Below, in pieces: positions 1 to 64,000 of a stretch of 64,000 bases of DNA. Numbering within the stretch: position 1 is the stretch's first letter; every line of letters starts with the position of its first letter. The translations under genes and the position numbers were made by a program. Source of the DNA: an uncultured Chloroflexia bacterium (GTDB lineage: Bacteria; Chloroflexota; Limnocylindria; Limnocylindrales; CSP1-4). The stretch is taken from positions 192,001 through 256,000 of the forward strand of contig CAVYBU010000008.1 in assembly GCA_963766735.1 (NCBI GenBank). The letters run 5' to 3'. The notes under the pieces were generated by a model. The model ran no database searches, was not told the DNA's origin, and worked only from the letters and a program-made list of their open reading frames with translations.

Positions 1-147
1 CGCCTTCCGGGTGGTGCGCTGACGCGACCCGGGCGCCATCGTCGCGGAATCCTCGACACAACCTCGACCTGACCTGCGCGGTCTCTGCATCCTCGGGTGC
101 GAGCATCAGCTTCGATCAGAGCGATAGCCACCACGAGGTGATCGAGG

Positions 148-903
148 ATGAAGAGCAACGTACTGGCGATCGGTGTCGCGGCCGTGATGCTCCTTGGAGC
201 CTCCGCCGCGGTCGTCGTCGGCGGCAACGGACCAGGGCCCGCGGCGGGCGACTGCACGCAAGACTGCGACGGCGTTCCGGACCGGATCAAGTCGTACGAC
301 CGTGATCGGGATCGTCTGCAGGATGGCACCGGCCCGGCCACGGAGCTGGAAACCCTGGAGGCTGACCAGACCAAGGACCAGACCAAGGACCAGACGAGGA
401 AGCAGGCTCCGTGACGGCACCTGCACGGAAGACTGCGATGGCGAACCGGACAGGATCAGGCTCCGGGACGCGTGACAAGCGACCCGGTGCCGGCCGCGTG
501 ATCGCGACCGCGGAGCACGTCCGACGGCACGCAGACGCAGACCAAGGCGCAGACGCAGGACGCAGACCAAGACGCAGGCGCAGACGCAGGACCAGACCAA
601 GACGCAGGACCAAGGCGCAGACGCAGACCAAGGCGCAGGACGCAGGACCAGCGACGCAGACGCAGGACCCAGACGCAGACGCAGACGCAGGACCAGGCGC
701 AGACGCAGGACCAGACGCAGGACCAGACGCAGACGCAGGACCAGACGCAGACGCAGACGCAGACGCAGACCCAGACGCAGGACCAGACGCAGACGCAGGA
801 CCAGACGCAGGACCAGACGCAGACGCAGGAGACCGCCCAGACCGAAGCCGGTACCGGATCGACCGCCACACCCGGTCCGCGGCCCGGCGGGTCCGGGCAC
901 TAG
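148..903 (+). CDS. Secreted low-complexity protein: Cys/Asp motif x2 plus Gln-Thr/Asp dipeptide repeat tail (frameshifted)
   Basis: GAGG RBS and ATG at 148; signal peptide MKSNVLAIGVAAVMLLGASAA; duplicated C-T-x-D-C-D-G-x-P-D-R-I motif in two frames; CAG-ACG/GAC repeats read QTQTQDQ... to GGSGH-TAG at 901-903; several indels needed to join frames. Confidence 0.65.
530..830 (+). repeat. Hexamer-based tandem repeat (CAGACG/CAGGAC variants)
   Basis: About 300 bp of cagacg/caggac/caggcg units seen directly. Confidence 0.95.
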
Positions 904-909
904 AGACCT

Positions 910-982
910 CCGGAGAGGAGCTCGCCGGCCCTCTCCGGGACCTCAACGGGACGGTCGGACCTTTCGGGGGCCGACCGTCCCG
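910..982 (+). terminator. Two GC-rich hairpins after the repeat-protein gene
   Basis: ccggagagg/cctctccgg (910-938) and cgggacggtcgg/ccgaccgtcccg (947-982); no clear U-tract. Confidence 0.55.
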
Positions 983-1069
983 CGTTAGCGTGGTCGCGGT
1001 GGGAGCGCGGGCGCCCGACGCCCGAGGTACCTGCCGGGTGAACCTGCGCGGAGCCCCACGAATGCGACC

Positions 1070-2723
1070 ATGAGCCTGCGGCTGCGGCTGGGCCTCTCCT
1101 TTGCGCTCGTCGCGGTGACGACCGCCCTCGTTACCGTGCTCGCCACGCCCGTGGTCGTCCGATACGGCCTCGAACCGGTGTTGCCGCCCGCGACCCCTGC
1201 CGTGAGCGCACCTGTGCCATCCGCAGCTCCGGCCGGATCCGGCCTGACGCCCGGACCCGAGAGCCCGGGTTCCCCACCGACGCCCTCGGTCGCCGGCAGC
1301 TCGTCACCGGCCCACGACAGCTCCGGCCGCCCTCCGTCCGCTGGCCCCGGCGGCGCCTCGCCGGATGCAACGTCGCCTTCGTCACAGAGCCCGACTCCGC
1401 GCCCGACCCCCAGGGCATCGGTCGGGCCGTCCGTTCCGCCCGGGCCGTCCGGATCGCCACCGCCGAGACCGTCGGCGTCACCGATCCGCAGCGGCCAGCC
1501 GTCGGTCGGACCGCGCCGGTCCGGAGATCCGGCGCCCAGCTCATCGCCGGTCAAGCAGGGACAGGGAACGCCAAGTTCGCTGGGGCAGGATTCGCTCGGG
1601 ACGCCCGGCGGATCGCCGGCGCCGACGGGCGCGAAGGGTTCGCCGGGCCAGGAGGCGGCACGCGCCCGCCTTGCGCTCGCAGGCACCATCTCCGACGTGG
1701 CCGCGGAGGCCGAGACGACGGTGCCGTCCGACCAGAGTCCTTCGCCGGCGATCGGAGATGCTGCATGGGTCGAGGTGGAGCGCCGGACCTCGACCATCCT
1801 GGTGATCGTGGCCGCGCTGTCCGCCGCCATCGCGATCGCGATCGGGCTGATCCTCGCCGAAGCGCTGATCCGGCCGCTTCGGGATCTCGGGCGCACCGCC
1901 GCGGCGATCGCGGGCGGGGACCTGACGCGCCGCTCGGGGATCGCTACGCGGCGGGATGAGATCGGGGACCTTGCCCGGTCCTTCGACTCGATGGCGTGCA
2001 TCGCTCCAGCAGGCCGACGCATCGCGGCGCGGGTTCCTCCAGGACGCCGCCCATGAGCTCGGGACGCCCGTCACCGCGATCCAGACGACCGCGAGCGCCA
2101 TTCTCGACGAGGTCTATGAACCTGACCGGCGGCACATAGAGGCGATCAGGGACGAGGCACGCCTCCTCTCGCGGATCGTGGACGATCTTCGGACCATCGC
2201 GCTGGCGGAGGTCGGGGAGCTTCCGATGCAGCGGATCACCGTCGACGCAGCCGAGGCCGCAGCGTCCACGGTGGCCGCCCTTGCCGCAGCTGCAGCCTTG
2301 CGCGGGCAGCGGCTCGTTGCCGAGGCGACGGCACCCGCGATGGTGACCGGCGATCCAGACCGGATCCGGCAGGTCCTGGCGGCACTGGTCGACAACGCGA
2401 TCAGCCATATTCCAACGGGCGGTGAGATCCGCGTCCGGACCTCGATGGTGGACCCGTGGGCACGCATCGATGTCGAGGATGACGGCCCCGGCCTCGGGGA
2501 CGATGCAGATCGCGTCTTCGATCGGTTCTACCGTGCGGATGCCCCGCGGGATCGGACCGGCGGCCACGCAGGCCTCGGGCTCGCCATCGTACGGGCGCTC
2601 GTCGAGGCACAGGACGGCCGCGTGTCCGCCGGCAACCGGCCGGAGGGCGGCGCCGTGTTCCGGGTCGAGCTCCCGGCAGCACGCCCCGCGGGCGCGGGGA
2701 GTGGGCAGCCAGAGACCCGGTAG
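1070..2723 (+). CDS. Sensor histidine kinase (TM, Pro/Ser-rich loop, TM, HAMP, HisKA, HATPase); frameshift near 1997
   Basis: HAMP IRPLRDL...RRDEIGDLARSFDSM; H-box AAHELGTP; N-box LVDNAI; DDGPG, FDRFYR, GLGLAI. Confidence 0.9.
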
Positions 2724-2838
2724 TCACCTCACCCGCGTGCCTCGGTGGGCCGAAGGGGTCGCGTTGAGGGCAATCACGGCCTCGAATTCGGGCTGGCCGG
2801 ACCTCGTGAACCCGTGATCCGCGGCGCACGCTGGCTTC

Positions 2839-3540
2839 ATGGCGAGGATTGCGGTCGTCGATGACGAGCAGGTGATCGCGGACGGGATCGCGGCGTATCT
2901 GCGGCGAGACGGGCACGAGGTTGACATCGCCGCAACCGCAGCCAGGGCGATCGAGCTCGGCAGGTCGAACCCGGACCTCATGGTCCTGGACGTGATGCTC
3001 GGCTCCAGCTCGGGGTTCGACGTCCTGCGATCCCTGCGGAGCGAAGGGCTGCGGGTCCCGGTCATCATCCTGAGCGCACGTGTGGACCTGGTGGACCGCG
3101 TGGCGGGCCTGGAGCTCGGCGCCGACGACTACGTGACCAAGCCGTTCGAGCCGCGGGAGCTCGTCGCACGGGTGGGTGCGGTGCTTCGCCGGACCGTGCA
3201 GGCCGAGAGTCCGACGGACGAGGCCGACCCCACGAGCGAGCCGCCGCGGGTGTTGGACCTCGAGATCGACACGGCTACCCGCGAGGTCCGGCGGGGCACG
3301 ACCGACGTGGCCCTGACACGCACGGAGTTCGATCTGCTGGTTGCGCTTGCGGAGCATCCGGGTCACGTGCTGTCGAGGGTTCAGCTCGCCGGGCAGATCT
3401 TCGGCGGCGCGTACGACGAGTGCGACCGCACCATCGACAGCCACGTGCGCAACCTCCGCCGGAAGCTGGGTGTCCGGCCCGATGGCCGCGAGTACGTGCA
3501 GACGGTCCGGGGGGTGGGCTACCGCCTGGCCCGCTCGTAG
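2839..3540 (+). CDS. OmpR/PhoB-family response regulator
   Basis: VVDDE, LDVML, GADDYVTKPF, winged helix TIDSHVRNLRRKL...TVRGVGY. Confidence 0.95.
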   Translation: MARIAVVDDEQVIADGIAAYLRRDGHEVDIAATAARAIELGRSNPDLMVLDVMLGSSSGFDVLRSLRSEGLRVPVIILSARVDLVDRVAGLELGADDYVTKPFEPRELVARVGAVLRRTVQAESPTDEADPTSEPPRVLDLEIDTATREVRRGTTDVALTRTEFDLLVALAEHPGHVLSRVQLAGQIFGGAYDECDRTIDSHVRNLRRKLGVRPDGREYVQTVRGVGYRLARS

Positions 3541-3615
3541 GCCGGCGAGACCGTGCGGGCCGGCTCAGAGCGGCGCCGCAAGCCGACCCTGCGGTCCTGC
3601 TCTAGACTGCGGCGG

Positions 3616-4338
3616 ATGCCCGGACCTGTGGCGCTCGTAGGCGCCGGTGAGTTCCTTGCTCCAATGGCCGAGTTCGATCGCGGTCTGCTCGAGGTGATCG
3701 GCCGTCCCCGCGCGCGGGTCGTGATCCTGCCCACCGCGTCCGCCCCTGACGGTGAAACCGCGTTCCGTGCCTGGGCCGATATGGGAACGGAGCACTTCGC
3801 GGCGCTGGGTGCCGAGGTGGAACCGATCATGGTCCGGGACGTTGCCGGGGGCCACGATGCCGCCGCGCTCCAGGCCGTGGGCGAGGCGGACCTCATCTAC
3901 CTGTCGGGCGGAGATCCGCGCCACCTGGTGCGGGTCCTCCTGGGATCGCCCCTGGGCGCGGCGATCGTGACGGCCAACGCGCGCGGCGCGATCCTCGCCG
4001 GGTGCTCGGCGGGCGCGATGGCGCTGGTCGGGCGGACGATGGACTTCCGGGTCATCCCGAAGCTGCGCCTTCCGTTGCCGTTCCCGATCCGCTGGAGGCA
4101 GGGACTCGGGTTGGTGGACGGCGTCGCGGTGCTGCCCCACTACGACGCGTGGCCGGAGCCGCTGTCCGCGGCCGTGGCGCTCCAGGCGCCGGGAGGGTCC
4201 GTGATCATGGGGATCGACGAGGACACCGCGGCGGTCGGGCGCGGCGGAACGTGGCAGGTGCACGGGCGCGGGCGCGTGACGGTGTGGCGCGGCCGCCACC
4301 GGGAGCGGTTCCGCAAGGGGGACGCGTTCCGCCTCTGA
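3616..4338 (+). CDS. Peptidase S51 (cyanophycinase/PepE-like, class I GATase-like fold)
   Basis: ILPTASA, YLSGGD, nucleophile motif GCSAGAM, LPHYD, GIDEDT. Confidence 0.85.
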   Translation: MPGPVALVGAGEFLAPMAEFDRGLLEVIGRPRARVVILPTASAPDGETAFRAWADMGTEHFAALGAEVEPIMVRDVAGGHDAAALQAVGEADLIYLSGGDPRHLVRVLLGSPLGAAIVTANARGAILAGCSAGAMALVGRTMDFRVIPKLRLPLPFPIRWRQGLGLVDGVAVLPHYDAWPEPLSAAVALQAPGGSVIMGIDEDTAAVGRGGTWQVHGRGRVTVWRGRHRERFRKGDAFRL

Positions 4339-4385
4339 GGGCCGCGCGTCCCAATGGCGCGGCAGCCTGAGGCCCGCTGCGATGC

Positions 4386-4733
4386 TCAGGCCGGCTTGAT
4401 CGTTCGGAAGCAGTCCGAGCAGTAGATCGGCTTGTCAGCGCGCGGCTTGAACGGCACCTGTGCCTGGTTCCCGCAGGACGTGCAGATCGCGACGAAGTAC
4501 TCGCGCGGGCCGCGGTCCTCGCTCCGCTCGTAGCCGTGAGGGCCACCCGTGACCCGGCCCTCGCCGTCGGGGCCCGAGTCGTCGCGCGTGGTACGCCGAT
4601 AGGCGCGGCATGACGTGCAGCGCTTGGGTTCCGAGGTGAACGACCTGGCCGCGTAGTATTCCTGGTCCGCCGCGGAGTGGACGAACTCCACGCCGCAGTC
4701 GACGCAGGTGAGGGATCGATCGACGTATGTCAC
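4386..4733 (-). CDS. Zinc-ribbon + CxxC-x17-CxxC domain protein
   Basis: LTCVDCGVEF...EPKRCTSCR and CTSCG...VPFKP...IYCSDCF; GGAGG RBS before GTG at 4733. Confidence 0.9.
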   Translation of the reverse strand: MTYVDRSLTCVDCGVEFVHSAADQEYYAARSFTSEPKRCTSCRAYRRTTRDDSGPDGEGRVTGGPHGYERSEDRGPREYFVAICTSCGNQAQVPFKPRADKPIYCSDCFRTIKPA

Positions 4734-5219
4734 TGGCGGCCCTCCCGGACGCGTGGGGACGATGCGGGTGCGTGACCGTGGGGACCACGCCCGGTGTCGG
4801 CGGCGTAGCGGGGAGTCAGCCGTGACCGCGCGACCCAGCGTGCCGCGCCCGGAGCCCGGGAACGGGCGCACCGGTGGATCGGTCGGGTCAGCCTACACCC
4901 GGGCTCCGACGAGCCCCTGCGGGTGCCTTGCAGGACGGCCCGGACCGTGACGGCCGACCTGTCACAATGGCCCCCGAGACTCGGTCAGGCGAGTCGGGAG
5001 CGATGGGGGCGCCCGGATCGCAACCGGGTCCCGGGGGCGACCGGCCCGGCCCTGATTACCGTCGCGTACCGTGCCTGGTCCGTGACGGGAGGGGCGGGGA
5101 GCGGCTGCTCGTGGGACCCGGTCGGCAAGCCGATCTTGGCCGGCCGGAACCGGCGCCACCGAACGACGCGCCACGCCTGATACACCGACCAAAGATTGAA
5201 CAGGGAGGCTGTCACCCGC

Positions 5220-6395
5220 ATGCTCCGACTCCTCCATACCGCGGACGTCCATCTCGGTGCGCGCCACGCGGACCTCGGCGATGCCGCCGCGGCTCAGCGT
5301 GAGCGCCAGTTCGCCGCGTTCAGCGCCAGCGTTGACATGGCCCTGGCGGAGAAGCTTGACCTGTTCCTGATCGCCGGCGACCTGTTCGACTCCAACACCC
5401 AGCCCCGGCGATCCGTGGAACGCGTCGCCGGCGAGCTCGCCCGCCTGGCCAAGGCCCGCATCCGGACGGTGATCATTCCGGGCACGCACGATGTCTTCGA
5501 CCGCTCGTCCGTCTACCGCGCCTATGACATGGCCGCCCTTGCCGGCACCCGACCGGCGGAGGAGCTCGTCACCGTGCTCACCCCGGAGCGACCGTGGATC
5601 CACCTCGCGGCGATCGATGCCGTGGTCCATGGGCCGGTCTTCGAGACCAAGCGGGCCCCGCACAGCCCGCTGCGGGGCCTCGCCGCGGTGGAGACGCCGC
5701 CGGCGACCTGGAAGATCGGCCTCCTGCACGCGGCCATCGCCATTCCCGGTCGCACGGACCGCGACGAGGTGGTCATCACGACGGACGAGATTGCCGCCAG
5801 CGGTCTCGACTACCTCGCGCTCGGCCACTGGCATTCGACCCAGACGGCGAAGGCCGGCGAGGTCACGTATGCGTACTCGGGTGCCCCGGAGCCCGTTGCG
5901 GTGGATCAGGACCGCGCGGGCAAGGTGCTCCTCGTGACACTGGACGAGAGCGCCGGCCGCCGCTCCGTCACCGTTGACGAGCGCACGGTCGGCAAGACCA
6001 AGTTCGAGCGCCTGGAGCTGGACGCGGCCGTGATCGAGTCCCAGCCCGCACTGGTCGCCCGGCTGATGGCCATGGCCAACCCGGACCTGGTGCTGGACGT
6101 CCGGCTCATCGGCGTCCGGCGGGACGAACTGGACCTGGAGCCCGCCGAGGTCGAGAGCGCCCTGCGGGGCAAGTTCCTGCGGACCAGGGTCCGGGACCTC
6201 AGCCGGCCCGTGCTCAGCGAGGGCCTGCTGCCGCCCGCCGAGACGATCTCGGGAGCGTTCATCCGCAACGTGGAGGGGCGCATCGCGGACCTCGAGGCCT
6301 CCGGTGATGGCACGGCCGTCCAGGAGGCGGAGGAGCTGCGGGACGTCCTGCGGCTGGGCCGGCTCCTGCTGGCCGGGCAGGAGGTGACCCTGTGA
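5220..6395 (+). CDS. Mre11/SbcD-like (YhaO-type) DNA repair metallophosphoesterase
   Basis: HTADVHLG, AGDLFD, PGTHD, DYLALGHWH, YSGAPE. Confidence 0.92.
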   Translation: MLRLLHTADVHLGARHADLGDAAAAQRERQFAAFSASVDMALAEKLDLFLIAGDLFDSNTQPRRSVERVAGELARLAKARIRTVIIPGTHDVFDRSSVYRAYDMAALAGTRPAEELVTVLTPERPWIHLAAIDAVVHGPVFETKRAPHSPLRGLAAVETPPATWKIGLLHAAIAIPGRTDRDEVVITTDEIAASGLDYLALGHWHSTQTAKAGEVTYAYSGAPEPVAVDQDRAGKVLLVTLDESAGRRSVTVDERTVGKTKFERLELDAAVIESQPALVARLMAMANPDLVLDVRLIGVRRDELDLEPAEVESALRGKFLRTRVRDLSRPVLSEGLLPPAETISGAFIRNVEGRIADLEASGDGTAVQEAEELRDVLRLGRLLLAGQEVTL

Positions 6396-8578
6396 GGATC
6401 TCGCACCTCTCCCTCCGCGACCTGCGCCGGTACCGGGAGGCAGAACTCGACCTGGCGCCCGGGCTGACGATCGTCCGCGGCCCCAACGAGGCCGGCAAGT
6501 CCACCATCCAGCGCGCCATCGAGCTGGCCCTGACCCGCAGGGTCACCAGCACCGCTGCGGACATCGAGAGCCTCACGCCATGGGACGGTGACCCTGCGGC
6601 GCGGACCGTCATCGGCATGACCTTCAGCTACGACGACGAGGACGGCGGCACGCACGAGGGAAGCCTGGAGAAGTCGTTCCGCGGGACGCGTGGCCAGGTC
6701 CGCCTGGAGCTGGCCGGCGAGGCGATCACGGACCCGGCCCGTGCCGACGAGGAGCTGGCGGCCATCTCCGGCGTTCCCACGGAAGGTTTCTTCCGCTCCA
6801 CGGCGTCGGTGCGCCACCACGAGCTCGCCGGGCTCCAGCGGGACGAGGGTGCCCTGAGGGACCGCCTCCAGGCCTCGATCAGCGGCGCGGACCGCGGCAC
6901 CAGCCGGGCGCGCAAGAAGCTGGACCGGGCGATCACGGGGCTGGAGGCGAAGGGAGTCAAGAACCCCGGGCGGCTCAAGGTCGCCGAGGACGCCGTCAAC
7001 GACACGGCAGCCAAGCTGCGCATCGGCGAGGACGAGCTGGGCCGCCTCGAGCGTGATCGAGACGCGCTGGCCCTGGCGAGGGGGCGCCGGACCGAGTCCG
7101 AGACGGCGTTGACCGAGCGTCGCTCCCTGCTGGAGAAGGCCCGCCAGGCAGAGCGGTTCATCGCGGACCGGGACGCGGCCCGTGAACGCTTCGACCGGTA
7201 CCGCGCCGCCGTCATCGTGCGAGACGAGCTGGCGGAGCTGGACCAGACACACCCGTCGACCATCCCCCTGCCCGTCCTCCGGGCGGATGTGGAGCGCCTC
7301 CGCACGGCCGACTCGAAGATCGCGACGCTCGAGGCGACGCTCGAGGGCGAGGTCCAGGTCAACTTCCAGGTGGAGCCCGAGGTCCGCTGGCGGCCGTTGT
7401 CGCGCGCCGCCGTAGGCCTGGTGCTCCTCGGCGTCGCCATCGCCGTGGTTGGGACGCTGCTGAGTGCGGCAGACATCCTCAACCTCGGTTCCCTGCCGGT
7501 GGTGCTTGGCGCCATCGCTTCTGTGATCGGGCTGATCCTGGCGGTGGTTGCCCTGTGGCTGCGCCGCAGCGACAAGAGCCAGAAGCAGCTTCGTGACGAG
7601 GAGGTCAACCGCCGCCTGCGCGGCCGCTCCGAGATCGAGCAGGAGTTGCGCGGCGTCCGCACCGAGCGGGAAGAGCTGCTTGCCCGCATGGACATGCCCG
7701 GGACGGCCGAGGCCGAGGAACGCCTCCGGCAGGAGGAAGCGCACGTCGCCGAGATCGAGCAGCGTCGCGCCCGGCTCGACGGCCTTATCGGCGAGGAGCC
7801 GCTCGATACGCTGCCCGGTCGGCGGGACGCGGCGGCCCTCGAGATCGAGCAGAAGACATCCGCGCTCGACGCGCTTGGTCCGATCGCCCGCGAGCCGCGC
7901 GCAAGGGAGCGTCTCGAGGTTGAGGTGGCCGACGCGGAACGGTCAGTGGAACGAGCCCGGGACGACGAGGCATCGGCGCGCGCCCGCGTGGAGCAGAACC
8001 CCGTGGATGCCGAGGAGGTCGCCGGACTTGCCGAACGCCTGGCCATGTGGTCCGAGGAGCTCGCCGCGCTCCTGCGGCGGGACCGGATCTACACCCGAAC
8101 CCTGGTGGAGATCAACGCGGCCGAGCAGGCGACGATGCAGCGCGCCACCCGGTACCTCGAGCGGCGCATGGTGGCCGACATCGCCCGGATCACGGGTGGC
8201 CGGTACAGGCGCGTGCGCGTGGACGACACCAACCTCGGTATCGAGGTCTTCGCCCCGGAGCGAAACGACTGGGTCCCGGTGACGGACCTCTCCCAGGGCA
8301 CGCTCGATGTCGTCTACCTGGCGGCGCGTCTCGGTCTCGTCCGCCTGGTGACCGGGGACCGCCGCCCGCCGCTGATCCTGGACGACCCGTTCGTCACCCT
8401 GGACGACGTGCGGGCGCCGCGGGCGCTGGAGCTGCTCCGGGAGCTGGCCGCGGATTTCCAGGTGATCTACCTGACGACGTCGGACCGGTACGACCACCTG
8501 GCCGACAGCGTCGTGGAGCTGGCGGGTCCGACCGCCGCGGACGACCACGTCGAGCCCGCCGGGGTGCCGCCTGCCTGA
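6392..8578 (+). CDS. Rad50/SbcC-like (YhaN-type) ATPase with central transmembrane helices
   Basis: Walker A GPNEAGKST, coiled coils, signature LSQGT, Walker B PLILDDPFV; 4-bp overlap with the upstream nuclease. Confidence 0.9.
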   Translation: MRISHLSLRDLRRYREAELDLAPGLTIVRGPNEAGKSTIQRAIELALTRRVTSTAADIESLTPWDGDPAARTVIGMTFSYDDEDGGTHEGSLEKSFRGTRGQVRLELAGEAITDPARADEELAAISGVPTEGFFRSTASVRHHELAGLQRDEGALRDRLQASISGADRGTSRARKKLDRAITGLEAKGVKNPGRLKVAEDAVNDTAAKLRIGEDELGRLERDRDALALARGRRTESETALTERRSLLEKARQAERFIADRDAARERFDRYRAAVIVRDELAELDQTHPSTIPLPVLRADVERLRTADSKIATLEATLEGEVQVNFQVEPEVRWRPLSRAAVGLVLLGVAIAVVGTLLSAADILNLGSLPVVLGAIASVIGLILAVVALWLRRSDKSQKQLRDEEVNRRLRGRSEIEQELRGVRTEREELLARMDMPGTAEAEERLRQEEAHVAEIEQRRARLDGLIGEEPLDTLPGRRDAAALEIEQKTSALDALGPIAREPRARERLEVEVADAERSVERARDDEASARARVEQNPVDAEEVAGLAERLAMWSEELAALLRRDRIYTRTLVEINAAEQATMQRATRYLERRMVADIARITGGRYRRVRVDDTNLGIEVFAPERNDWVPVTDLSQGTLDVVYLAARLGLVRLVTGDRRPPLILDDPFVTLDDVRAPRALELLRELAADFQVIYLTTSDRYDHLADSVVELAGPTAADDHVEPAGVPPA

Positions 8579-9437
8579 GCTGACTCCGGGCCTGGCCGTC
8601 GTCCTGTTCGGCCTCGCCTCGGCCATCACCTGGGGAGCCGGCGACTTCGGCGGGGGCATGGTGAGCCGGCGCGCCCCGCTGCTGGGGGTGGTTGCCGTCA
8701 CCCAGGTGGTCGGCATGGTCGCGGCTTTGGTCGTCGCCGTCGGCCGCGGCGAACCGGTGCCGCAGGGCCTGGACCTCGGCTGGGCCGCTGCCACGGGCGT
8801 CGCCGGCGTCATCGGGATGACCTCGCTGTACCGCGGCCTCGCCGTCGGGAGGATGGGTGTCGTGGCCCCGACCACGGGACTCATCGGCGCGGTGATCCCG
8901 GTTGTGGTGGGGTTCGTCACCGAGGGCATCCCGCCGCCCGCGGTGCAGGTCGGGATCGTGGTCGCCCTCCTGGCCGTCGTCCTGGTGACCCGGGTGCCGG
9001 GTCACGGTGATGGGCGCCCATCTGGCCTCCGCTGGGCCCTGACCGCCGGGATCGCCATCGGCGCCTTCAACGTCTTTGTCGGCCAGCTCTCCGGGGCCGG
9101 GGCATTCGGGCCGCTGGTCGTCATCCGGCTGATCCAGACGCTGATCCTGGGCGTCCTGATCGTGGCCTGGCGTCAGCCGTGGCGGATGGAGCGAACGATC
9201 GTCCCGAAGCTGGTGGGGATCGGCCTGCTGGACATGGCGGGCAACGCGTGCTTCATCCTGGCGGTGCAGACGGGCCAGCTGGCGATCGCCGCCATCCTGG
9301 CGTCTCTGTACCCGGTCGTGACCGTCCTCCTGGCCGTCACGGTCCTCCGGGAGCGCGTCACCCGCAACCACGTGGTCGGGATCGCGTTCACGGTGGTCGC
9401 GATCGTGCTCATCGGCACTGGCAGCGCTACGCTCTGA
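8571..9437 (+). CDS. EamA/DMT family transporter
   Basis: About 10 TM helices; WGAGDFGG upstream of the ORF-track ATG in the same frame (start probably a CTG near 8571); SLYPVVTV. Confidence 0.85.
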   Translation: MPELTPGLAVVLFGLASAITWGAGDFGGGMVSRRAPLLGVVAVTQVVGMVAALVVAVGRGEPVPQGLDLGWAAATGVAGVIGMTSLYRGLAVGRMGVVAPTTGLIGAVIPVVVGFVTEGIPPPAVQVGIVVALLAVVLVTRVPGHGDGRPSGLRWALTAGIAIGAFNVFVGQLSGAGAFGPLVVIRLIQTLILGVLIVAWRQPWRMERTIVPKLVGIGLLDMAGNACFILAVQTGQLAIAAILASLYPVVTVLLAVTVLRERVTRNHVVGIAFTVVAIVLIGTGSATL

Positions 9438-9492
9438 GGCGGCCGCCACCGGCACGCCCACCTCCCCGCGCTACCGCTGAGGACCCTCCGCC

Positions 9493-9807
9493 ATGACAGA
9501 CGCCAACCCGCCCGCCACGCTCGAACCCGTCTGGTTCGTCGAGGCCACGTATGCGCCGGATGCAGCCGAGACCCGTGTGCCGGTCCGCCCCCGTCACCTG
9601 GCGCGGATCGCCGAGCTCAAGGCGGCCGGCGTTGTCGTCGAGGCCGGAGCGTTCCTGGATATGTCCGCATCTGTCCTGCTGATCCGTGCAGAGACGGAGG
9701 CCGATGCGCTCGAGGTCTGCCGTCAGGACGCCTACATGCAGACCGGTGTCTGGGTCGAGCTCCGCGCCAAGCCGTTCGGGCGCGTCCGGCTCGCCACGGA
9801 GGGCTGA
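9493..9807 (+). CDS. YciI family protein
   Basis: RPRHLAR...AGAF...D-A-Y motif; 104 aa. Confidence 0.75.
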   Translation: MTDANPPATLEPVWFVEATYAPDAAETRVPVRPRHLARIAELKAAGVVVEAGAFLDMSASVLLIRAETEADALEVCRQDAYMQTGVWVELRAKPFGRVRLATEG

Positions 9808-9839
9808 GCCGAGTCAGCGGAGGGCTGAGCCGAGTCAGC
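9798..9839. repeat. 21-bp perfect tandem duplication
   Basis: ggagggctgagccgagtcagc x2. Confidence 0.95.
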
Positions 9840-10365
9840 GCCGGCGCTCCACCACCACCGCGTCCACGGCCGCGGGATCCTCCAGGCGGATCACGGCCGA
9901 GAACCCCTCGCCCTCCAGCCGGCCGGCATCCCGGGTGGCGGCGACCCCGGTCAGGTGCGCGCGCACGGCGGCCTCCGGCACCGCCCGTGCGCCGCGGGCG
10001 GCGTTGCGGCCCAGGACGACGGCGTCCGGCAGGGCCAGGACGACCGCCACCGACGGCACGCCGGCCGCCTGCGCGCGGCCCAGGAGGGCTCGCCGGGCGT
10101 GCGCAGTGGCGTTGGTGGCGTCCACGACCGTGGTGTGTCCCGCCGCCAGGCGCCGTCCGAGGGCGCGGTGCAGCGCCGCGAATGCTGCCCCCGTGACCCG
10201 CTGGTCACCGGGGTCGCCGGCGATGGCCTCCCGGAACGCGTCGGAGGAAAGGACAGCCCCGGCGGGAAAGTGCCGAACGGCGAACGTGGACTTGCCGCTG
10301 CCGGCGGCGCCGATGAGCACGACGAGGCAGGGATCCGGGAGCGAGATGACGACACGGCCGGTCAT
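9835..10365 (-). CDS. AAA_33 P-loop kinase resembling the bacterial Pnkp polynucleotide kinase module
   Basis: LVVLIGAAGSGKSTFA, LSSDAFR, VVDATN, LEGEGF. Confidence 0.8.
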   Translation of the reverse strand: MTGRVVISLPDPCLVVLIGAAGSGKSTFAVRHFPAGAVLSSDAFREAIAGDPGDQRVTGAAFAALHRALGRRLAAGHTTVVDATNATAHARRALLGRAQAAGVPSVAVVLALPDAVVLGRNAARGARAVPEAAVRAHLTGVAATRDAGRLEGEGFSAVIRLEDPAAVDAVVVERRR

Positions 10366-10415
10366 CCGTGCATCATGCCGCGCGCCCGCAGCCAGACGAT
10401 GGGCGAAGATGAGGC

Positions 10416-11858
10416 ATGACCCGCATCGCCATCGCCTGGTTCCGCCGGGATCTCCGCATCCACGACAACCCCGCCCTCACGGCGGCAGTGGCGTCGGCGG
10501 ACGTGGTCATCCCGGTGTTTGTCTTCGATGACGCATTGCTCAACGGCCGCTGGCCCGCGCCGAACCGCGTCTGGTTCATGCGCGAGTCGGTGGTGGCGCT
10601 GTCCGCGGCGCTCGCGGAGCGGGGCGCAGGACTCCGGATCCTGAGCGGCCGGGCGGCCGAGGTGATCCCGGCCTTTGCCCGTGAGGCAGGGGCGTCGGAC
10701 CTGTTCCTCACCCGTGACGCGACCCCCTATGGCCTCCGGAGGGATCGCGCCGTCGTGGCGGCGCTCGAGGGGACCGGCACCACCGTCCACGCACTCCGCG
10801 GCCTCTACGTCCACGAGCCGGATGAGATCGCCACGCGGGACGGGCGTCCGTACACGGTCTACGGCCCGTTCCGGCGCGCGTGGGACCTCCGCCCGAGACG
10901 TGCCGTCCTGACGACTCCCGACCGGATCCCTGTGCCGCGTGGCGCCGCTCCCCGGCCGGACCCGGTGCCGGAGGTCGCACCGCCGACCGCGGATCGTGCG
11001 CTCATCCCGGCGCCCGGCGAGGCAGACGCCAGAGCTCGGCTCGCCCGCTGGCTGGCGGCGGCCGTGGACGCACCGGTGGACGCACCGGTGGACGCCTACG
11101 CCGCCTCGCGCAATCGACTGGACCTGGACGGCTCGTCCCGTCTCAGCCAGGACCTGCGGTTCGGGTTGCTCTCCCCGGTGGAGGTGGTGGACCGGGCCGC
11201 CGGGGACGCGGACGGCAGACGCACCTTCACCCGCGAGATCGCATGGCGGGAGTTCTATGCCCACGTGCTGTGGCACCACCCGTTCGTCGCCAGGGAGCCG
11301 TTCCGGTCCTCGTTCGCCCGGTTGCCGTTTCGCGAGGATCCGCTCGCGTTCACAGCCTGGGCCGAGGGCCGCACCGGCTACCCGGTCGTCGACGCGGCGA
11401 TGCGCCAGCTGAGGGCCGCCGGTTTCGTGCACAACCGTGGGCGAATGATCGCCGCGTCGTTCCTTGCCAAGCACCTGCTCCTTGACTACCGCCTGGGCGA
11501 GACGGAGTTCATGCGTCACCTGGTCGACGGCGACCTTGCCTCCAACAACGGCGGCTGGCAGTGGACGGCGAGCACGGGCACCGACCCCCAGCCGTACTTC
11601 CGCGTCTTCAACCCCACCCTGCAGGGCGAGCGCTTCGACCCGGGTGGCGCCTACGTCCGACGCTGGGTCCCGGAGCTGCGGGGAGTCCCGGACACGTACA
11701 TCCACGAGCCGTGGCGGATGAGCGAGGCCGCCCAGGCGGCAGCCGGCTGCCAGATCGGGGTGGACTACCCGCAGCCGATCGTGGACCACGCGGAGGCCCG
11801 CGCCCGGGCGCTGGCCGTATACGGTGCGACGAAGGCGCAGTCCGGGGAGGGACGCTAG
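10416..11858 (+). CDS. phrB: Deoxyribodipyrimidine (class I CPD) photolyase
   Basis: WFRRDLRIHDNPAL, SRLSQDLRFG, WREFY, GRTGYPVVDAAMRQL, HNRGRM, SNNGGWQW, YFRVFNP. Confidence 0.95.
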   Translation: MTRIAIAWFRRDLRIHDNPALTAAVASADVVIPVFVFDDALLNGRWPAPNRVWFMRESVVALSAALAERGAGLRILSGRAAEVIPAFAREAGASDLFLTRDATPYGLRRDRAVVAALEGTGTTVHALRGLYVHEPDEIATRDGRPYTVYGPFRRAWDLRPRRAVLTTPDRIPVPRGAAPRPDPVPEVAPPTADRALIPAPGEADARARLARWLAAAVDAPVDAPVDAYAASRNRLDLDGSSRLSQDLRFGLLSPVEVVDRAAGDADGRRTFTREIAWREFYAHVLWHHPFVAREPFRSSFARLPFREDPLAFTAWAEGRTGYPVVDAAMRQLRAAGFVHNRGRMIAASFLAKHLLLDYRLGETEFMRHLVDGDLASNNGGWQWTASTGTDPQPYFRVFNPTLQGERFDPGGAYVRRWVPELRGVPDTYIHEPWRMSEAAQAAAGCQIGVDYPQPIVDHAEARARALAVYGATKAQSGEGR

Positions 11859-13565
11859 GGCCGGGCGGGCTCCGCCGATGGCGCGACGGAGGAAGTTGTC
11901 GGGGCCGGCGTCGGTGGAGCGGTCGGACCGGCGCGTGGGCGGTGCGGTCGGCTTGGCCGTGGGCGGTGCGGTCGGCTTGGCCGTTGGCGCACTCGTGGGG
12001 CCCGCGCTCGGCGGGCCGGACGGCTGTGCCGTGGGTGTCGGCCTTGACGTCGGCTTGGGCGTGGCCTTGATCCCGCAGGTCGTGGACGACGATGCCCGCC
12101 TCGTGCTGCCCGTCCCGGCCGAGGGCATCGTCTCAAAGCCCTCGGGTCGCGTCCCGGCCGGCGTGAACAGCCGCGCGGCCATCGCCTTGATCTTCTTGAG
12201 ATCAGGCAGCTGGATCGAACCTCGCTTGTCGTAGCCGCTCCGCACCAGCGGGTGCTTGACCACCGTCCGGAAGACGTCCTTGCGGCCGACATCGGCTGCG
12301 GCGTCGATGTAATCCGCGATGAACGATGGCTTGATGTTGGTGGTGATCGTCCTGCCGAGCGACTTGAGGAACGCGCCCGGGTTCTCCAGGAATGCTCCGC
12401 GCACCATGCGGTCCCGCAGAGCCGCGATGAGCTCCTGCTGGCGGGCCGCCCGGGTGAAGTCGCTCTCGCCTGCCGCCTTCCGGACCCGGGCATAGGCGAG
12501 CGCCTGGTTTCCGTTCATGCGATAGCGGCCGGGTGACACGCCGAAGCCCGCGATGCCGTACTCCTTGTACCTCGGGTCGCAGAAGCCGTCCGTGACGTTG
12601 ATCGTCACGCCGCCGACGGAGTCCACGAGGTATACGAACCCGCCCAGGTTCACCTGTGCCCACATGTCGATCTCGAGGCCCAGCAGGCCGCCGATCGCCG
12701 CGGCGAGCACGGACTGGCCGTCCCTGGCGCCGGGGAACTTGCCCGGGTGCCAGCGCACGTAGGAGACGAGGCCGTTGATCTTGCCCTTGAACGTGCGTCC
12801 GTCGGGCAGCGGCACGTCCACGAGGTCGCGCGGGATGGACGCCATCGAAACGGTCCGTCCGACCGGGTCGAGCGACGCGACGATCATCGTGTCCGTGAGG
12901 GCGGTGTTGCGGCCCACTCCCGAGTCCATCCCGATCAGCAGCACGTTGACTCGCGGGATCCCGGGTGTGGGGGAGGGTGACGGCGAGGCCTCGGCCGATG
13001 CTGACGGCGTCGGCGAGGATTCGATGCCGAAGTCCGGGTCGTCCGACTCGACCGGCGGCGGCGTCTCTGCGGGCACCCACGCGCCGCCGGAGTCCACCGG
13101 TTCGAAGACGGCCGCCGCCGCGCTCCTGGCCTCCAGCGTGAGGCCCGCCAGCCAGATCTGCGGCCCGACCACGATCGCAACGGCGACCAGCCCGGCCGCC
13201 AGCGTGGTGAATGGGGGCCGGAAGGTAGTGATGGCGCGGACGGCCCCGAGGGCCATGAGCCGCCAGCCGAGCACCACCACCTGGAGTGCGAGCAGCACGC
13301 CGAGGACCGCCGGGTCGAACAGGCGCGTCGCGAACGAGGTGGCGCTCCCGGTCGCGATGGCGATCACGGCGACGCCGCCCATCACCACCATGAGGGCCAC
13401 CAGCGGCAAGCCCAGCGCGGCTGCCCAGCGCGACCGTCCCGCGACCTGGTGGCCGAGGCCCGGGAAGATCGCGCTCAGCAGCAGCAGGCGCGGCGCGGTC
13501 GCCCGACCCGGGCGGCGTCCGGGTCGGGCCTGGGTGGGGCGGCGGACGGGTGTCGGGTCTGGCAT
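11855..13565 (-). CDS. LCP (LytR-CpsA-Psr) family protein; frameshift near 11930
   Basis: NVLLIGMD, TDTMIVASLD, SIPRD, ALAYARVR, SDFTRAARQQ; Pro/Thr tail finishes in another frame at 11855. Confidence 0.9.
11934..11981. repeat. 24-bp tandem repeat encoding PTAKPTAP-type linker
   Basis: cgtgggcggtgcggtcggcttggc x2. Confidence 0.85.
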
Positions 13566-13773
13566 CGCGCGCAAGGATGCGGGTCCTTCCAGGATCGTGC
13601 AACGCGGCGTCGCGGGACCCGGTTCCGTCAAGGCGCCTGTTCGGGCCCAAGCCTCCGCTCGCCTCGAGGGGCCGGCGGTGGCGACCTCCGCCTGGTGCGT
13701 GCGCGCAGGAAGCCTGTTCCCTCAATCGGCGCACTGCGCTAGGATCGCGTCATGACGACCGGAGTGCCTCCAA

Positions 13774-14769
13774 GTGCCCAACCTGCTGCAGCGGTCGCGG
13801 CTGCGCGGATCGCGGCCTGGCGTGCTCCTGGAGCCGCCGTTCGCGCCTGACGAGAACCAGCCCGACATCATCGCGTCGGGCGATGTCCGCTGGCTGAACC
13901 TTGAGCGTCCGCGCGAGGCGGACCGCGAGTGGCTGGAGCGGGAGTTCGGCTTCCACCCCCTGGCCATCGAGGACGTTGCGTCGCGCAACCAGCGTCCGAA
14001 GCTGGACGCGTACGACGACTACCTGTTCATCGTCCTGCACTTCGGGGTGTTCGACAAGTCGCAGGACCGCCTGCTCACCGCGGAGCTCGACCTGTTCGTC
14101 GGGCCGGATTTCCTGATCACGCTTCCGGACCGGAACCTGCCGCCGCTGGCGGCGATGTTCGAGCGCTACCGCGAGCGCGACGAGGTGCGGGATGGCGTCT
14201 TCTCCAAGGGCACCGGATACCTCCTCTACAAGATCGTCGATACCTGCGTGGACGCGTCGTTCCCGATGCTGCGCAAGATGGGCGCCAAGCTGGACCAGCT
14301 GGAGGACGACATCTTCGAGGGACGGTCCGCGGAGATCGTGCGCGAACTGTCGAACGCGAAGCAGGAGATCATCAACTTCCGCCGCGTGGTCCGCCCGATG
14401 CGAGCGGTGCTCCGTGACCTGGAGCGCACGAAGCAGCGCTATCTCGCCGAGGACCTCGACATCTACTTCGACGACATCACGGACGCCGCCGAGCGGATCT
14501 GGGACGTGCTGGAGAACTACAAGGAGGTCGCGGAGGCACTGGAGGACTCGAACGAGTCGGTGCTCTCACACCGGCTGAACCAGAGCCTGCGCGTGCTGAC
14601 CGCCTTCAGCGTGGCGCTGCTGCCGCTGACGCTGATCGCCAGCATCGGCGGCATGAACGTGGACCTGCCGGGTGACGAGACCCTGACCGAGTTCTGGCTG
14701 ATCATCGGGGTGATGGCGCTGACGCTCGCGGGCGTGCTGCTGTTCTTCCGCAGGCGCGGGTACCTGTAG
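13774..14769 (+). CDS. corA: CorA family Mg2+ transporter
   Basis: FHPLAIED, QRPKLD, GMN motif (GGMNV), two C-terminal TM helices. Confidence 0.93.
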   Translation: MPNLLQRSRLRGSRPGVLLEPPFAPDENQPDIIASGDVRWLNLERPREADREWLEREFGFHPLAIEDVASRNQRPKLDAYDDYLFIVLHFGVFDKSQDRLLTAELDLFVGPDFLITLPDRNLPPLAAMFERYRERDEVRDGVFSKGTGYLLYKIVDTCVDASFPMLRKMGAKLDQLEDDIFEGRSAEIVRELSNAKQEIINFRRVVRPMRAVLRDLERTKQRYLAEDLDIYFDDITDAAERIWDVLENYKEVAEALEDSNESVLSHRLNQSLRVLTAFSVALLPLTLIASIGGMNVDLPGDETLTEFWLIIGVMALTLAGVLLFFRRRGYL

Positions 14770-14824
14770 CTGCGCCGCGCGCCGGCAGCGCGACGCGCCA
14801 CCCGGACCCGCGACCGGCGATCGA

Positions 14825-15943
14825 CTACCCCTTCGGGAGCGGGCGCTCTCCAAAGCCAACGTACTTCACGTCCGGGCGGATCAGCCGGTTGTTCGCGCCC
14901 TGCTCGATCGCATGGGCGGTCCAGCCGGCGTGGCGTGCCAGCGCGAACGTTGCGGGGAAGAGGTCCGGCGTAAGGCCCACGCCCATGAGGACGGGCGCCG
15001 CGTAGAACTCGACGTTGGTCTTGAGGGCCCGGTCCGGGTGCTTCTCCGCCAGGACGCGCAGGGCGACGTCCTCGACCGACATTGCGAGCGCCAGCCAGTC
15101 CGGCTTGTGCTCCATGCCCTCGGCCACCTCGCGCAGGGCGGCGGCGCGTGGATCGTAGGCCCGGTACACGCGGTGCCCGAAGCCCATCAGGCGCACGTTG
15201 TTCGCGATCGCGTCGCGGACCCACTCCTCGGCGTGTTCCGGTGTGCCCACCTGGTGGATCTGCTCCACGACCTCGGACGGGGCGCCGCCGTGGAGCGGGC
15301 CCTTCATCGCACCGATGGCGCCGCAGACGGCCGACGCGATGTCCGCGCGGGTGGAGGTGATGACGCGGCAGGTGAACGTCGAGGCGTTGAAGCCGTGCTC
15401 GGCGCCGACGATGAAGTACGCGTCCAGCGCGCGGGCCGTGGCCTCGTCCGGCTTCTCACCGTTGATCTGGTACAGGAACCCGGCGACGAGATCGAGGTCC
15501 GGGTCCGGTGCGACCGGCTCCAGGCCCTGACGGAGGCGGGCGAACGCGGCCAGCGCGGACGGCGAGAACGCCGTGAGCGCGCGGGCCTGCTCGGCGGTCG
15601 GCGGCCACGCCGGGTCGGTCACCGCACCCCAGGCCGACACCGCGGTCCGAAGGGCGTCCATCGGCCGGGCGTCGTGCGGCAGGGCGCGGAGGGCCATCAT
15701 CACGCCGTCCGGCACCGGCTGGCAGGGCAGCTTCGCGTCCGGCTTCCAGTCACCGGTCCAGAGCAGCTCCGTGATCGCCGCATACGACCCGCTCCTCACC
15801 AGATCGCCGATGGGGTAGCCGCGGTAGAGCAGGCGGCCAGCCTCGCCGTCGATGTAGGAGAGGGTGGTCTCGCCGGCGATGACGCCCTCGAGGCCGGGGG
15901 AGTAGGAGCGGGTGTCGGCAGGCGTGGGGACAGGATCGGTCAT
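14825..15943 (-). CDS. Citrate synthase / 2-methylcitrate synthase
   Basis: GLEGV, EHGFNASTF, GPLHGGAP, GFGHRVY, NVEFY. Confidence 0.93.
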   Translation of the reverse strand: MTDPVPTPADTRSYSPGLEGVIAGETTLSYIDGEAGRLLYRGYPIGDLVRSGSYAAITELLWTGDWKPDAKLPCQPVPDGVMMALRALPHDARPMDALRTAVSAWGAVTDPAWPPTAEQARALTAFSPSALAAFARLRQGLEPVAPDPDLDLVAGFLYQINGEKPDEATARALDAYFIVGAEHGFNASTFTCRVITSTRADIASAVCGAIGAMKGPLHGGAPSEVVEQIHQVGTPEHAEEWVRDAIANNVRLMGFGHRVYRAYDPRAAALREVAEGMEHKPDWLALAMSVEDVALRVLAEKHPDRALKTNVEFYAAPVLMGVGLTPDLFPATFALARHAGWTAHAIEQGANNRLIRPDVKYVGFGERPLPKG

Positions 15944-16036
15944 GCGCGAATGTTAGCCTCCCGGCCGAGTCCGTGACGTGCCGCCGGCTGCGGTGAGGCG
16001 AACCGGGAGGACGTCATCGTGTGACTGCCCAGTGCG

Positions 16037-16870
16037 TCAGTCGGCGAAGAACGACTGGAGGTGGGCGAGGAACTCGGCGGGGTGCGTGTGGTGCGCCGCA
16101 TGGCGCGCGCCCTCGATGACTTCGAGGTGGCCCTTCGCGAGGCTGGCGTCGAGAGCCACGGCACCGTCCCGGAACCAGGCGGGGGACAGGGAGCCGGTCA
16201 GCTGCAGGACGGGGACGGTCACCAGCGCGAGGGTGTCCGCGGCGATCGCCGGAGCGTGGAGGGCGGCGTCCAGCTCGCGGACGACGGTCGGGCCGGCTGC
16301 TGCCCGCCGCGCCCAGATGGGGTCGGCGCGGAACGCCGAGAGCTCCGCCGCCGGCATGCCCACAGCCTCCGTCATGAATCGTGCGAGCAGCCCGTCCAGG
16401 TCACCCGCCGCGAGGTCCGCACGGAGACGGCGGAGCAGCTCCTCGTCATCGCTCCGCCCCGACGCATCACGTGCCGCGGGCGCGCCCTCGTAGGCGACGA
16501 TCCGCCGGATGCTCCCCGTCAGCCGACTCGCGGCCAGCGCAATCCGCCCGCCCAGCGAATGCCCGACGACGTCGATCGGTCCACCTGCCTCGTCCGCCAG
16601 GATGTCCGCGACCGCAGCGACGTCCTCCAGCTCGCGGTCGATCGCATAGGCCGCCCCGTCGCTCGAGTTCCCGCGGCCCCGCCGGTCCAGCGCGTGGACC
16701 CTCCGCCGGCCCGCGAGGTCCGGTGCCACCACCCGCCACGTGCGGTGATCCGCGCTGGTCCCGTGCACCAGCAGCACGTCCGGCCCCAGTCCTGCCGAGA
16801 ACACGGCGATGGACGTGCCATCGCGGGACGTGATGATGCGGCTCGGCGCGTCGGGGAAGGGCGCGACCAT
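16037..16870 (-). CDS. Alpha/beta hydrolase
   Basis: LVHG, DRRGRG, GHSLGG, C-terminal His. Confidence 0.88.
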   Translation of the reverse strand: MVAPFPDAPSRIITSRDGTSIAVFSAGLGPDVLLVHGTSADHRTWRVVAPDLAGRRRVHALDRRGRGNSSDGAAYAIDRELEDVAAVADILADEAGGPIDVVGHSLGGRIALAASRLTGSIRRIVAYEGAPAARDASGRSDDEELLRRLRADLAAGDLDGLLARFMTEAVGMPAAELSAFRADPIWARRAAAGPTVVRELDAALHAPAIAADTLALVTVPVLQLTGSLSPAWFRDGAVALDASLAKGHLEVIEGARHAAHHTHPAEFLAHLQSFFAD

Positions 16871-16881
16871 GGCGGGCAGCC

Positions 16882-17691
16882 CTACTCGCGCGGCAGCTCG
16901 GACGCCGCGGCCTCGTCCAGGATCCACGTTGCGTTGGTGGCCATCGTCATGCGCACCGGCAGATCGCGGGCGTCGTCGCCGCCCCAGGCCGCGCCGAGCA
17001 CGGCCGCCTTGGACGCCCCGGTGGACACCACGAGGACGGATCTCGCGGCAGCGACGACGTCCGGGTGCATCGTCACGCGCTCCACGTGCGGTTCCACGTG
17101 GGTCGGGGCCGGCACCGCCCGCACGAGCGATCCCTCCTCCCAGACCGCGGACCCGGGGAAGACCGAGAGCACGTGGCCGTCGGGGCCGACGCCCAGCACC
17201 AGGACGTCGAAGGCCGGAACGCCCTCCTGATCCCGTCCGGGGCCTTCAAGGAGGAGCGACGTCTCGTAGGCCGCCGCCGCACCGACGGGGCCGTCACCGT
17301 TGACGATGGCCTCGGCGACCGGTACCGGGTGCACGTTCGAGACCGGGATCCGGACCCCGCCGTGGTCGCCGTCGTCCCCTTCGGCGGCCAGCAGCATCTC
17401 GTTGAGCGGCAGCACGTTCGAGAGTGGGTCGTCGGCCGGGACGAACCGGTCGTCGCCCCACCAGACGTGGACGCTCGACCAGTCCACGAGATCCCGGAGG
17501 GGCGGGACGCGCAGGTGCCGGTAGATCCCCGGGGCCGCCGAGCCACCCGTGGTGGACCAGTGGGCAACGCCGCGTTCCGCGATCGCGGCCGCCAGGGCGA
17601 CGACGATCGCTGTCGCCGCGGCCTCGGCCGCAGCGTCGGGCGTCGGCAGGACGCGGACGATGGGCAGGCGACGGGGGCGCGGGGCGATCAT
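16882..17691 (-). CDS. pgl: 6-phosphogluconolactonase
   Basis: TGGS, WWGDDRFVP, LGVGPDGH; lies in the zwf operon. Confidence 0.92.
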   Translation of the reverse strand: MIAPRPRRLPIVRVLPTPDAAAEAAATAIVVALAAAIAERGVAHWSTTGGSAAPGIYRHLRVPPLRDLVDWSSVHVWWGDDRFVPADDPLSNVLPLNEMLLAAEGDDGDHGGVRIPVSNVHPVPVAEAIVNGDGPVGAAAAYETSLLLEGPGRDQEGVPAFDVLVLGVGPDGHVLSVFPGSAVWEEGSLVRAVPAPTHVEPHVERVTMHPDVVAAARSVLVVSTGASKAAVLGAAWGGDDARDLPVRMTMATNATWILDEAAASELPRE

Positions 17692-19055
17692 GGGTCGACG
17701 TCTCCCGCGAGGCGCGCGGCCATGCGGATGGTTTCCACCGCGAGCGGATCGCGGCCTCCCATCTCGAGGGCCTCGCCCAGCAGGTCGGCATCCGTGGGTC
17801 GCGGCGCCTTGAACGTCCGGTCCATCGCCTCAACGCCGTCCAGCCAGGCGTGGACGTGGACGTTCTCCGCCTCGGCGGTCACGTCCGCGCGCAGCTCCGA
17901 GCCGCGCCGGTCGGCGAGCAGCTCCACGCGCAGTGTCGTCCCGGCGGGCATCGGGGAGGCGATCGGCCGGATCACGACCGCCACGTCGGAGGTCTTGCTG
18001 CGCAGGCGCGCCGCGAGCCCGTGGTGGAGCGGCGCCCTCTCGCCGGGCCGGGGCCGTCCGCCCGTGCCCCCGCCCGCGCCCCGGCGGCCCCCCCGTGCCT
18101 GCCCCCGTGCTTCGACCGGCGTCAATGGGGACACGACCCGCATCCCCAGCCGGGACGCCAGCCAGGCCGCGTGGTACAGCGGCTTGACGACGTTGGTCGT
18201 GCCGGGTGCTCCCGTCTCGTCGTGCGTCCCGTAGGTGACCGCGATCCGCCGGACGTGCCCGAGGAAGGGGAGGAACTCCGCGAGGTCGAAGACGGTGGCG
18301 ATTGCCTCGCGCCAGCGCGACTGCCGGACCAGGGCGAAGTCACGGATCGCGATCCGCTCGTGCTCGTCGTACAGGCGGGCGAGCTGGCGGAGGCGCACCA
18401 GGCCATCACCGGACCAGCCCGAACCGTCCACCACGAGGCGGTCTGCGATGTCCAGCAGCTCGACCGTGGGGACCGAGTCCAGCGGCGGCTCGCCGGGCCA
18501 CCAGGCGGTCACCGGCAGGTCGTGGATGAGCAGCGGGGCCACCAGCGCGGTCAGGTGTCGGCCCGGTCTCGCCCCCTGCCGTGAGGTGGATCACCTCCGA
18601 GCACATCTCCGGGGCATCGGGCCGCGGCAGGACGCAGTGGGCCTCGATCCGGGCGTCCAGCCAGGGCGGCCCGTCCGGATCCGCGGAGAGCACGACCATC
18701 GTGCGGCTGGGGTGCCGGCCGGCCAGGCGGCTGATGATCTCCGCCGCCCACTCGCCCACCTCCGGCTTCTGCGCGATGACCACCAGGTTCATCACGCTGG
18801 TCCGGGCCGCGATGTACCGGCCGCGCCGCTCGCCGTTCGCGTCCACCATCAGGTTCGGCTGGGCCCAGATCCGCGCCAGCTCCGTCTCGATGTCGTCGAT
18901 GGTGCGGGCGCGGGACAGCCAGCGCAGCATCGGCTCTCCCGGTCTCGAGCGCCTCGAGCGGCTCGATCCGCCCGCCGCCGCTCGCCCTCGTCCCGACGGC
19001 GATGATCTCGCCCGGCTCCGGCGCCCCGGCCGGGGCGGCCTAGATCCTGCGCCAC
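17688..19055 (-). CDS. opcA: Glucose-6-phosphate dehydrogenase assembly protein OpcA (frameshifted)
   Basis: RTSVMNLVV, HPSR, CSEVIHL, PLLIHDLPVTAWWPG, RLVVD, WREAIA; start uncertain (GTG 19055 or ATG 18930). Confidence 0.82.
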
Positions 19056-20784
19056 CGTCGGCCCTCGCGGGCGAGAAGGTCGTCGGCGGCCTCGGGACCC
19101 CACGTGCCCGCCTCGTAGTTCGGGAAGGGGGAGCCTCCTGCTCGGCCCAGGCGGCGACGATCGGGTCCACGATCGACCACGCCTCCTCCACCTCGTCGGC
19201 CCGGGTGAACAGCGAGGCGTCGCCCAGGAGCACGTCCAGGATCAGCGTCTCGTAGGCATCCGGGCTGTCCGTCTGGAACGCGGAGCCGTAGGTGAAGTCC
19301 ATCGTCACGTTGCGGACGTCGATGCCCAGGCCCGGGACCTTGGCACCGAAGCGGAGCATGATCCCCTCGTCCGGCTGGATCCGCATCGCCAGCAGGTTGG
19401 GCTCCGGGTCCGCGGCGCTGTCCCGGAACAGCTGGTGCGGAACCTCCTTGAACTGGATCGCGATCTCGGTCGCCCGCTTGGGGAGACGCTTGCCCATCCG
19501 CAGGAAGAACGGGACCCCGGACCAGCGCCAGTCGTCGATCGTGAGGCGGGCCGCGATGTAGGTCTCGGTCTCGGACGCAGGATCGACGTCGGGTTCCGCG
19601 CGGTATCCGGGGACCGGCTTGGCCGACACCCACCCTGGGCCGTACTGCCCGCGCACGACGTCGCGGCGCGCCTGCTCCGGGGTGAGCCTGCCGACGGCGC
19701 GGATGACCTTGACCTTCTCGTCGCGCAGCGCATCGGCCTCGAAGGTTGCCGGCGGCTCCATCGCGACCAGGCTCAGCAGCTGGAGAAGGTGGTTCTGGAG
19801 GACGTCGCGGCTGGCGCCGGTCTCCTCGTAGAACGCGCCGCGGCTCTCGATCCCGATGGACTCCGCCACGGTGATCTGCACGTGGTCGATGTGGCGGCGG
19901 TTCCAGATGGGCTCGAAGATGCCGTTGCCGAACCGGAAGACCAGCAGGTTCCGGACCGTCTCCTTGCCCAGGTAGTGGTCGATGCGGTAGACCTGCCGCT
20001 CGCCGGAAGACCTTCCCGACCTCGCGGTTGAGGCGGATCGCGGAGTCAAGGTCCCGCCCGAACGGCTTCTCGATGACGACCCGGCGCCAGCCGCCTTCGT
20101 GGCGTTCGTGGTCCAGGCCCACCCGGCCGATCTGGGCGACGATCTCCGCGAACGCCGACGGTTGCGTGGCCAGGTAGAAGACCCGGTTGCCGCGGGTGCC
20201 GTGCGTCCTGGTCGAGGCCGTCCAGGAGCTCGCGCCAGGGACGTGTACGCGGCGGGATCGGCGAAGTCACCGCGGTGGTAGACGATCCGGGAGGCGAGAT
20301 CGTCCCACGCCTCCGCATCAACCGGCTGGACGCGCGAGTACCTGTCCAGCGACTCCTTCAGCTCCCGCCGGAAGGTCTCGTCCGTGTACGGGCGGCGGCC
20401 GACGGCCACCAGCGTGAACTCGTGGGGGAGCAGGTGCGTGCGCCAGAGCTGGAACAGCGCCGGGATGACCTTGCGATGGGCGAGGTCGCCGGTGGCGCCG
20501 AACAGGACGAAGACGGCCGGCTCCGGGACGCGCTCCAGGCGGAGACCTTCGCGGAGCGGGTTGTCCAGGGGCTTTGCCGCGGGGGTGCGGCGCCGGCTCT
20601 CCGTGGCGAGACGCAGGTCCCGCATGGTGCGCGGGGCGTCCTTCCTGCAGGCGGCGCGGAGGTCGCGGGCGCGGAGCTCGCGGGCGCGGACGTCGCGGGC
20701 GCGGAGCTCGCGGGCGCGGACGTAGCTGGCGCGGGTCGCGGGCGCGCCGGGCGTCCTGGCGGCGGCCTCCGGACGTTTCGCCAC
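19040..20784 (-). CDS. zwf: Glucose-6-phosphate dehydrogenase (frameshifted)
   Basis: FGATGDLA, IEKPFG, YRIDHYLGKE, RWSGVPFF, RIQPDEG, YEAGTWGP spread over several frames. Confidence 0.93.
20660..20722. repeat. 15-bp tandem repeat (about 4 copies) in the zwf 5' extension
   Basis: tcgcgggcgcgga(gc/cg) units. Confidence 0.8.
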
Positions 20785-20786
20785 GT

Positions 20787-21687
20787 CTAGCCCGTCTTCA
20801 CCGGGTGGCCGCCAAACTCGTTGCGGAGCGCGGCGAGCACCTTGCCGCCGTAGGAATCGTCCTGGCGCGAGCGGAACCGGGTCAGCAGCGCAAGCGTGAT
20901 GACCGGAGCCGGGACGTCCTTGTCGATCGCCTCCTGCACCGTCCAGCGGCCCTCGCCGGAGTCTGACACCCAGCCCTTCAGGTGCGCCAGGTCGTTGCCC
21001 TGCGACGCGAACGCGCGGACCGCCAGCTCCAGCAGCCACGAGCGCACGACCGATCCGTGGTTCCACATCTCGGCGATGCCGCCGAGATCGAGGTCGTAGT
21101 CGGACGCGTGCATGATCTCGAAGCCTTCGGCGTACGCCTGCATCAGGCCGTACTCGATGCCGTTGTGGACCATCTTCACGTAGTGGCCGGCGCCCGGCCC
21201 GCCCACGTGCATGTACCCGCCCTCGGGTGCCAGCGACAGGAAGATGGGCTCCAGCGGCTTCACGGCCTCGGGCTCACCGCCGGTCATCAGGCAGTACCCG
21301 ACCTGGAGGCCCCAGATCCCGCCGGACGTGCCGGCGTCGACGTAGGCGATGCCCTTCGACCTTGAGCTCGGCGTGACGTCGGACGTCGTCGTGGAAGTTG
21401 GTGTTGCCGCCGTCGATGATCGTGTCGCCGGGTTCCAGGTGCTCCAGCAGCTCGTCGATCTGGGCCTGGGTGGCGTCGCCTGCCGGGACCATGATCCAGA
21501 CGTGGCGGGGTCTCTCCAGCTTCGAGACCAGCTCCGCGATCGAGTACGCGGCCTCGGCTCCCTCCTTCGCGATCTCGGTCGTCTTCTCGGGCGTCCGGTT
21601 GTAGGCCACGATCTGGTGGTCGTCGCGGAGCAGGCGGCGGACCATGTTCGCGCCCATCCGTCCGAGTCCGATGAAGCCGATGCGCAT
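20787..21687 (-). CDS. gnd: Decarboxylating 6-phosphogluconate dehydrogenase, short type; frameshift near 21355
   Basis: [50 protein letters not shown]. Confidence 0.93.
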
Positions 21688-21832
21688 GGGAGGGTCTCCG
21701 TTGGCGGGGAAGGGGCGAGGGGGTGGCCGGCGGGTAAAGGATAGGCGCGAAGGAGCCATCGCGCCCGAGTCGACACCGGCATGATTCGACCGGCGGGCGG
21801 CCGGCCGCGGTGGGTGCGCAACGGGGGTCGAT

Positions 21833-23016
21833 GTGACGGACGGGCGGCGATGGTTGGCGGCGGTCCTCGCCTTGGCGGTGGTCCTCGCCCTTGCGACGGG
21901 CTGCGGTGGACCCGCGGCACCGCTCGTGACGGCGCCGCCGGTTCCCGACGCCACCGTGCCCGCACTCGCATGGATGGCAACCGACGTGCCCCGGATCCGC
22001 GACGGTGAGGCGGTGGCGGTGTCGTTCGGGCCGACAGGGTTCGTCGCGGTCGGTGGGGTCACCGGCTGGCGTCCGGACGGGAACGGCGGCTTCAATGGGT
22101 TCCCGCTGCGACCGTTCATCCTGCGGTCGTCCGACGGCGTGACCTGGAGCGAGGCGGCACTGGATTTCGACATCGCGGGCATCGAGCTCCAGGACGTCGC
22201 GGCTGGGCCGGGCGGCTACGTCGCCGTCGGCAACCTCGATCCCGGGCCCGTGGTGCGCCGCGTCGTCATCTTGCGCTCCGAGGACGGACTTTCCTGGGAG
22301 CCGGCCGCGCTCCCGAACCCGGACGACAATCGGTCCGCCTGGCGCGTCGCCTGGACTGGCGAGTCCTTCGTGGTCTCGGTGACCGCGCACGGCGAGCCCC
22401 TGCCCGTCGAGCTGGCCTCGCCGGACGGGCGGGCGTGGACGTCTCGCGAGGTGCCCTACCAGCGTTGGCTCGTGCCGACGACCGCCGGGTGGCTCGGGAT
22501 CGGACCGCTCGACACCTGGACGACGCCGGACGGCGGCTCCTGGGAGGCGGACGCCCTGACGGGGCCGCGCGGCGGCACCGATGCCATGGTCCCCGAGCGG
22601 GGTGCCGTGACGCCCGGCGGCACCGTGCTCACGGGCTACTTCGACGGCGGCTGCAACCTGTTCGGCAACTGCGAGTATGGGACCGCGGCATGGTGGTCGT
22701 CGGACGCGCGGCACTGGTCGGCGCTGCCGTCCGCCTCGGAGGGCTGGCCCTTCGGAGGGTCGACCACGGGTGTGCACGTCCTCGGTGGTGGCGAGGGGCT
22801 GGCGGTCTACGCCAACGACCGTGACACGTGGGCCAGCGTGGACGGCTGGCGCTGGCAGCCGCTCGTCGCGGATGGGCCGCTGGTCCCGTCCGACCAGGCC
22901 GTGCGCGACATCGCCGTGGAAACGGAACGGTCGTGCTCGTGGGCGGCCGGTTCGATGGCGCCGGGCAGCTGCCGGCGCAGTCCGTGGCGATCGACGCCGC
23001 AGTGCCGGCGCCCTAG
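21833..23016 (+). CDS. Secreted lipoprotein-like protein with Asp-box (S-x-D-G-x-x-W) repeats; frameshift near 22925
   Basis: Lipobox ALATGC; [42 protein letters not shown]; alternative frame ends at TAG 23016. Confidence 0.75.
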
Positions 23017-23491
23017 TCCCGGCGGCTCGCCCATCGAGGACGTCTCGATCGCCAGCACCTTGCCCAAACGGCGCCGGTGCCGGGGCTCGCCCGAGAAGCG
23101 CGCGGCGAGGAACGCGGCCGCGCACTCCACCGCGGGCTCGATCCCGATGACCCGCGCCCCCATCGCCAGGACGTTCATGTCGTCGTGCTCCACGCCCTGG
23201 TGCGCGCGAGTAGGTGTCGTGGCAGAGCCCCGCCCGGATGCCCCGCATCTTGTTGATCGCGATGGACGCCCCCACGCCGGAGCCGCAGACCAGGATCCCC
23301 CGGTCCGCGTGCCCGGACTGGATGGCCTGGCCGAGCAGCCACGCGAAGTCCGGGTAGTCGTCCTGCGGGTCGGAGCCGTCGCCGCCGAGATCGATCAGCT
23401 CGTCGTCGGCCGACAGCAGCGCCTCCAGCCTCGCCAGCAGCTCGTCCTTGAACGCGGCTCCAGCGTGATCGGCCGCCAACGCAACGCGCAT
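23013..23491 (-). CDS. rpiB: Ribose-5-phosphate isomerase B (frameshifted; 3' end approximate)
   Basis: [37 protein letters not shown]. Confidence 0.88.
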
Positions 23492-23505
23492 CGCCGTCGC
23501 CTCCT

Positions 23506-25601
23506 TCAGCCGTGTCCGTGCGGGTGGCCGAGGGACGGGTCGGAGACGCCGACGCGCCCGCGCAGCCCCTCGCGGACCACGCGCCGCCCGACCGACGCCA
23601 CGTTCTCGGCGGTGAACCCGAAGGCCTCCAGGATCGTCCCGGCCGGCGCGCTGGCCCCGAACCGGTCCAGCCCCAGGATCGCCCCCTCGTCGCCGGCCCA
23701 TCGCTCCCAGCCCAGGGAGACGCCCGCCTCCACGGTCACGCGCTTGCGCACGTCTGCCGGGAGCACGCTCTCGCGATAGGAAGCGTCCTGGACCTCGAAG
23801 CGCTCCCAGCACGGCAGGCTCACGACGCGGGTCGGGATGCCGTCGGCCTCCAGCGCATCGGCAGCCGCCGCGCACAGGGCCAGCTCGGATCCCGTGGCCG
23901 ACGAGGATCAGCGCGGGCGTCCCTCCGGCCGCCTCCCGCAGCACGTAGCCGCCGCGGCGGACGCCCTCGCGTGCGCCCTCCTTCGTGCCCGGCAGGGTCG
24001 GCAGCTTCTGGCGGGTGAACGCCAGCGCCACGGGCCCGGGGGCCGCATCCGCGAGCGATGGACCGCTCCACCGCCAGCGCCCAGGCCGCGATCGCCTCGT
24101 TCCCGTCGCCGGGACGGATGAACCACAGGTTCGGGATCGCGCGCAGCGCCGCGTAGTGCTCGACCGGCTGGTGCGTGGGCCCGTCCTCGCCCAGGCCCAC
24201 GGAGTCGTGGGTCCAGACGTAGGTCACGTGCAGCCCGGAGAGGGCGGCGATCCGGACCGAGCCGCGCATGTAGTCGCTGAACGTCAGGAACGTGGCGCAG
24301 TACGGCAGGAACCCGCCGTGGTAGGCGATGCCGTTGGCGATGCCGCCCATCGCGTGCTCGCGCACGCCGAAGCGGATGTTGCGCCCCGCGTGGTCCGCGG
24401 CGAAGTTGTCGTGACCCAGCGCCTTGACGTCCGTCAGGTTGGACTCGGACAGGTCCGCGGACCCGCCGAAGAGCTCCGGCAGAGTGGCGGCCAGCGCCTG
24501 GATCGCGTCCTGGCTGGCGTTCCGGGTGGCGACCTCGGAGCCGGTCTCGTAGGCCGGGAGCGCCTGCGTCCCAACCGGCGGGCAGGGCACCGCTCACGCG
24601 ACGGCGGAGCTCGGCCGCCTCGGCGGGGAAGTCGGCCTCATAGGCGGTGACGCGCGCCTCCCAGTCGGCCACGAGCGCCTCGCCCGCGGGGACGGCGCGG
24701 CGGAACAGCTCGCCCGCCTCGTCGGGGACGAAGAAGCTCTTGTCCGGGTCCCAGCCGTACGCCTCCTTGGTGAGGCGGACCTCGTCCGGGCCGAGCGGGG
24801 CGCCGTGCGACTTCTGGCTGTCCTGCTTGTTGGGGCTGCCGAAGCCGATGTGGGTGTGGACCGCGATGATCGACGGGCGGTCGTCGGCCTTGCGCGGCCT
24901 CGATGGCCGCCGAGATCGCCGCGACGTCGTTCCCGTCCTCGATGCGCTGGGTGTGCCAGCCGTACGCGGCATAGCGCGCGAGCACGTCCTCGGTGAACGT
25001 CCAGGCGGTGGGGCCGTCGAGCTGGATCCGGTTGTCGTCGTAGAGGGCGATCAGCTTGCCCAGCTTCAGGTGACCGGCGAGGGAGCTCGCCTCCGCGGTG
25101 ATGCCCTCCTGCAGGTCGCCGTCCGAGCAGATGACGTACGTGCGGTGGTCGACGACGTCGTGGCCGGGCCGGTTGAACTCCGCGGCGAGGCGGCGCTCCG
25201 CGATGGCCATGCCGACGCCGTTGACCAGGCCCTGGCCCAGCGGGCCGGTGGTGGCCTCCACGCCCGGGGTCATGCCGTACTCGGGGTGACCCGGGGTGAT
25301 CGGAGCCCCACTGGCGGAAGAGCTGGAGGTCGTCCAGGCTCACGGCGTAGCCGGTCAGGTGGAGCAGCGAGTAGAGCAGCATGCTCGCGTGGCCGGCGGA
25401 CAGGACGAAGCGGTCGCGGTCCGGCCAGGCGGGGTTCGTGGGGGCGTGGCGGAGGTGGCTGGTCCAGAGCGCGTAGGCCATCGCCGCCACGCCCATGGGG
25501 GCGCCCGGGTGCCCGGAGTTCGCCTGCTGCACGCCGTCGATGGAGAGGGTGCGGATCGTGTCGACGGCGAGCCGCTCGAGGTCGTCCGAGGGGCTGGTCA
25601 T
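23506..25601 (-). CDS. tkt: Transketolase (multiple frameshifts)
   Basis: [57 protein letters not shown]. Confidence 0.93.
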
Positions 25602-25723
25602 CGCTGTCTCCGGGTGCGCGGGACGCGGGCTGGACCGGCGCGTCCCCGATGGCGGCGCGCAGCGCGGCGCGTTCGGCCGCGAGGGGCCATCGTACCGCGG
25701 GCGCGCGGCGTATCCTCGGCGCC

Positions 25724-26725
25724 ATGCCCGCCCTGCCTGCCCCGCAGCCGGCTGCCTCCTCGCCGCTCCCGCCGTCGCGCCCGCCCGCCGGCGGCCCATC
25801 GCCGCCGCGCGTCGTCGTGCTCGGCGACCTGGTGGTCGATGTCGTCCTCGCCCCGGACCGGGACCTCGCGCGCGGCACGGACGTCACCGGACGCGTGACC
25901 CTGCGCCAGGGCGGCTCCGCTGCCTCGACGGCACGGTGGCTGGGCCGGATCGGAGCCCGGAGCTCGCTCGTGTGCGCGATCGGGCGGGATGCTCCCGGCC
26001 GGGCGCTCGTCGCCGCCTCGGCCGCGGACGGCGTCACCGTGCGCGCGGTGCGCGTCGCGGGGGCGCCGACCGGCCGGATCGGCGTGCTCGTGGAGCCGGG
26101 CGGCGAGCGCTCGTTCGTCACGGAGCGGGGCGCCGCGCTCCGGCTCCGGCCGGAGGACCTGCACCCGGCCTGGTTCGCGGGCGCCGATGCCCTCCACCTC
26201 CCGGCCTATTCGCTCCTCGACCAGCCGCTGGGCGAGGCCGGGCATGGTCGCCTCCGTCTCGCGCAGCGCGGCCGGCGTGCTCGTGTCGGTGGACCTCTCG
26301 TCGTGCGGCCCGCTCCTCGCGCAAGGGCCGCCGCGCCGCGCTGTCGCTGATCCTCAAGGCCGCGCCGGACCTCCTGTTCGCGACCAGGGACGAGTCCCGC
26401 GCGCTCGTGGGCGCGAAGCGCGATGGCGGACCTCCTGGACCTGGCGCCGATCGCGGTCATCAAGCGCGGCCGCAAGGGCGTGACGGTGCTCGCCCGCGAC
26501 GGCGACGAGCCGTCTCCGGTTCGAGGTCGCCACCAGGCATCAGTCAAGACGCGGCGACACGACCGGCGCCGGCGATGCCTTCGACGCGGGCTTCCTGTCC
26601 GGCTGGCTCGAGGCCGGCACCGAGGGCCTCACGATGCCGCGGCCGCTGCGGCGGGGCGCGGTCGTCGGCAACCGCACGCCCTGCGCCACCTGTCCAGCCC
26701 GCCGGGGGAGCTTGTGCTCGCCTGA
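25724..26725 (+). CDS. PfkB family carbohydrate kinase, probable pseudouridine kinase (frameshifted)
   Basis: [31 protein letters not shown]; psuG nearby. Confidence 0.8.
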
Positions 26726-28825
26726 GCCGGAGCCGCTCGGTCCTGCGCGTACGGATCGGCTTCCAACCGCCGCGCTGCGTTCCGCTCCGGGGCGACCAGG
26801 AAGCGGTCGAACCAGTCGAGCATCCGGGTCATCCGGTCGATGCGGCGGTCGATGCGGCCGGTGGCCTGGATCACGTGGTACTCCTCGGGATAGAGGACGT
26901 ACTCCACCTCGCGGCCGAGCCAGCGCAGGGCGACGAAGAACTGCTCGTTGTCGGCCGGCGGGCAGCGTCGGTCCGCCTCCGACTGGAGCATGAGCAGCGG
27001 AGTGCGGACCTCGGCCACGTTGCGCAGCGGCGACTGGCGCCACAGCTGCGCCACGCCCTCCGGGGTGGTCGCGTCGCCCATCCGGGCCGCGCGGCAGTAC
27101 TCGGGGCCGCTGTCGCTGTGGGCCCACGCAGAGACCTGGTTCGTCACGCCGTTCTCGGACACGGCCGCCCGGAACCGGTCCGTGGTGCCCACCAGCCAGT
27201 TGACCATGAACCCGCCGTAGGACAGGCCGAGGGCGCCCAGCCGCTCGGGATCGGCCAGGCCGATCGCCACGGCGTGGTCGAGCGCGGCGTGGACGTCCTC
27301 GGCGTCCGGGCCGCCCCACTCGCCCAGCTGGGGCGCGATCCAGTCGGCGCCGTACGAGGCGGACCCGCGGATGTTGGGCAGGACCACCCGGTAGCCGCGC
27401 GCACAGAGGAGAACCACCTCCAGCGATGGGGCCGGGGCCCAGGCCCCCAGCGGACCGCCGTGGACGTCCACGATGGTCGGCAGCGGCCCATCGCCGGCGC
27501 CGGCCGGTGAGGCGATCCACGTCTCCACCGGGCCGCCGGGCCCGGGTGCCTCCACGAGCCGCATCTCCGGCCACGCGAGGCCGCCCGTCCAGGCCGAGCC
27601 CATCGTCGTGATCGGCCGCAGGGAGCCGTCCTCCTCGACGAGACACAGCTCGGGCGGCCGGGCGCCGATGGTGGCCGTGACCGTAGAGCCGGCCGCCACC
27701 CGCGGCAAGGGTGTTGGCCATGACGTCGCCCTGCGCGAGGCGCGCCGGGTCGCCGGCAGGCCGGCCACGGACCGGATCCACCGGGAACCGCCACGGGTGC
27801 GTCCGCCCCCGGTCCGTCACCAGGGCGATCACGGTGTCCGGGCCGGTCCACAGGGGTCCGGGCCGGCTGCTGGTCATCCAGCCCGTGAGGTCGGTGTCCG
27901 CCCAGTTGCCCACCGGCCGGTCCAGGTCCGGGGCCAGGGCGACGGCCGGCGCGCCACCGTCCGCCGGTCCCAGGTGGAGGGTGGGGGAGATGTCGTCGAA
28001 GAAGTCGGGGTCGTCTACGCCGATCCCGGCGATCCAGCGGCCGTCCGGCGAGTAGGCCGGCGATTTGACCGGCCCGGCAAGGGCGAGGATCTCGCGCGGG
28101 TCGCCACCGGCCAGCGGCACCTCCCAGATCGAGGTCCGGGGGTGGCGGTCGGCGTCGGGCTGCAGGTCGGCGACAAAGGCGATGGCCTTGCCGTCCGGTC
28201 GCCAGGCGATCTCGGAGGCCCCGCCGGGAACCGCGGTCAGGCATCGTGCGCTGCCCGTCCTCGGTGGCGGAGATCACGTGCACCTGGCTCCGGCGGTCGA
28301 GGTATCCCTCCTCGTCCCAGCGCCAGTCGAGCGTCGTCACGCGGCGTGCCAGCGGCTCGCCCGGCCTGGGCTTGGGGCCCACGATGAGCCGCTGCGGTCC
28401 GGTCTTCGCCAGGAAGGCGATCGACCGGCCATCCGGTGACCATGCCAGCTCCTCGACGCTCAGGTCTCCGGTGTCGATCGTGACCGGTTCGGCGGAGTCG
28501 CCCGCCCCGGCCAGCTCGAGGACCATCAGGTGCGAGTCCCGGTGCGGATCGTGGGAGCCGGGCTTCCTGCGCCGGAAGGCGAGCCGGCGGCCGTCGGGCG
28601 AGATCAGCGGGTGCTTGTCGCGCACGGGTCCGCTCGTCAGCTGGCGCGGAGCGCTGCCATCGACCGGCACCAGCCAGCAGTGCGAGACGTACCTTCCGCG
28701 GCTCACCGCGCGTCGCGTGATCACCGCGAACGACCCGTCTGGCGCGAGGTCGTGCTCTTCGAGGACGACCTGGTGGCGGAGGGTCTCGGGGGTGGGGAGC
28801 CGGGGGCGTTTCGTCGTGTAGCCAT
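26629..28825 (-). CDS. S9 family (acylaminoacyl) peptidase with N-terminal propeller (frameshifted; ends approximate)
   Basis: SPDG repeats, VHGGP, NIRGS, GLSYGG, D-x-R-C, YPEEYH. Confidence 0.88.
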
Positions 28826-28903
28826 GCCAGCAGGCGTAGCCCGCCGGCCCGGCGGCCGTCGTCACCTGGTGCACCCCGCGCACCGCGGACGTACCCTCAT
28901 CCC

Positions 28904-29836
28904 ATGCTCAGCCCCGACCGCATCGCCATCGCCCCCGAGGTTGCCGACGCCCTGCGCGACAACCGTCCCGTCGTCGCCCTCGAGTCGACGCTCATCACAC
29001 ACGGATTCGCCTACCCGGGCAACATCGAGGTCGCCGCCGCGTCGGAGCTGGCCGTCCGGTCCGCCGGCGCCGTGCCCGCGACCGTCGCGCTCCATGACGG
29101 TCGCCTGCTGGTGGGCCTGTCCGCCGAACAGCTGGAGTTCCTGGCGACGGCCCCGCGCGGCACCGTGCAGAAGGTCGCGCGTCCGAGCCTCGCCGCGGCC
29201 ATCGCCTGGGGCGGGTGGGGCGCCACGACCGTCTCCGCCACGATGATCGCCGCCCACGCCGTGGGCATCCGCGTGTTCGCGACCGGCGGCATCGGCGGGG
29301 TTCACCGCGGCGCCCTCGGTGGTGAGCGGCCCAGCCTCGACATCTCCGCCGACCTCGGTGAGCTGGCTCGCACCCCTGTGACGGTCGTCTGCGCAGGCCC
29401 CAAGGCCATCCTGGACGTGCCGCTCACGCTCGAGTACCTCGAGACGCATGGCGTGCCGGTCCTGGCCGTCGGGACGGACGAGCTGCCCGGGTTCTACTCG
29501 CGCGGAAGCGGGATCCCCGCGCCCCAGTCCGTGCCCGACATCGCGGCGGCGGCGGCCGTCGTCCAGGCACACGAGTCGCTGGGGCTTGGATCCGGGATCC
29601 TTGTCTGCACGCCGGTGCCCGAGGCCGACGCCCTCCCGGACGACGTCGCCCGCGAAGCGATCGCCCAGGCGGTCCACGAGGCCGATCGGGCGGGCATCAC
29701 CGGCCCCGCCGTGACGCCGTGGCTGCTGGCGCGCGTGGCGGCGATCACCGACGGCGCGTCCGTCGTGGCCAACACCTCGCTGATCCTCAATGACGCACGG
29801 GTCGCGGGCGAGCTGGCGGTCGCGCTCGCGGGCTGA
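28904..29836 (+). CDS. psuG: Pseudouridine-5'-phosphate glycosidase
   Basis: PVVALESTLITHG, GATTVSATM, FATGGIGGVHRG, DISADL, KAILD, VTPWLL. Confidence 0.95.
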   Translation: MLSPDRIAIAPEVADALRDNRPVVALESTLITHGFAYPGNIEVAAASELAVRSAGAVPATVALHDGRLLVGLSAEQLEFLATAPRGTVQKVARPSLAAAIAWGGWGATTVSATMIAAHAVGIRVFATGGIGGVHRGALGGERPSLDISADLGELARTPVTVVCAGPKAILDVPLTLEYLETHGVPVLAVGTDELPGFYSRGSGIPAPQSVPDIAAAAAVVQAHESLGLGSGILVCTPVPEADALPDDVAREAIAQAVHEADRAGITGPAVTPWLLARVAAITDGASVVANTSLILNDARVAGELAVALAG

Positions 29837-29929
29837 GACCTGCGCGGTCCGGCTGTGACGTACCCGATCCGTGTGTGGACCGCAGTCACCGAATCCTCGG
29901 TCACGGACGCGTTTGCGGCCATCTGCGCC

Positions 29930-29958
29930 TTGTCTGTGGCCGGGGCGCTGATTACACT
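29930..29958 (+). promoter_or_regulatory. sigma70-type promoter
   Basis: TTGTCT-N17-TACACT about 125 nt upstream of ATG 30083. Confidence 0.55.
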
Positions 29959-30082
29959 CGCGACGATCGTGGTCTTCCGGTCCAGCGAGCGGCGTGCGAG
30001 GGATCGGGGCCTGCTCGACCGGACCACCGGCTCGTAGCACCCGGTCAACGCCCGGGGGCGGGCGGCGCAGCGAGGAGCAGCA

Positions 30083-30601
30083 ATGCGGATCTACGAGGGG
30101 AGCCCGCGGCAGGATTTCGAGGAGGTCTTCCGGTCGATCGGCGCCTTTCTCGATGAACGCGGCATGCGGGACATCCTGCTGCTCGAGGTGCCGGACGGGT
30201 TCGTCGTCCAGGGGCTGGTCATGGCCGGTGGGTCGACCTCGGCGTGGTCCGAGGCGATCGGGACGCAGACCAAGGAGACCCTGACCTTCGTCGATGACGA
30301 CATCGCCAAGTTCATGGAGGAGGCCGCGACGCGTCGCGGTGACGTAGAGCAACCGGCCCCGACGAACGTGGGTCACGAAGGCGCCCTGCGCGTGATCGGA
30401 CGCTGGATCGACGAGCAGAAGCCGAAGGACGTGTTCCTGTTCGAGCAGGAGGGTGCCTACGTGGTCCGGCTCCTCATGGCCGGCCAGTCGGGCGCCCACC
30501 ATCAGCTGGCCGAGTTCACCCGTGACGACGTCTCGTCGCTGGTGGCCCAGGGCCCGATGCATCGGGGAGGCAAGGCCGACCCCGGCGCCCCCGCCTCGTG
30601 A
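30083..30601 (+). CDS. Hypothetical protein with internal duplication
   Basis: GAGGAG RBS; two similar halves (FRSIGAFLDE / LRVIGRWIDE). Confidence 0.8.
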   Translation: MRIYEGSPRQDFEEVFRSIGAFLDERGMRDILLLEVPDGFVVQGLVMAGGSTSAWSEAIGTQTKETLTFVDDDIAKFMEEAATRRGDVEQPAPTNVGHEGALRVIGRWIDEQKPKDVFLFEQEGAYVVRLLMAGQSGAHHQLAEFTRDDVSSLVAQGPMHRGGKADPGAPAS

Positions 30602-30662
30602 CAGGGCGCCCGACACCGGGCACAATCAGTAGCGATATGTCGTAGCAAGGAGGCCCAAGCCC

Positions 30663-30818
30663 ATGAAGGCGCTGCGGACCGTTGCCGTCGCGCTCGGGGT
30701 CACCCTGGGCGCACTGATCATCATCCCCATGGTCGTGCTGGCCGGACTCTTCGTCTGGCTGAAGCTGACCGAGGAGGACGACGAGGAGGCCCTGGAGCTC
30801 GAGCAGGAAGGCGCCTGA
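30663..30818 (+). CDS. 51-aa single-TM microprotein with acidic tail (not in ORF track)
   Basis: AAGGAGG RBS; MKALRTVAVALGVTLGALIIIPMVVLAGLFVWLKLTEEDDEEALELEQEGA. Confidence 0.8.
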   Translation: MKALRTVAVALGVTLGALIIIPMVVLAGLFVWLKLTEEDDEEALELEQEGA

Positions 30819-30940
30819 TCGCGTCGTCCACCCCGGCGGGCCCCCGGCCCGTCGATCCCTCGAATTCGCGTTCGACGCCCGCCATCCCGGCGGGCGTCTC
30901 CGCGTCCCCGTCAGGCCTCGCGTCTCCCGCGGGCGTCTCT

Positions 30941-31882
30941 GTGCCTCCGCCAGTCGCCGCCGGGTCGCCCCGTGATCGCCGCCTGGCCGAAGCCGGCATG
31001 CTCCTCACGGTCCTGATCTGGTCGGCCAACTTCGTCGTGGTCAAGGCGGCAATCGCCGAGCTGGGCCCGCTCACCTTCACGTCTGCCCGGTTCGTCATCG
31101 CCACCCTCACCCTGTTCCTGCTGGTCCGCTGGCGCACGGGGGCGATCCGCCGGCCCACCGGGCTCACCCTGCAGCTGATCGGCCTGGGCATGCTGGGGTT
31201 CGGCTGCTACCAGGTGGCGTGGACTCTCGGGCTGACACAGATCACCGCTGGCGACTCGGCGCTGATCGTGGCGGCATCCCCGGTGCTCGTCGCGCTGCTG
31301 GCCGGAGCTCTGGGGATGGACCGCCTGACGCCCCCGAAGCTGGCGGGCGCGCTGACGGCGTTCGTCGGGGTGGCGCTCGTCATCGCCGGCGGTCACGAGC
31401 TGACGCTGGGGGCCTCGCTGGCAGGCGACGCGCTCACGCTAGCGGCGGCCGTGTTCTGGGCGGTCTACACGGTGCTCGGAACGAGATTGCTCCGGCGCGT
31501 TGATCCCCTGCAGGCGACGGCCTGGACCGTCCTGGGTGGGACGCTGCTGCTGGTCCCGCTCGGGATCTGGGAGGCGGCCACCTCGCCGGCCGTCGTGGTG
31601 ACGCTGCCGGTGGTCGTGGCGGTGCTCTTCTCGGGCGCACTGGCCGTGGGGACGGCGAACGTGCTCGTGTTCAATGCCATTCGCCACATCGGGCCCACGC
31701 GGACCTCGGCGAGCCAGCTCCTGGTACCGGCGGGTGCCGTCATCCTGGGTGCGCTCTTCCTCGCCGAGCCGGTCCGGCCGGCCCAGGTCGTGGGCGGCGC
31801 GGTGATCATCCTGGGGCTGTGGCTGACGAGGCGGGGCAGCGTCCTGCCGACAAGCGTGCGGGCGCGGCTGCCGGGGGCCTGA
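30941..31882 (+). CDS. EamA/DMT family transporter
   Basis: LIWSANFVVVK, GD-x-L, about 10 TM helices. Confidence 0.9.
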   Translation: MPPPVAAGSPRDRRLAEAGMLLTVLIWSANFVVVKAAIAELGPLTFTSARFVIATLTLFLLVRWRTGAIRRPTGLTLQLIGLGMLGFGCYQVAWTLGLTQITAGDSALIVAASPVLVALLAGALGMDRLTPPKLAGALTAFVGVALVIAGGHELTLGASLAGDALTLAAAVFWAVYTVLGTRLLRRVDPLQATAWTVLGGTLLLVPLGIWEAATSPAVVVTLPVVVAVLFSGALAVGTANVLVFNAIRHIGPTRTSASQLLVPAGAVILGALFLAEPVRPAQVVGGAVIILGLWLTRRGSVLPTSVRARLPGA

Positions 31883-32004
31883 TCTACCAGCGATCCCAGC
31901 GCGCGAACTCCTCGAACGGCACCCAGCCCGTGTGAGGCTCCGCGACTCGCAGACCCCTCTTGCGTCGGCTGGGACACTTGCGCACCGTGGCGCATCTACC
32001 TCGC

Positions 32005-32550
32005 ATGACCGACATCACGATCGGGGACATCCCGGCGACCGACGCCACCGTCCGCCTCGCGGCGAGCGGCGACGAGGTGGCGTTCGCGCGCCTGGTGGAG
32101 CGACACCACGGATCAATGGCGAAGGTCGCCTACGCGGTGTGCGGTGATGTCGAGTCCGCACGGGACGCCACGCAGAGCGCGTGGGCCATCGCCTGGCGCC
32201 GGCTCTCCACGCTCCGCGACCAGTCCCAGGTCCGATCCTGGCTCGTGGCGATCGCCGCGAACGAGGCTCGCCAGGTCGTGCGCAAGCGCGGCCGCCGGGT
32301 CGTCGTGGACATCAGCGAATCACTGGACGCCGCGCCGGGGGCAGACCCCGCGGACCGGATCGGCGCCGTGGATCTCGCCCGTGTCCTTGCCAAGCTCAAG
32401 CCCGACGACCGCGCGCTCCTCGCGCTCCGGTTCGTCGCCGGTCTCGACTCCACCGAGATCGCCGTGCAACTCCACCTCTCCCCGTCGGGCGTGCGCAGCC
32501 GCCTCGCCCGGCTCATCGAGCGTCTCCGGACGGAGCTCGACCATGCCTGA
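32005..32550 (+). CDS. ECF sigma factor (cassette 1)
   Basis: GDEVAFARLV, DATQSAW, WLVAIAANEAR, region 4 EIA...GVRSRLAR. Confidence 0.92.
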   Translation: MTDITIGDIPATDATVRLAASGDEVAFARLVERHHGSMAKVAYAVCGDVESARDATQSAWAIAWRRLSTLRDQSQVRSWLVAIAANEARQVVRKRGRRVVVDISESLDAAPGADPADRIGAVDLARVLAKLKPDDRALLALRFVAGLDSTEIAVQLHLSPSGVRSRLARLIERLRTELDHA

Positions 32551-33955
32551 GCCGACGACCTTCGAAACCCGCCTGGCCGACGCCTTCGACCGGTACACCG
32601 ACGCCGCTCCGCGCCACGTGAACGCCCGGGTGCTCGCCGCCGGGCTCGCCGCGGGCGGGCGTGGCCGAGGCTTCGCGCTGCCCCGCCTCGCGCCGCGGCT
32701 CGGCGGTTTGCGCCTCGCGCTCGTGCTCGGCCTGCTGGCCCTCGCGAGCGTGGCCGGCCTGCTGTTTGCCGGCGGGTTCCTGGCTCCCGAGCCGGCACCG
32801 CTGGGCGGCGGCGGCCGGATCCTGGTCCAGCTGACGGATGACGATAGGACGCACCTGTTCGGTGCCGACGGCACCATCCGGGCGTCGGCCACGATGCAAG
32901 CCCGGGGATGCCCGCAACTGCTGGGCAACGTCGACGCGGTGAGGCTGGGCGGTTTCGGTGCGGATACGTTCCGCTCGTTCGACGCACACTTGTTCCCCTC
33001 GTTCAGCGGTCAAGGCCAACACCGGCAGCTCACGAACTACGGGGGCTTCGAAGTCTGGTCGGGCGACCGTGGGTCGAGGGCGTTCGTCGATCAGGCGGCG
33101 GGCGCCTCGGTGGTCACCTTCCGCGATGGCGACGTCGCCAACCCCCACATCGACTGGTATCCGATCGTCGGCGCCTCCGGTGGCGCGCTGTCGCCTTCCG
33201 GCGATGTCCTCGCCCTGGCCGTGCCCGATGGACCGGACGCCCTCCAGATCCACCTGCTGGGCGGCGGCACCGACAGGGTCATCGCGGGGCTGCCAGTTGA
33301 TGACCCGGAGGCGTATCCGTCGATCTCCTGGTCGCCCGACGGGTCGCGCTTCGCCGTCTCCACCCTGCCGGGTGATCGGGGCCTGACCCTCGTCACCCCG
33401 TCGGATGGGAGCGTCCGCAACGCGGGCCATCCGGATCTCGCGTCACGGTCGAGCTTGTACGTCCCTGCCGGCGCGTGGTCACCCGACGGTGGATCCATCG
33501 TCGCAATGACGGACACCGGCGAGCTGGAGGTGATCGACCTCGACGAGGGCGCCCACCAGGTCCTACCGTTCCTCGTTGGCCCGGCCATACCGGCCGTCAG
33601 GTGGTCGCCCGACGGCACGAGCCTGGCAGTTGTCACCGAGTGGCGAGGGTGGCCGGCGCGGCAGGCCGTCACGATCTACCCGCTCGACGGGTCGGAACCC
33701 CGCGTCGTCGAGCTGCCCGGGACGACTGGCGAGAGGTCGGAGATGGCCTGGTCGCCCGACGGCACGATGCTGCTCACGGTGGATACCGCCGGCCCGGTCA
33801 AGAGCCGGACCGGCGACGCCGCAAGGCTCTGGGCAACCGACGTCTGGGGCGACGCCCAGTCGAGGTCGATCGCGTCCGTGCCGCAAGCCGCCGACTTCCC
33901 GCTCCGCGGGCTGGGCGCTCCCTGTCTCGAATGGCTCCCGGAGGTTCAACCGTGA
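32543..33955 (+). CDS. Putative anti-sigma: cytoplasmic N-terminus, TM, TolB/PD40 propeller
   Basis: Overlaps sigma stop; FETRLADAF N-terminus; TM LALVLGLLALASVAGLLF; WSPDG repeats. Confidence 0.8.
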   Translation: MPEPTTFETRLADAFDRYTDAAPRHVNARVLAAGLAAGGRGRGFALPRLAPRLGGLRLALVLGLLALASVAGLLFAGGFLAPEPAPLGGGGRILVQLTDDDRTHLFGADGTIRASATMQARGCPQLLGNVDAVRLGGFGADTFRSFDAHLFPSFSGQGQHRQLTNYGGFEVWSGDRGSRAFVDQAAGASVVTFRDGDVANPHIDWYPIVGASGGALSPSGDVLALAVPDGPDALQIHLLGGGTDRVIAGLPVDDPEAYPSISWSPDGSRFAVSTLPGDRGLTLVTPSDGSVRNAGHPDLASRSSLYVPAGAWSPDGGSIVAMTDTGELEVIDLDEGAHQVLPFLVGPAIPAVRWSPDGTSLAVVTEWRGWPARQAVTIYPLDGSEPRVVELPGTTGERSEMAWSPDGTMLLTVDTAGPVKSRTGDAARLWATDVWGDAQSRSIASVPQAADFPLRGLGAPCLEWLPEVQP

Positions 33956-35088
33956 AGCGTCCCGTCCTGGCCATCGTGGCCGTCCTGGTTCTCGTCGGCT
34001 GCGGAAGCGCTCCAGCCGCCACGCCTGTCCCATCGGAGGCACCTTCGACGCCGGCGATCGCGTCCGAAGCCCCGACGGCAGACGCGACGCCCGCCCCGAC
34101 GCCCACCGCCGCACCGGACCTCGAGGCGGAGCTGGACAGCCTGCTGGGGACCGATTTCAACGGCTCCGCCCTCGTCGTGAAGGACGGCACGGTCCTCTAC
34201 GCGAAAGGCATCGGCATGGCCGACGACGCGAACAAGATCGCGAACACGCCGAGCACCCGCTTCCGCATCGGCTCGATCACCAAGCAATTCACTGCGATGG
34301 CGATCCTGATCCTCGAGTCACGCGGGCTCGTCAAGCAGGGCGACCCGGTGTGCGACTACCTGGACACGTGTCCGAAGGCGTGGAGCGGGGTCACGATCGA
34401 GCACCTGCTCGACCACACGTCCGGGATCGCGGACTTCACCGAACAGCCGGACTTCGACAGCATGATGGCGGCGACGCCGGCCGAGACCGTGGCGAGCGTC
34501 GCCAAGATCCCGCTGGAGTGGACGCCCGGCACGTCGTTCGGGTACACGAACACCGGGTACGTGCTGCTCGGCATGGCCATCGAGAAGGCGTCCGGCAAGC
34601 CCTACGAGGCGTTCCTCCAGGACGAGATCTTCGGTCCACTGGGGATGAAGGACTCCGGCTACGAGCACGGCGACACGCCGGCGCTCGCCGTCGGCTACGC
34701 GGACGGCTTCGAGGTGGCCGAACCGCTGGACATGTCCGTGCCGTACGCCGCGGGCGGCCTCTACTCCACCGTGCTGGATCTCCAGCGCTGGGAGGAGGCG
34801 CTGTACACGGAGCAGCTGGCGCCGGCCGCGGACATGGCGCGGTACTTCACACCGCTGTGGGATAACACGGACCTGCTCGGCTTCGGCTACGCCTACGGCA
34901 TCTACGTCGGCGACGAGCGCGGCTCGCAGCGCGTCTGGCACGACGGCGGGATCAACGGCTTCTACGCCGGGCTCTCGCGCTACCCGGATGACCGCATCGC
35001 CGTGGCGCTGCTCACCAATCGTGAGTCGTCCCCCGATCTCTTCCTGCTCACCCGGGCGGCCGCCCAGATCGCCCGCGAGGGCTCCTGA
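33952..35088 (+). CDS. Serine hydrolase lipoprotein (class C beta-lactamase/PBP-like)
   Basis: Lipobox LVGC; FRIGSITKQF (SxxK), YTN, HDGGING. Confidence 0.9.
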   Translation: MKRPVLAIVAVLVLVGCGSAPAATPVPSEAPSTPAIASEAPTADATPAPTPTAAPDLEAELDSLLGTDFNGSALVVKDGTVLYAKGIGMADDANKIANTPSTRFRIGSITKQFTAMAILILESRGLVKQGDPVCDYLDTCPKAWSGVTIEHLLDHTSGIADFTEQPDFDSMMAATPAETVASVAKIPLEWTPGTSFGYTNTGYVLLGMAIEKASGKPYEAFLQDEIFGPLGMKDSGYEHGDTPALAVGYADGFEVAEPLDMSVPYAAGGLYSTVLDLQRWEEALYTEQLAPAADMARYFTPLWDNTDLLGFGYAYGIYVGDERGSQRVWHDGGINGFYAGLSRYPDDRIAVALLTNRESSPDLFLLTRAAAQIAREGS

Positions 35089-35250
35089 CGGGACGCGCTC
35101 TCGACGAACGTCTGGTGCAGAGCGTCTCCCCCAAGCCGAAAACCTGCATCAATTCCGCTTGCGCCGACGCCATACCCTGCAGAACCGGCCGAGTGCGCCG
35201 GGAAGGGGCGCCGGCAGCGATGCCGGGGCCAGGGTGAGGGACCAGGGACC

Positions 35251-35815
35251 GTGGAACGGAGGGAGCTCGTCGAGCGGGCGGGGCGGGGCGATCACGACGC
35301 CTTCGCCGTGCTCGCCACGGCGTCCGCCACGCGCCTCGACGCGGCCGCACGCCTCATCCTGCGGGACCGCGAGCTCGCGCGCGACGCGGTCCAGAACGCC
35401 CTCGTACGCGCCTGGCGTGACCTGCCCGGGACTTCGTGACCCGGAGAGGTTCGACGCCTGGCTGCACCGTCTCCTCGTCAACAGCTGCCTCGACGAGGCC
35501 CGCCGGCGCCGGCGCCGTCCCATCGAGGTCGAGATCCTTCCCATCGACGAGCCGGTTGCGGGTGGCGACGCCGCACGCAGCCTCGCGGACCGCGACCTGG
35601 TCGAGCGGGCCCTGGCCCGGCTCGACCCGGAGCACCGGGCGCTCGTCGTCCTCCACTACTACCTCGGCTACCCGTTGCCCGAGGCCGCGGCCTCGCTCGG
35701 GATCTCCCTCCCGGCCGCGAAGTCTCGGCTGCACCGGGCGATGCAGGGCCTGCGCCGGACATTGACCACGGACGTGCCCCCCGTCCCCAGCCCGCAGGGA
35801 GGGAGGACGGCATGA
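35251..35815 (+). CDS. ECF sigma factor (cassette 2); frameshift near 35430
   Basis: GDHDAFA, DAVQNAL, LRDPERFDAWL, EAAASLG...AKSRLHRA. Confidence 0.9.
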
Positions 35816-37171
35816 CGACCGATCGACCGGTTCGACCCGTTCGAGCAGCGCATCACGGCCGCGATCGGCGAGATCGCCGCGCCGCGCCGGCCCGACTACC
35901 TCGAGGGCATCCTCCGGCAGACCGCGCGCACCTCGCAGCGGCCGCGCTGGAGCTTCCCGGCGCGATGGCTCCCAGTGCAGACGGCAGGCGCGGGTGGACG
36001 GGCGTCGCGTCGAGTCGTTGTCCGGACGGTGATCCTGCTCGTCGTCCTGGCTGCCCTCGTCGCCGGGGCCGCAATCGTCGGGAGCCGCCTGGTGACGCGA
36101 AGCGACCCGGTCCTGGGCGTCTTCGAGCGGACGGGAGACATGCCGCAGAACTGGCGGTTCTCCGTGACCCAGGCAGACGGGCGCGTTCTCGTGATCTCGC
36201 CCCCAGGCGCAGCCAGGTACGACCCGTCGACGGGTCGATTCACCGAGATCAGCTCCAGGCTGCCCGAGTCAGCGGAGTTCGGCAGCGCCACGGTGCTCAT
36301 GGACGGGCGGATCCTCGTGATCGGGCAGGGTCTGGACGGACGCCAGACGAGCACGCTGTTCGATCCCGAGACTGGGCGAGCTGTCGATGCCGGGCCTACG
36401 GTCGTTTCGCGCCTGGAACACGTCGCCGTCCGGTTGCAGGACGGGCGCGTGCTCCTCGCCGGCGGTGATCCGGCTCAGGTCGGCCAACTGCGCCCGGTGC
36501 AGGGTGCTGGCGGGGCCACGGCCACCGCAGAGCTCTATGACCCCGCGACCGGCACCTTCACGCCCACCGGGGACATGGCCCGGCCGCGAGGCCTCGGAGC
36601 CACTGCGACCCTCCTGGCCGACGGGCGCGTCCTCGTCGCCGGTGGCGCGGGCGGTGGCCCCGATGATCTCGCCGAGCTGTTCGACCCTACGACCGGTCAG
36701 TTCACGCCGACGGGCGCGATGAGCGAGCCCCGCACCGACTTCACGGCGACCCTGCTGGACGACGGACGAGTCCTGTTCGCCGGTGGGTACTCGACCGCGG
36801 GCGCCCCCAGGGTTCGTAGGCTGGCGACGGACGGGGACATCTACGACCCGGCCACGGGCACGTTCTCACCCACGCAGCCGATGGTGGTTCCACGTTTCGG
36901 CCACGTCGCGGCCCTCCTTCGCGACGGACGCGTCCTGATCGCCGGCGGGTATAGCACGGGCGAACTGCAGACACAGACCAGCGCCGCGGAGATCTTCGAC
37001 CCGTCGACGGGTCTGTTCGAGCCGACGAGCCCACTGGGGATCCCGCGCGCATACGCCGGTGCGGCAGTCCTTCCCAGCGGGGACGTTCTGGTATTCGGCG
37101 ACGCCACCCACCCGGACCGGGTTGGCCAGCCAAGCGGTCTCGCTTCGGGCACTGCGGAGATCTTCCGATGA
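35812..37171 (+). CDS. Putative anti-sigma: cytoplasmic N-terminus, TM, Kelch repeats; frameshift near start
   Basis: FEQRIT...PDYLEGIL...QRPRW...RWLP; TM; repeated L-x-DGRVL-x-AGG...AE-x-YDP. Confidence 0.82.
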
Positions 37172-37292
37172 CCAGCGCGTCTCGCGCTGCCGGACCCGCG
37201 AACGAATGGCCTGCAGGCTCTCCCGCATCGAACGCTCAGGCTCGAGCGGTCGTCAGCAAGACGAATCCGCCGCCACCCTAGGAGTCCCCGCC

Positions 37293-38345
37293 GTGACCAC
37301 CATCTCCCTGAGGCTGTCTGCTTTGCTCGCCGCGACCGTGCTGTGTGCGGCGTGCGCATCTGCCGCCCCGTCAGCCCCGGCCGCAACCGCCGCGCCATCC
37401 ACGTCCGCAACCCCGTCACTCGGAGCGAGTCCGGCCCCATCGCTCACTCCGGCCGCAACCGCGTCGCCCATCGGCACACCGTCCGGGCCACCGACCATCG
37501 ATTCGGCCGGCGCCATGACGATCCACATCTCGCCCGGAGCAGACTGGCTCGCGATTGCGGATGGCGCGGTGTGGACCGCGGCCGGTCGGGACATCGTGCG
37601 GCTCGACCCAGTCACCGGTGAGGTGGTAGACCGGACCGAGATCCTGGGCATCTGCCTGGGCTTCGATGTCGGCTATGACAGCCTGTGGGCCGGCAGCTGC
37701 GACGACCCGGCGATCTGGCGGATCGACCCAAAGAACGGGGAGGTGCTCGCCACGGTCCCCCTCGCCGTCGACGGGATCCAGGACGAAGGTTCCGTAGCGG
37801 CCGGAGAGGGCGGCGTCTGGGTGGTGTCCACGGCCAACGAGCTCATCAAGGTCGACCCGGTGACGAACAAGGTTGTCGGGAGCTGGCCGCTCCCGGTCGG
37901 CGCCGCGGCGGTCCGTGCCGGGCTGGGGTCGCTGTGGGTCACCGTCTCCACGGCGGACCAGGTCCTGCGGGTTGATCCGTCGGATCCCACCGTACAGACC
38001 CCCGTCGACGTCGGCGCCTACCCTCGGTTCCTGGCGGTCGGCGAGGACGCCGTGTGGGTAATGAACCAGCGCGACGGTTCGGTCACACGAGTCGCCGCGG
38101 ATGGCACTGTCGTCGCCACGATCAAGGTGTCGCCCCCGATCGAGGGCGGCGACATCGCAGTTGGCGGCGGTTCCGTCTGGGTCCAGCCCGGCGGGGAGCT
38201 GCTGGTGAGGATTGACCCGGCCACGAACGACGTCGTCGCAACCTACGGACCCAGGTCCGGGAGCGGCGGCGTCGCAGCCAACGAGGACGCTGTCTGGGTC
38301 TCGGCGCACGACGTGTCGACGGTTTGGAAATTGCCCCTGCGGTAG
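37293..38345 (+). CDS. Secreted Vgb/YncE-like beta-propeller lipoprotein
   Basis: AGGAG RBS; lipobox-like LCAAC; Pro/Ser/Thr linker; repeated G-x-x-W-V...R-I-D-P. Confidence 0.8.
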   Translation: MTTISLRLSALLAATVLCAACASAAPSAPAATAAPSTSATPSLGASPAPSLTPAATASPIGTPSGPPTIDSAGAMTIHISPGADWLAIADGAVWTAAGRDIVRLDPVTGEVVDRTEILGICLGFDVGYDSLWAGSCDDPAIWRIDPKNGEVLATVPLAVDGIQDEGSVAAGEGGVWVVSTANELIKVDPVTNKVVGSWPLPVGAAAVRAGLGSLWVTVSTADQVLRVDPSDPTVQTPVDVGAYPRFLAVGEDAVWVMNQRDGSVTRVAADGTVVATIKVSPPIEGGDIAVGGGSVWVQPGGELLVRIDPATNDVVATYGPRSGSGGVAANEDAVWVSAHDVSTVWKLPLR

Positions 38346-38538
38346 TCGACCGGAATCCGAAGGCACCGGACGGCACTTGGGTCCTGGCGAGTGGGCAGCG
38401 GCACCCGCAGTGTTGATAATCGGCCACCCGTGACGGCCGGGATCGCCTTACGCGCCGCAGGTCGACGCTCCCTGGGCTCGCCATCCGGTCCGGCGCGGTG
38501 ACCAGCCTACGGCCACGTCTGCGTACGAACACTTGCAC

Positions 38539-38700
38539 ATGACAGGCTCGCGTCCCGAAGCCACAGACGGCTCCCCGGGGGAGTCTGTCCGACGCAGGGC
38601 CGAGGGCGATGTCGCGGCGTTCGCCCGGACCGTACGGCTCTACCAGGCGGGCGGAACCCGCCTGCTGCCTATCGTCTTGCCGCTGCGGGTCCCAAATCGC
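38539..38700 (+). pseudogene. Degenerate ECF sigma 5' fragment
   Basis: VRRRAEGDVAAFARTVRLYQ resembles VRLAASGDEVAFARLVERHH of the cassette-1 sigma, then diverges. Confidence 0.55.
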
Positions 38701-38778
38701 AATGAACGTTTGACACCCGTTGTCCACTCATAGAGTGCAACCGCGCCGCCCCCTGGCGCGGCACCGAGGGAGGACCGG

Positions 38779-40596
38779 GTGCGAGACATCGTCGAACAGG
38801 CGATGCGCGGCGATCGCGAGGCATTCGCGTGGCTGGTCAACCAGACCAGCGACCGGATGTACGCCGTCGCGACGCGGATCCTGCGCGACACGTACCTTGC
38901 CGAGGACGCCCTGCAGAGCGCCCTCGTCACGGCCTGGCGCCAGCTGCCCACCCTCCGGGACCCGGACCGCTTCGAAGCCTGGGTCCGCAAGCTCGTCGTT
39001 CATGCCTGCTACGCCGAGGCCAGGCGTCGCAGCACGTGGGCGGCCAACGTTCGCGCCCTGCCGATCGACGGACCGACGGGCCCGGACGACATCCTCGGTG
39101 TCTCCGATCGCGACGCACTCGACCGACGCCCACCGAGGGGCACCAGCCGGACTGGGGGACGGCGCCGCTCGTTCCCTGACGACAGATCCTGGCGTTCCGC
39201 GGCGGCCCGTCCCCCTGGGCGGGCTGCCGGCAGGACCGGCGAGCTCGCGCGAGCTCGGACGCATCGGACTGCGTGCGTGCGGCGCCAGGGTGCCCTGAGG
39301 ACGGGGGGCCTGCGAGGCTGGCGCCACGACGAACGTCCGAAGTGGGAGCCCGATGGCGCCAGGATCCTGTTCACGCGCTGGATCGACGGCCAGTGGGACC
39401 TCTGGGTGGCGGGCGCCGACGGGTCTGGCCTCGTGCAGCTCACGAACGACGCGGCCGAGGAGCAGGACGCCTCGTGGAGCGCCGCCGGGGACCGGATCCT
39501 GTTCAGGTCGGGCGAGGGCAAGGCCGGCGAGGTGTGGTCGATCTCACCGGACGGCTCGGACGCCAGGAGGCTGGCCTCGGGCGCGGTGACAAGTGCGGAC
39601 TGGCACCCGCTTGCGGTCCCGATCGACAACGGCTCGCCCATGGCGACGGACAGCCGCGGAGGCACGCCCTCCACGCCGGCATCGATCACGCCGAGGGACA
39701 CACCGAAGCCTGCTGTCGCTGCCGGTGAACCATGGATCATGTTCGAAGCAGGCGTCAGCGGCGCGCGCGACGGCGTCTTCCTGGTGCGAGAGGACGGGTC
39801 CGGGAGGCACCAGGTCGCTACCGGGGTGCCGGGCTCGCACAAGCACCCCGATTGGTCGCCCGACGGGCTGCGGATCGCGCTCGTGTCGGAGACCGATGAC
39901 TCGATCTGGATCGCCGACGTCGACGGCTCGACCAGCGAGCGGGTCGTCACGTGTCCGGGCGGGTGTGACTACCCGGCGTGGTCGCCGGACGGTCGAACGC
40001 TCGCGTTCACCGAGTACGAGAACGACCCGACGGTCACCGCCCCGACGGCGTCCTCGATCAAGCTGATCGACCTCGACACCGGGACGATCACGTCCGTTGT
40101 GCGCGAGGAGCGGCCGCTCCTGGTGGACGTCGCGCGCTGGTCACCTGACGGGATGCAGCTGGTCGTCGGTGTGGACCGGCTGGGCTCGGCCGGTGATGAG
40201 ACCGGGGCCGCGATCGCCGTCGTCCCGGCTGCAGGCGGCGACCTCCGCTATCTCACCGGCTTCGACACGTTCGCATACCACCCGGACTGGAGCTGGGTGA
40301 CGGACACGATCGTGTACGGGACCGATGTCCGCATGTTCAGGGTTCCGCAGCGGCCCGGCGATGACACCTGGAACCTGTTCACGGTCCGGCCCGACGGGAG
40401 CGGACTGGTGCAGGTGACGAGCGTCGCCGCCGGAGAGAGACTGGCCCACGCGTCGTGGACGCCGGACGGGACGCGGATCATCGCCATCGGAGAAAGGGCC
40501 GGGGCGGGCGTGTTCGTGGACCCGGCGAGCGGGGCGTTGACGACCATCGGAGGCTCCCGGATGACGCATCCGCGCCTGCGGCCCACGGTGCCGTGA
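38779..40596 (+). CDS. Chimeric ORF: ECF sigma region 2 (region 4 missing) in frame with TolB/PD40 propeller repeats
   Basis: GDREAFAWLV...LRDPDRFEAWV ends at DRDALDR; then WEPDG/WSPDG/WTPDG repeats. Confidence 0.65.
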   Translation: MRDIVEQAMRGDREAFAWLVNQTSDRMYAVATRILRDTYLAEDALQSALVTAWRQLPTLRDPDRFEAWVRKLVVHACYAEARRRSTWAANVRALPIDGPTGPDDILGVSDRDALDRRPPRGTSRTGGRRRSFPDDRSWRSAAARPPGRAAGRTGELARARTHRTACVRRQGALRTGGLRGWRHDERPKWEPDGARILFTRWIDGQWDLWVAGADGSGLVQLTNDAAEEQDASWSAAGDRILFRSGEGKAGEVWSISPDGSDARRLASGAVTSADWHPLAVPIDNGSPMATDSRGGTPSTPASITPRDTPKPAVAAGEPWIMFEAGVSGARDGVFLVREDGSGRHQVATGVPGSHKHPDWSPDGLRIALVSETDDSIWIADVDGSTSERVVTCPGGCDYPAWSPDGRTLAFTEYENDPTVTAPTASSIKLIDLDTGTITSVVREERPLLVDVARWSPDGMQLVVGVDRLGSAGDETGAAIAVVPAAGGDLRYLTGFDTFAYHPDWSWVTDTIVYGTDVRMFRVPQRPGDDTWNLFTVRPDGSGLVQVTSVAAGERLAHASWTPDGTRIIAIGERAGAGVFVDPASGALTTIGGSRMTHPRLRPTVP

Positions 40597-40665
40597 ACGT
40601 TGATCGACGCCGCGGGGTACGCCCCGCTGCACTGGAGCCGCACGCGAGGCGCGTCAGGCTGGGCG

Positions 40666-41385
40666 TCAAGACGATTGGCGCCGCCGGAGCCCTGCCACGA
40701 GAACGCCGCCGACGACGACACCCACCACGACCAGCACGACCGTGACGACCGTCCCGTCTGCCCCCGACGTCGGGGCGCGGTCGCCGGGTCCCGGCGGCCA
40801 CGGAGCATCGAAGAACGCGACCAGGTCCGCCATCCCGCCGATGGCCTCCGTGCCGAACTCCTCACGGACCCCGGGCGCCAGCACGTACTTGCCGGTGGCG
40901 CCGTCCTCGGCCGCGCGGACCGCGATCCAGTAGGTCCCATCCTCCGGGGCGGTCGTCTGGACGCCGCCCCAGGCGATGAACCCGAGGCCGCCGTGGACCT
41001 CGCGCTCGCCGCCTTCGGCCTCGTGCGCGAGAGCGCCGTCGGTGCCCGTTGTGGTGGCGAGTGCAGCCGTCTCGTCATCCGCGGGTGCGGGCAGGCCCGG
41101 TCCCAGCACGGCGAACGAGGTCGGAATGCCGCCGGCGGCGTCCGGCGCGGTGACCTCCACCACCAGCGCGTCGCCCGCCCGCAGGTCCATCCGGTACCAG
41201 TCCACCTCGCCGGGCGCGTCGAGGGTGGCGCCGATCGCGCGCGAGAGCGTCGGGTCCTCGAGCACGAATGCCGTCCCCGGCGACTCGTTGCCGGGCTCCA
41301 CGACCATCGGCGCGTGGGCCGCGACGGGCGCCACGGCGACGGCGAGCAGCAGCGAGGCTGCGGCGATCCCGGCTCGGACTCTCAT
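40666..41385 (-). CDS. Secreted, C-terminally anchored protein with PPC-like domain
   Basis: Signal peptide ending VAA-H; EVDWYRMDL, GTYWIAV, GKYVL; C-terminal TM followed by RRR. Confidence 0.7.
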   Translation of the reverse strand: MRVRAGIAAASLLLAVAVAPVAAHAPMVVEPGNESPGTAFVLEDPTLSRAIGATLDAPGEVDWYRMDLRAGDALVVEVTAPDAAGGIPTSFAVLGPGLPAPADDETAALATTTGTDGALAHEAEGGEREVHGGLGFIAWGGVQTTAPEDGTYWIAVRAAEDGATGKYVLAPGVREEFGTEAIGGMADLVAFFDAPWPPGPGDRAPTSGADGTVVTVVLVVVGVVVGGVLVAGLRRRQSS

Positions 41386-41455
41386 GTCTGCAGTTCGCTG
41401 CCGCGCGCCCGATGGATGCCATGACGCAAGGTCGGATGCGGCGTCGGGCACGCCT

Positions 41456-43740
<2,285 letters not shown>

Positions 43741-43764
43741 CCCGGGCGAACCCGCGGCCGGCCT

Positions 43765-46266
43765 TCAGAGGGCCGCGACCGCAGCCTCCAGGCGCGTCGT
43801 CGCCGTCGCGTGGTCTGTGTCCGCGTCGAACCAGATCGGGTCGCCGATCACGAACTCCACGTCGCCGCGGAGCCGGCCGGGGAACCGCCGCCGATCGATG
43901 ATCGACATCTCGTTGATCCGCAGCTTGACCGGCACGACGGGCATGGCGCCCTCAACCGCGATGAGGCCCGCGCCTGCCTTGAACGGCTGGAGCGGTCCAC
44001 CCAGGGTCAGCCGCCCCTCGGGGTAGATGAGCACGTTGAACCCCTTGTCCAGCCGTGAGCCCAGCATCTCGAGGCTCTTGCGGACGCCGCCCTCGCGCTG
44101 CAGCGGGAACGCGTTCGCGAGGACCGAGGCCAGCACCCCCTGCACCGGGTGCTCGTAGATGGTGTCGGCCGCGGCCGCCACGGACAGCTTCCAGCGCACG
44201 GCAAATGGCAGGCGGCTGAGGATGATCGCGTTGTCCAGGTGCAGGCAGTGGTTCGGCGTGAACAGGACCGGTCCCTCCACGCCCGCGAGCCTGTCCAGGC
44301 CGGTCACGCGGACCCGGTAGAACAGGAGCACGAACGGGTACATCAGCAGGATCTGGAAGGCCAGCCCGACGGCTCTGACCGCGGGCGACAGCGGCCAGCC
44401 CCAGGACCGCTGTCCGCGCTTGGCGCCACGAGCCGCCTCCACGAGCGTGACCAGGTCCTTGACGGTGGCGTCCGGCTCAAGCGCGTCGTCATCCACGAAG
44501 ACGCCCAGCTCTTCCTCGATCACGCTGAGCAGCTCCACGCGGCGAAGCGAGTCCAGGTCCAGGTCGCTGGACAGGCGGGCCGTCTCGGCGACGGTGGAGG
44601 GATCGAGGCCCGCCACGCTCGCGATGATGGCCGTGACCGGATCGACGTCGGCATCGGCGCTGGCCCGTTGGGGATGGGAGGCCGCCGCCGGCAGGGGTGC
44701 CGTACCGGGCTGCTCCAGCTCCACGAGCCGGGCAAGGATGTCCGGCTTCCGGACCTTGAGCGTGTGAGTTCGGGGCAGGTCGGGATCAGGCCACACTGTC
44801 GTCCCGCGGATCCGCTGGTGGGGAGCCAGTCGGGCGTTGGCGGCGCGCACGACCTCCTCGGAAAGGGTGGGGTCATCCATCAGAAGCACGGCGTGGACCC
44901 GGAGTCCGGCGCCGAGCGGCCAACCCACGACCGTCGCGTCCCGGAGCCGGACGTCCTCGCGGAGGACCGCTTCCACGTCCTCCGGGTAGACCTTCTGGCC
45001 GTCGGGCAGGGCGAGCATGTCCTTCTTGCGACCCCTGAACGTGAGCATGCCCGCCGGGGTCATCGCCCCCAGGTCGCCGGTGTGGTACCAGCCGTCGGCG
45101 TCGATGGAGGCGGCCGTGGCCACCGGGTTCTGCCAGTAGCCGGCAAAGCGGCCCGGTCCCCTGGCCAGGATCTCGCCGTCGTCGGTGATCCGGACCTCGA
45201 CACCGGGGATCGGCTCGCCCACGGTGCCGAGGACGTTCCGCTCCGGTCGCGTGAAGCTCACGACCGGGCCCATCTCGGTCTGGCCGTAGCCCTGGAGGAC
45301 GTCGATCCCCATGTCCTGCCAGCGGGTCGCGACGTCAACCTCGAGCGCCGAGGCTCCGACCCCGATCGTGTGCAGCCGGCCGCCGAACTCCGACAGGACC
45401 GGCCGGAACAGCAGGCGCTTGATCCGCCGCGGGGAACGCTGCGCGACGCGGTGCAGGGTCTCGAAGCGCGAGCGCTGGCCTGCCTGGTCCACCTTGCGCT
45501 CGATGGCCGCATCAAGGAGGCGAAGCCCCTGGGGAACGATCAGCAGGACCGAGACCTTGAAGTCGCGGAACGTGCGGAAGAGGACGGCGGGCTGGCGGCT
45601 CACGGGGTAGACGATGCTCGCGCCCACGATGAGCGGTCCGATCAGTCCCAGGACCTGCTCGTAGAGGTGCGAGAGGGGCAGGATGGACAGCAGCCGGTCC
45701 TTCTCGTTGAACGGCAGGACCTGCGTCATCGAGGTGGCGCAGCCGACGAGGTTGCCGTGGCTGAGCATCGCGCCCTTCGGCTCGCCCGTGGTCCCACTGG
45801 TGAACACGATCTCCGCTAGCGTGTCCCGATCTACCGGGACGGCGGGCAGCGGCTCGGCGCGACGGGCGAGATCTGGGAGGGTCTCCAGCCACACGATCGG
45901 CAGCCCCAGCTGACGGGCCGACGCCTCGGTCTGGCGGGTCGCGACGACGATCGTGGCCCCCGTCTGGGCGACGATCTTGCGCCCGAACTCCACGGTGTGC
46001 CGGACGTCGAGCGGGACGGCGACGCCGCCGGCGTGGACGGTGGCCAGGAGCGCGATGCCCCACTCCGGGCGGTTGACGGCCCAGATGATCGCCCGGTCGC
46101 CGGGACGGAGACCGGCGTCGGTGAGCACCCTGGCGGCGCGGGGGACTATCGTCGCGAGATCGCGGTAGCGCCACGTCCGGGTCCGGAAGGACGGCCGGAT
46201 CATCAGGGCCGGGCGCGCGTCGAACCGTTGCGCGCTCTCCTGAACCAGCTCTTGCAGAGTCTCCAC
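43765..46266 (-). CDS. Acyl-adenylating ligase + ACP + PlsC-type acyltransferase fusion
   Basis: FTSGTTGEPKG, GYGQTE, YHTGDLG; carrier motif LDSL; NHCLHLD and YPEG. Confidence 0.9.
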   Translation of the reverse strand: METLQELVQESAQRFDARPALMIRPSFRTRTWRYRDLATIVPRAARVLTDAGLRPGDRAIIWAVNRPEWGIALLATVHAGGVAVPLDVRHTVEFGRKIVAQTGATIVVATRQTEASARQLGLPIVWLETLPDLARRAEPLPAVPVDRDTLAEIVFTSGTTGEPKGAMLSHGNLVGCATSMTQVLPFNEKDRLLSILPLSHLYEQVLGLIGPLIVGASIVYPVSRQPAVLFRTFRDFKVSVLLIVPQGLRLLDAAIERKVDQAGQRSRFETLHRVAQRSPRRIKRLLFRPVLSEFGGRLHTIGVGASALEVDVATRWQDMGIDVLQGYGQTEMGPVVSFTRPERNVLGTVGEPIPGVEVRITDDGEILARGPGRFAGYWQNPVATAASIDADGWYHTGDLGAMTPAGMLTFRGRKKDMLALPDGQKVYPEDVEAVLREDVRLRDATVVGWPLGAGLRVHAVLLMDDPTLSEEVVRAANARLAPHQRIRGTTVWPDPDLPRTHTLKVRKPDILARLVELEQPGTAPLPAAASHPQRASADADVDPVTAIIASVAGLDPSTVAETARLSSDLDLDSLRRVELLSVIEEELGVFVDDDALEPDATVKDLVTLVEAARGAKRGQRSWGWPLSPAVRAVGLAFQILLMYPFVLLFYRVRVTGLDRLAGVEGPVLFTPNHCLHLDNAIILSRLPFAVRWKLSVAAAADTIYEHPVQGVLASVLANAFPLQREGGVRKSLEMLGSRLDKGFNVLIYPEGRLTLGGPLQPFKAGAGLIAVEGAMPVVPVKLRINEMSIIDRRRFPGRLRGDVEFVIGDPIWFDADTDHATATTRLEAAVAAL

Positions 46267-46294
46267 GTCGGAATCCCTCCTCGTCGTCCGCCGT

Positions 46295-46978
46295 TCAGGT
46301 TCCTGGCCCGTTCGCAAGCTCCGAGAGCGTCCGCGCCGCATCCACGGTCAGCGGCGGGTAATGGGCGAAGACGATCACGTCGACGTCCAGCTCGGCCAGA
46401 CGTTTCAGGGACCGCTTCGCTGCCCGGTGGTCGTCGCTGTAGAGCGCGCTGGCGTGGGACACGCGTCCGAAGCGCCGCTGGAGCACGTCGCCCACGAAAA
46501 GCACCCGATCGCGGGCGCCGTACAGGCAGACGCTCCCTGGTGTGTGCCCCGGCGTGTGGACGACCTCGAGCCCACCGAGCACGGGCAGCACGTCTCCATC
46601 GCGGATCGGCGTGAAGTCGGGGAGCTCCGGGGTCATGGCTGCGAAGACGCGCCCGCGCGACGGGTGACGCAGCGCGGTCCGCCAGCCGGTCCGCATCGCC
46701 TCGCCATCGGCCGGATGGATGAGGACCTCGATGCCCATCGCCGCCAGTTCGCGCGCGCCGCCGGCGTGATCGGGATGCCCGTGGGTGCAGATGACGCGGG
46801 CGAGATCGCCGAGGGAACGATCGTGCCCAGCGAGCGCCCTCTCTATTCGGCTGCTCGAGCCGGCATACCCGGCGTCGATCAGCGTGGCTGGCTCCTCGTC
46901 CACCAGGTAGGCGCGGACGCGCACGAGCGACACCGCGTGGACGCGCGCGGGAACCGAAGCGTCGTCTCCCATCGCCAT
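46295..46978 (-). CDS. Metallo-beta-lactamase fold hydrolase
   Basis: THGHPDHAGG, TPGHTPGS, GD, FAH. Confidence 0.9.
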   Translation of the reverse strand: MAMGDDASVPARVHAVSLVRVRAYLVDEEPATLIDAGYAGSSSRIERALAGHDRSLGDLARVICTHGHPDHAGGARELAAMGIEVLIHPADGEAMRTGWRTALRHPSRGRVFAAMTPELPDFTPIRDGDVLPVLGGLEVVHTPGHTPGSVCLYGARDRVLFVGDVLQRRFGRVSHASALYSDDHRAAKRSLKRLAELDVDVIVFAHYPPLTVDAARTLSELANGPGT

Positions 46979-47046
46979 GCCCCTGTGACGCGAGTGGCCA
47001 CGATCCGTTGCGCCACGGCGTGCCCTCGCCCGTCTGGAGGGATTCC

Positions 47047-47082
47047 GCCGCATGGATCCCGGGCTGTCCAGATCCATGCGGC
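47047..47082. repeat. 12-bp perfect inverted repeat (terminator or operator)
   Basis: gccgcatggatc-N12-gatccatgcggc. Confidence 0.6.
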
Positions 47083-47123
47083 AGGGCGGCCCGGGGGTGA
47101 GCCCCGGGCCGTGACGGCTTGGC

Positions 47124-47504
47124 TCAGCGTGCGAAGTAGAGGGTCCGCGGGGCCGCGCGAGCTAGGTGTGCCGTCCGGGGCGGCGGACCGGTCGGGCGGC
47201 GCGGGCAGCCGTCATGCCGGAGCTCGAACGCCTCCACATGGGCGGGCCGCAGGCATCTTCGACGAAGCCCTCGAGCGCCGGATCGATGCCGTCCGAGCAG
47301 CCCGCGCCGCGCCGATCGATCACGATCAGCCGGGCGAAGCGTGCGAGGTCGTCCAGGAACGCGGCATACGGCGGGTACCGCCGGTTCCACTCGAGGCTCG
47401 AGTACCAGCTGGGCAGGTAGACCAGGTCGACGGGCCCGGTGCCCGTGATCTCGTGGCGATCGATGCCCCGCCCAGGGTCGCGTAGAGGATGTCGCGCGGC
47501 TCAC
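47124..47504 (-). pseudogene. Truncated N-terminus of a second hydrolase-cyclase gene
   Basis: RDILYAT...GTGPVDLVYLPSWYSSLEW...LARFARLIVIDRRGAGCSD, similar to the start of 47501..48865; frameshifted and ends after about 100 codons. Confidence 0.7.
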
Positions 47505-48865
47505 CCGCGAGTCTGGACCACCCGGTACAGGTGCCAGCGGTCCGGCACGCCCTTGAGCTCGTGCTCGTCGCGGTCCTCGTAGGCGATGCCGGAGCCCGCG
47601 GTGAGGTCCTTGACAGTGGAGGAGACCCAGACCTCGCCGGCATGCGCCAGCGCCCCCACCCGCGCCCCGATGTGGACGCCCACGCCTGCGACCCCGTGAT
47701 CGGCGCGCTCGACCTCGCCGGTGTGGAGCCCGGCCCGGATCTCGACCCCCAGGGGCCGACCGGCCTCGATGATCGCCTGGGCGCAGCGGATGGCCCTCGC
47801 GGGGCCATCGAACGTGGCCAGCAGGCCGTCTCCCGTGCTGTGGACGAACTCCCCCCGGTAGCGGGCCACGATCGCCTTGGCGGCCCGGTCGTGCTCGTCG
47901 ATGAGCCGGCGCCACTTGGCATCGCCCAGCACGGCGGCCGTGGCGGTGGAGTCGACGATGTCGGTGAACAGGACCGTGGCGAGGACGCGGTCGAAGGACT
48001 CCTGCTCCTCGCGGGTGGCGCGAACGAAGTCCCGCAGCGCGCCGACCGCCGACTCGATGTTCGAGGGCCACGGCGGGAAGTCGCCGGCCGGGACCATGAT
48101 GGTCTTGGCGCCCGGGATTCGGGCGGCGAGATCCTCGCGGGCGCGCAGCACGTCCGGGTCCTCGGGTTCCTCCGTGAAGATGGCGAGCGTTGGCACGTGG
48201 ATGCTCGGGCAGACCGCCCGGAAGTCGAGCTCCTCGAACATCTGGTTGAAGGCGATCACGTCGCCTGGAGAGCCCATGTTCCGGCAGGTCCTCGCCGCCC
48301 ACCGGACGGCGACCGGGTCGGCCGCGATTGATGGTGCGCCCATCTGGGTCATGAGGTCGCCCGCGCGTTCCTCGAGTCCCCACGCTTCCTCGAGGGTTGC
48401 CCTCCACGCCCTCGTCTCGCTGGGGTCCGCGCCGAACGGATAGTCCAGGGTGCGCGTCACCTTCGCCTGAGCATTCCAGAACGCGAGCGCGACCGCCCGG
48501 TCGGGGTAGGTCGCGGCGAACATCGCACACAGGGAACCCCCGTCGACCCCGGCTCCCCAGAGCACCGTACGTTTCGACCCCGCCGCGTCGAGAACGGCGC
48601 GGAGGTCATCCATCCGGGTCTCGAGGTCGGGCAGACCCTTCGAACGATCGGACAGGCCCACGCCCCGCTGGTCGAGCATGATCAGGCGCGCGAAGGACGC
48701 CATCTCGCGGTGGAAGCGCGCGACCGGCGGATGCTCCCAGAGCAACTCCAGGTGCGAGAACCAGGGCGAGATCCAGAGCAGGTCGACGTCGCCCTGCCCG
48801 AACACCTGGTAGGCGATGTAGGCGCCGTCGTTGCTGCGCGCATAGCGTGTCTCGGGGATGTTCAC
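47501..48865 (-). CDS. Alpha/beta-hydrolase-fold + class III adenylate/guanylate cyclase (LipJ/Rv1900c-like)
   Basis: TRYARS...IAYQVFG, DQRGVGLSD; TVLFTDIVDST, TGDG, GLHTGE, VHIGAR, LKGVP. Confidence 0.92.
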   Translation of the reverse strand: MNIPETRYARSNDGAYIAYQVFGQGDVDLLWISPWFSHLELLWEHPPVARFHREMASFARLIMLDQRGVGLSDRSKGLPDLETRMDDLRAVLDAAGSKRTVLWGAGVDGGSLCAMFAATYPDRAVALAFWNAQAKVTRTLDYPFGADPSETRAWRATLEEAWGLEERAGDLMTQMGAPSIAADPVAVRWAARTCRNMGSPGDVIAFNQMFEELDFRAVCPSIHVPTLAIFTEEPEDPDVLRAREDLAARIPGAKTIMVPAGDFPPWPSNIESAVGALRDFVRATREEQESFDRVLATVLFTDIVDSTATAAVLGDAKWRRLIDEHDRAAKAIVARYRGEFVHSTGDGLLATFDGPARAIRCAQAIIEAGRPLGVEIRAGLHTGEVERADHGVAGVGVHIGARVGALAHAGEVWVSSTVKDLTAGSGIAYEDRDEHELKGVPDRWHLYRVVQTRG

Positions 48866-48930
48866 GTGTTCACCACCCAGTACAGGTGCCAGCGGTCCGG
48901 CACACGCCGTTCCAGGCGTATCGCGTCTCG
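48862..48930 (-). pseudogene. C-terminal remnant of an upstream cyclase paralogue
   Basis: VPDRWHLYWVVNT-stop; 31/32 nt identical to the 3' end of the intact gene; GTGA overlap with its start. Confidence 0.75.
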
Positions 48931-49363
48931 GGTCGTCTGGTCATTGGCGCCTACCACTTGATCGCTGTCGCCGCGCTCCGGGATCCCGCACCTAGCGACC
49001 GCCCCCGTGCGGCGCGTCCAGCAGGTCGGCGGAATCTAGCACCGAGGACCAGTCGCAACTCGCCTGCGGAGCGCTGGCACCGGTCTGCCGCCGCCTGAGC
49101 GCTACACCTGAGCGCGAGCGACCGAACGCGGGCAGAGCTCACCAGCGGGGCACGGCGACGCGCGCGGGGCGGTTCCGCTGCTCCAGGGAGCGCTCTCGGT
49201 CCGATGGTCGGGCGGTCGACGCCGCAGGGGTGAGCTTCGGGCCGTAGCCGCAGGATCAGCGCGCGGAAGCCGGCGGCGGCGACCGCACGCGGTGCGCAGG
49301 ACTTCACCGCCGCGGGCGACCTCGAGGTCGCACGCTCGGTGCGCCGCTGCCGGGGCTGGCGAA

Positions 49364-49393
49364 TTGACGCCGCGGCGCGCATTCCGATATGCT
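49364..49393 (+). promoter_or_regulatory. sigma70-type promoter of rho
   Basis: TTGACG-N18-TATGCT. Confidence 0.65.
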
Positions 49394-49524
49394 CCAAGCA
49401 TCCCCACCGGCCGCGTGCGACGGCACCCCAATTCCGCACGAGTACGGCCCGTGGCGCGACCCATTCTCTCGCCGCCGGATTCCGCCGCCGACGGGACCCC
49501 GCCCTCCGAGGTGCGTGCAACCCC

Positions 49525-50907
49525 ATGCCGAACGGCCCCGACCAGCGCTCCAGCCGCAACCGCCGGCCGCGCCGTCGCCCCCAGTCCACCAATCGCCTGC
49601 CTGTCACCGAACAGGACGAGGTAGCAGAGCTCGAAGCCGCCCGCGAGCGAAACGACCTGGACATCCGCGACTTGCGCGAGATGTCCGTCAAGGAGCTCCG
49701 CGAGGTCGTCACGGGCCTCGAGGTGGACATCGAGTCGACAGACCGCCGCGACGAGCTGGTGGACCAGATCCTCCAGGCCCAGACCGAGCGTGCCGGGCTG
49801 GACTACGCCTTCGGCATCCTGGACATCGTGGACGAGGGCTACGGCTTCATGCGCCGCCACGGGCTGCTGCCGAGCCCGGATGACGTCTACGTCTCCTCCA
49901 GCCAGGTGCGCCGCTTCGGCCTGCGCATCGGCGACCGCGTCACCGGCGCCGTCCGCGCCCCGCACGAGGGCGAGAAGTTCTGGGGCCTGATCCGGGTCGA
50001 CAGCGTCAACGGCGTCGATACCGACACCGCCCGCCGCCGCCCGCATTTCGGGGACCTGACGCCGATCCACCCGATCGAGCTGATCAACCTCGAGTCTGAC
50101 CCGAAGAACCTGAGCCAGCGGCTGGTCAACCTGGTCAACCCGCTCGGCAAGGGCCAGCGCGCCCTGATCGTGAGCCCGCCCAAGGCCGGCAAGACGATGC
50201 TGCTCAAGAGCATCGCAAACGGCATCAGCGACAACTACCCGGACATCCTCCTCATGGTCGCCCTCATCGGCGAGCGTCCCGAGGAGGTCACGGACATGCG
50301 CCGGTCCGTCCACGGGGAGGTCATCAGCTCCACCTTCGACGAGCCGACGGAGAACCACACGCACGTTGCGGAGATGGCGCTGGAGATCGCCAAGCGCCAG
50401 GTCGAGACCGGCCGGGATGTCGTGATCCTGCTGGACTCGATCACCCGCCTGACGCGCGCGTACAACCTTGCGCTTCCGCCCAGCGGCCGGACGCTCTCGG
50501 GCGGCATCGACCCGATCGCCCTCTACCCGCCCAAGCGCTTCTTCGGCGCCGCGCGCAAGATCGAGGAGGGCGGCTCTCTCACGATCATCGCCACCTGCCT
50601 CGTTGACACCGGGTCCCGGATGGACGATGTCATCTACGAGGAGTTCAAGGGCACCGGCAACTCGGAGCTCATCCTGGACCGGAAGCTGGCGGAGAAGCGG
50701 ATCTTCCCGTCGATCGACGTGCAGCGCTCGGGCACCCGCCGCGAGGAGCTCCTTCTCGAGGAGGGCACCCTCAAGATGGTCTGGACGATGCGCCGGATGC
50801 TGTCGGCGGTCGGGACCAACGAGGGGATCGAGCTCCTGCTCAACCGGATCGCGAAGACCGAGAGCAATGCGCAATTCCTGGCGCAGCTGACCAAGAGCGC
50901 GGAGTAG
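49525..50907 (+). CDS. rho: Transcription termination factor Rho
   Basis: [60 protein letters not shown]. Confidence 0.98.
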
Positions 50908-51207
50908 GGCGACCGCCCGCGGTCTGCGCGGTGTCCGCCCGCCGTCTGCCCGCGACCCTTCTGATTTGCGCAGAGTCAGGACCTTTGGCCCCTGATTCGG
51001 CGCCCAACGGCCTCCACGGAACGAGGTCCCGAGGTTTGCGCCCCCTTCGACGGCTCTGGTAGGGTTCGCTGCAGTCGACGGTTGACCCGGAGTACTGGTG
51101 GGTCGGCCGCGGGGGTCGAACAGCCTTCCATCGCGACCTCCGAGGGATCGGGCCGGCACCCATCGGTGTTGGACCCCCGGACCCACTTCTCGTGCCAGGA
51201 GACCGTA

Positions 51208-52572
51208 TTGCAGAAGCAGCCGGACGGCACGCAGCGTCCTGAGGACGTCCTGCGTCAGGTCCGACGCCCCGCCTCTCTCGCGTCACGGATCAACCGCCAG
51301 AGCATCAGCGCAGCCAGCGCGCTCCGGGCCCGGTTCCGGGGCCGTGCTGCCCTCCCCGCAGGCTCCCTGATCGCCGCACTCGCAGCCGCCCTTCGCCCGT
51401 TCGCGACCGCTGAGCGCGCCCTTCCCGTGGCCGTCGCCGCGATCGTTGCCCTTGCCTCGCTGCTTGCCCTCCTCCCGAACACCCCGCAGGGCGCCGTCGG
51501 TGGCACCCAGGGACGCGGCTCGGACGTCCGCATCGCAGTCGGCGGTGGGCTCGGGTACGAGGAGGCCATCGACCTCGAGGGGGGTGTCGATCCTCAGCTC
51601 AACGGCGGCGGGTACATGACCGATGCCAGCTTCGAGCCCATCAGGATCCCCGACGTCATCATGGGTGCGGCCAACTCCGAGCAGGCCACCACCGAGCCCG
51701 GGCCCGTCCTCGATGACGGGACGATCCTCACGGGCTATGCCCCCGACACCACCGTCGAGGATGGTTCCGAGCTGCTCGAGACCTACAAGGTCAAGTCCGG
51801 TGACACGCTGGTAGGGATCGCCCACAAGTTCGACGTCTCGATGATGACCCTGTGGTGGGCGAACAAGCTCAAGTCCAAGGACGATCTCAGGATCGGCCAG
51901 GTGCTCAGGATCCCGCCGGTCAACGGTCTCGTGATCACGGTCAAGGAGACTGACACGCTCGAGTCGCTGGCTGCGAAGTACGACGTCAGCGAAGCGAGGA
52001 TCGTCGATCTCAACGAGCTGGCTGATCCGACGCTCGTCGTCGACCAGGTCCTCATCCTGCCGGGAGCAAAGGGCGCCCCGATCCCGACGCCCAAGCCCAC
52101 GCCCAAGCCGACAGTCAAACCCCGCAGCGCCTCCAGTGGCGGCAGCACCTCCCGCAGCAGCTCCTCCCGCGGCGGTCCGGCGAACTACAACGGCGGCTCG
52201 TTCCGGTGGCCGGTCGTCGGTGGCGGCAACTACATCAGCCAGTACTACCGCTACGGCCACTACGGCGTGGACATCGCCGCGGACTACGGATCCCGGGTCG
52301 TCGCGGCGGCCGGCGGGAAGGTGATCTTCGCGGGCTGGAAGTCCAACGGCGGCGGCTGGCAGGTCTGGATCTCGCACGGCAGCGGCCTGTACACGACGTA
52401 CAACCACATGTCGGGCGTCTCCGTGGGCAACGGCCAGTCCGTCGGCAAGGGCCAGCAGGTCGGCCGGATCGGCCAGAGCGGCCGTGCCACCGGTCCGCAC
52501 CTCCACTTCGAGGTCTGGCGCGGCAGGATCTGGGACGGCGGCCAGCGGGTCAACCCGCTGCGGTACTTCTAG
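51208..52572 (+). CDS. Membrane-anchored 2xLysM + M23 peptidase
   Basis: AGGAG RBS and TTG 51208; YKVKSGDTL; HYGVD, YNHMS, TGPHLHFE. Confidence 0.92.
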   Translation: MQKQPDGTQRPEDVLRQVRRPASLASRINRQSISAASALRARFRGRAALPAGSLIAALAAALRPFATAERALPVAVAAIVALASLLALLPNTPQGAVGGTQGRGSDVRIAVGGGLGYEEAIDLEGGVDPQLNGGGYMTDASFEPIRIPDVIMGAANSEQATTEPGPVLDDGTILTGYAPDTTVEDGSELLETYKVKSGDTLVGIAHKFDVSMMTLWWANKLKSKDDLRIGQVLRIPPVNGLVITVKETDTLESLAAKYDVSEARIVDLNELADPTLVVDQVLILPGAKGAPIPTPKPTPKPTVKPRSASSGGSTSRSSSSRGGPANYNGGSFRWPVVGGGNYISQYYRYGHYGVDIAADYGSRVVAAAGGKVIFAGWKSNGGGWQVWISHGSGLYTTYNHMSGVSVGNGQSVGKGQQVGRIGQSGRATGPHLHFEVWRGRIWDGGQRVNPLRYF

Positions 52573-52625
52573 CCGGCACTGCCCCGTTCCCGACCGCGCC
52601 GGGGACCCGTGCGACAATGCCCGCG

Positions 52626-53915
52626 ATGTTCCTAGATGACGTTCGCATCGTCGTGCGCGCCGGAGCCGGCGGCGACGGCGCCTCCACCTTCCGTCGGGAG
52701 GCCCACGTGCCGCGCGGTGGCCCCGACGGGGGCGACGGCGGTCGCGGAGGGTCCGTCTACCTGAGGGTGGACGCCGGTCAGACCACCCTCCATGACTTCC
52801 GCTTCAAGCACCATTTCTCGGCCACGCCGGGCGGCCGCGGAGAGCGGTCCAAGCGTCACGGCAAGGCCGGCCAGGATCTGCGGCTGGCGGTCCCGCCCGG
52901 CACGGCGGTCATCGACATCGCGAGCGGCGAGCTTGTCGCGGACCTCGTGGCCGTGGGCCAGGAGGCCATGATCGCGAAGGGCGGCCGCGGCGGGCTCGGC
53001 AACGTGCACTTCGCCACGGCCACGCACCAGGCACCCAAGCACGCGCAGAAGGGCATCCCCGGCGAGGGGCGCGAGTACCGCCTGGAGCTGCGGCTGATCG
53101 CGGACATCGGCCTTGTCGGCCTGCCGAATGCCGGCAAGTCCACGCTGCTCGCCGCCCTGACGGCGGCCACGCCGAAGATCGCCGCCTACCCGTTCACCAC
53201 CCTGGAGCCGAACCTGGGCGTGATGGACCTGGGCCTCGATGACGGCCGACGCCCGACCATCGCGGACGTCCCGGGCCTGATCGAAGGCGCGTCTGATGGA
53301 GCAGGCCTCGGCCACGCGTTCCTGCGCCACGTCGAGCGGACGCGGATCCTGCTGCACATCGTGGACGGCGCGGCGCGCGATCCTCGCTGGGATCATGACG
53401 TCATCCGCGACGAGCTGGAGGCCCACGACCCGGCGTTGCTGGCCAAGCCCATGCTGGTCGTGTTCAACAAGATGGACCTGGCGGAAGCCCGCGAGGCCTG
53501 GCCGGCGTTCGAGGCGGCCCTGCGGGGCCTGGACGTGCCGGTGCTTGCGATCTCGGCCGATACGGGCGAAGGGCTGGAGGAGCTGCGCACCGCCATGGGG
53601 GGGCTGCTGCCCGATGCGGACGAGCTCGCGGAGCCCCCCGAAACCGCCGGCGTGGTGATTCACCGGCTCGAGGCCTCGGACGACAGGTTCGAGATCGAGC
53701 GCGAGGACGATGCGTTCCGGGTGCGCGGCCGCCGCATCGAGCGGCTCACGACCCAGACGAACTTCGATGTCGAGGAGTCCGCCGAACGGTTCCAGCGGGA
53801 GCTGGCCAGGCACGGGGTTGACACGGCCCTGCGCAAGGCGGGCATCCGGCCCGGCGACATGGTCCGGATCGCCGAGGTGGAGCTGGAGTGGGAGTCGATC
53901 GAGTACGGCCGGTGA
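52626..53915 (+). CDS. obgE: GTPase ObgE
   Basis: MFLD, GGPDGGDGGRGG, GLPNAGKST, YPFTT, DVPG, NKMD, C-terminal domain. Confidence 0.97.
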   Translation: MFLDDVRIVVRAGAGGDGASTFRREAHVPRGGPDGGDGGRGGSVYLRVDAGQTTLHDFRFKHHFSATPGGRGERSKRHGKAGQDLRLAVPPGTAVIDIASGELVADLVAVGQEAMIAKGGRGGLGNVHFATATHQAPKHAQKGIPGEGREYRLELRLIADIGLVGLPNAGKSTLLAALTAATPKIAAYPFTTLEPNLGVMDLGLDDGRRPTIADVPGLIEGASDGAGLGHAFLRHVERTRILLHIVDGAARDPRWDHDVIRDELEAHDPALLAKPMLVVFNKMDLAEAREAWPAFEAALRGLDVPVLAISADTGEGLEELRTAMGGLLPDADELAEPPETAGVVIHRLEASDDRFEIEREDDAFRVRGRRIERLTTQTNFDVEESAERFQRELARHGVDTALRKAGIRPGDMVRIAEVELEWESIEYGR

Positions 53916-54610
53916 CCGACGACGACGCGGTCGTGCACGAGGCGTTAGTCGGCGAGGCCGACGTGCGGCCACCATTGCCGGTCGTGTCCGGGTCGGTGGG
54001 GATCCTCGGTGGTACGTTCGACCCGATCCATCACGGCCACCTGGCCATCGCCGAGGAGGCCCGGGAGGCGCTGGGGCTGGAACGGGTGCTGCTGGTCCCG
54101 GCCGCCGATCCGCCCCACAAGCCCGCGCGACGGGTGACATCGCCGTCGCACCGCCTGGCGATGGCCGAGCTCGCGATTGCCGGCAACCCGGCCCTGGCCG
54201 TGAGCGCGATCGAGGTCGAGCGCGGCGGGGCGTCGTACACGGTGGAGACGCTCGAGGCCCTTGCGGTGGGCGGCATCGTGGACCCGTGGCTCATCCTCTC
54301 CGCCGAGGCACTGGCCGGGTTCCCGGCCTGGCACCGGCCGGACCGGATCCTGGAGCTGTGTCGCCTGGCGGTCGTGCCGCGCGGCGGCTACGAGGTGCTC
54401 GATCCGGCATGGGTCCGGGAGCACTTCCCCGGGCGCGAGGCGCGCGTAACGTTCCTGCCCGGGCCGCTCTTGCCGATCTCGGGTAGCGTGGTGCGCCGAC
54501 GGGCCGCCGCGGGCCGCTCCGTCCGCTATCTCGTCCCCGACGCGGTCGCCCACTACATCGCCGACCATGACCTCTACCTTGACCCCCCCAGGAGGATCCC
54601 GACCACGTGA
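53912..54610 (+). CDS. nadD: Nicotinate-nucleotide adenylyltransferase
   Basis: GILGGTFDPIHHGHL, PPHK, SYTVETL, ISGS. Confidence 0.95.
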   Translation: MTDDDAVVHEALVGEADVRPPLPVVSGSVGILGGTFDPIHHGHLAIAEEAREALGLERVLLVPAADPPHKPARRVTSPSHRLAMAELAIAGNPALAVSAIEVERGGASYTVETLEALAVGGIVDPWLILSAEALAGFPAWHRPDRILELCRLAVVPRGGYEVLDPAWVREHFPGREARVTFLPGPLLPISGSVVRRRAAAGRSVRYLVPDAVAHYIADHDLYLDPPRRIPTT

Positions 54611-55032
54611 CCGAACCCAAAGCTTCCGCTGCCCCCCGCCCGGACGGCCTGCCGGCCCGCGAGGCTGCGGCGCCCCGGACCGACGACCGCGCGCCGATGG
54701 ACCTCGCCCGACGAATCGTCGAGCTCGCCGAGGACAAGAAGGCCGCCGACATCGTGCTGCTGGACCTGGGCGAGCTCACGACCCTCGCGGATGCGTTCGT
54801 GATCTGCTCGGGTGGCTCCGAGCGCCAGATCTCGGCCATCGCCGACGGGATCGTCGGGGGCCTCCGGGACGAGGGGACGAAGCCGATCGGCCGCGAGGGC
54901 ACGCCCGAGTCCCACTGGGTCCTGCTGGACTTCGGGTCCGTGATCGTCCACGTCTTCACGCCGCCGGAGCGCGACTACTACGGCCTCGAGCAGCACTGGT
55001 CCGGCGCGAGGATCATCGTCCGCGTTCAGTAG
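54607..55032 (+). CDS. rsfS: Ribosome silencing factor
   Basis: DKKAADI, WVLLDFG, VHVF, YYGLE; follows nadD. Confidence 0.95.
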   Translation: MTEPKASAAPRPDGLPAREAAAPRTDDRAPMDLARRIVELAEDKKAADIVLLDLGELTTLADAFVICSGGSERQISAIADGIVGGLRDEGTKPIGREGTPESHWVLLDFGSVIVHVFTPPERDYYGLEQHWSGARIIVRVQ

Positions 55033-55197
55033 GCTCCCGGGGCCGGTGTTCCGGCCGGTTGGCGTACCCCGGGGTTGGCACGCCCGGCCGGTTGGGTGGC
55101 GGAGGGGGTACTGCTAGGTCATGTCCGGCCGTGTACGGGACTCCTAGCATCCGATCAGGTCGTCGGCCGCTTGGGTTGGCGCCACCGGAGAGACCCG

Positions 55198-55452
55198 ATG
55201 TCGGGCCTGCGCGACAAGTGCCCCGGATGTAGCCGGCGCCTCATCATCACCCGATTCGATACGACGTTCAGGCTTGCCGACCGGACCGAGCGGCTGTGCT
55301 TCGGCATTCCCGGCGGCCTGTGCGAGGCCTGCCACCAGCTGTACATCGATCCCGAGCTGATCGAGATGCTGGACCTGGGCGAGGGACGCTGCGTCTTCGC
55401 CATCGAGAGCGACGTCGTCCTGCAGGAAGAGGCCTGGTCCTCGGCCGACTGA
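55198..55452 (+). CDS. Small YgiT/MqsA-type zinc-finger-like protein
   Basis: CPGC...IPGGLCEACHQLYIDPE; GGAG RBS. Confidence 0.65.
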   Translation: MSGLRDKCPGCSRRLIITRFDTTFRLADRTERLCFGIPGGLCEACHQLYIDPELIEMLDLGEGRCVFAIESDVVLQEEAWSSAD

Positions 55453-55481
55453 CCGGTTCTCATCGCACCTGCGGCCCGAGA

Positions 55482-56531
55482 TCAGCGACGGGTCGCCACC
55501 TTGACCGCGACGTGGTCGTGGAGCCACATCGCGAAGGCCAGCCGGCGCTGGCGATCCGTCCCGGACGCCCCCTCGACCCCCTTGACGGCTGCGTCCAGCT
55601 CCAGGACCCCCTCGAGCGCGTCCTCGAGCTCGGACACCGTCCAGTTGCGAGCGGCCCTGTCCGCCTTCTCCACGCGGTAGGGGTGCACGCCCATGAGCTT
55701 GACAAGATCCGCCGGCGCCCCGTGGCTCGCCTGGTGGTCCGCGGCCATCAGGAGCTCCCGGACACGCGGTCCCAGCTGGGCGAGGATGACGGGCTCCGGA
55801 ACGGTGTCGAGGAGGCGGTCCAGCAGCGGGGTGGCGATCCGGACGTTGCGGTTGCCGACGGCGTCGAGGAAGTCCCACGTGGAGCTGGAGACGACCTCGG
55901 GGACGAGCGCCGCAACGTCGTCCAGGGTCACGGCGCCGTCGAGGCGGTACAGGGCCAGCTTCTCCAGCTCCGAGACGGCCTGGGCGCTCATGGCACGGCG
56001 ATCGACGTCCCCGCCCACGGCGTCGCCACCGACTCGCCTCGCGAGCTCTCTTGCTGCCGGGTTGTCGAGCGTGACGCCCATCTCCCGGGCACGGCCCTGG
56101 ATCCAGCTCGGGAGCTCGTTGGCCTTGGGTGCCGCGAACGCCCGACCGGATCCGCCGGCCTTCCTGACGGCGGCCTCGAGGTTCGTGAGCATCGCGGCGC
56201 GCTTCCGTCCGTCACCCACCTCGACGAACACGAGCGCGTTGCCGGGCGCGACGGTCCTGAGGAGACTCTCGACGGCTCCCTTGCCCGCCTTCGAGCGGAT
56301 CAGCGGTCCAGGGTCCGTCACCACCGCCAGCGTCCCGCCTCCGAACATCGGCGCAGTGGCGACGCGCTCCGCGATGGCCTCGGGCGTGGTCTCCCTGCCG
56401 TTGATCCGCCATCTGTCGGGCGCGGCGCCCGAGTCGCGTTCCATGTCCTTGGCGATCGCCAGCACGGCCCGATCCACGGCCCAGCCGTCGTCTCCCCAGA
56501 AGTAGGCGAGGACCGGCACGTCGAGGCTCAT
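55482..56531 (-). CDS. holA: DNA polymerase III subunit delta
   Basis: YFWGDD, PMFGG, ELEKLALY, HPYRVEK, D-x-x-V-K-G; downstream of comEC. Confidence 0.88.
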   Translation of the reverse strand: MSLDVPVLAYFWGDDGWAVDRAVLAIAKDMERDSGAAPDRWRINGRETTPEAIAERVATAPMFGGGTLAVVTDPGPLIRSKAGKGAVESLLRTVAPGNALVFVEVGDGRKRAAMLTNLEAAVRKAGGSGRAFAAPKANELPSWIQGRAREMGVTLDNPAARELARRVGGDAVGGDVDRRAMSAQAVSELEKLALYRLDGAVTLDDVAALVPEVVSSSTWDFLDAVGNRNVRIATPLLDRLLDTVPEPVILAQLGPRVRELLMAADHQASHGAPADLVKLMGVHPYRVEKADRAARNWTVSELEDALEGVLELDAAVKGVEGASGTDRQRRLAFAMWLHDHVAVKVATRR

Positions 56532-57121
56532 GCGGCGGCATCCCGGAAGGCGCGACGGGACCAGCGGAGGCGGCGAACGTCCGCTGGCCGCACCCCGGCC
56601 GCAGCGCACACGCCCAACTCCAGCTCGCGCGCCCGTGCCTCCAGGAGCTCAGCCTCGGATTTGCTCCAGCCTCCTGCGGGGGAGCGGCGAAGCCACGCCC
56701 CGAAACGCTCCGTCATGGGCTCGAGGCGCTGGCCGGCACGCTTGTCTGCATACGAGACCACCCTGGCCTCGAGCGGGGCCGTGCGAACCAGGGCGCGGTA
56801 ATCCGGACTCGCGAGGCGTGTCACCGGATGGTCGCGGACCACGTCCGCCAGCTCGGGCCAGCCATATGCCTCGAGCCAGGCCGCGGAGCCCTCGCCGTGA
56901 CGGAGCGCGGCCGGGGCTCCGGCAGCGGGCAGCTTGTCGATGTCGTGCAGGAGCGCCGCCACCTCCACCAGCGAGCGGTCCACGGCATGACCGTTCACCG
57001 CCATCCGCAGCGCGAGCCACGAGGCGACGTCCGCCACGGCGCACACGTGGCGGACGTACCACTCCGGCGGCTCCAGGGAGCGCAGCAGGCGGGCGGCCTC
57101 GGACCGGGACGGGATCGTCAT
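56528..57121 (-). CDS. HD domain protein
   Basis: H...ALLHDIDK, HGEG, VRDH, YADKR. Confidence 0.88.
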   Translation of the reverse strand: MTIPSRSEAARLLRSLEPPEWYVRHVCAVADVASWLALRMAVNGHAVDRSLVEVAALLHDIDKLPAAGAPAALRHGEGSAAWLEAYGWPELADVVRDHPVTRLASPDYRALVRTAPLEARVVSYADKRAGQRLEPMTERFGAWLRRSPAGGWSKSEAELLEARARELELGVCAAAGVRPADVRRLRWSRRAFRDAAA

Positions 57122-59654
57122 CGGAGGGATCGTAGCCGGTGACGGATGCGCGGGTGGGGGACAGGGGGGCGGCGGACAGCAAACCTGGCCCCTGTTCGGC
57201 TATTGACCCCGTCGAGGCTGCGGCCGCCAGACTGGTCGGGGTGCCGGCCGACCGTCCCGTCCCGGCCGCGTGCACGACCACTCCGTCCGGGCGCAGGGCC
57301 ACCTCAATCGTTCCGTCCCGGTCGGTTCGGTACACCCGGGCGCCCGCCTCCCGCAGCCGTGCGAGCGCCGAGGGTGCGGGGTGGCCGTAGTCGTTGTCGG
57401 CGCCGACGGAGATGAGCGCGATGGCTGGCCTGGTGACGCCCAGGAGCTCGGCCGACGTCGCGGTTGCGCTGCCGTGGTGGGCCACCTTGAGGACGTCCAG
57501 GCGCGGCAGCCCGCGGGCGACCAAGGCCGGATCGACATCATCCTCCGCGTCACCGGTGAGCAGGAATCGCCGGCCGCCCACCTCACCCAGGAGGATCACC
57601 GAGGCGCCATTGATCGCTCGGCCGGTGGCAGCGGGTTCCCCGGGCACGGTGCCCGGGCCGGGCCACAGGACCGTCAGGCGGATCTCGTCGAGCAGGATCC
57701 GGGCGCCGGCCGCAAGGGTTCCGTGCGGAGGGCCGTGCCGCAGGGCTGCGTCCCATGCCGCCCAACCGGGACCTGACCCATGCATGCCGGGCTCGTAGGC
57801 CCTCCCAACCCGGTACCTGTCCAGCACCCGCACGAGCCCGGCGACGTGATCCTCGTGAGGATGGGTCAGGACGAGCACGTCGATCCGGCGGTCCCACGGT
57901 GGAATGCGGGCATCCAGCTGCAGCAGGAGCCGGTCCGGGTCCGGTCCTCCGTCCACGAGCATCCGGGCCCCGCCCGCGCTCTCGACGAGGATGGCGTCCC
58001 CCTGGCCGATGTCCAGCATCACCAGTCGGGTCGAGCGGCCCGCGGCATCTCCCAGGGCGAGCGTCGCGACACCGACGACGAGTGCCGCCGCCACGGCGAT
58101 GCCGCGCTGGGCCGCGGTCGACCCTCGTCGGGACCTCGACCCGGCAACCGGTGCGGGTCTCGCTGGTGCGGGCGTCCTGCGGGTCCCGTCCCCGCGTGAA
58201 CGGATCCGCCGGAGGAGCATCGGAACAGCGAGGATCGCGATCGCTGCCATGGCCGCCGCCGGAGCCGCGAGACCAGGCGGCAACGCGAGCGCCGCGAACG
58301 GGAGCCCCGCGGCGACCCGCACGAGCGCGACGATCACGTGCAGCACGAGCCAGCCCGGGAGCCCGGCGACCACACCGACCAGCGGCGGTCCCCCGACGGC
58401 GACGAGTCCACCGGCCAGCATCGCCGCGACGCCGCCGGCCATGGCGACCGGCACCAGCGGGACGACGGCAAGGTTCACGGCCGGCGAGACCAGCGACAGC
58501 CGGCCGAAGGTGGCGATGACGTCCGGCAGGGTCGCGGCCTGGGCCGCCAGGGAGATCCCCAGGCTCTCGGCCAGCCACCGGGGCACACGCCCCCCGCGAA
58601 GCTGTCCGATCCACGCCCCGAGCGGTGAGGCCCAGGCGAGCAGGCCCGCCGTTGCCATCACCGACAGGCGGAAGCCGGCGTCGCCGATCATCCCCGGGTC
58701 CACCAGCAGGAGGATTGCCGCTGCCAGCCCGAGGGCGACCGCGGCCCGACCCGCCCGTCCTGACTCGCGTGCCGCCAGGACCACGGCGGCCATCACCGCG
58801 GCCCGGACGACCGACGGCGAGGCACCCGCCGCCACCACGTAGGCCACGATCGTCCCGCCCACGACCACGGCGACCAGGCGCCTCGGTCTCCCGCGCATCA
58901 CCGCGCCCACGAGGCCGGCGACGATGGCGATGTTCCAGCCCGAGATCGCCACGATATGGCTCGCGCCGGCCGTGGCGAAGTCCGCCGCGAGGTCCCGGTC
59001 CACCCGCTCCCGCAGACCGATGAGGATCCCGGCTGCCAGCCCCGCCTCGGGCTCCGGGAGGGCCAGCCTCAACGCGTCGCCGGCCCCGTCCCGGAGCGCC
59101 TGCAGGCTGCCGCCGTCCGGCGGCGTCAGGATGCGCACATCCGATGCCCGGAGACTGCCGGAAGCCCCCGTTCGCCGGAGGTACTCCCCGTAGGGATCGT
59201 CGTCCGGCGGCGGCCGGAGGCGTCCGTCCACCTCCACCTCGGCGCCGGCGGCGAGGACCGGGAAGGCGGGCAGGGTGCCCGCGACCAGCACGTCTCCCGC
59301 CGCCGTGTGCAGGCGTAGCCGCGCGACCTGGCTCCCGTCCAGCGACGAGCTCATGGATTCAACTGACGCCCGCCACGGCCCCGACGTCGTGTCGGGGAGA
59401 CCGGGTGGGGGCGGCGCCGATGGTCCAGCCAGGACGCGCAGCCCGAGCAGTACCATGCCGACGCTCACTGCCGTGACCGCGATCCCGCGCGGACCGGCGA
59501 GGGCGGACCAACCCGAGCGGCCGGCCGCGACCCCGAGCAGCCCGGCGACACACAGCGCCGCCGCCGGCAGGCCAGCGGCGGCCGCGACCGCTCCGACGGC
59601 GACACCCGCGGCGAGCCACACGCTGCGCGGAACACCGGAGCGCCGGGTGGTCAC
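57118..59654 (-). CDS. comEC: DNA internalization competence protein ComEC/Rec2 (3' end uncertain)
   Basis: HIVAISGWN, SVVRAAVM, DIGQGD, THPHEDH, LTGDAE, KVAHHGS, YGHP. Confidence 0.92.
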
Positions 59655-60382
59655 GGGCTGACGGTCACGAGCGCCTGGATCTTCGCCAGCGTGGCCGCAC
59701 CCACGGCCTTCCGGTCGCGGACGTCGTCCAGCGAGGCGAACGGCCGCTCCTCGCGGGCCGCGATGATCTTCGCCGCCGTCGCCGGACCCACCCCGGGCAG
59801 CGTGTCCAGCTGCTCCGCGGTCGCCCGGTTCAGGTCGATGAGGCCGGCGCTCGTGGGCCCTTCCGCGCTGCCACCCCCGGCACCCGCTCCGCCACCGGCA
59901 GCCGCCGGCGCCCCGGTCTCGCCCCGTGCAGGCACGTGGATCTCGTCGCCGTCCCGGACGAGCGCCGCGAGGTTCAGGGCCCGGTCCGCCCCCTCGACAT
60001 CCACGCGCGGTCCGAAGCCGCCCGCAGCGGCCACCGCGTCCGCCACGCGCGAGCCTGCCGGCAGCCGGTAGACCCCAGGCCGGGTGACGGCCCCGCCGAC
60101 CTCGACCACGACCTCGACCTCGGCTTCGCCTGCGGCGATCGCCGGGTCCGCCGACGAAGGACCCGCCTGCACGAGGGCTCCGGCGACGAGGTTCCCCGCG
60201 CCATCGACACCGACGAGTGGCTCGGGCCGCGCGGCCAGGACGAGGGCCGCGCCCGCGATGGCGACGGCAAGGGCCATTGCGCTGATCGCAAGCCAGGGCA
60301 TGCCACGTGTTCCGGCCTCCGCGGCCGGGGGCTCAGGTTCACTGGACTCGAGGACGCGCCAAGGCGCGCTGGAGGGCTCCAC
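59651..60382 (-). CDS. comEA: ComEA DNA-binding competence protein (SLBB + HhH)
   Basis: VGGAVTRPGVYRL, LNLA...DG, IDLNRAT...LPGVG...IIA-x-R. Confidence 0.92.
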   Translation of the reverse strand: MEPSSAPWRVLESSEPEPPAAEAGTRGMPWLAISAMALAVAIAGAALVLAARPEPLVGVDGAGNLVAGALVQAGPSSADPAIAAGEAEVEVVVEVGGAVTRPGVYRLPAGSRVADAVAAAGGFGPRVDVEGADRALNLAALVRDGDEIHVPARGETGAPAAAGGGAGAGGGSAEGPTSAGLIDLNRATAEQLDTLPGVGPATAAKIIAAREERPFASLDDVRDRKAVGAATLAKIQALVTVSP

Positions 60383-60549
60383 GGACGGACAGCTCCCCGG
60401 CGGGCACGGAGGCGGGCGATGGGGTGACCGCCGCCTCGTCGGGGGCACATCCGGCGGGGCGGTGGTCTGGCCGAACTCTATGAGGCGCCACTTATTGGCG
60501 ACTTATCCCTGCGCGGGCGCAGTCCGGCAACCCCGTCTACGATCATTTC

Positions 60550-61224
60550 GTGACCAGCGATCCGTTTCCCAGCGAGCGCGTCGCCGCGATGGCGCGGCGC
60601 ATGCCTGCATACCTCCGCCTGGCGTGGCGCCTCGCCCGCGATCCTCTTCTCAGCCGCGCGCGGCGGGCGGCGGTGGTCGGGGCCGCGGGTTACCTCGCTT
60701 CGCCGATCGATCTCGTGCCGGGAGTGATCCCGGTACTCGGGCAGCTGGACGACCTTGCCGTGGCGTTGGCAGTGATCCGCCTGGCCCTGTCCGGCCTCAG
60801 CCCGGAGCGACGCCGGCTCCACCTGGAGGCAGTCGGCCTGACCGACACGGACCTGTCCGCGGATCTACGCACCATCGGCGCTGCCACGGTCTGGATCCTC
60901 CGCGTCGGCGCACGCACCACGGCCCGGGTGGCGACGGTGGGCGGACGCGCGGCGATCTCGGGCGCAGGTCTTGCTGTCCGGACCTCGAGGGTGATGGCGA
61001 AGAAGTCGACGGGTGCCGCGAAGTCCGCCTCGGGCGCGGCGCGGGCTGCGACAGGCGCTGCGCGGTCAGCATCCGACGCGGCGCGGTCTGCAACAGGGGC
61101 GGCGCGTTCCGCCTCGGGTGCTGCGATGGCACGGATCCCGCGCCGCCGGTTCCGAGACCTGTCCGTCGAGACACTGGCCGTCGAGCAGGAGGGCGACCCG
61201 CCGCAGGAGTCCACGAAGACGTAG
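60550..61224 (+). CDS. DUF1232/YkvA family protein with 7-aa repeat tail
   Basis: YLASPIDLVPGVIPVLGQLDDL; (K/R)-S-A-(S/T)-G-A-A repeats. Confidence 0.85.
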   Translation: MTSDPFPSERVAAMARRMPAYLRLAWRLARDPLLSRARRAAVVGAAGYLASPIDLVPGVIPVLGQLDDLAVALAVIRLALSGLSPERRRLHLEAVGLTDTDLSADLRTIGAATVWILRVGARTTARVATVGGRAAISGAGLAVRTSRVMAKKSTGAAKSASGAARAATGAARSASDAARSATGAARSASGAAMARIPRRRFRDLSVETLAVEQEGDPPQESTKT

Positions 61225-61225
61225 A

Positions 61226-61462
61226 TCAGGCGGATCGACCCTCGAGGCGCGTGGCGGCAGTGCACGCCGCGTCAGAGATTGCGTGGGTGGCCCTGCTGAA
61301 CGCCCGGAGCGGCAGGGCAGCGAACCCCCGCATCCGAGCCGGCCAGGCGGACGTCATGTTCTTATCCAGGTTGGCCAGGAGACGGTGGCGGGATGCCGCC
61401 CGCTCGAGCTCCCGGGCGCGCTCGCGGGCGAGGTCATGGGCAAGCCAGGGGTGCAGCATCAC
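61226..61462 (-). CDS. Small hypothetical protein (77-78 aa)
   Basis: AAAGGAG RBS; GTGA overlap with the upstream microprotein; MLHPWLAHDLARERARELERAASRHRLL. Confidence 0.7.
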   Translation of the reverse strand: MMLHPWLAHDLARERARELERAASRHRLLANLDKNMTSAWPARMRGFAALPLRAFSRATHAISDAACTAATRLEGRSA

Positions 61463-61584
61463 GTTGCGTCTCCTTTCCAGTGGTTCTGCCGCTCGAAGCC
61501 TTCACGGCTCTCGAGGCCGGCAGCCGCGGCGATCGCCCCGAACACGAGGAGTCCGCCCACGAGAAGCGGAATGAGGACGTCCAT
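61459..61584 (-). CDS. 41-aa single-TM microprotein
   Basis: GGAG RBS; MDVLIPLLVGGLLVFGAIAAAAGLESREGFERQNHWKGDAT. Confidence 0.7.
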   Translation of the reverse strand: MDVLIPLLVGGLLVFGAIAAAAGLESREGFERQNHWKGDAT

Positions 61585-61610
61585 AGTTGCTGCTCCGAGT
61601 GTCATGAATG

Positions 61611-61688
61611 GTAACCAGTTTGCTGGCGCAAACCGGTTACGAGAATACCCACTTGCGCGTAACCTGTCAATACCAATAAAATGGTTAC
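61611..61688. promoter_or_regulatory. Two GTAACC-N18-GGTTAC palindromes overlapping divergent sigma70-like promoters
   Basis: Boxes at 61611-61640 and 61659-61688; minus strand TTGACA(61670-65)-N17-TATTCT; plus strand TTGCGC(61653)-N18-TAAAAT. Confidence 0.82.
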
Positions 61689-61696
61689 CACAACAG

Positions 61697-62369
61697 ATGA
61701 GCACCGCAGACGCCACACCCGCCCCCGCCGTCCATGTTCTCGGGCATGCCCACGACGCGGACCTCGAGACGTGCCTCGACTTCGTCAACACCGAATCGCA
61801 CGACGACGGCGTCGCGACCGAGCACCTCGTGACGGCCGAGGATGCGATCGGCTGGTTCGTCCAGCAAGGCCTGGCGCACGAGCACGCCCTCCGCGACCAG
61901 GCGGGGCTGGGTGCTGGGCCATGGCTCGGACGCGTGCATGCTGCCCGGGCGGCGCTCCGAGCTGTCTGGGATGCGCAGGTGGAGCATCGGGTTCCGGATC
62001 AGCGCGTGCTCGACACCCTGAATGCCGTTCTCAGCGAGGCGCCGCGCATCGAGCTGGTCGCCGGCGATGCGTGTTGCGGCATCGGGCACCGCCACGCAAC
62101 GGACGACCCGCTCGGTGAGGCGCTGGCGGGCGTGGTCGGACCTCTGGTCCGCGCGATTGCGGCGGGCGAAACCGGCCGCTTCCGGATCTGCGCGAATGAC
62201 GGGTGCCGCTGGGTGTTCGAGGATACCTCGCGCGGTGGTCGCCGCCGGTGGTGCGAGATGTCCTCCTGCGGCAACCGGGCGAAGGTCCGCCGCTTCCGGT
62301 CGCGACGGAAGGCCGGTGACCCGGCCGACTGCCGCCGACGTCGGCGAGACGCCCGCGACGGAGACCTAG
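61697..62369 (+). CDS. ABATE/CGNR zinc-finger protein, putative regulator; 3' frameshift
   Basis: CLDFVNT; RICANDGCRWVFEDTSRGGRRRWCEMSSCGNRAKVRRFR; alternative frame stops at 62369. Confidence 0.9.
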
Positions 62370-63304
62370 ATCTTCTCGAGGAGCGGCCTGACCTCCGTCG
62401 CGTAGCGCGTCATCGACTCCTCGTCGTAGAGCGACGGGTAACCTGCGATCAGGTGCCGGTACCCGAGCTCCACGTACGGGGCCAGCTTCTCGACCACGTC
62501 CTCGGGCGTGCCGACGGGCTGGTCCGTCCAGTGGCGGGCGACCCGGTTGCGCTCGAACGCCTCGTGGAACACGCGCTCAGCCTCCGCGCGGTCATCCCGG
62601 ATGACGACGACGCCCACGTTCGTGGTCCGTTCGATCTCCGCGGGGTTGCGGCCAACGGTCTCGCAGTGCTGCTTGAGGATCTCCTCCTTGCGCTGCACCA
62701 CCGCGAACCCGCCGCCGATGTTGCACATGTCGCCGTACCGTGCCACCAGCTTGAGGGTGACCTGTTCCCCGCCGCCGCCGATGCAGATCGGCAGGTGCGC
62801 CTGGACGGGCGCGGGGAGGTTGCGCGTGTTCTGGGAGTGGTAGTGGTCGCCCTTCGCCGTCGGCTCGGTGCCGTCGAGCATGCCGCGCATGATCGGGAGG
62901 GCCTCGCCCAGCCAGCGGAGCCGCTCCGGGAACCCGGACCCGAAGTCGATGCCGAAGTCGATGTGCTCCTCCTCGAACCACGCCCCGCCGATGCCGAGGA
63001 TCGCCCGTCCGCCGGAGATGTGGTCCAGCGTGGTCGCCATCTTCGCGACGAGCGCGGGATTGCGGAACGGGTTGGCACCGACCATGAGGCCGATGCGGGC
63101 CCGTTTCGTCGCCTGTGCCCAGGCCGCGATCGTCAGCCAGCCCTCGTAGTTGGGCCCGTGCGAGTCGCCGACGATCGGATAGAGGTGGTCCCAGGTCCAG
63201 AGGCTGTCGTAGCCCAGGGCGTCGGCGCGCACGCCCGCCCCGAGCAGCGCCGGCCACTCGGCGTACTGGTTCCAGCAGAGTGCGCCAATCCTGATGTCGT
63301 TCAT
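62366..63304 (-). CDS. LLM-class (luciferase-like, possibly F420-dependent) oxidoreductase
   Basis: GYDSLWTWDH, RNPALVAKMATTLDHISGGR, IGGGGE. Confidence 0.9.
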   Translation of the reverse strand: MNDIRIGALCWNQYAEWPALLGAGVRADALGYDSLWTWDHLYPIVGDSHGPNYEGWLTIAAWAQATKRARIGLMVGANPFRNPALVAKMATTLDHISGGRAILGIGGAWFEEEHIDFGIDFGSGFPERLRWLGEALPIMRGMLDGTEPTAKGDHYHSQNTRNLPAPVQAHLPICIGGGGEQVTLKLVARYGDMCNIGGGFAVVQRKEEILKQHCETVGRNPAEIERTTNVGVVVIRDDRAEAERVFHEAFERNRVARHWTDQPVGTPEDVVEKLAPYVELGYRHLIAGYPSLYDEESMTRYATEVRPLLEKI

Positions 63305-63409
63305 GGCCCCAGTCTATGCCGCGGACATTCCCGGTGAATGACCCGCGCTGTGCCACGGGCCGGTGCGAGAATGGCTCCCATTGGGATTCGCCCGAACGGA
63401 GTTGCTGCC

Positions 63410-64000
63410 ATGGCCTCGATCCACCCCTACCTCGACGACTCGGATCGGCCCGACCGGCTGAGCGGCGGGGTGGCGATGATCCCGATCACCACGCCCAAGG
63501 GCACCTTCCGCGTGTGGACCAAGCGCGTCGGCAACAACCCGAGCGTGAAGGTGCTGCTCCTCCACGGCGGCCCGGGCGCGAACCACGAGGGCTTCGAGGC
63601 CTGCGACAGCTACCTGCCGGCCGCGGGGATCGAGTACTACTACTACGACCAGCTGGGCTCGTCGTACAGCGACCAGCCCGACGACCCCGACCTGTGGGAG
63701 CTCGACCGGTTCGTCGACGAGGTGGAGCAGGTCCGGATCGCCCTGGGGCTCGACCGCTCGAACTTCTTCCTGTACGGCCAGAGCTGGGGCGGCATCCTGG
63801 CCATGGAGTACGCCCTGCACCACGGGGAGGCGCTCAAGGGGCTGGTCATCTCCAACATGATGTCGAGCTGCCGCGCCTACAACGCGTACGCCGAAGACGT
63901 GCTCATGCCGGCGATGGACCAGGACGCGCTGGCGGAGATCAAGGATCTCGAGGCGCGCGGCGACACCGCCGATCCCCGGTACATGGAGCTTCTCCTGGAG
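63410..64000 (+). CDS. Proline iminopeptidase family hydrolase (partial, runs off window)
   Basis: VWTKRVGNNP, LHGGPG, YDQLGS, GQSWGG; open to the window end. Confidence 0.88.
   Translation, partial: MASIHPYLDDSDRPDRLSGGVAMIPITTPKGTFRVWTKRVGNNPSVKVLLLHGGPGANHEGFEACDSYLPAAGIEYYYYDQLGSSYSDQPDDPDLWELDRFVDEVEQVRIALGLDRSNFFLYGQSWGGILAMEYALHHGEALKGLVISNMMSSCRAYNAYAEDVLMPAMDQDALAEIKDLEARGDTADPRYMELLLE

Follow-up and report, generated by a model that had tools for sequence, protein, structure and literature searches.

The stretch of uncultured Chloroflexota DNA analysed here (the window, 64,000 nucleotides) raises the question of how one intact gene for a LipJ-like hydrolase-cyclase came to lie between pieces of its own paralogues, and of what part a 32-nt repeat at the same place has played. 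An initial annotation read the locus as the collapsed remains of a tandem array that once held at least three coupled copies. Our analysis bears out that count: an upstream copy (copy A) retains a start and an end that overlaps the next gene, the second (gene B) is intact, and the third (copy C) begins at the stop of gene B. We consider it likely that at least three diverged LipJ-like genes once stood head to tail here, with translational overlaps, and that the locus is what remains of that array. It lies in a hypervariable rho-pyrG island of an uncultured, Limnocylindrales-like member of the Chloroflexota. The features are collected in Table 1.

Table 1. Features of the LipJ-like locus, in window coordinates
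Feature	Position	Strand	Basis
crp/fnr-family regulator tail, last ~12 codons and stop	~47126..47164	+	alignment to the 3' end of crp in genome G073
vapC tail (PIN-domain toxin of a toxin-antitoxin pair), last ~14 codons, fused to copy C	47211..47251	-	alignment to G073
Copy C, 5' fragment of ~83 codons, third paralogue type	47252..47502	-	protein-level and nucleotide comparison
Gene B, intact, 454 aa, LipJ-like	47501..48865	-	Pfam, PDB match, full-length orthologue P0001
Gene B class III cyclase domain	~47501-48010	-	PF00211
32-nt direct repeat, downstream copy	47517..47548	.	gene B 3' end
Gene B inter-domain linker (REEQESFDRVLATV...)	48000..48030	-	start of blastn match at 48014; sliding codon identity
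Gene B alpha/beta-hydrolase domain	~48011-48865	-	PF00561
Copy A 3' remnant, last 13 codons (VPDRWHLYWVVNT) and TGA	48862..48904	-	alignment to family 3' ends
24-codon ORF made by the internal deletion in copy A	48870..48944	-	translation; stop 4 nt before gene B start
32-nt direct repeat, upstream copy	48872..48903	.	inside copy A 3' remnant
Copy A 5' remnant, ATG and first 13 codons (MTRRPETRYAWNG)	48905..48944	-	protein and nucleotide alignment to relatives
Copy A conserved upstream region, probable promoter/leader	48945..49047	-	alignment to the first LipJ-like gene of relatives

The intact gene

The designation of gene B as a LipJ-like hydrolase-cyclase stands, since both domains score above their Pfam cutoffs and LipJ is the best solved match. 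The hydrolase half matches PF00561 at residues 59-151 (31.1 bits, cutoff 25.8) and, over residues 53-286, the esterase structures 4UHC and 4UHH (E ~1e-6). The cyclase half matches PF00211 at residues 291-446 (29.7 bits, cutoff 21.9), and its closest solved structure is LipJ (Rv1900c) of M. tuberculosis, represented by 1YBT and 1YBU (E 2.9e-45, residues 289-447). The catalytic residues of class III cyclases comprise a metal-binding pair of aspartates and transition-state residues, and the gene B blocks FTDIVDST, GDGLLATF and VHIGARV align with the corresponding blocks of 1YBT. Judged by homology, gene B most likely makes cAMP in the manner of a LipJ-like cyclase. It is probably the only working gene of the array.

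The upstream remnant

The initial annotation had recognized, upstream of gene B, the last codons of a paralogue. Only the last 13 codons align convincingly there, but more than a 3' stub is present, because the start of a copy, either this one or another, and the region preceding it survive as well (48905-49047). The 3' remnant is 94% identical over 33 nt to the 3' end of the LipJ-like gene in G073 and 91% identical to that in genome G070. It ends in ...VVNT*, and its TGA (48864-48862) overlaps the GTG start of gene B (48865-48863), in agreement with the GTGA stop/start overlap described earlier. The 5' part is 82.5% identical over 143 nt to the upstream region and start of the first LipJ-like gene of genome G012 (12719-12861) and 87% identical over 141 nt to the equivalent region of G073 (L062, 5884-6024), and 12 of the 13 residues of the 5' remnant match the start of the G073 gene (E 8.8e-6). 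This segment is a gene start with its upstream region, not an extension of the 3' remnant; a tblastn alignment that seemed to carry the upstream homology as far as 49011 (24/56 identical, 12 gaps, E 3e-4) was rejected, being carried by the terminal motif only.

The two remnants are joined out of frame at 48905/48904, with about 1 nt shared at the junction, and the short ORF that the join creates is a candidate leader or coupling ORF. They are not demonstrably parts of one gene, and the deleted segment may have extended over two or more copies. A promoter and terminator scan, whose sigma-70 model is weak for Chloroflexota, returned no promoter-like site or terminator on the minus strand, and an Rfam search of 46900-49800 gave no match. 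Among RNA sequencing runs, none contained the stretch.

The downstream fragment

On the other side of gene B, the initial annotation placed the decayed first ~100 codons of another paralogue. Homology to the family is significant there, with 25 of 55 residues identical to residues 19-73 of gene B (E 5e-13 in the local search and 1.7e-10 genome-wide), but the paralogue accounts for ~83 codons (47252-47502), and the remainder contains the vapC and crp tails. Copy C starts at the gene B stop, and the homologous junction in G012 is an ATGA overlap that links its LipJ-like genes g1 and g2. Two 1-nt gaps relative to that junction mark the loss of its start, so that the homologous frame lacks a start codon. 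A further 1-nt frameshift at 47454/47455 is polymorphic: the population sampled in sequencing run X3 has one more base after 47454 and so regains the frame.

The best amino acid match of copy C is g2 of G012 (53%), and orthology with g2 was considered and rejected. Third-codon identity between the window genome and G012 is 81-83%, whereas copy C is 66% identical to g2 at the nucleotide level, no higher than its 67% identity to gene B (and 63-64% to g1). Copy C is thus not the orthologue of g2, and array content varies between close relatives. No close intact relative of copy C was found: a database search by words among longer proteins, a weak instrument for establishing absence, returned a single match, at 51%.

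Past the end of copy C, window positions 47251-47124 are 83% identical to positions 9890-10017 of the G073 locus L062, and both vapC and crp are intact genes in G073. This homology ends at 47124, the left edge of the initial annotation, which is therefore not the end of the paralogue. In run X1, the sequence of a co-occurring population passes at 47251 into an intact vapC.

Support from independent assemblies

The window genome is a metagenome bin of 35 contigs (93.85% complete, 4.22% contamination), and related populations co-occur in the samples, circumstances in which co-occurring strains or paralogues could be joined into a chimera at conserved stretches. We looked for each junction in independently assembled contigs from four runs of four studies, with at least 31 nt required on either side. 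The same junctions recur in these contigs at 95-100% identity: the join between the 5' and 3' remnants of copy A, the A/B junction and the gene B linker are each bridged in all four runs, and the B/C junction in three, run X5 having no coverage there. The C/vapC and crp/MBL junctions are bridged by a single X2 contig only (47051-47358); an X1 contig reaches 29 nt on one side, below the 31 required. Moreover, the internal join in copy A shares only about 1 nt, which leaves no possible k-mer overlap, and the longest exact repeat at the array is 24 nt. Since the main junctions recur in contigs of four independent studies, the array is not an artefact of assembly, an explanation that the initial annotation had raised against itself and that we now regard as extremely improbable. 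Separately, positions 49168-49335 have no cover in any of the four runs; this is a variable segment and not evidence on the array.

Domain mosaicism and the origin of gene B

Compared with g1 of G012, gene B is 35% identical at the amino acid level in the hydrolase domain and 89% in the cyclase domain, and nucleotide identity rises from ~50% to 87-94% at the linker, with the blastn match beginning at window position 48014. A similar division is seen inside a single metagenome contig, where the adjacent genes L075a and L075b are 31-74% identical in the hydrolase and 75-93% in the cyclase at the nucleotide level, and the LipJ-like gene of G070 combines a g1-like start with a g2-like body. AU tests, for clade sets named after the hydrolase tree was seen, reject congruent hydrolase and cyclase trees (p 1e-4, 4e-13 and 7e-72). 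On the strength of these alignments and trees, the cyclase domains of neighbouring copies are homogenised from the conserved linker onward.

Gene B could alternatively have arisen by replacement in one step, in which the resident genes were g1 and copy C and a fragment of foreign or ectopic origin, made up of the 3' end of a gene X and a B-type start and hydrolase, took the place of g1 codons 14 to ~285. The g1-type 5' end, the abrupt switch and the cyclase that resembles G012 g1 from 48014 onward would all fit such an event, as would the similar ACATGA overlap at X-to-B junctions of metagenome arrays and the distribution of the B-type hydrolase domain, which has no match closer than 42% amino acid identity in 69 other genomes of the genus. 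However, another population holds a full-length orthologue of gene B, P0001 (87% in the hydrolase, 92% in the cyclase, with a shared VVQT.G tail), so the pairing of the B-type hydrolase with this cyclase predates the lineage of the window. B-type genes in related metagenomes also form a graded identity series from 87 to 50%, as vertical descent predicts, and the unlike adjacent copies with homogenised cyclases inside single contigs (L075) show that a mosaic can form without transfer. We regard the replacement as distinctly unlikely, and hold the same view of its proposed course, in which linker and cyclase homology would have anchored the fragment and the illegitimate join at 48905/48904 would have closed it. 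Homogenisation between neighbouring copies of an existing array thus remains our preferred reading of the mosaic.

The 32-nt repeat

The near-identity of 47517-47548 and 48872-48903 reported in the initial annotation was recovered by our repeat search (family D1) as a direct repeat of 32 nt, identical at 31 positions (97%) with a spacing of 1355. Both copies lie at the array and nowhere else: the window holds only these two sites with up to three mismatches to the 32-mer (0.00 expected from 100 shuffles), and the 22-nt exact core occurs twice in the 3.62-Mb genome, both times here (reversed control, 0). At the protein level the repeat corresponds to the conserved C-terminal motif (G)VPDRWHLY.VV, and it lies just 5' of the overlapping start of the next gene.

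The initial annotation further proposed that this 3' end may serve as the recombination substrate for expansion and contraction, a role for which we obtained no support: no breakpoint maps inside the 32-mer. The deletions lie at 48905/48904 and 47252/47251, and the mappable homologous exchanges lie at the inter-domain linker (48014) and at a conserved N-terminal box. Nor is identity at 31 of 32 positions by itself a sign of recent exchange, because the 33-34-nt block is 94% identical in the G073 orthologue and 91% in that of G070. The block may still be a substrate for recombination, as it is among the best-conserved stretches between neighbouring copies.

The near-identity may instead reflect selection on a stretch that encodes the C-terminal motif, possibly holds the ribosome-binding region of the next gene and is the slowest-evolving part of the unit. 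Besides its conservation in orthologues and the position of every mapped breakpoint elsewhere, this explanation draws on the L074a and L074b cyclases, in which the block holds the longest exact run (41 nt) and identity is otherwise 57-85%. Yet third positions are conserved too, which selection at the protein level alone does not explain, and the demonstrated gene conversion of whole cyclases would keep the block identical equally well; we consider selection a serious candidate, close to an even question. It is scarcely credible, by comparison, that gene B is a mobile cassette with the repeats as attachment sites or target-site duplications. Direct repeats do surround a one-gene unit of 1355 bp in a hypervariable island, but they are coding 3' ends of homologous genes that occur nowhere else in the genome, no integrase or transposase was found among the ORFs flanking the array, and the family makes overlapping tandem pairs without such elements.

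The locus in relatives

All comparisons draw on metagenome-assembled genomes that are 50-98% complete. The array lies in a variable island between rho and pyrG; a Pfam scan of four neighbours identified, besides gene B, an MBL hydrolase, an acyl-AMP ligase/acyltransferase and rho, and a LysM/M23 neighbour was labelled by eye from its translation. Among 12 loci compared at the same site, the LipJ-like gene is absent from eight and single in three, and in G012 a single gene is accompanied by a 150-codon fragment that has become part of an LLM oxidoreductase gene, so that copy number, which the initial annotation had suggested comparing, is zero, one, or one with a fragment. A scan of genome contigs found two loci, one of them the G012 contig. 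In L031 (in G004, a 44% match), there were no matches to rho or LysM.

The reading of the locus as a collapsed array gains support from overlapping full pairs in related metagenome contigs: two adjacent LipJ-like genes are present in five of the seven contigs analysed (L074, L075, L076, L079 and L080). L072 and L078, which agree with the G012 contig in length and in match coordinates, were not treated separately. Junctions were read in three of the five: the L074 and L079 pairs have ACATGA overlaps, and in L076 stop and start do not overlap. Three complete copies occur in no genome or contig examined, and the three-copy ancestor is accordingly reconstructed rather than observed.

Proposed history of the array

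Copy A would have been the first gene of the array, as its 5' end is orthologous to that of the first gene in relatives. An internal illegitimate deletion would have removed ~1.25 kb from it while sparing both ends. In copy C, everything past codon ~83 would have been deleted together with the genes that followed, as far as the final codons of vapC, and a further rearrangement would have removed crp. Because the scar in copy A is a 24-codon ORF ending just before the gene B start, we infer that gene B is probably transcribed from the old promoter of copy A and translated by coupling to that ORF. Meanwhile, the hydrolases of neighbouring copies would have stayed very different as gene conversion or unequal crossing-over evened out their cyclases, and the same cyclase homology would also yield the hybrid single genes and the loss of copies in relatives.

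A broader possibility is that LipJ-like arrays work by recombination-driven shuffling of sensor domains, the cyclase half, held near-identical by gene conversion between a sharply bounded linker and the 3' block, providing portable homology by which very different hydrolase-like inputs are swapped, fused or deleted to give each strain its own repertoire. Coupled neighbours with matched cyclase halves could also pair as heterodimeric cyclases, and the ghost of copy A would have been kept as promoter and coupling leader for gene B. We offer this as speculation that is more probably wrong than right by a good measure.

Relation to known systems and significance

LipJ of M. tuberculosis shares with gene B the architecture of an alpha/beta-hydrolase joined to a class III adenylyl cyclase, and the FTDIV.ST, GDG..ATF and VHIGARV blocks are conserved in the alignment of 1YBT/1YBU with gene B. 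Unlike LipJ, gene B comes from the Chloroflexota and belongs to a tandem array whose genes overlap at stop and start. As read by eye from the alignment, gene B also has an Asp (GVDGG) at the position aligned with the nucleophile Ser of its paralogue P2 (GESEGG).

Tandem gene families can evolve in concert and contract by unequal crossing-over and gene conversion. The LipJ-like genes resemble them in the homogenisation of part of the unit, the hybrid genes, the variation in copy number between strains and the deletion scars. They differ in that homogenisation stops at the domain boundary (~33% versus ~90% amino acid identity), and both deletions that shaped the window are illegitimate and not homologous. 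Adjacent class III cyclase paralogues are also found in the Rv1318c-Rv1319c-Rv1320c cluster of M. tuberculosis, whose N-terminal domains are of the membrane/HAMP kind, other than that of gene B. Two of these genes lie in one operon, and the three are predicted orthologues of one M. smegmatis gene (PMC3961136); the part of that source used here describes neither ghost copies nor homogenisation at the level of domains for them.

For annotation, the locus holds several pitfalls, namely the small ORF 48870-48944, the apparent ORF 47124-48530 and the fragment 47252-47502. We regard the array as ordinary gene-family turnover that happens to be unusually legible, and it changes no general principle. 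It does provide a clear illustration of contraction in a bacterial array of signalling genes, with one copy reduced to its two ends, one intact and one truncated, and with hybrid genes or no gene in relatives at this site. Its most useful feature is the sharp boundary between dissimilar hydrolases and near-identical cyclases, which suggests that selection or the mechanics of recombination act differently on the hydrolase and cyclase halves of LipJ-like proteins.

Results

In the intact LipJ-like gene, B, Pfam identifies two domains: alpha/beta-hydrolase (PF00561; 31.1 bits, above its cutoff of 25.8) and class III cyclase (PF00211; 29.7 bits, above 21.9). Among solved structures it is closest to the M. 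tuberculosis LipJ/Rv1900c cyclase domain (1YBT/1YBU, E 2.9e-45). These matches warrant the LipJ-like label for an architecture that B has in common with Rv1900c. In an alignment judged by eye, GVDGG of B (window 48500-48560, residues ~100-115) lies opposite the nucleophile elbow GESEGG of paralogue P2, and genes resembling g1, the first LipJ-like gene of the congeneric genome G012, read VDT or QDT there, so that Asp stands in place of the usual Ser; the B hydrolase domain may be non-catalytic or Asp-using. The sole other full-length LipJ-like gene of the source genome (C2:356915-358234, 448 aa, 48% identical to B) is solitary and lies ~1.4 kb from a contig end. All array parts (B, the remnants of a sister copy A upstream, and a sister fragment C downstream) lie on the minus strand; a crp tail is on the + strand.

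Features of the LipJ-like locus and its flanks
Feature	Position	Strand	Remark
A gene start	ATG at 48944	minus	MTRRPETRYAWNG
Scar ORF, 24 codons	48944-48870	minus	stop 4 nt before B start
32-nt repeat pair	47517-47548 and 48872-48903		31/32 identical, 1355 nt apart
Gene B, 454 codons	48865-47501	minus	intact ORF
Copy C, ~83 codons	47502-47252	minus	directly past B stop; homologous to family N-termini
crp-family gene tail, last ~12 codons	47126-47164	+	convergent, past vapC tail
MBL-fold hydrolase gene	46295-47077		between crp scar and pyrG
AMP-binding/phosphopantetheine-carrier/acyltransferase gene, 858 aa	43765-46341		between crp scar and pyrG

Upstream of B, the initial annotation had recognized the last codons of a paralogue. 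These 13 terminal codons are present, with cyclase homology fading 5′ of them, and a gene start with its upstream region also survives: 48905-49047 matches the rho-adjacent first LipJ-like gene of G012 (82.5% over 143 nt) and of a second relative, G073 (87% over 141 nt), across the sequence just upstream and the opening 13 codons, with 12 of 13 residues matching at the protein level. The window thus retains a gene start fused to a gene end, out of frame and with ~1 shared base, at 48905/48904. Judged from sequence, A is a ghost of which start and end survive, the interior of a ~1.35-kb gene being gone, and the surviving ends may derive from different genes. The 3′ remnant terminates in ...VPDRWHLYWVVNT*, its TGA overlapping the GTG of B as had been proposed.

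The 32-nt repeat was likewise exactly as described. A search of the window allowing up to three mismatches finds it only at these two sites (0.00 expected in 100 shuffles), and its 22-nt core occurs only there in the whole 3.62-Mb genome. Its possible role as a recombination substrate for expansion and contraction is unproven. No breakpoint maps to it; the block is conserved at 91-94% even among orthologues and could equally be maintained for its C-terminal motif and for translation coupling.

The flank beyond B had been read as ~100 decayed codons of another paralogue, extending to 47124. A paralogue fragment is indeed present, with significant homology to B (25/55 identical, E 5e-13; genome-wide search, E 1.7e-10), and we correct its length to ~83 codons, with tails of two unrelated genes, vapC and crp, making up the remainder. 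C is fused at 47252/47251 to the last ~14 vapC codons; both vapC and the crp-family gene are complete in G073, and elsewhere in the window's genome that crp lacks an orthologue (best match 31% identical). The start codon of C is gone through two single-base gaps relative to the two-gene ATGA junction of G012, and its frame is shifted by a 1-nt deletion at 47454/47455, a young change since the population in sequencing run X3 carries an extra base that restores the frame. C is a paralogue type of its own, with a single database match, at 51%. Its nucleotide identity is 66% to g2, the second G012 gene, and 67% to B, and orthology with g2 is rejected on that 66% against a third-codon identity between genomes of 81-83%. 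The scar region has population variants at window 47215, 47193 and 47270. One of two X1 contigs carries a 1-nt insertion behind 47215 that agrees with the vapC tail of G073, and the same samples also contain related populations with intact vapC.

Logan contigs from four runs of four different studies, aligned over 46900-49400, contain these junctions. All four runs span A5′/A3′ and A/B (records 8, 15, 23, 28) and the inter-domain linker at 48014 (records 6, 12, 21, 25), and three span B/C (records 2, 11, 18), X5 being without cover there. C/vapC and crp/MBL are spanned by one X2 contig (record 10), an X1 contig having a flank of only 29 nt. Should one run be the source sample, at least three would still be independent; the feature is real and not an assembly artefact.

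Just upstream of rho, a 241-nt segment (49118-49358) is skipped by an X2 contig, which joins 49117 to 49359, and most of it (49168-49335) has no cover in all four runs. It has a second genomic copy (C21:103854-104078, 73.6% identical) and no Rfam match, and is possibly a small non-coding element, repeated or mobile. The 5′ part of the rho ORF (49339-49660) stays open for ~100 codons ahead of the conserved core and includes an Arg/Pro-rich stretch, likewise in G073.

Within the genus, 64 of 70 genomes yielded rho, and we compared 12 loci: the rho neighbourhoods of the ten genomes with the most similar Rho, that of G012, and one metagenome contig. Across these loci, the rho-pyrG interval forms a variable island. 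A LipJ-like gene is absent at eight (G003, where rho and pyrG are nearly side by side, G076, G063, G014, G079, G082, G058 and G068) and single at three (G073, G070 and contig L077), and G012 carries a complete gene together with a second copy truncated at codon 150; none of the 12 has three. In this second G012 copy (contig L030, 14165-15110), an independent deletion scar, the LipJ-like sequence is joined to the C-terminal half of an LLM-class oxidoreductase gene present in full in G073. The G073 order is rho, DinB-like, LipJ-like, two LLM oxidoreductases, vapBC, crp, GNAT, pyrG. The place of crp and GNAT is occupied in the window by the MBL and acyl-AMP-ligase/ACP/acyltransferase genes (43765-47077), which occur in none of the 12 loci.

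Among seven metagenome contigs (L074-L077 and L079-L081; L078, a duplicate of the G012 contig, was excluded), five carry two adjacent LipJ-like genes of unlike hydrolase types. Junctions were read in three of these: the upstream stop overlaps the B-type ATG (ACATGA) in L074 and L079; in L076 the TGA finishes one base ahead of the ATG, without overlap. The L079 B-type gene (2878-4216) matches in two frames (2878-3426 and 3428-3724), a frameshift or sequencing error.

Codon alignments show deeply split hydrolase types (B-type versus g1-type, ~33% aa) joined to cyclase domains that group by organism clade. Hydrolase and cyclase identities are 35% and 89% between B and g1, 32% and 93% between B and L077, and 51% and 88% between G070 and G073, and identity changes abruptly at the linker (window 48014). 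The two genes of contig L075 show the same partition (31-74% nt versus 75-93% nt) and share 41-nt exact runs, located at the linker and in a catalytic block. The longest exact run between the L074 neighbours is a 41-nt 3′ block homologous to the window's 32-mer. The single G070 gene resembles g1 upstream and over its first codons and g2 in its body, with the switch inside a box of 90-92% identity between g1 and g2. The two domain trees conflict: for groups chosen after the hydrolase tree had been viewed, in AU tests the cyclase data reject the groups defined by the hydrolase domain (p 1e-4 and 4e-13), and the hydrolase data reject the cyclase group (p 7e-72).

Discussion

The surviving ends of A, the intact B, the C fragment and the tandem pairs elsewhere bear out the proposed collapsed tandem array, and support a locus of overlapped, diverged LipJ-like genes. 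The window holds remains of three copies (A, B, C), from which we infer, rather than observe, an ancestor with at least three. The main rival, in which a foreign X-B fragment replaced the hydrolase part of g1 in a single step, is consistent with the anatomy. Among the 69 other genomes of the genus, the B hydrolase domain has no close relative (best 42%); in metagenomes its homologues show graded identity (87, 75, 73, 71%, ...). The rival is weakened by P0001, a full-length B orthologue from another population (hydrolase 87%, cyclase 92%, tail the same), which already joins the B hydrolase to this cyclase type.

In this array, cyclase halves are held alike by conversion or unequal exchange and contraction differs lineage by lineage, the shrinkage in this window having proceeded through two illegitimate deletions. 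B would now be expressed from the former A promoter, with its translation coupled to the 24-codon scar ORF. M. tuberculosis has tandem class III cyclase paralogues, Rv1318c-Rv1320c, of which Rv1319c and Rv1320c are described as an operon in PMC3961136.

The collapse of the LipJ-like array is an event of an ordinary kind, as concerted evolution and contraction are well known in tandem families, but one documented in unusual detail.
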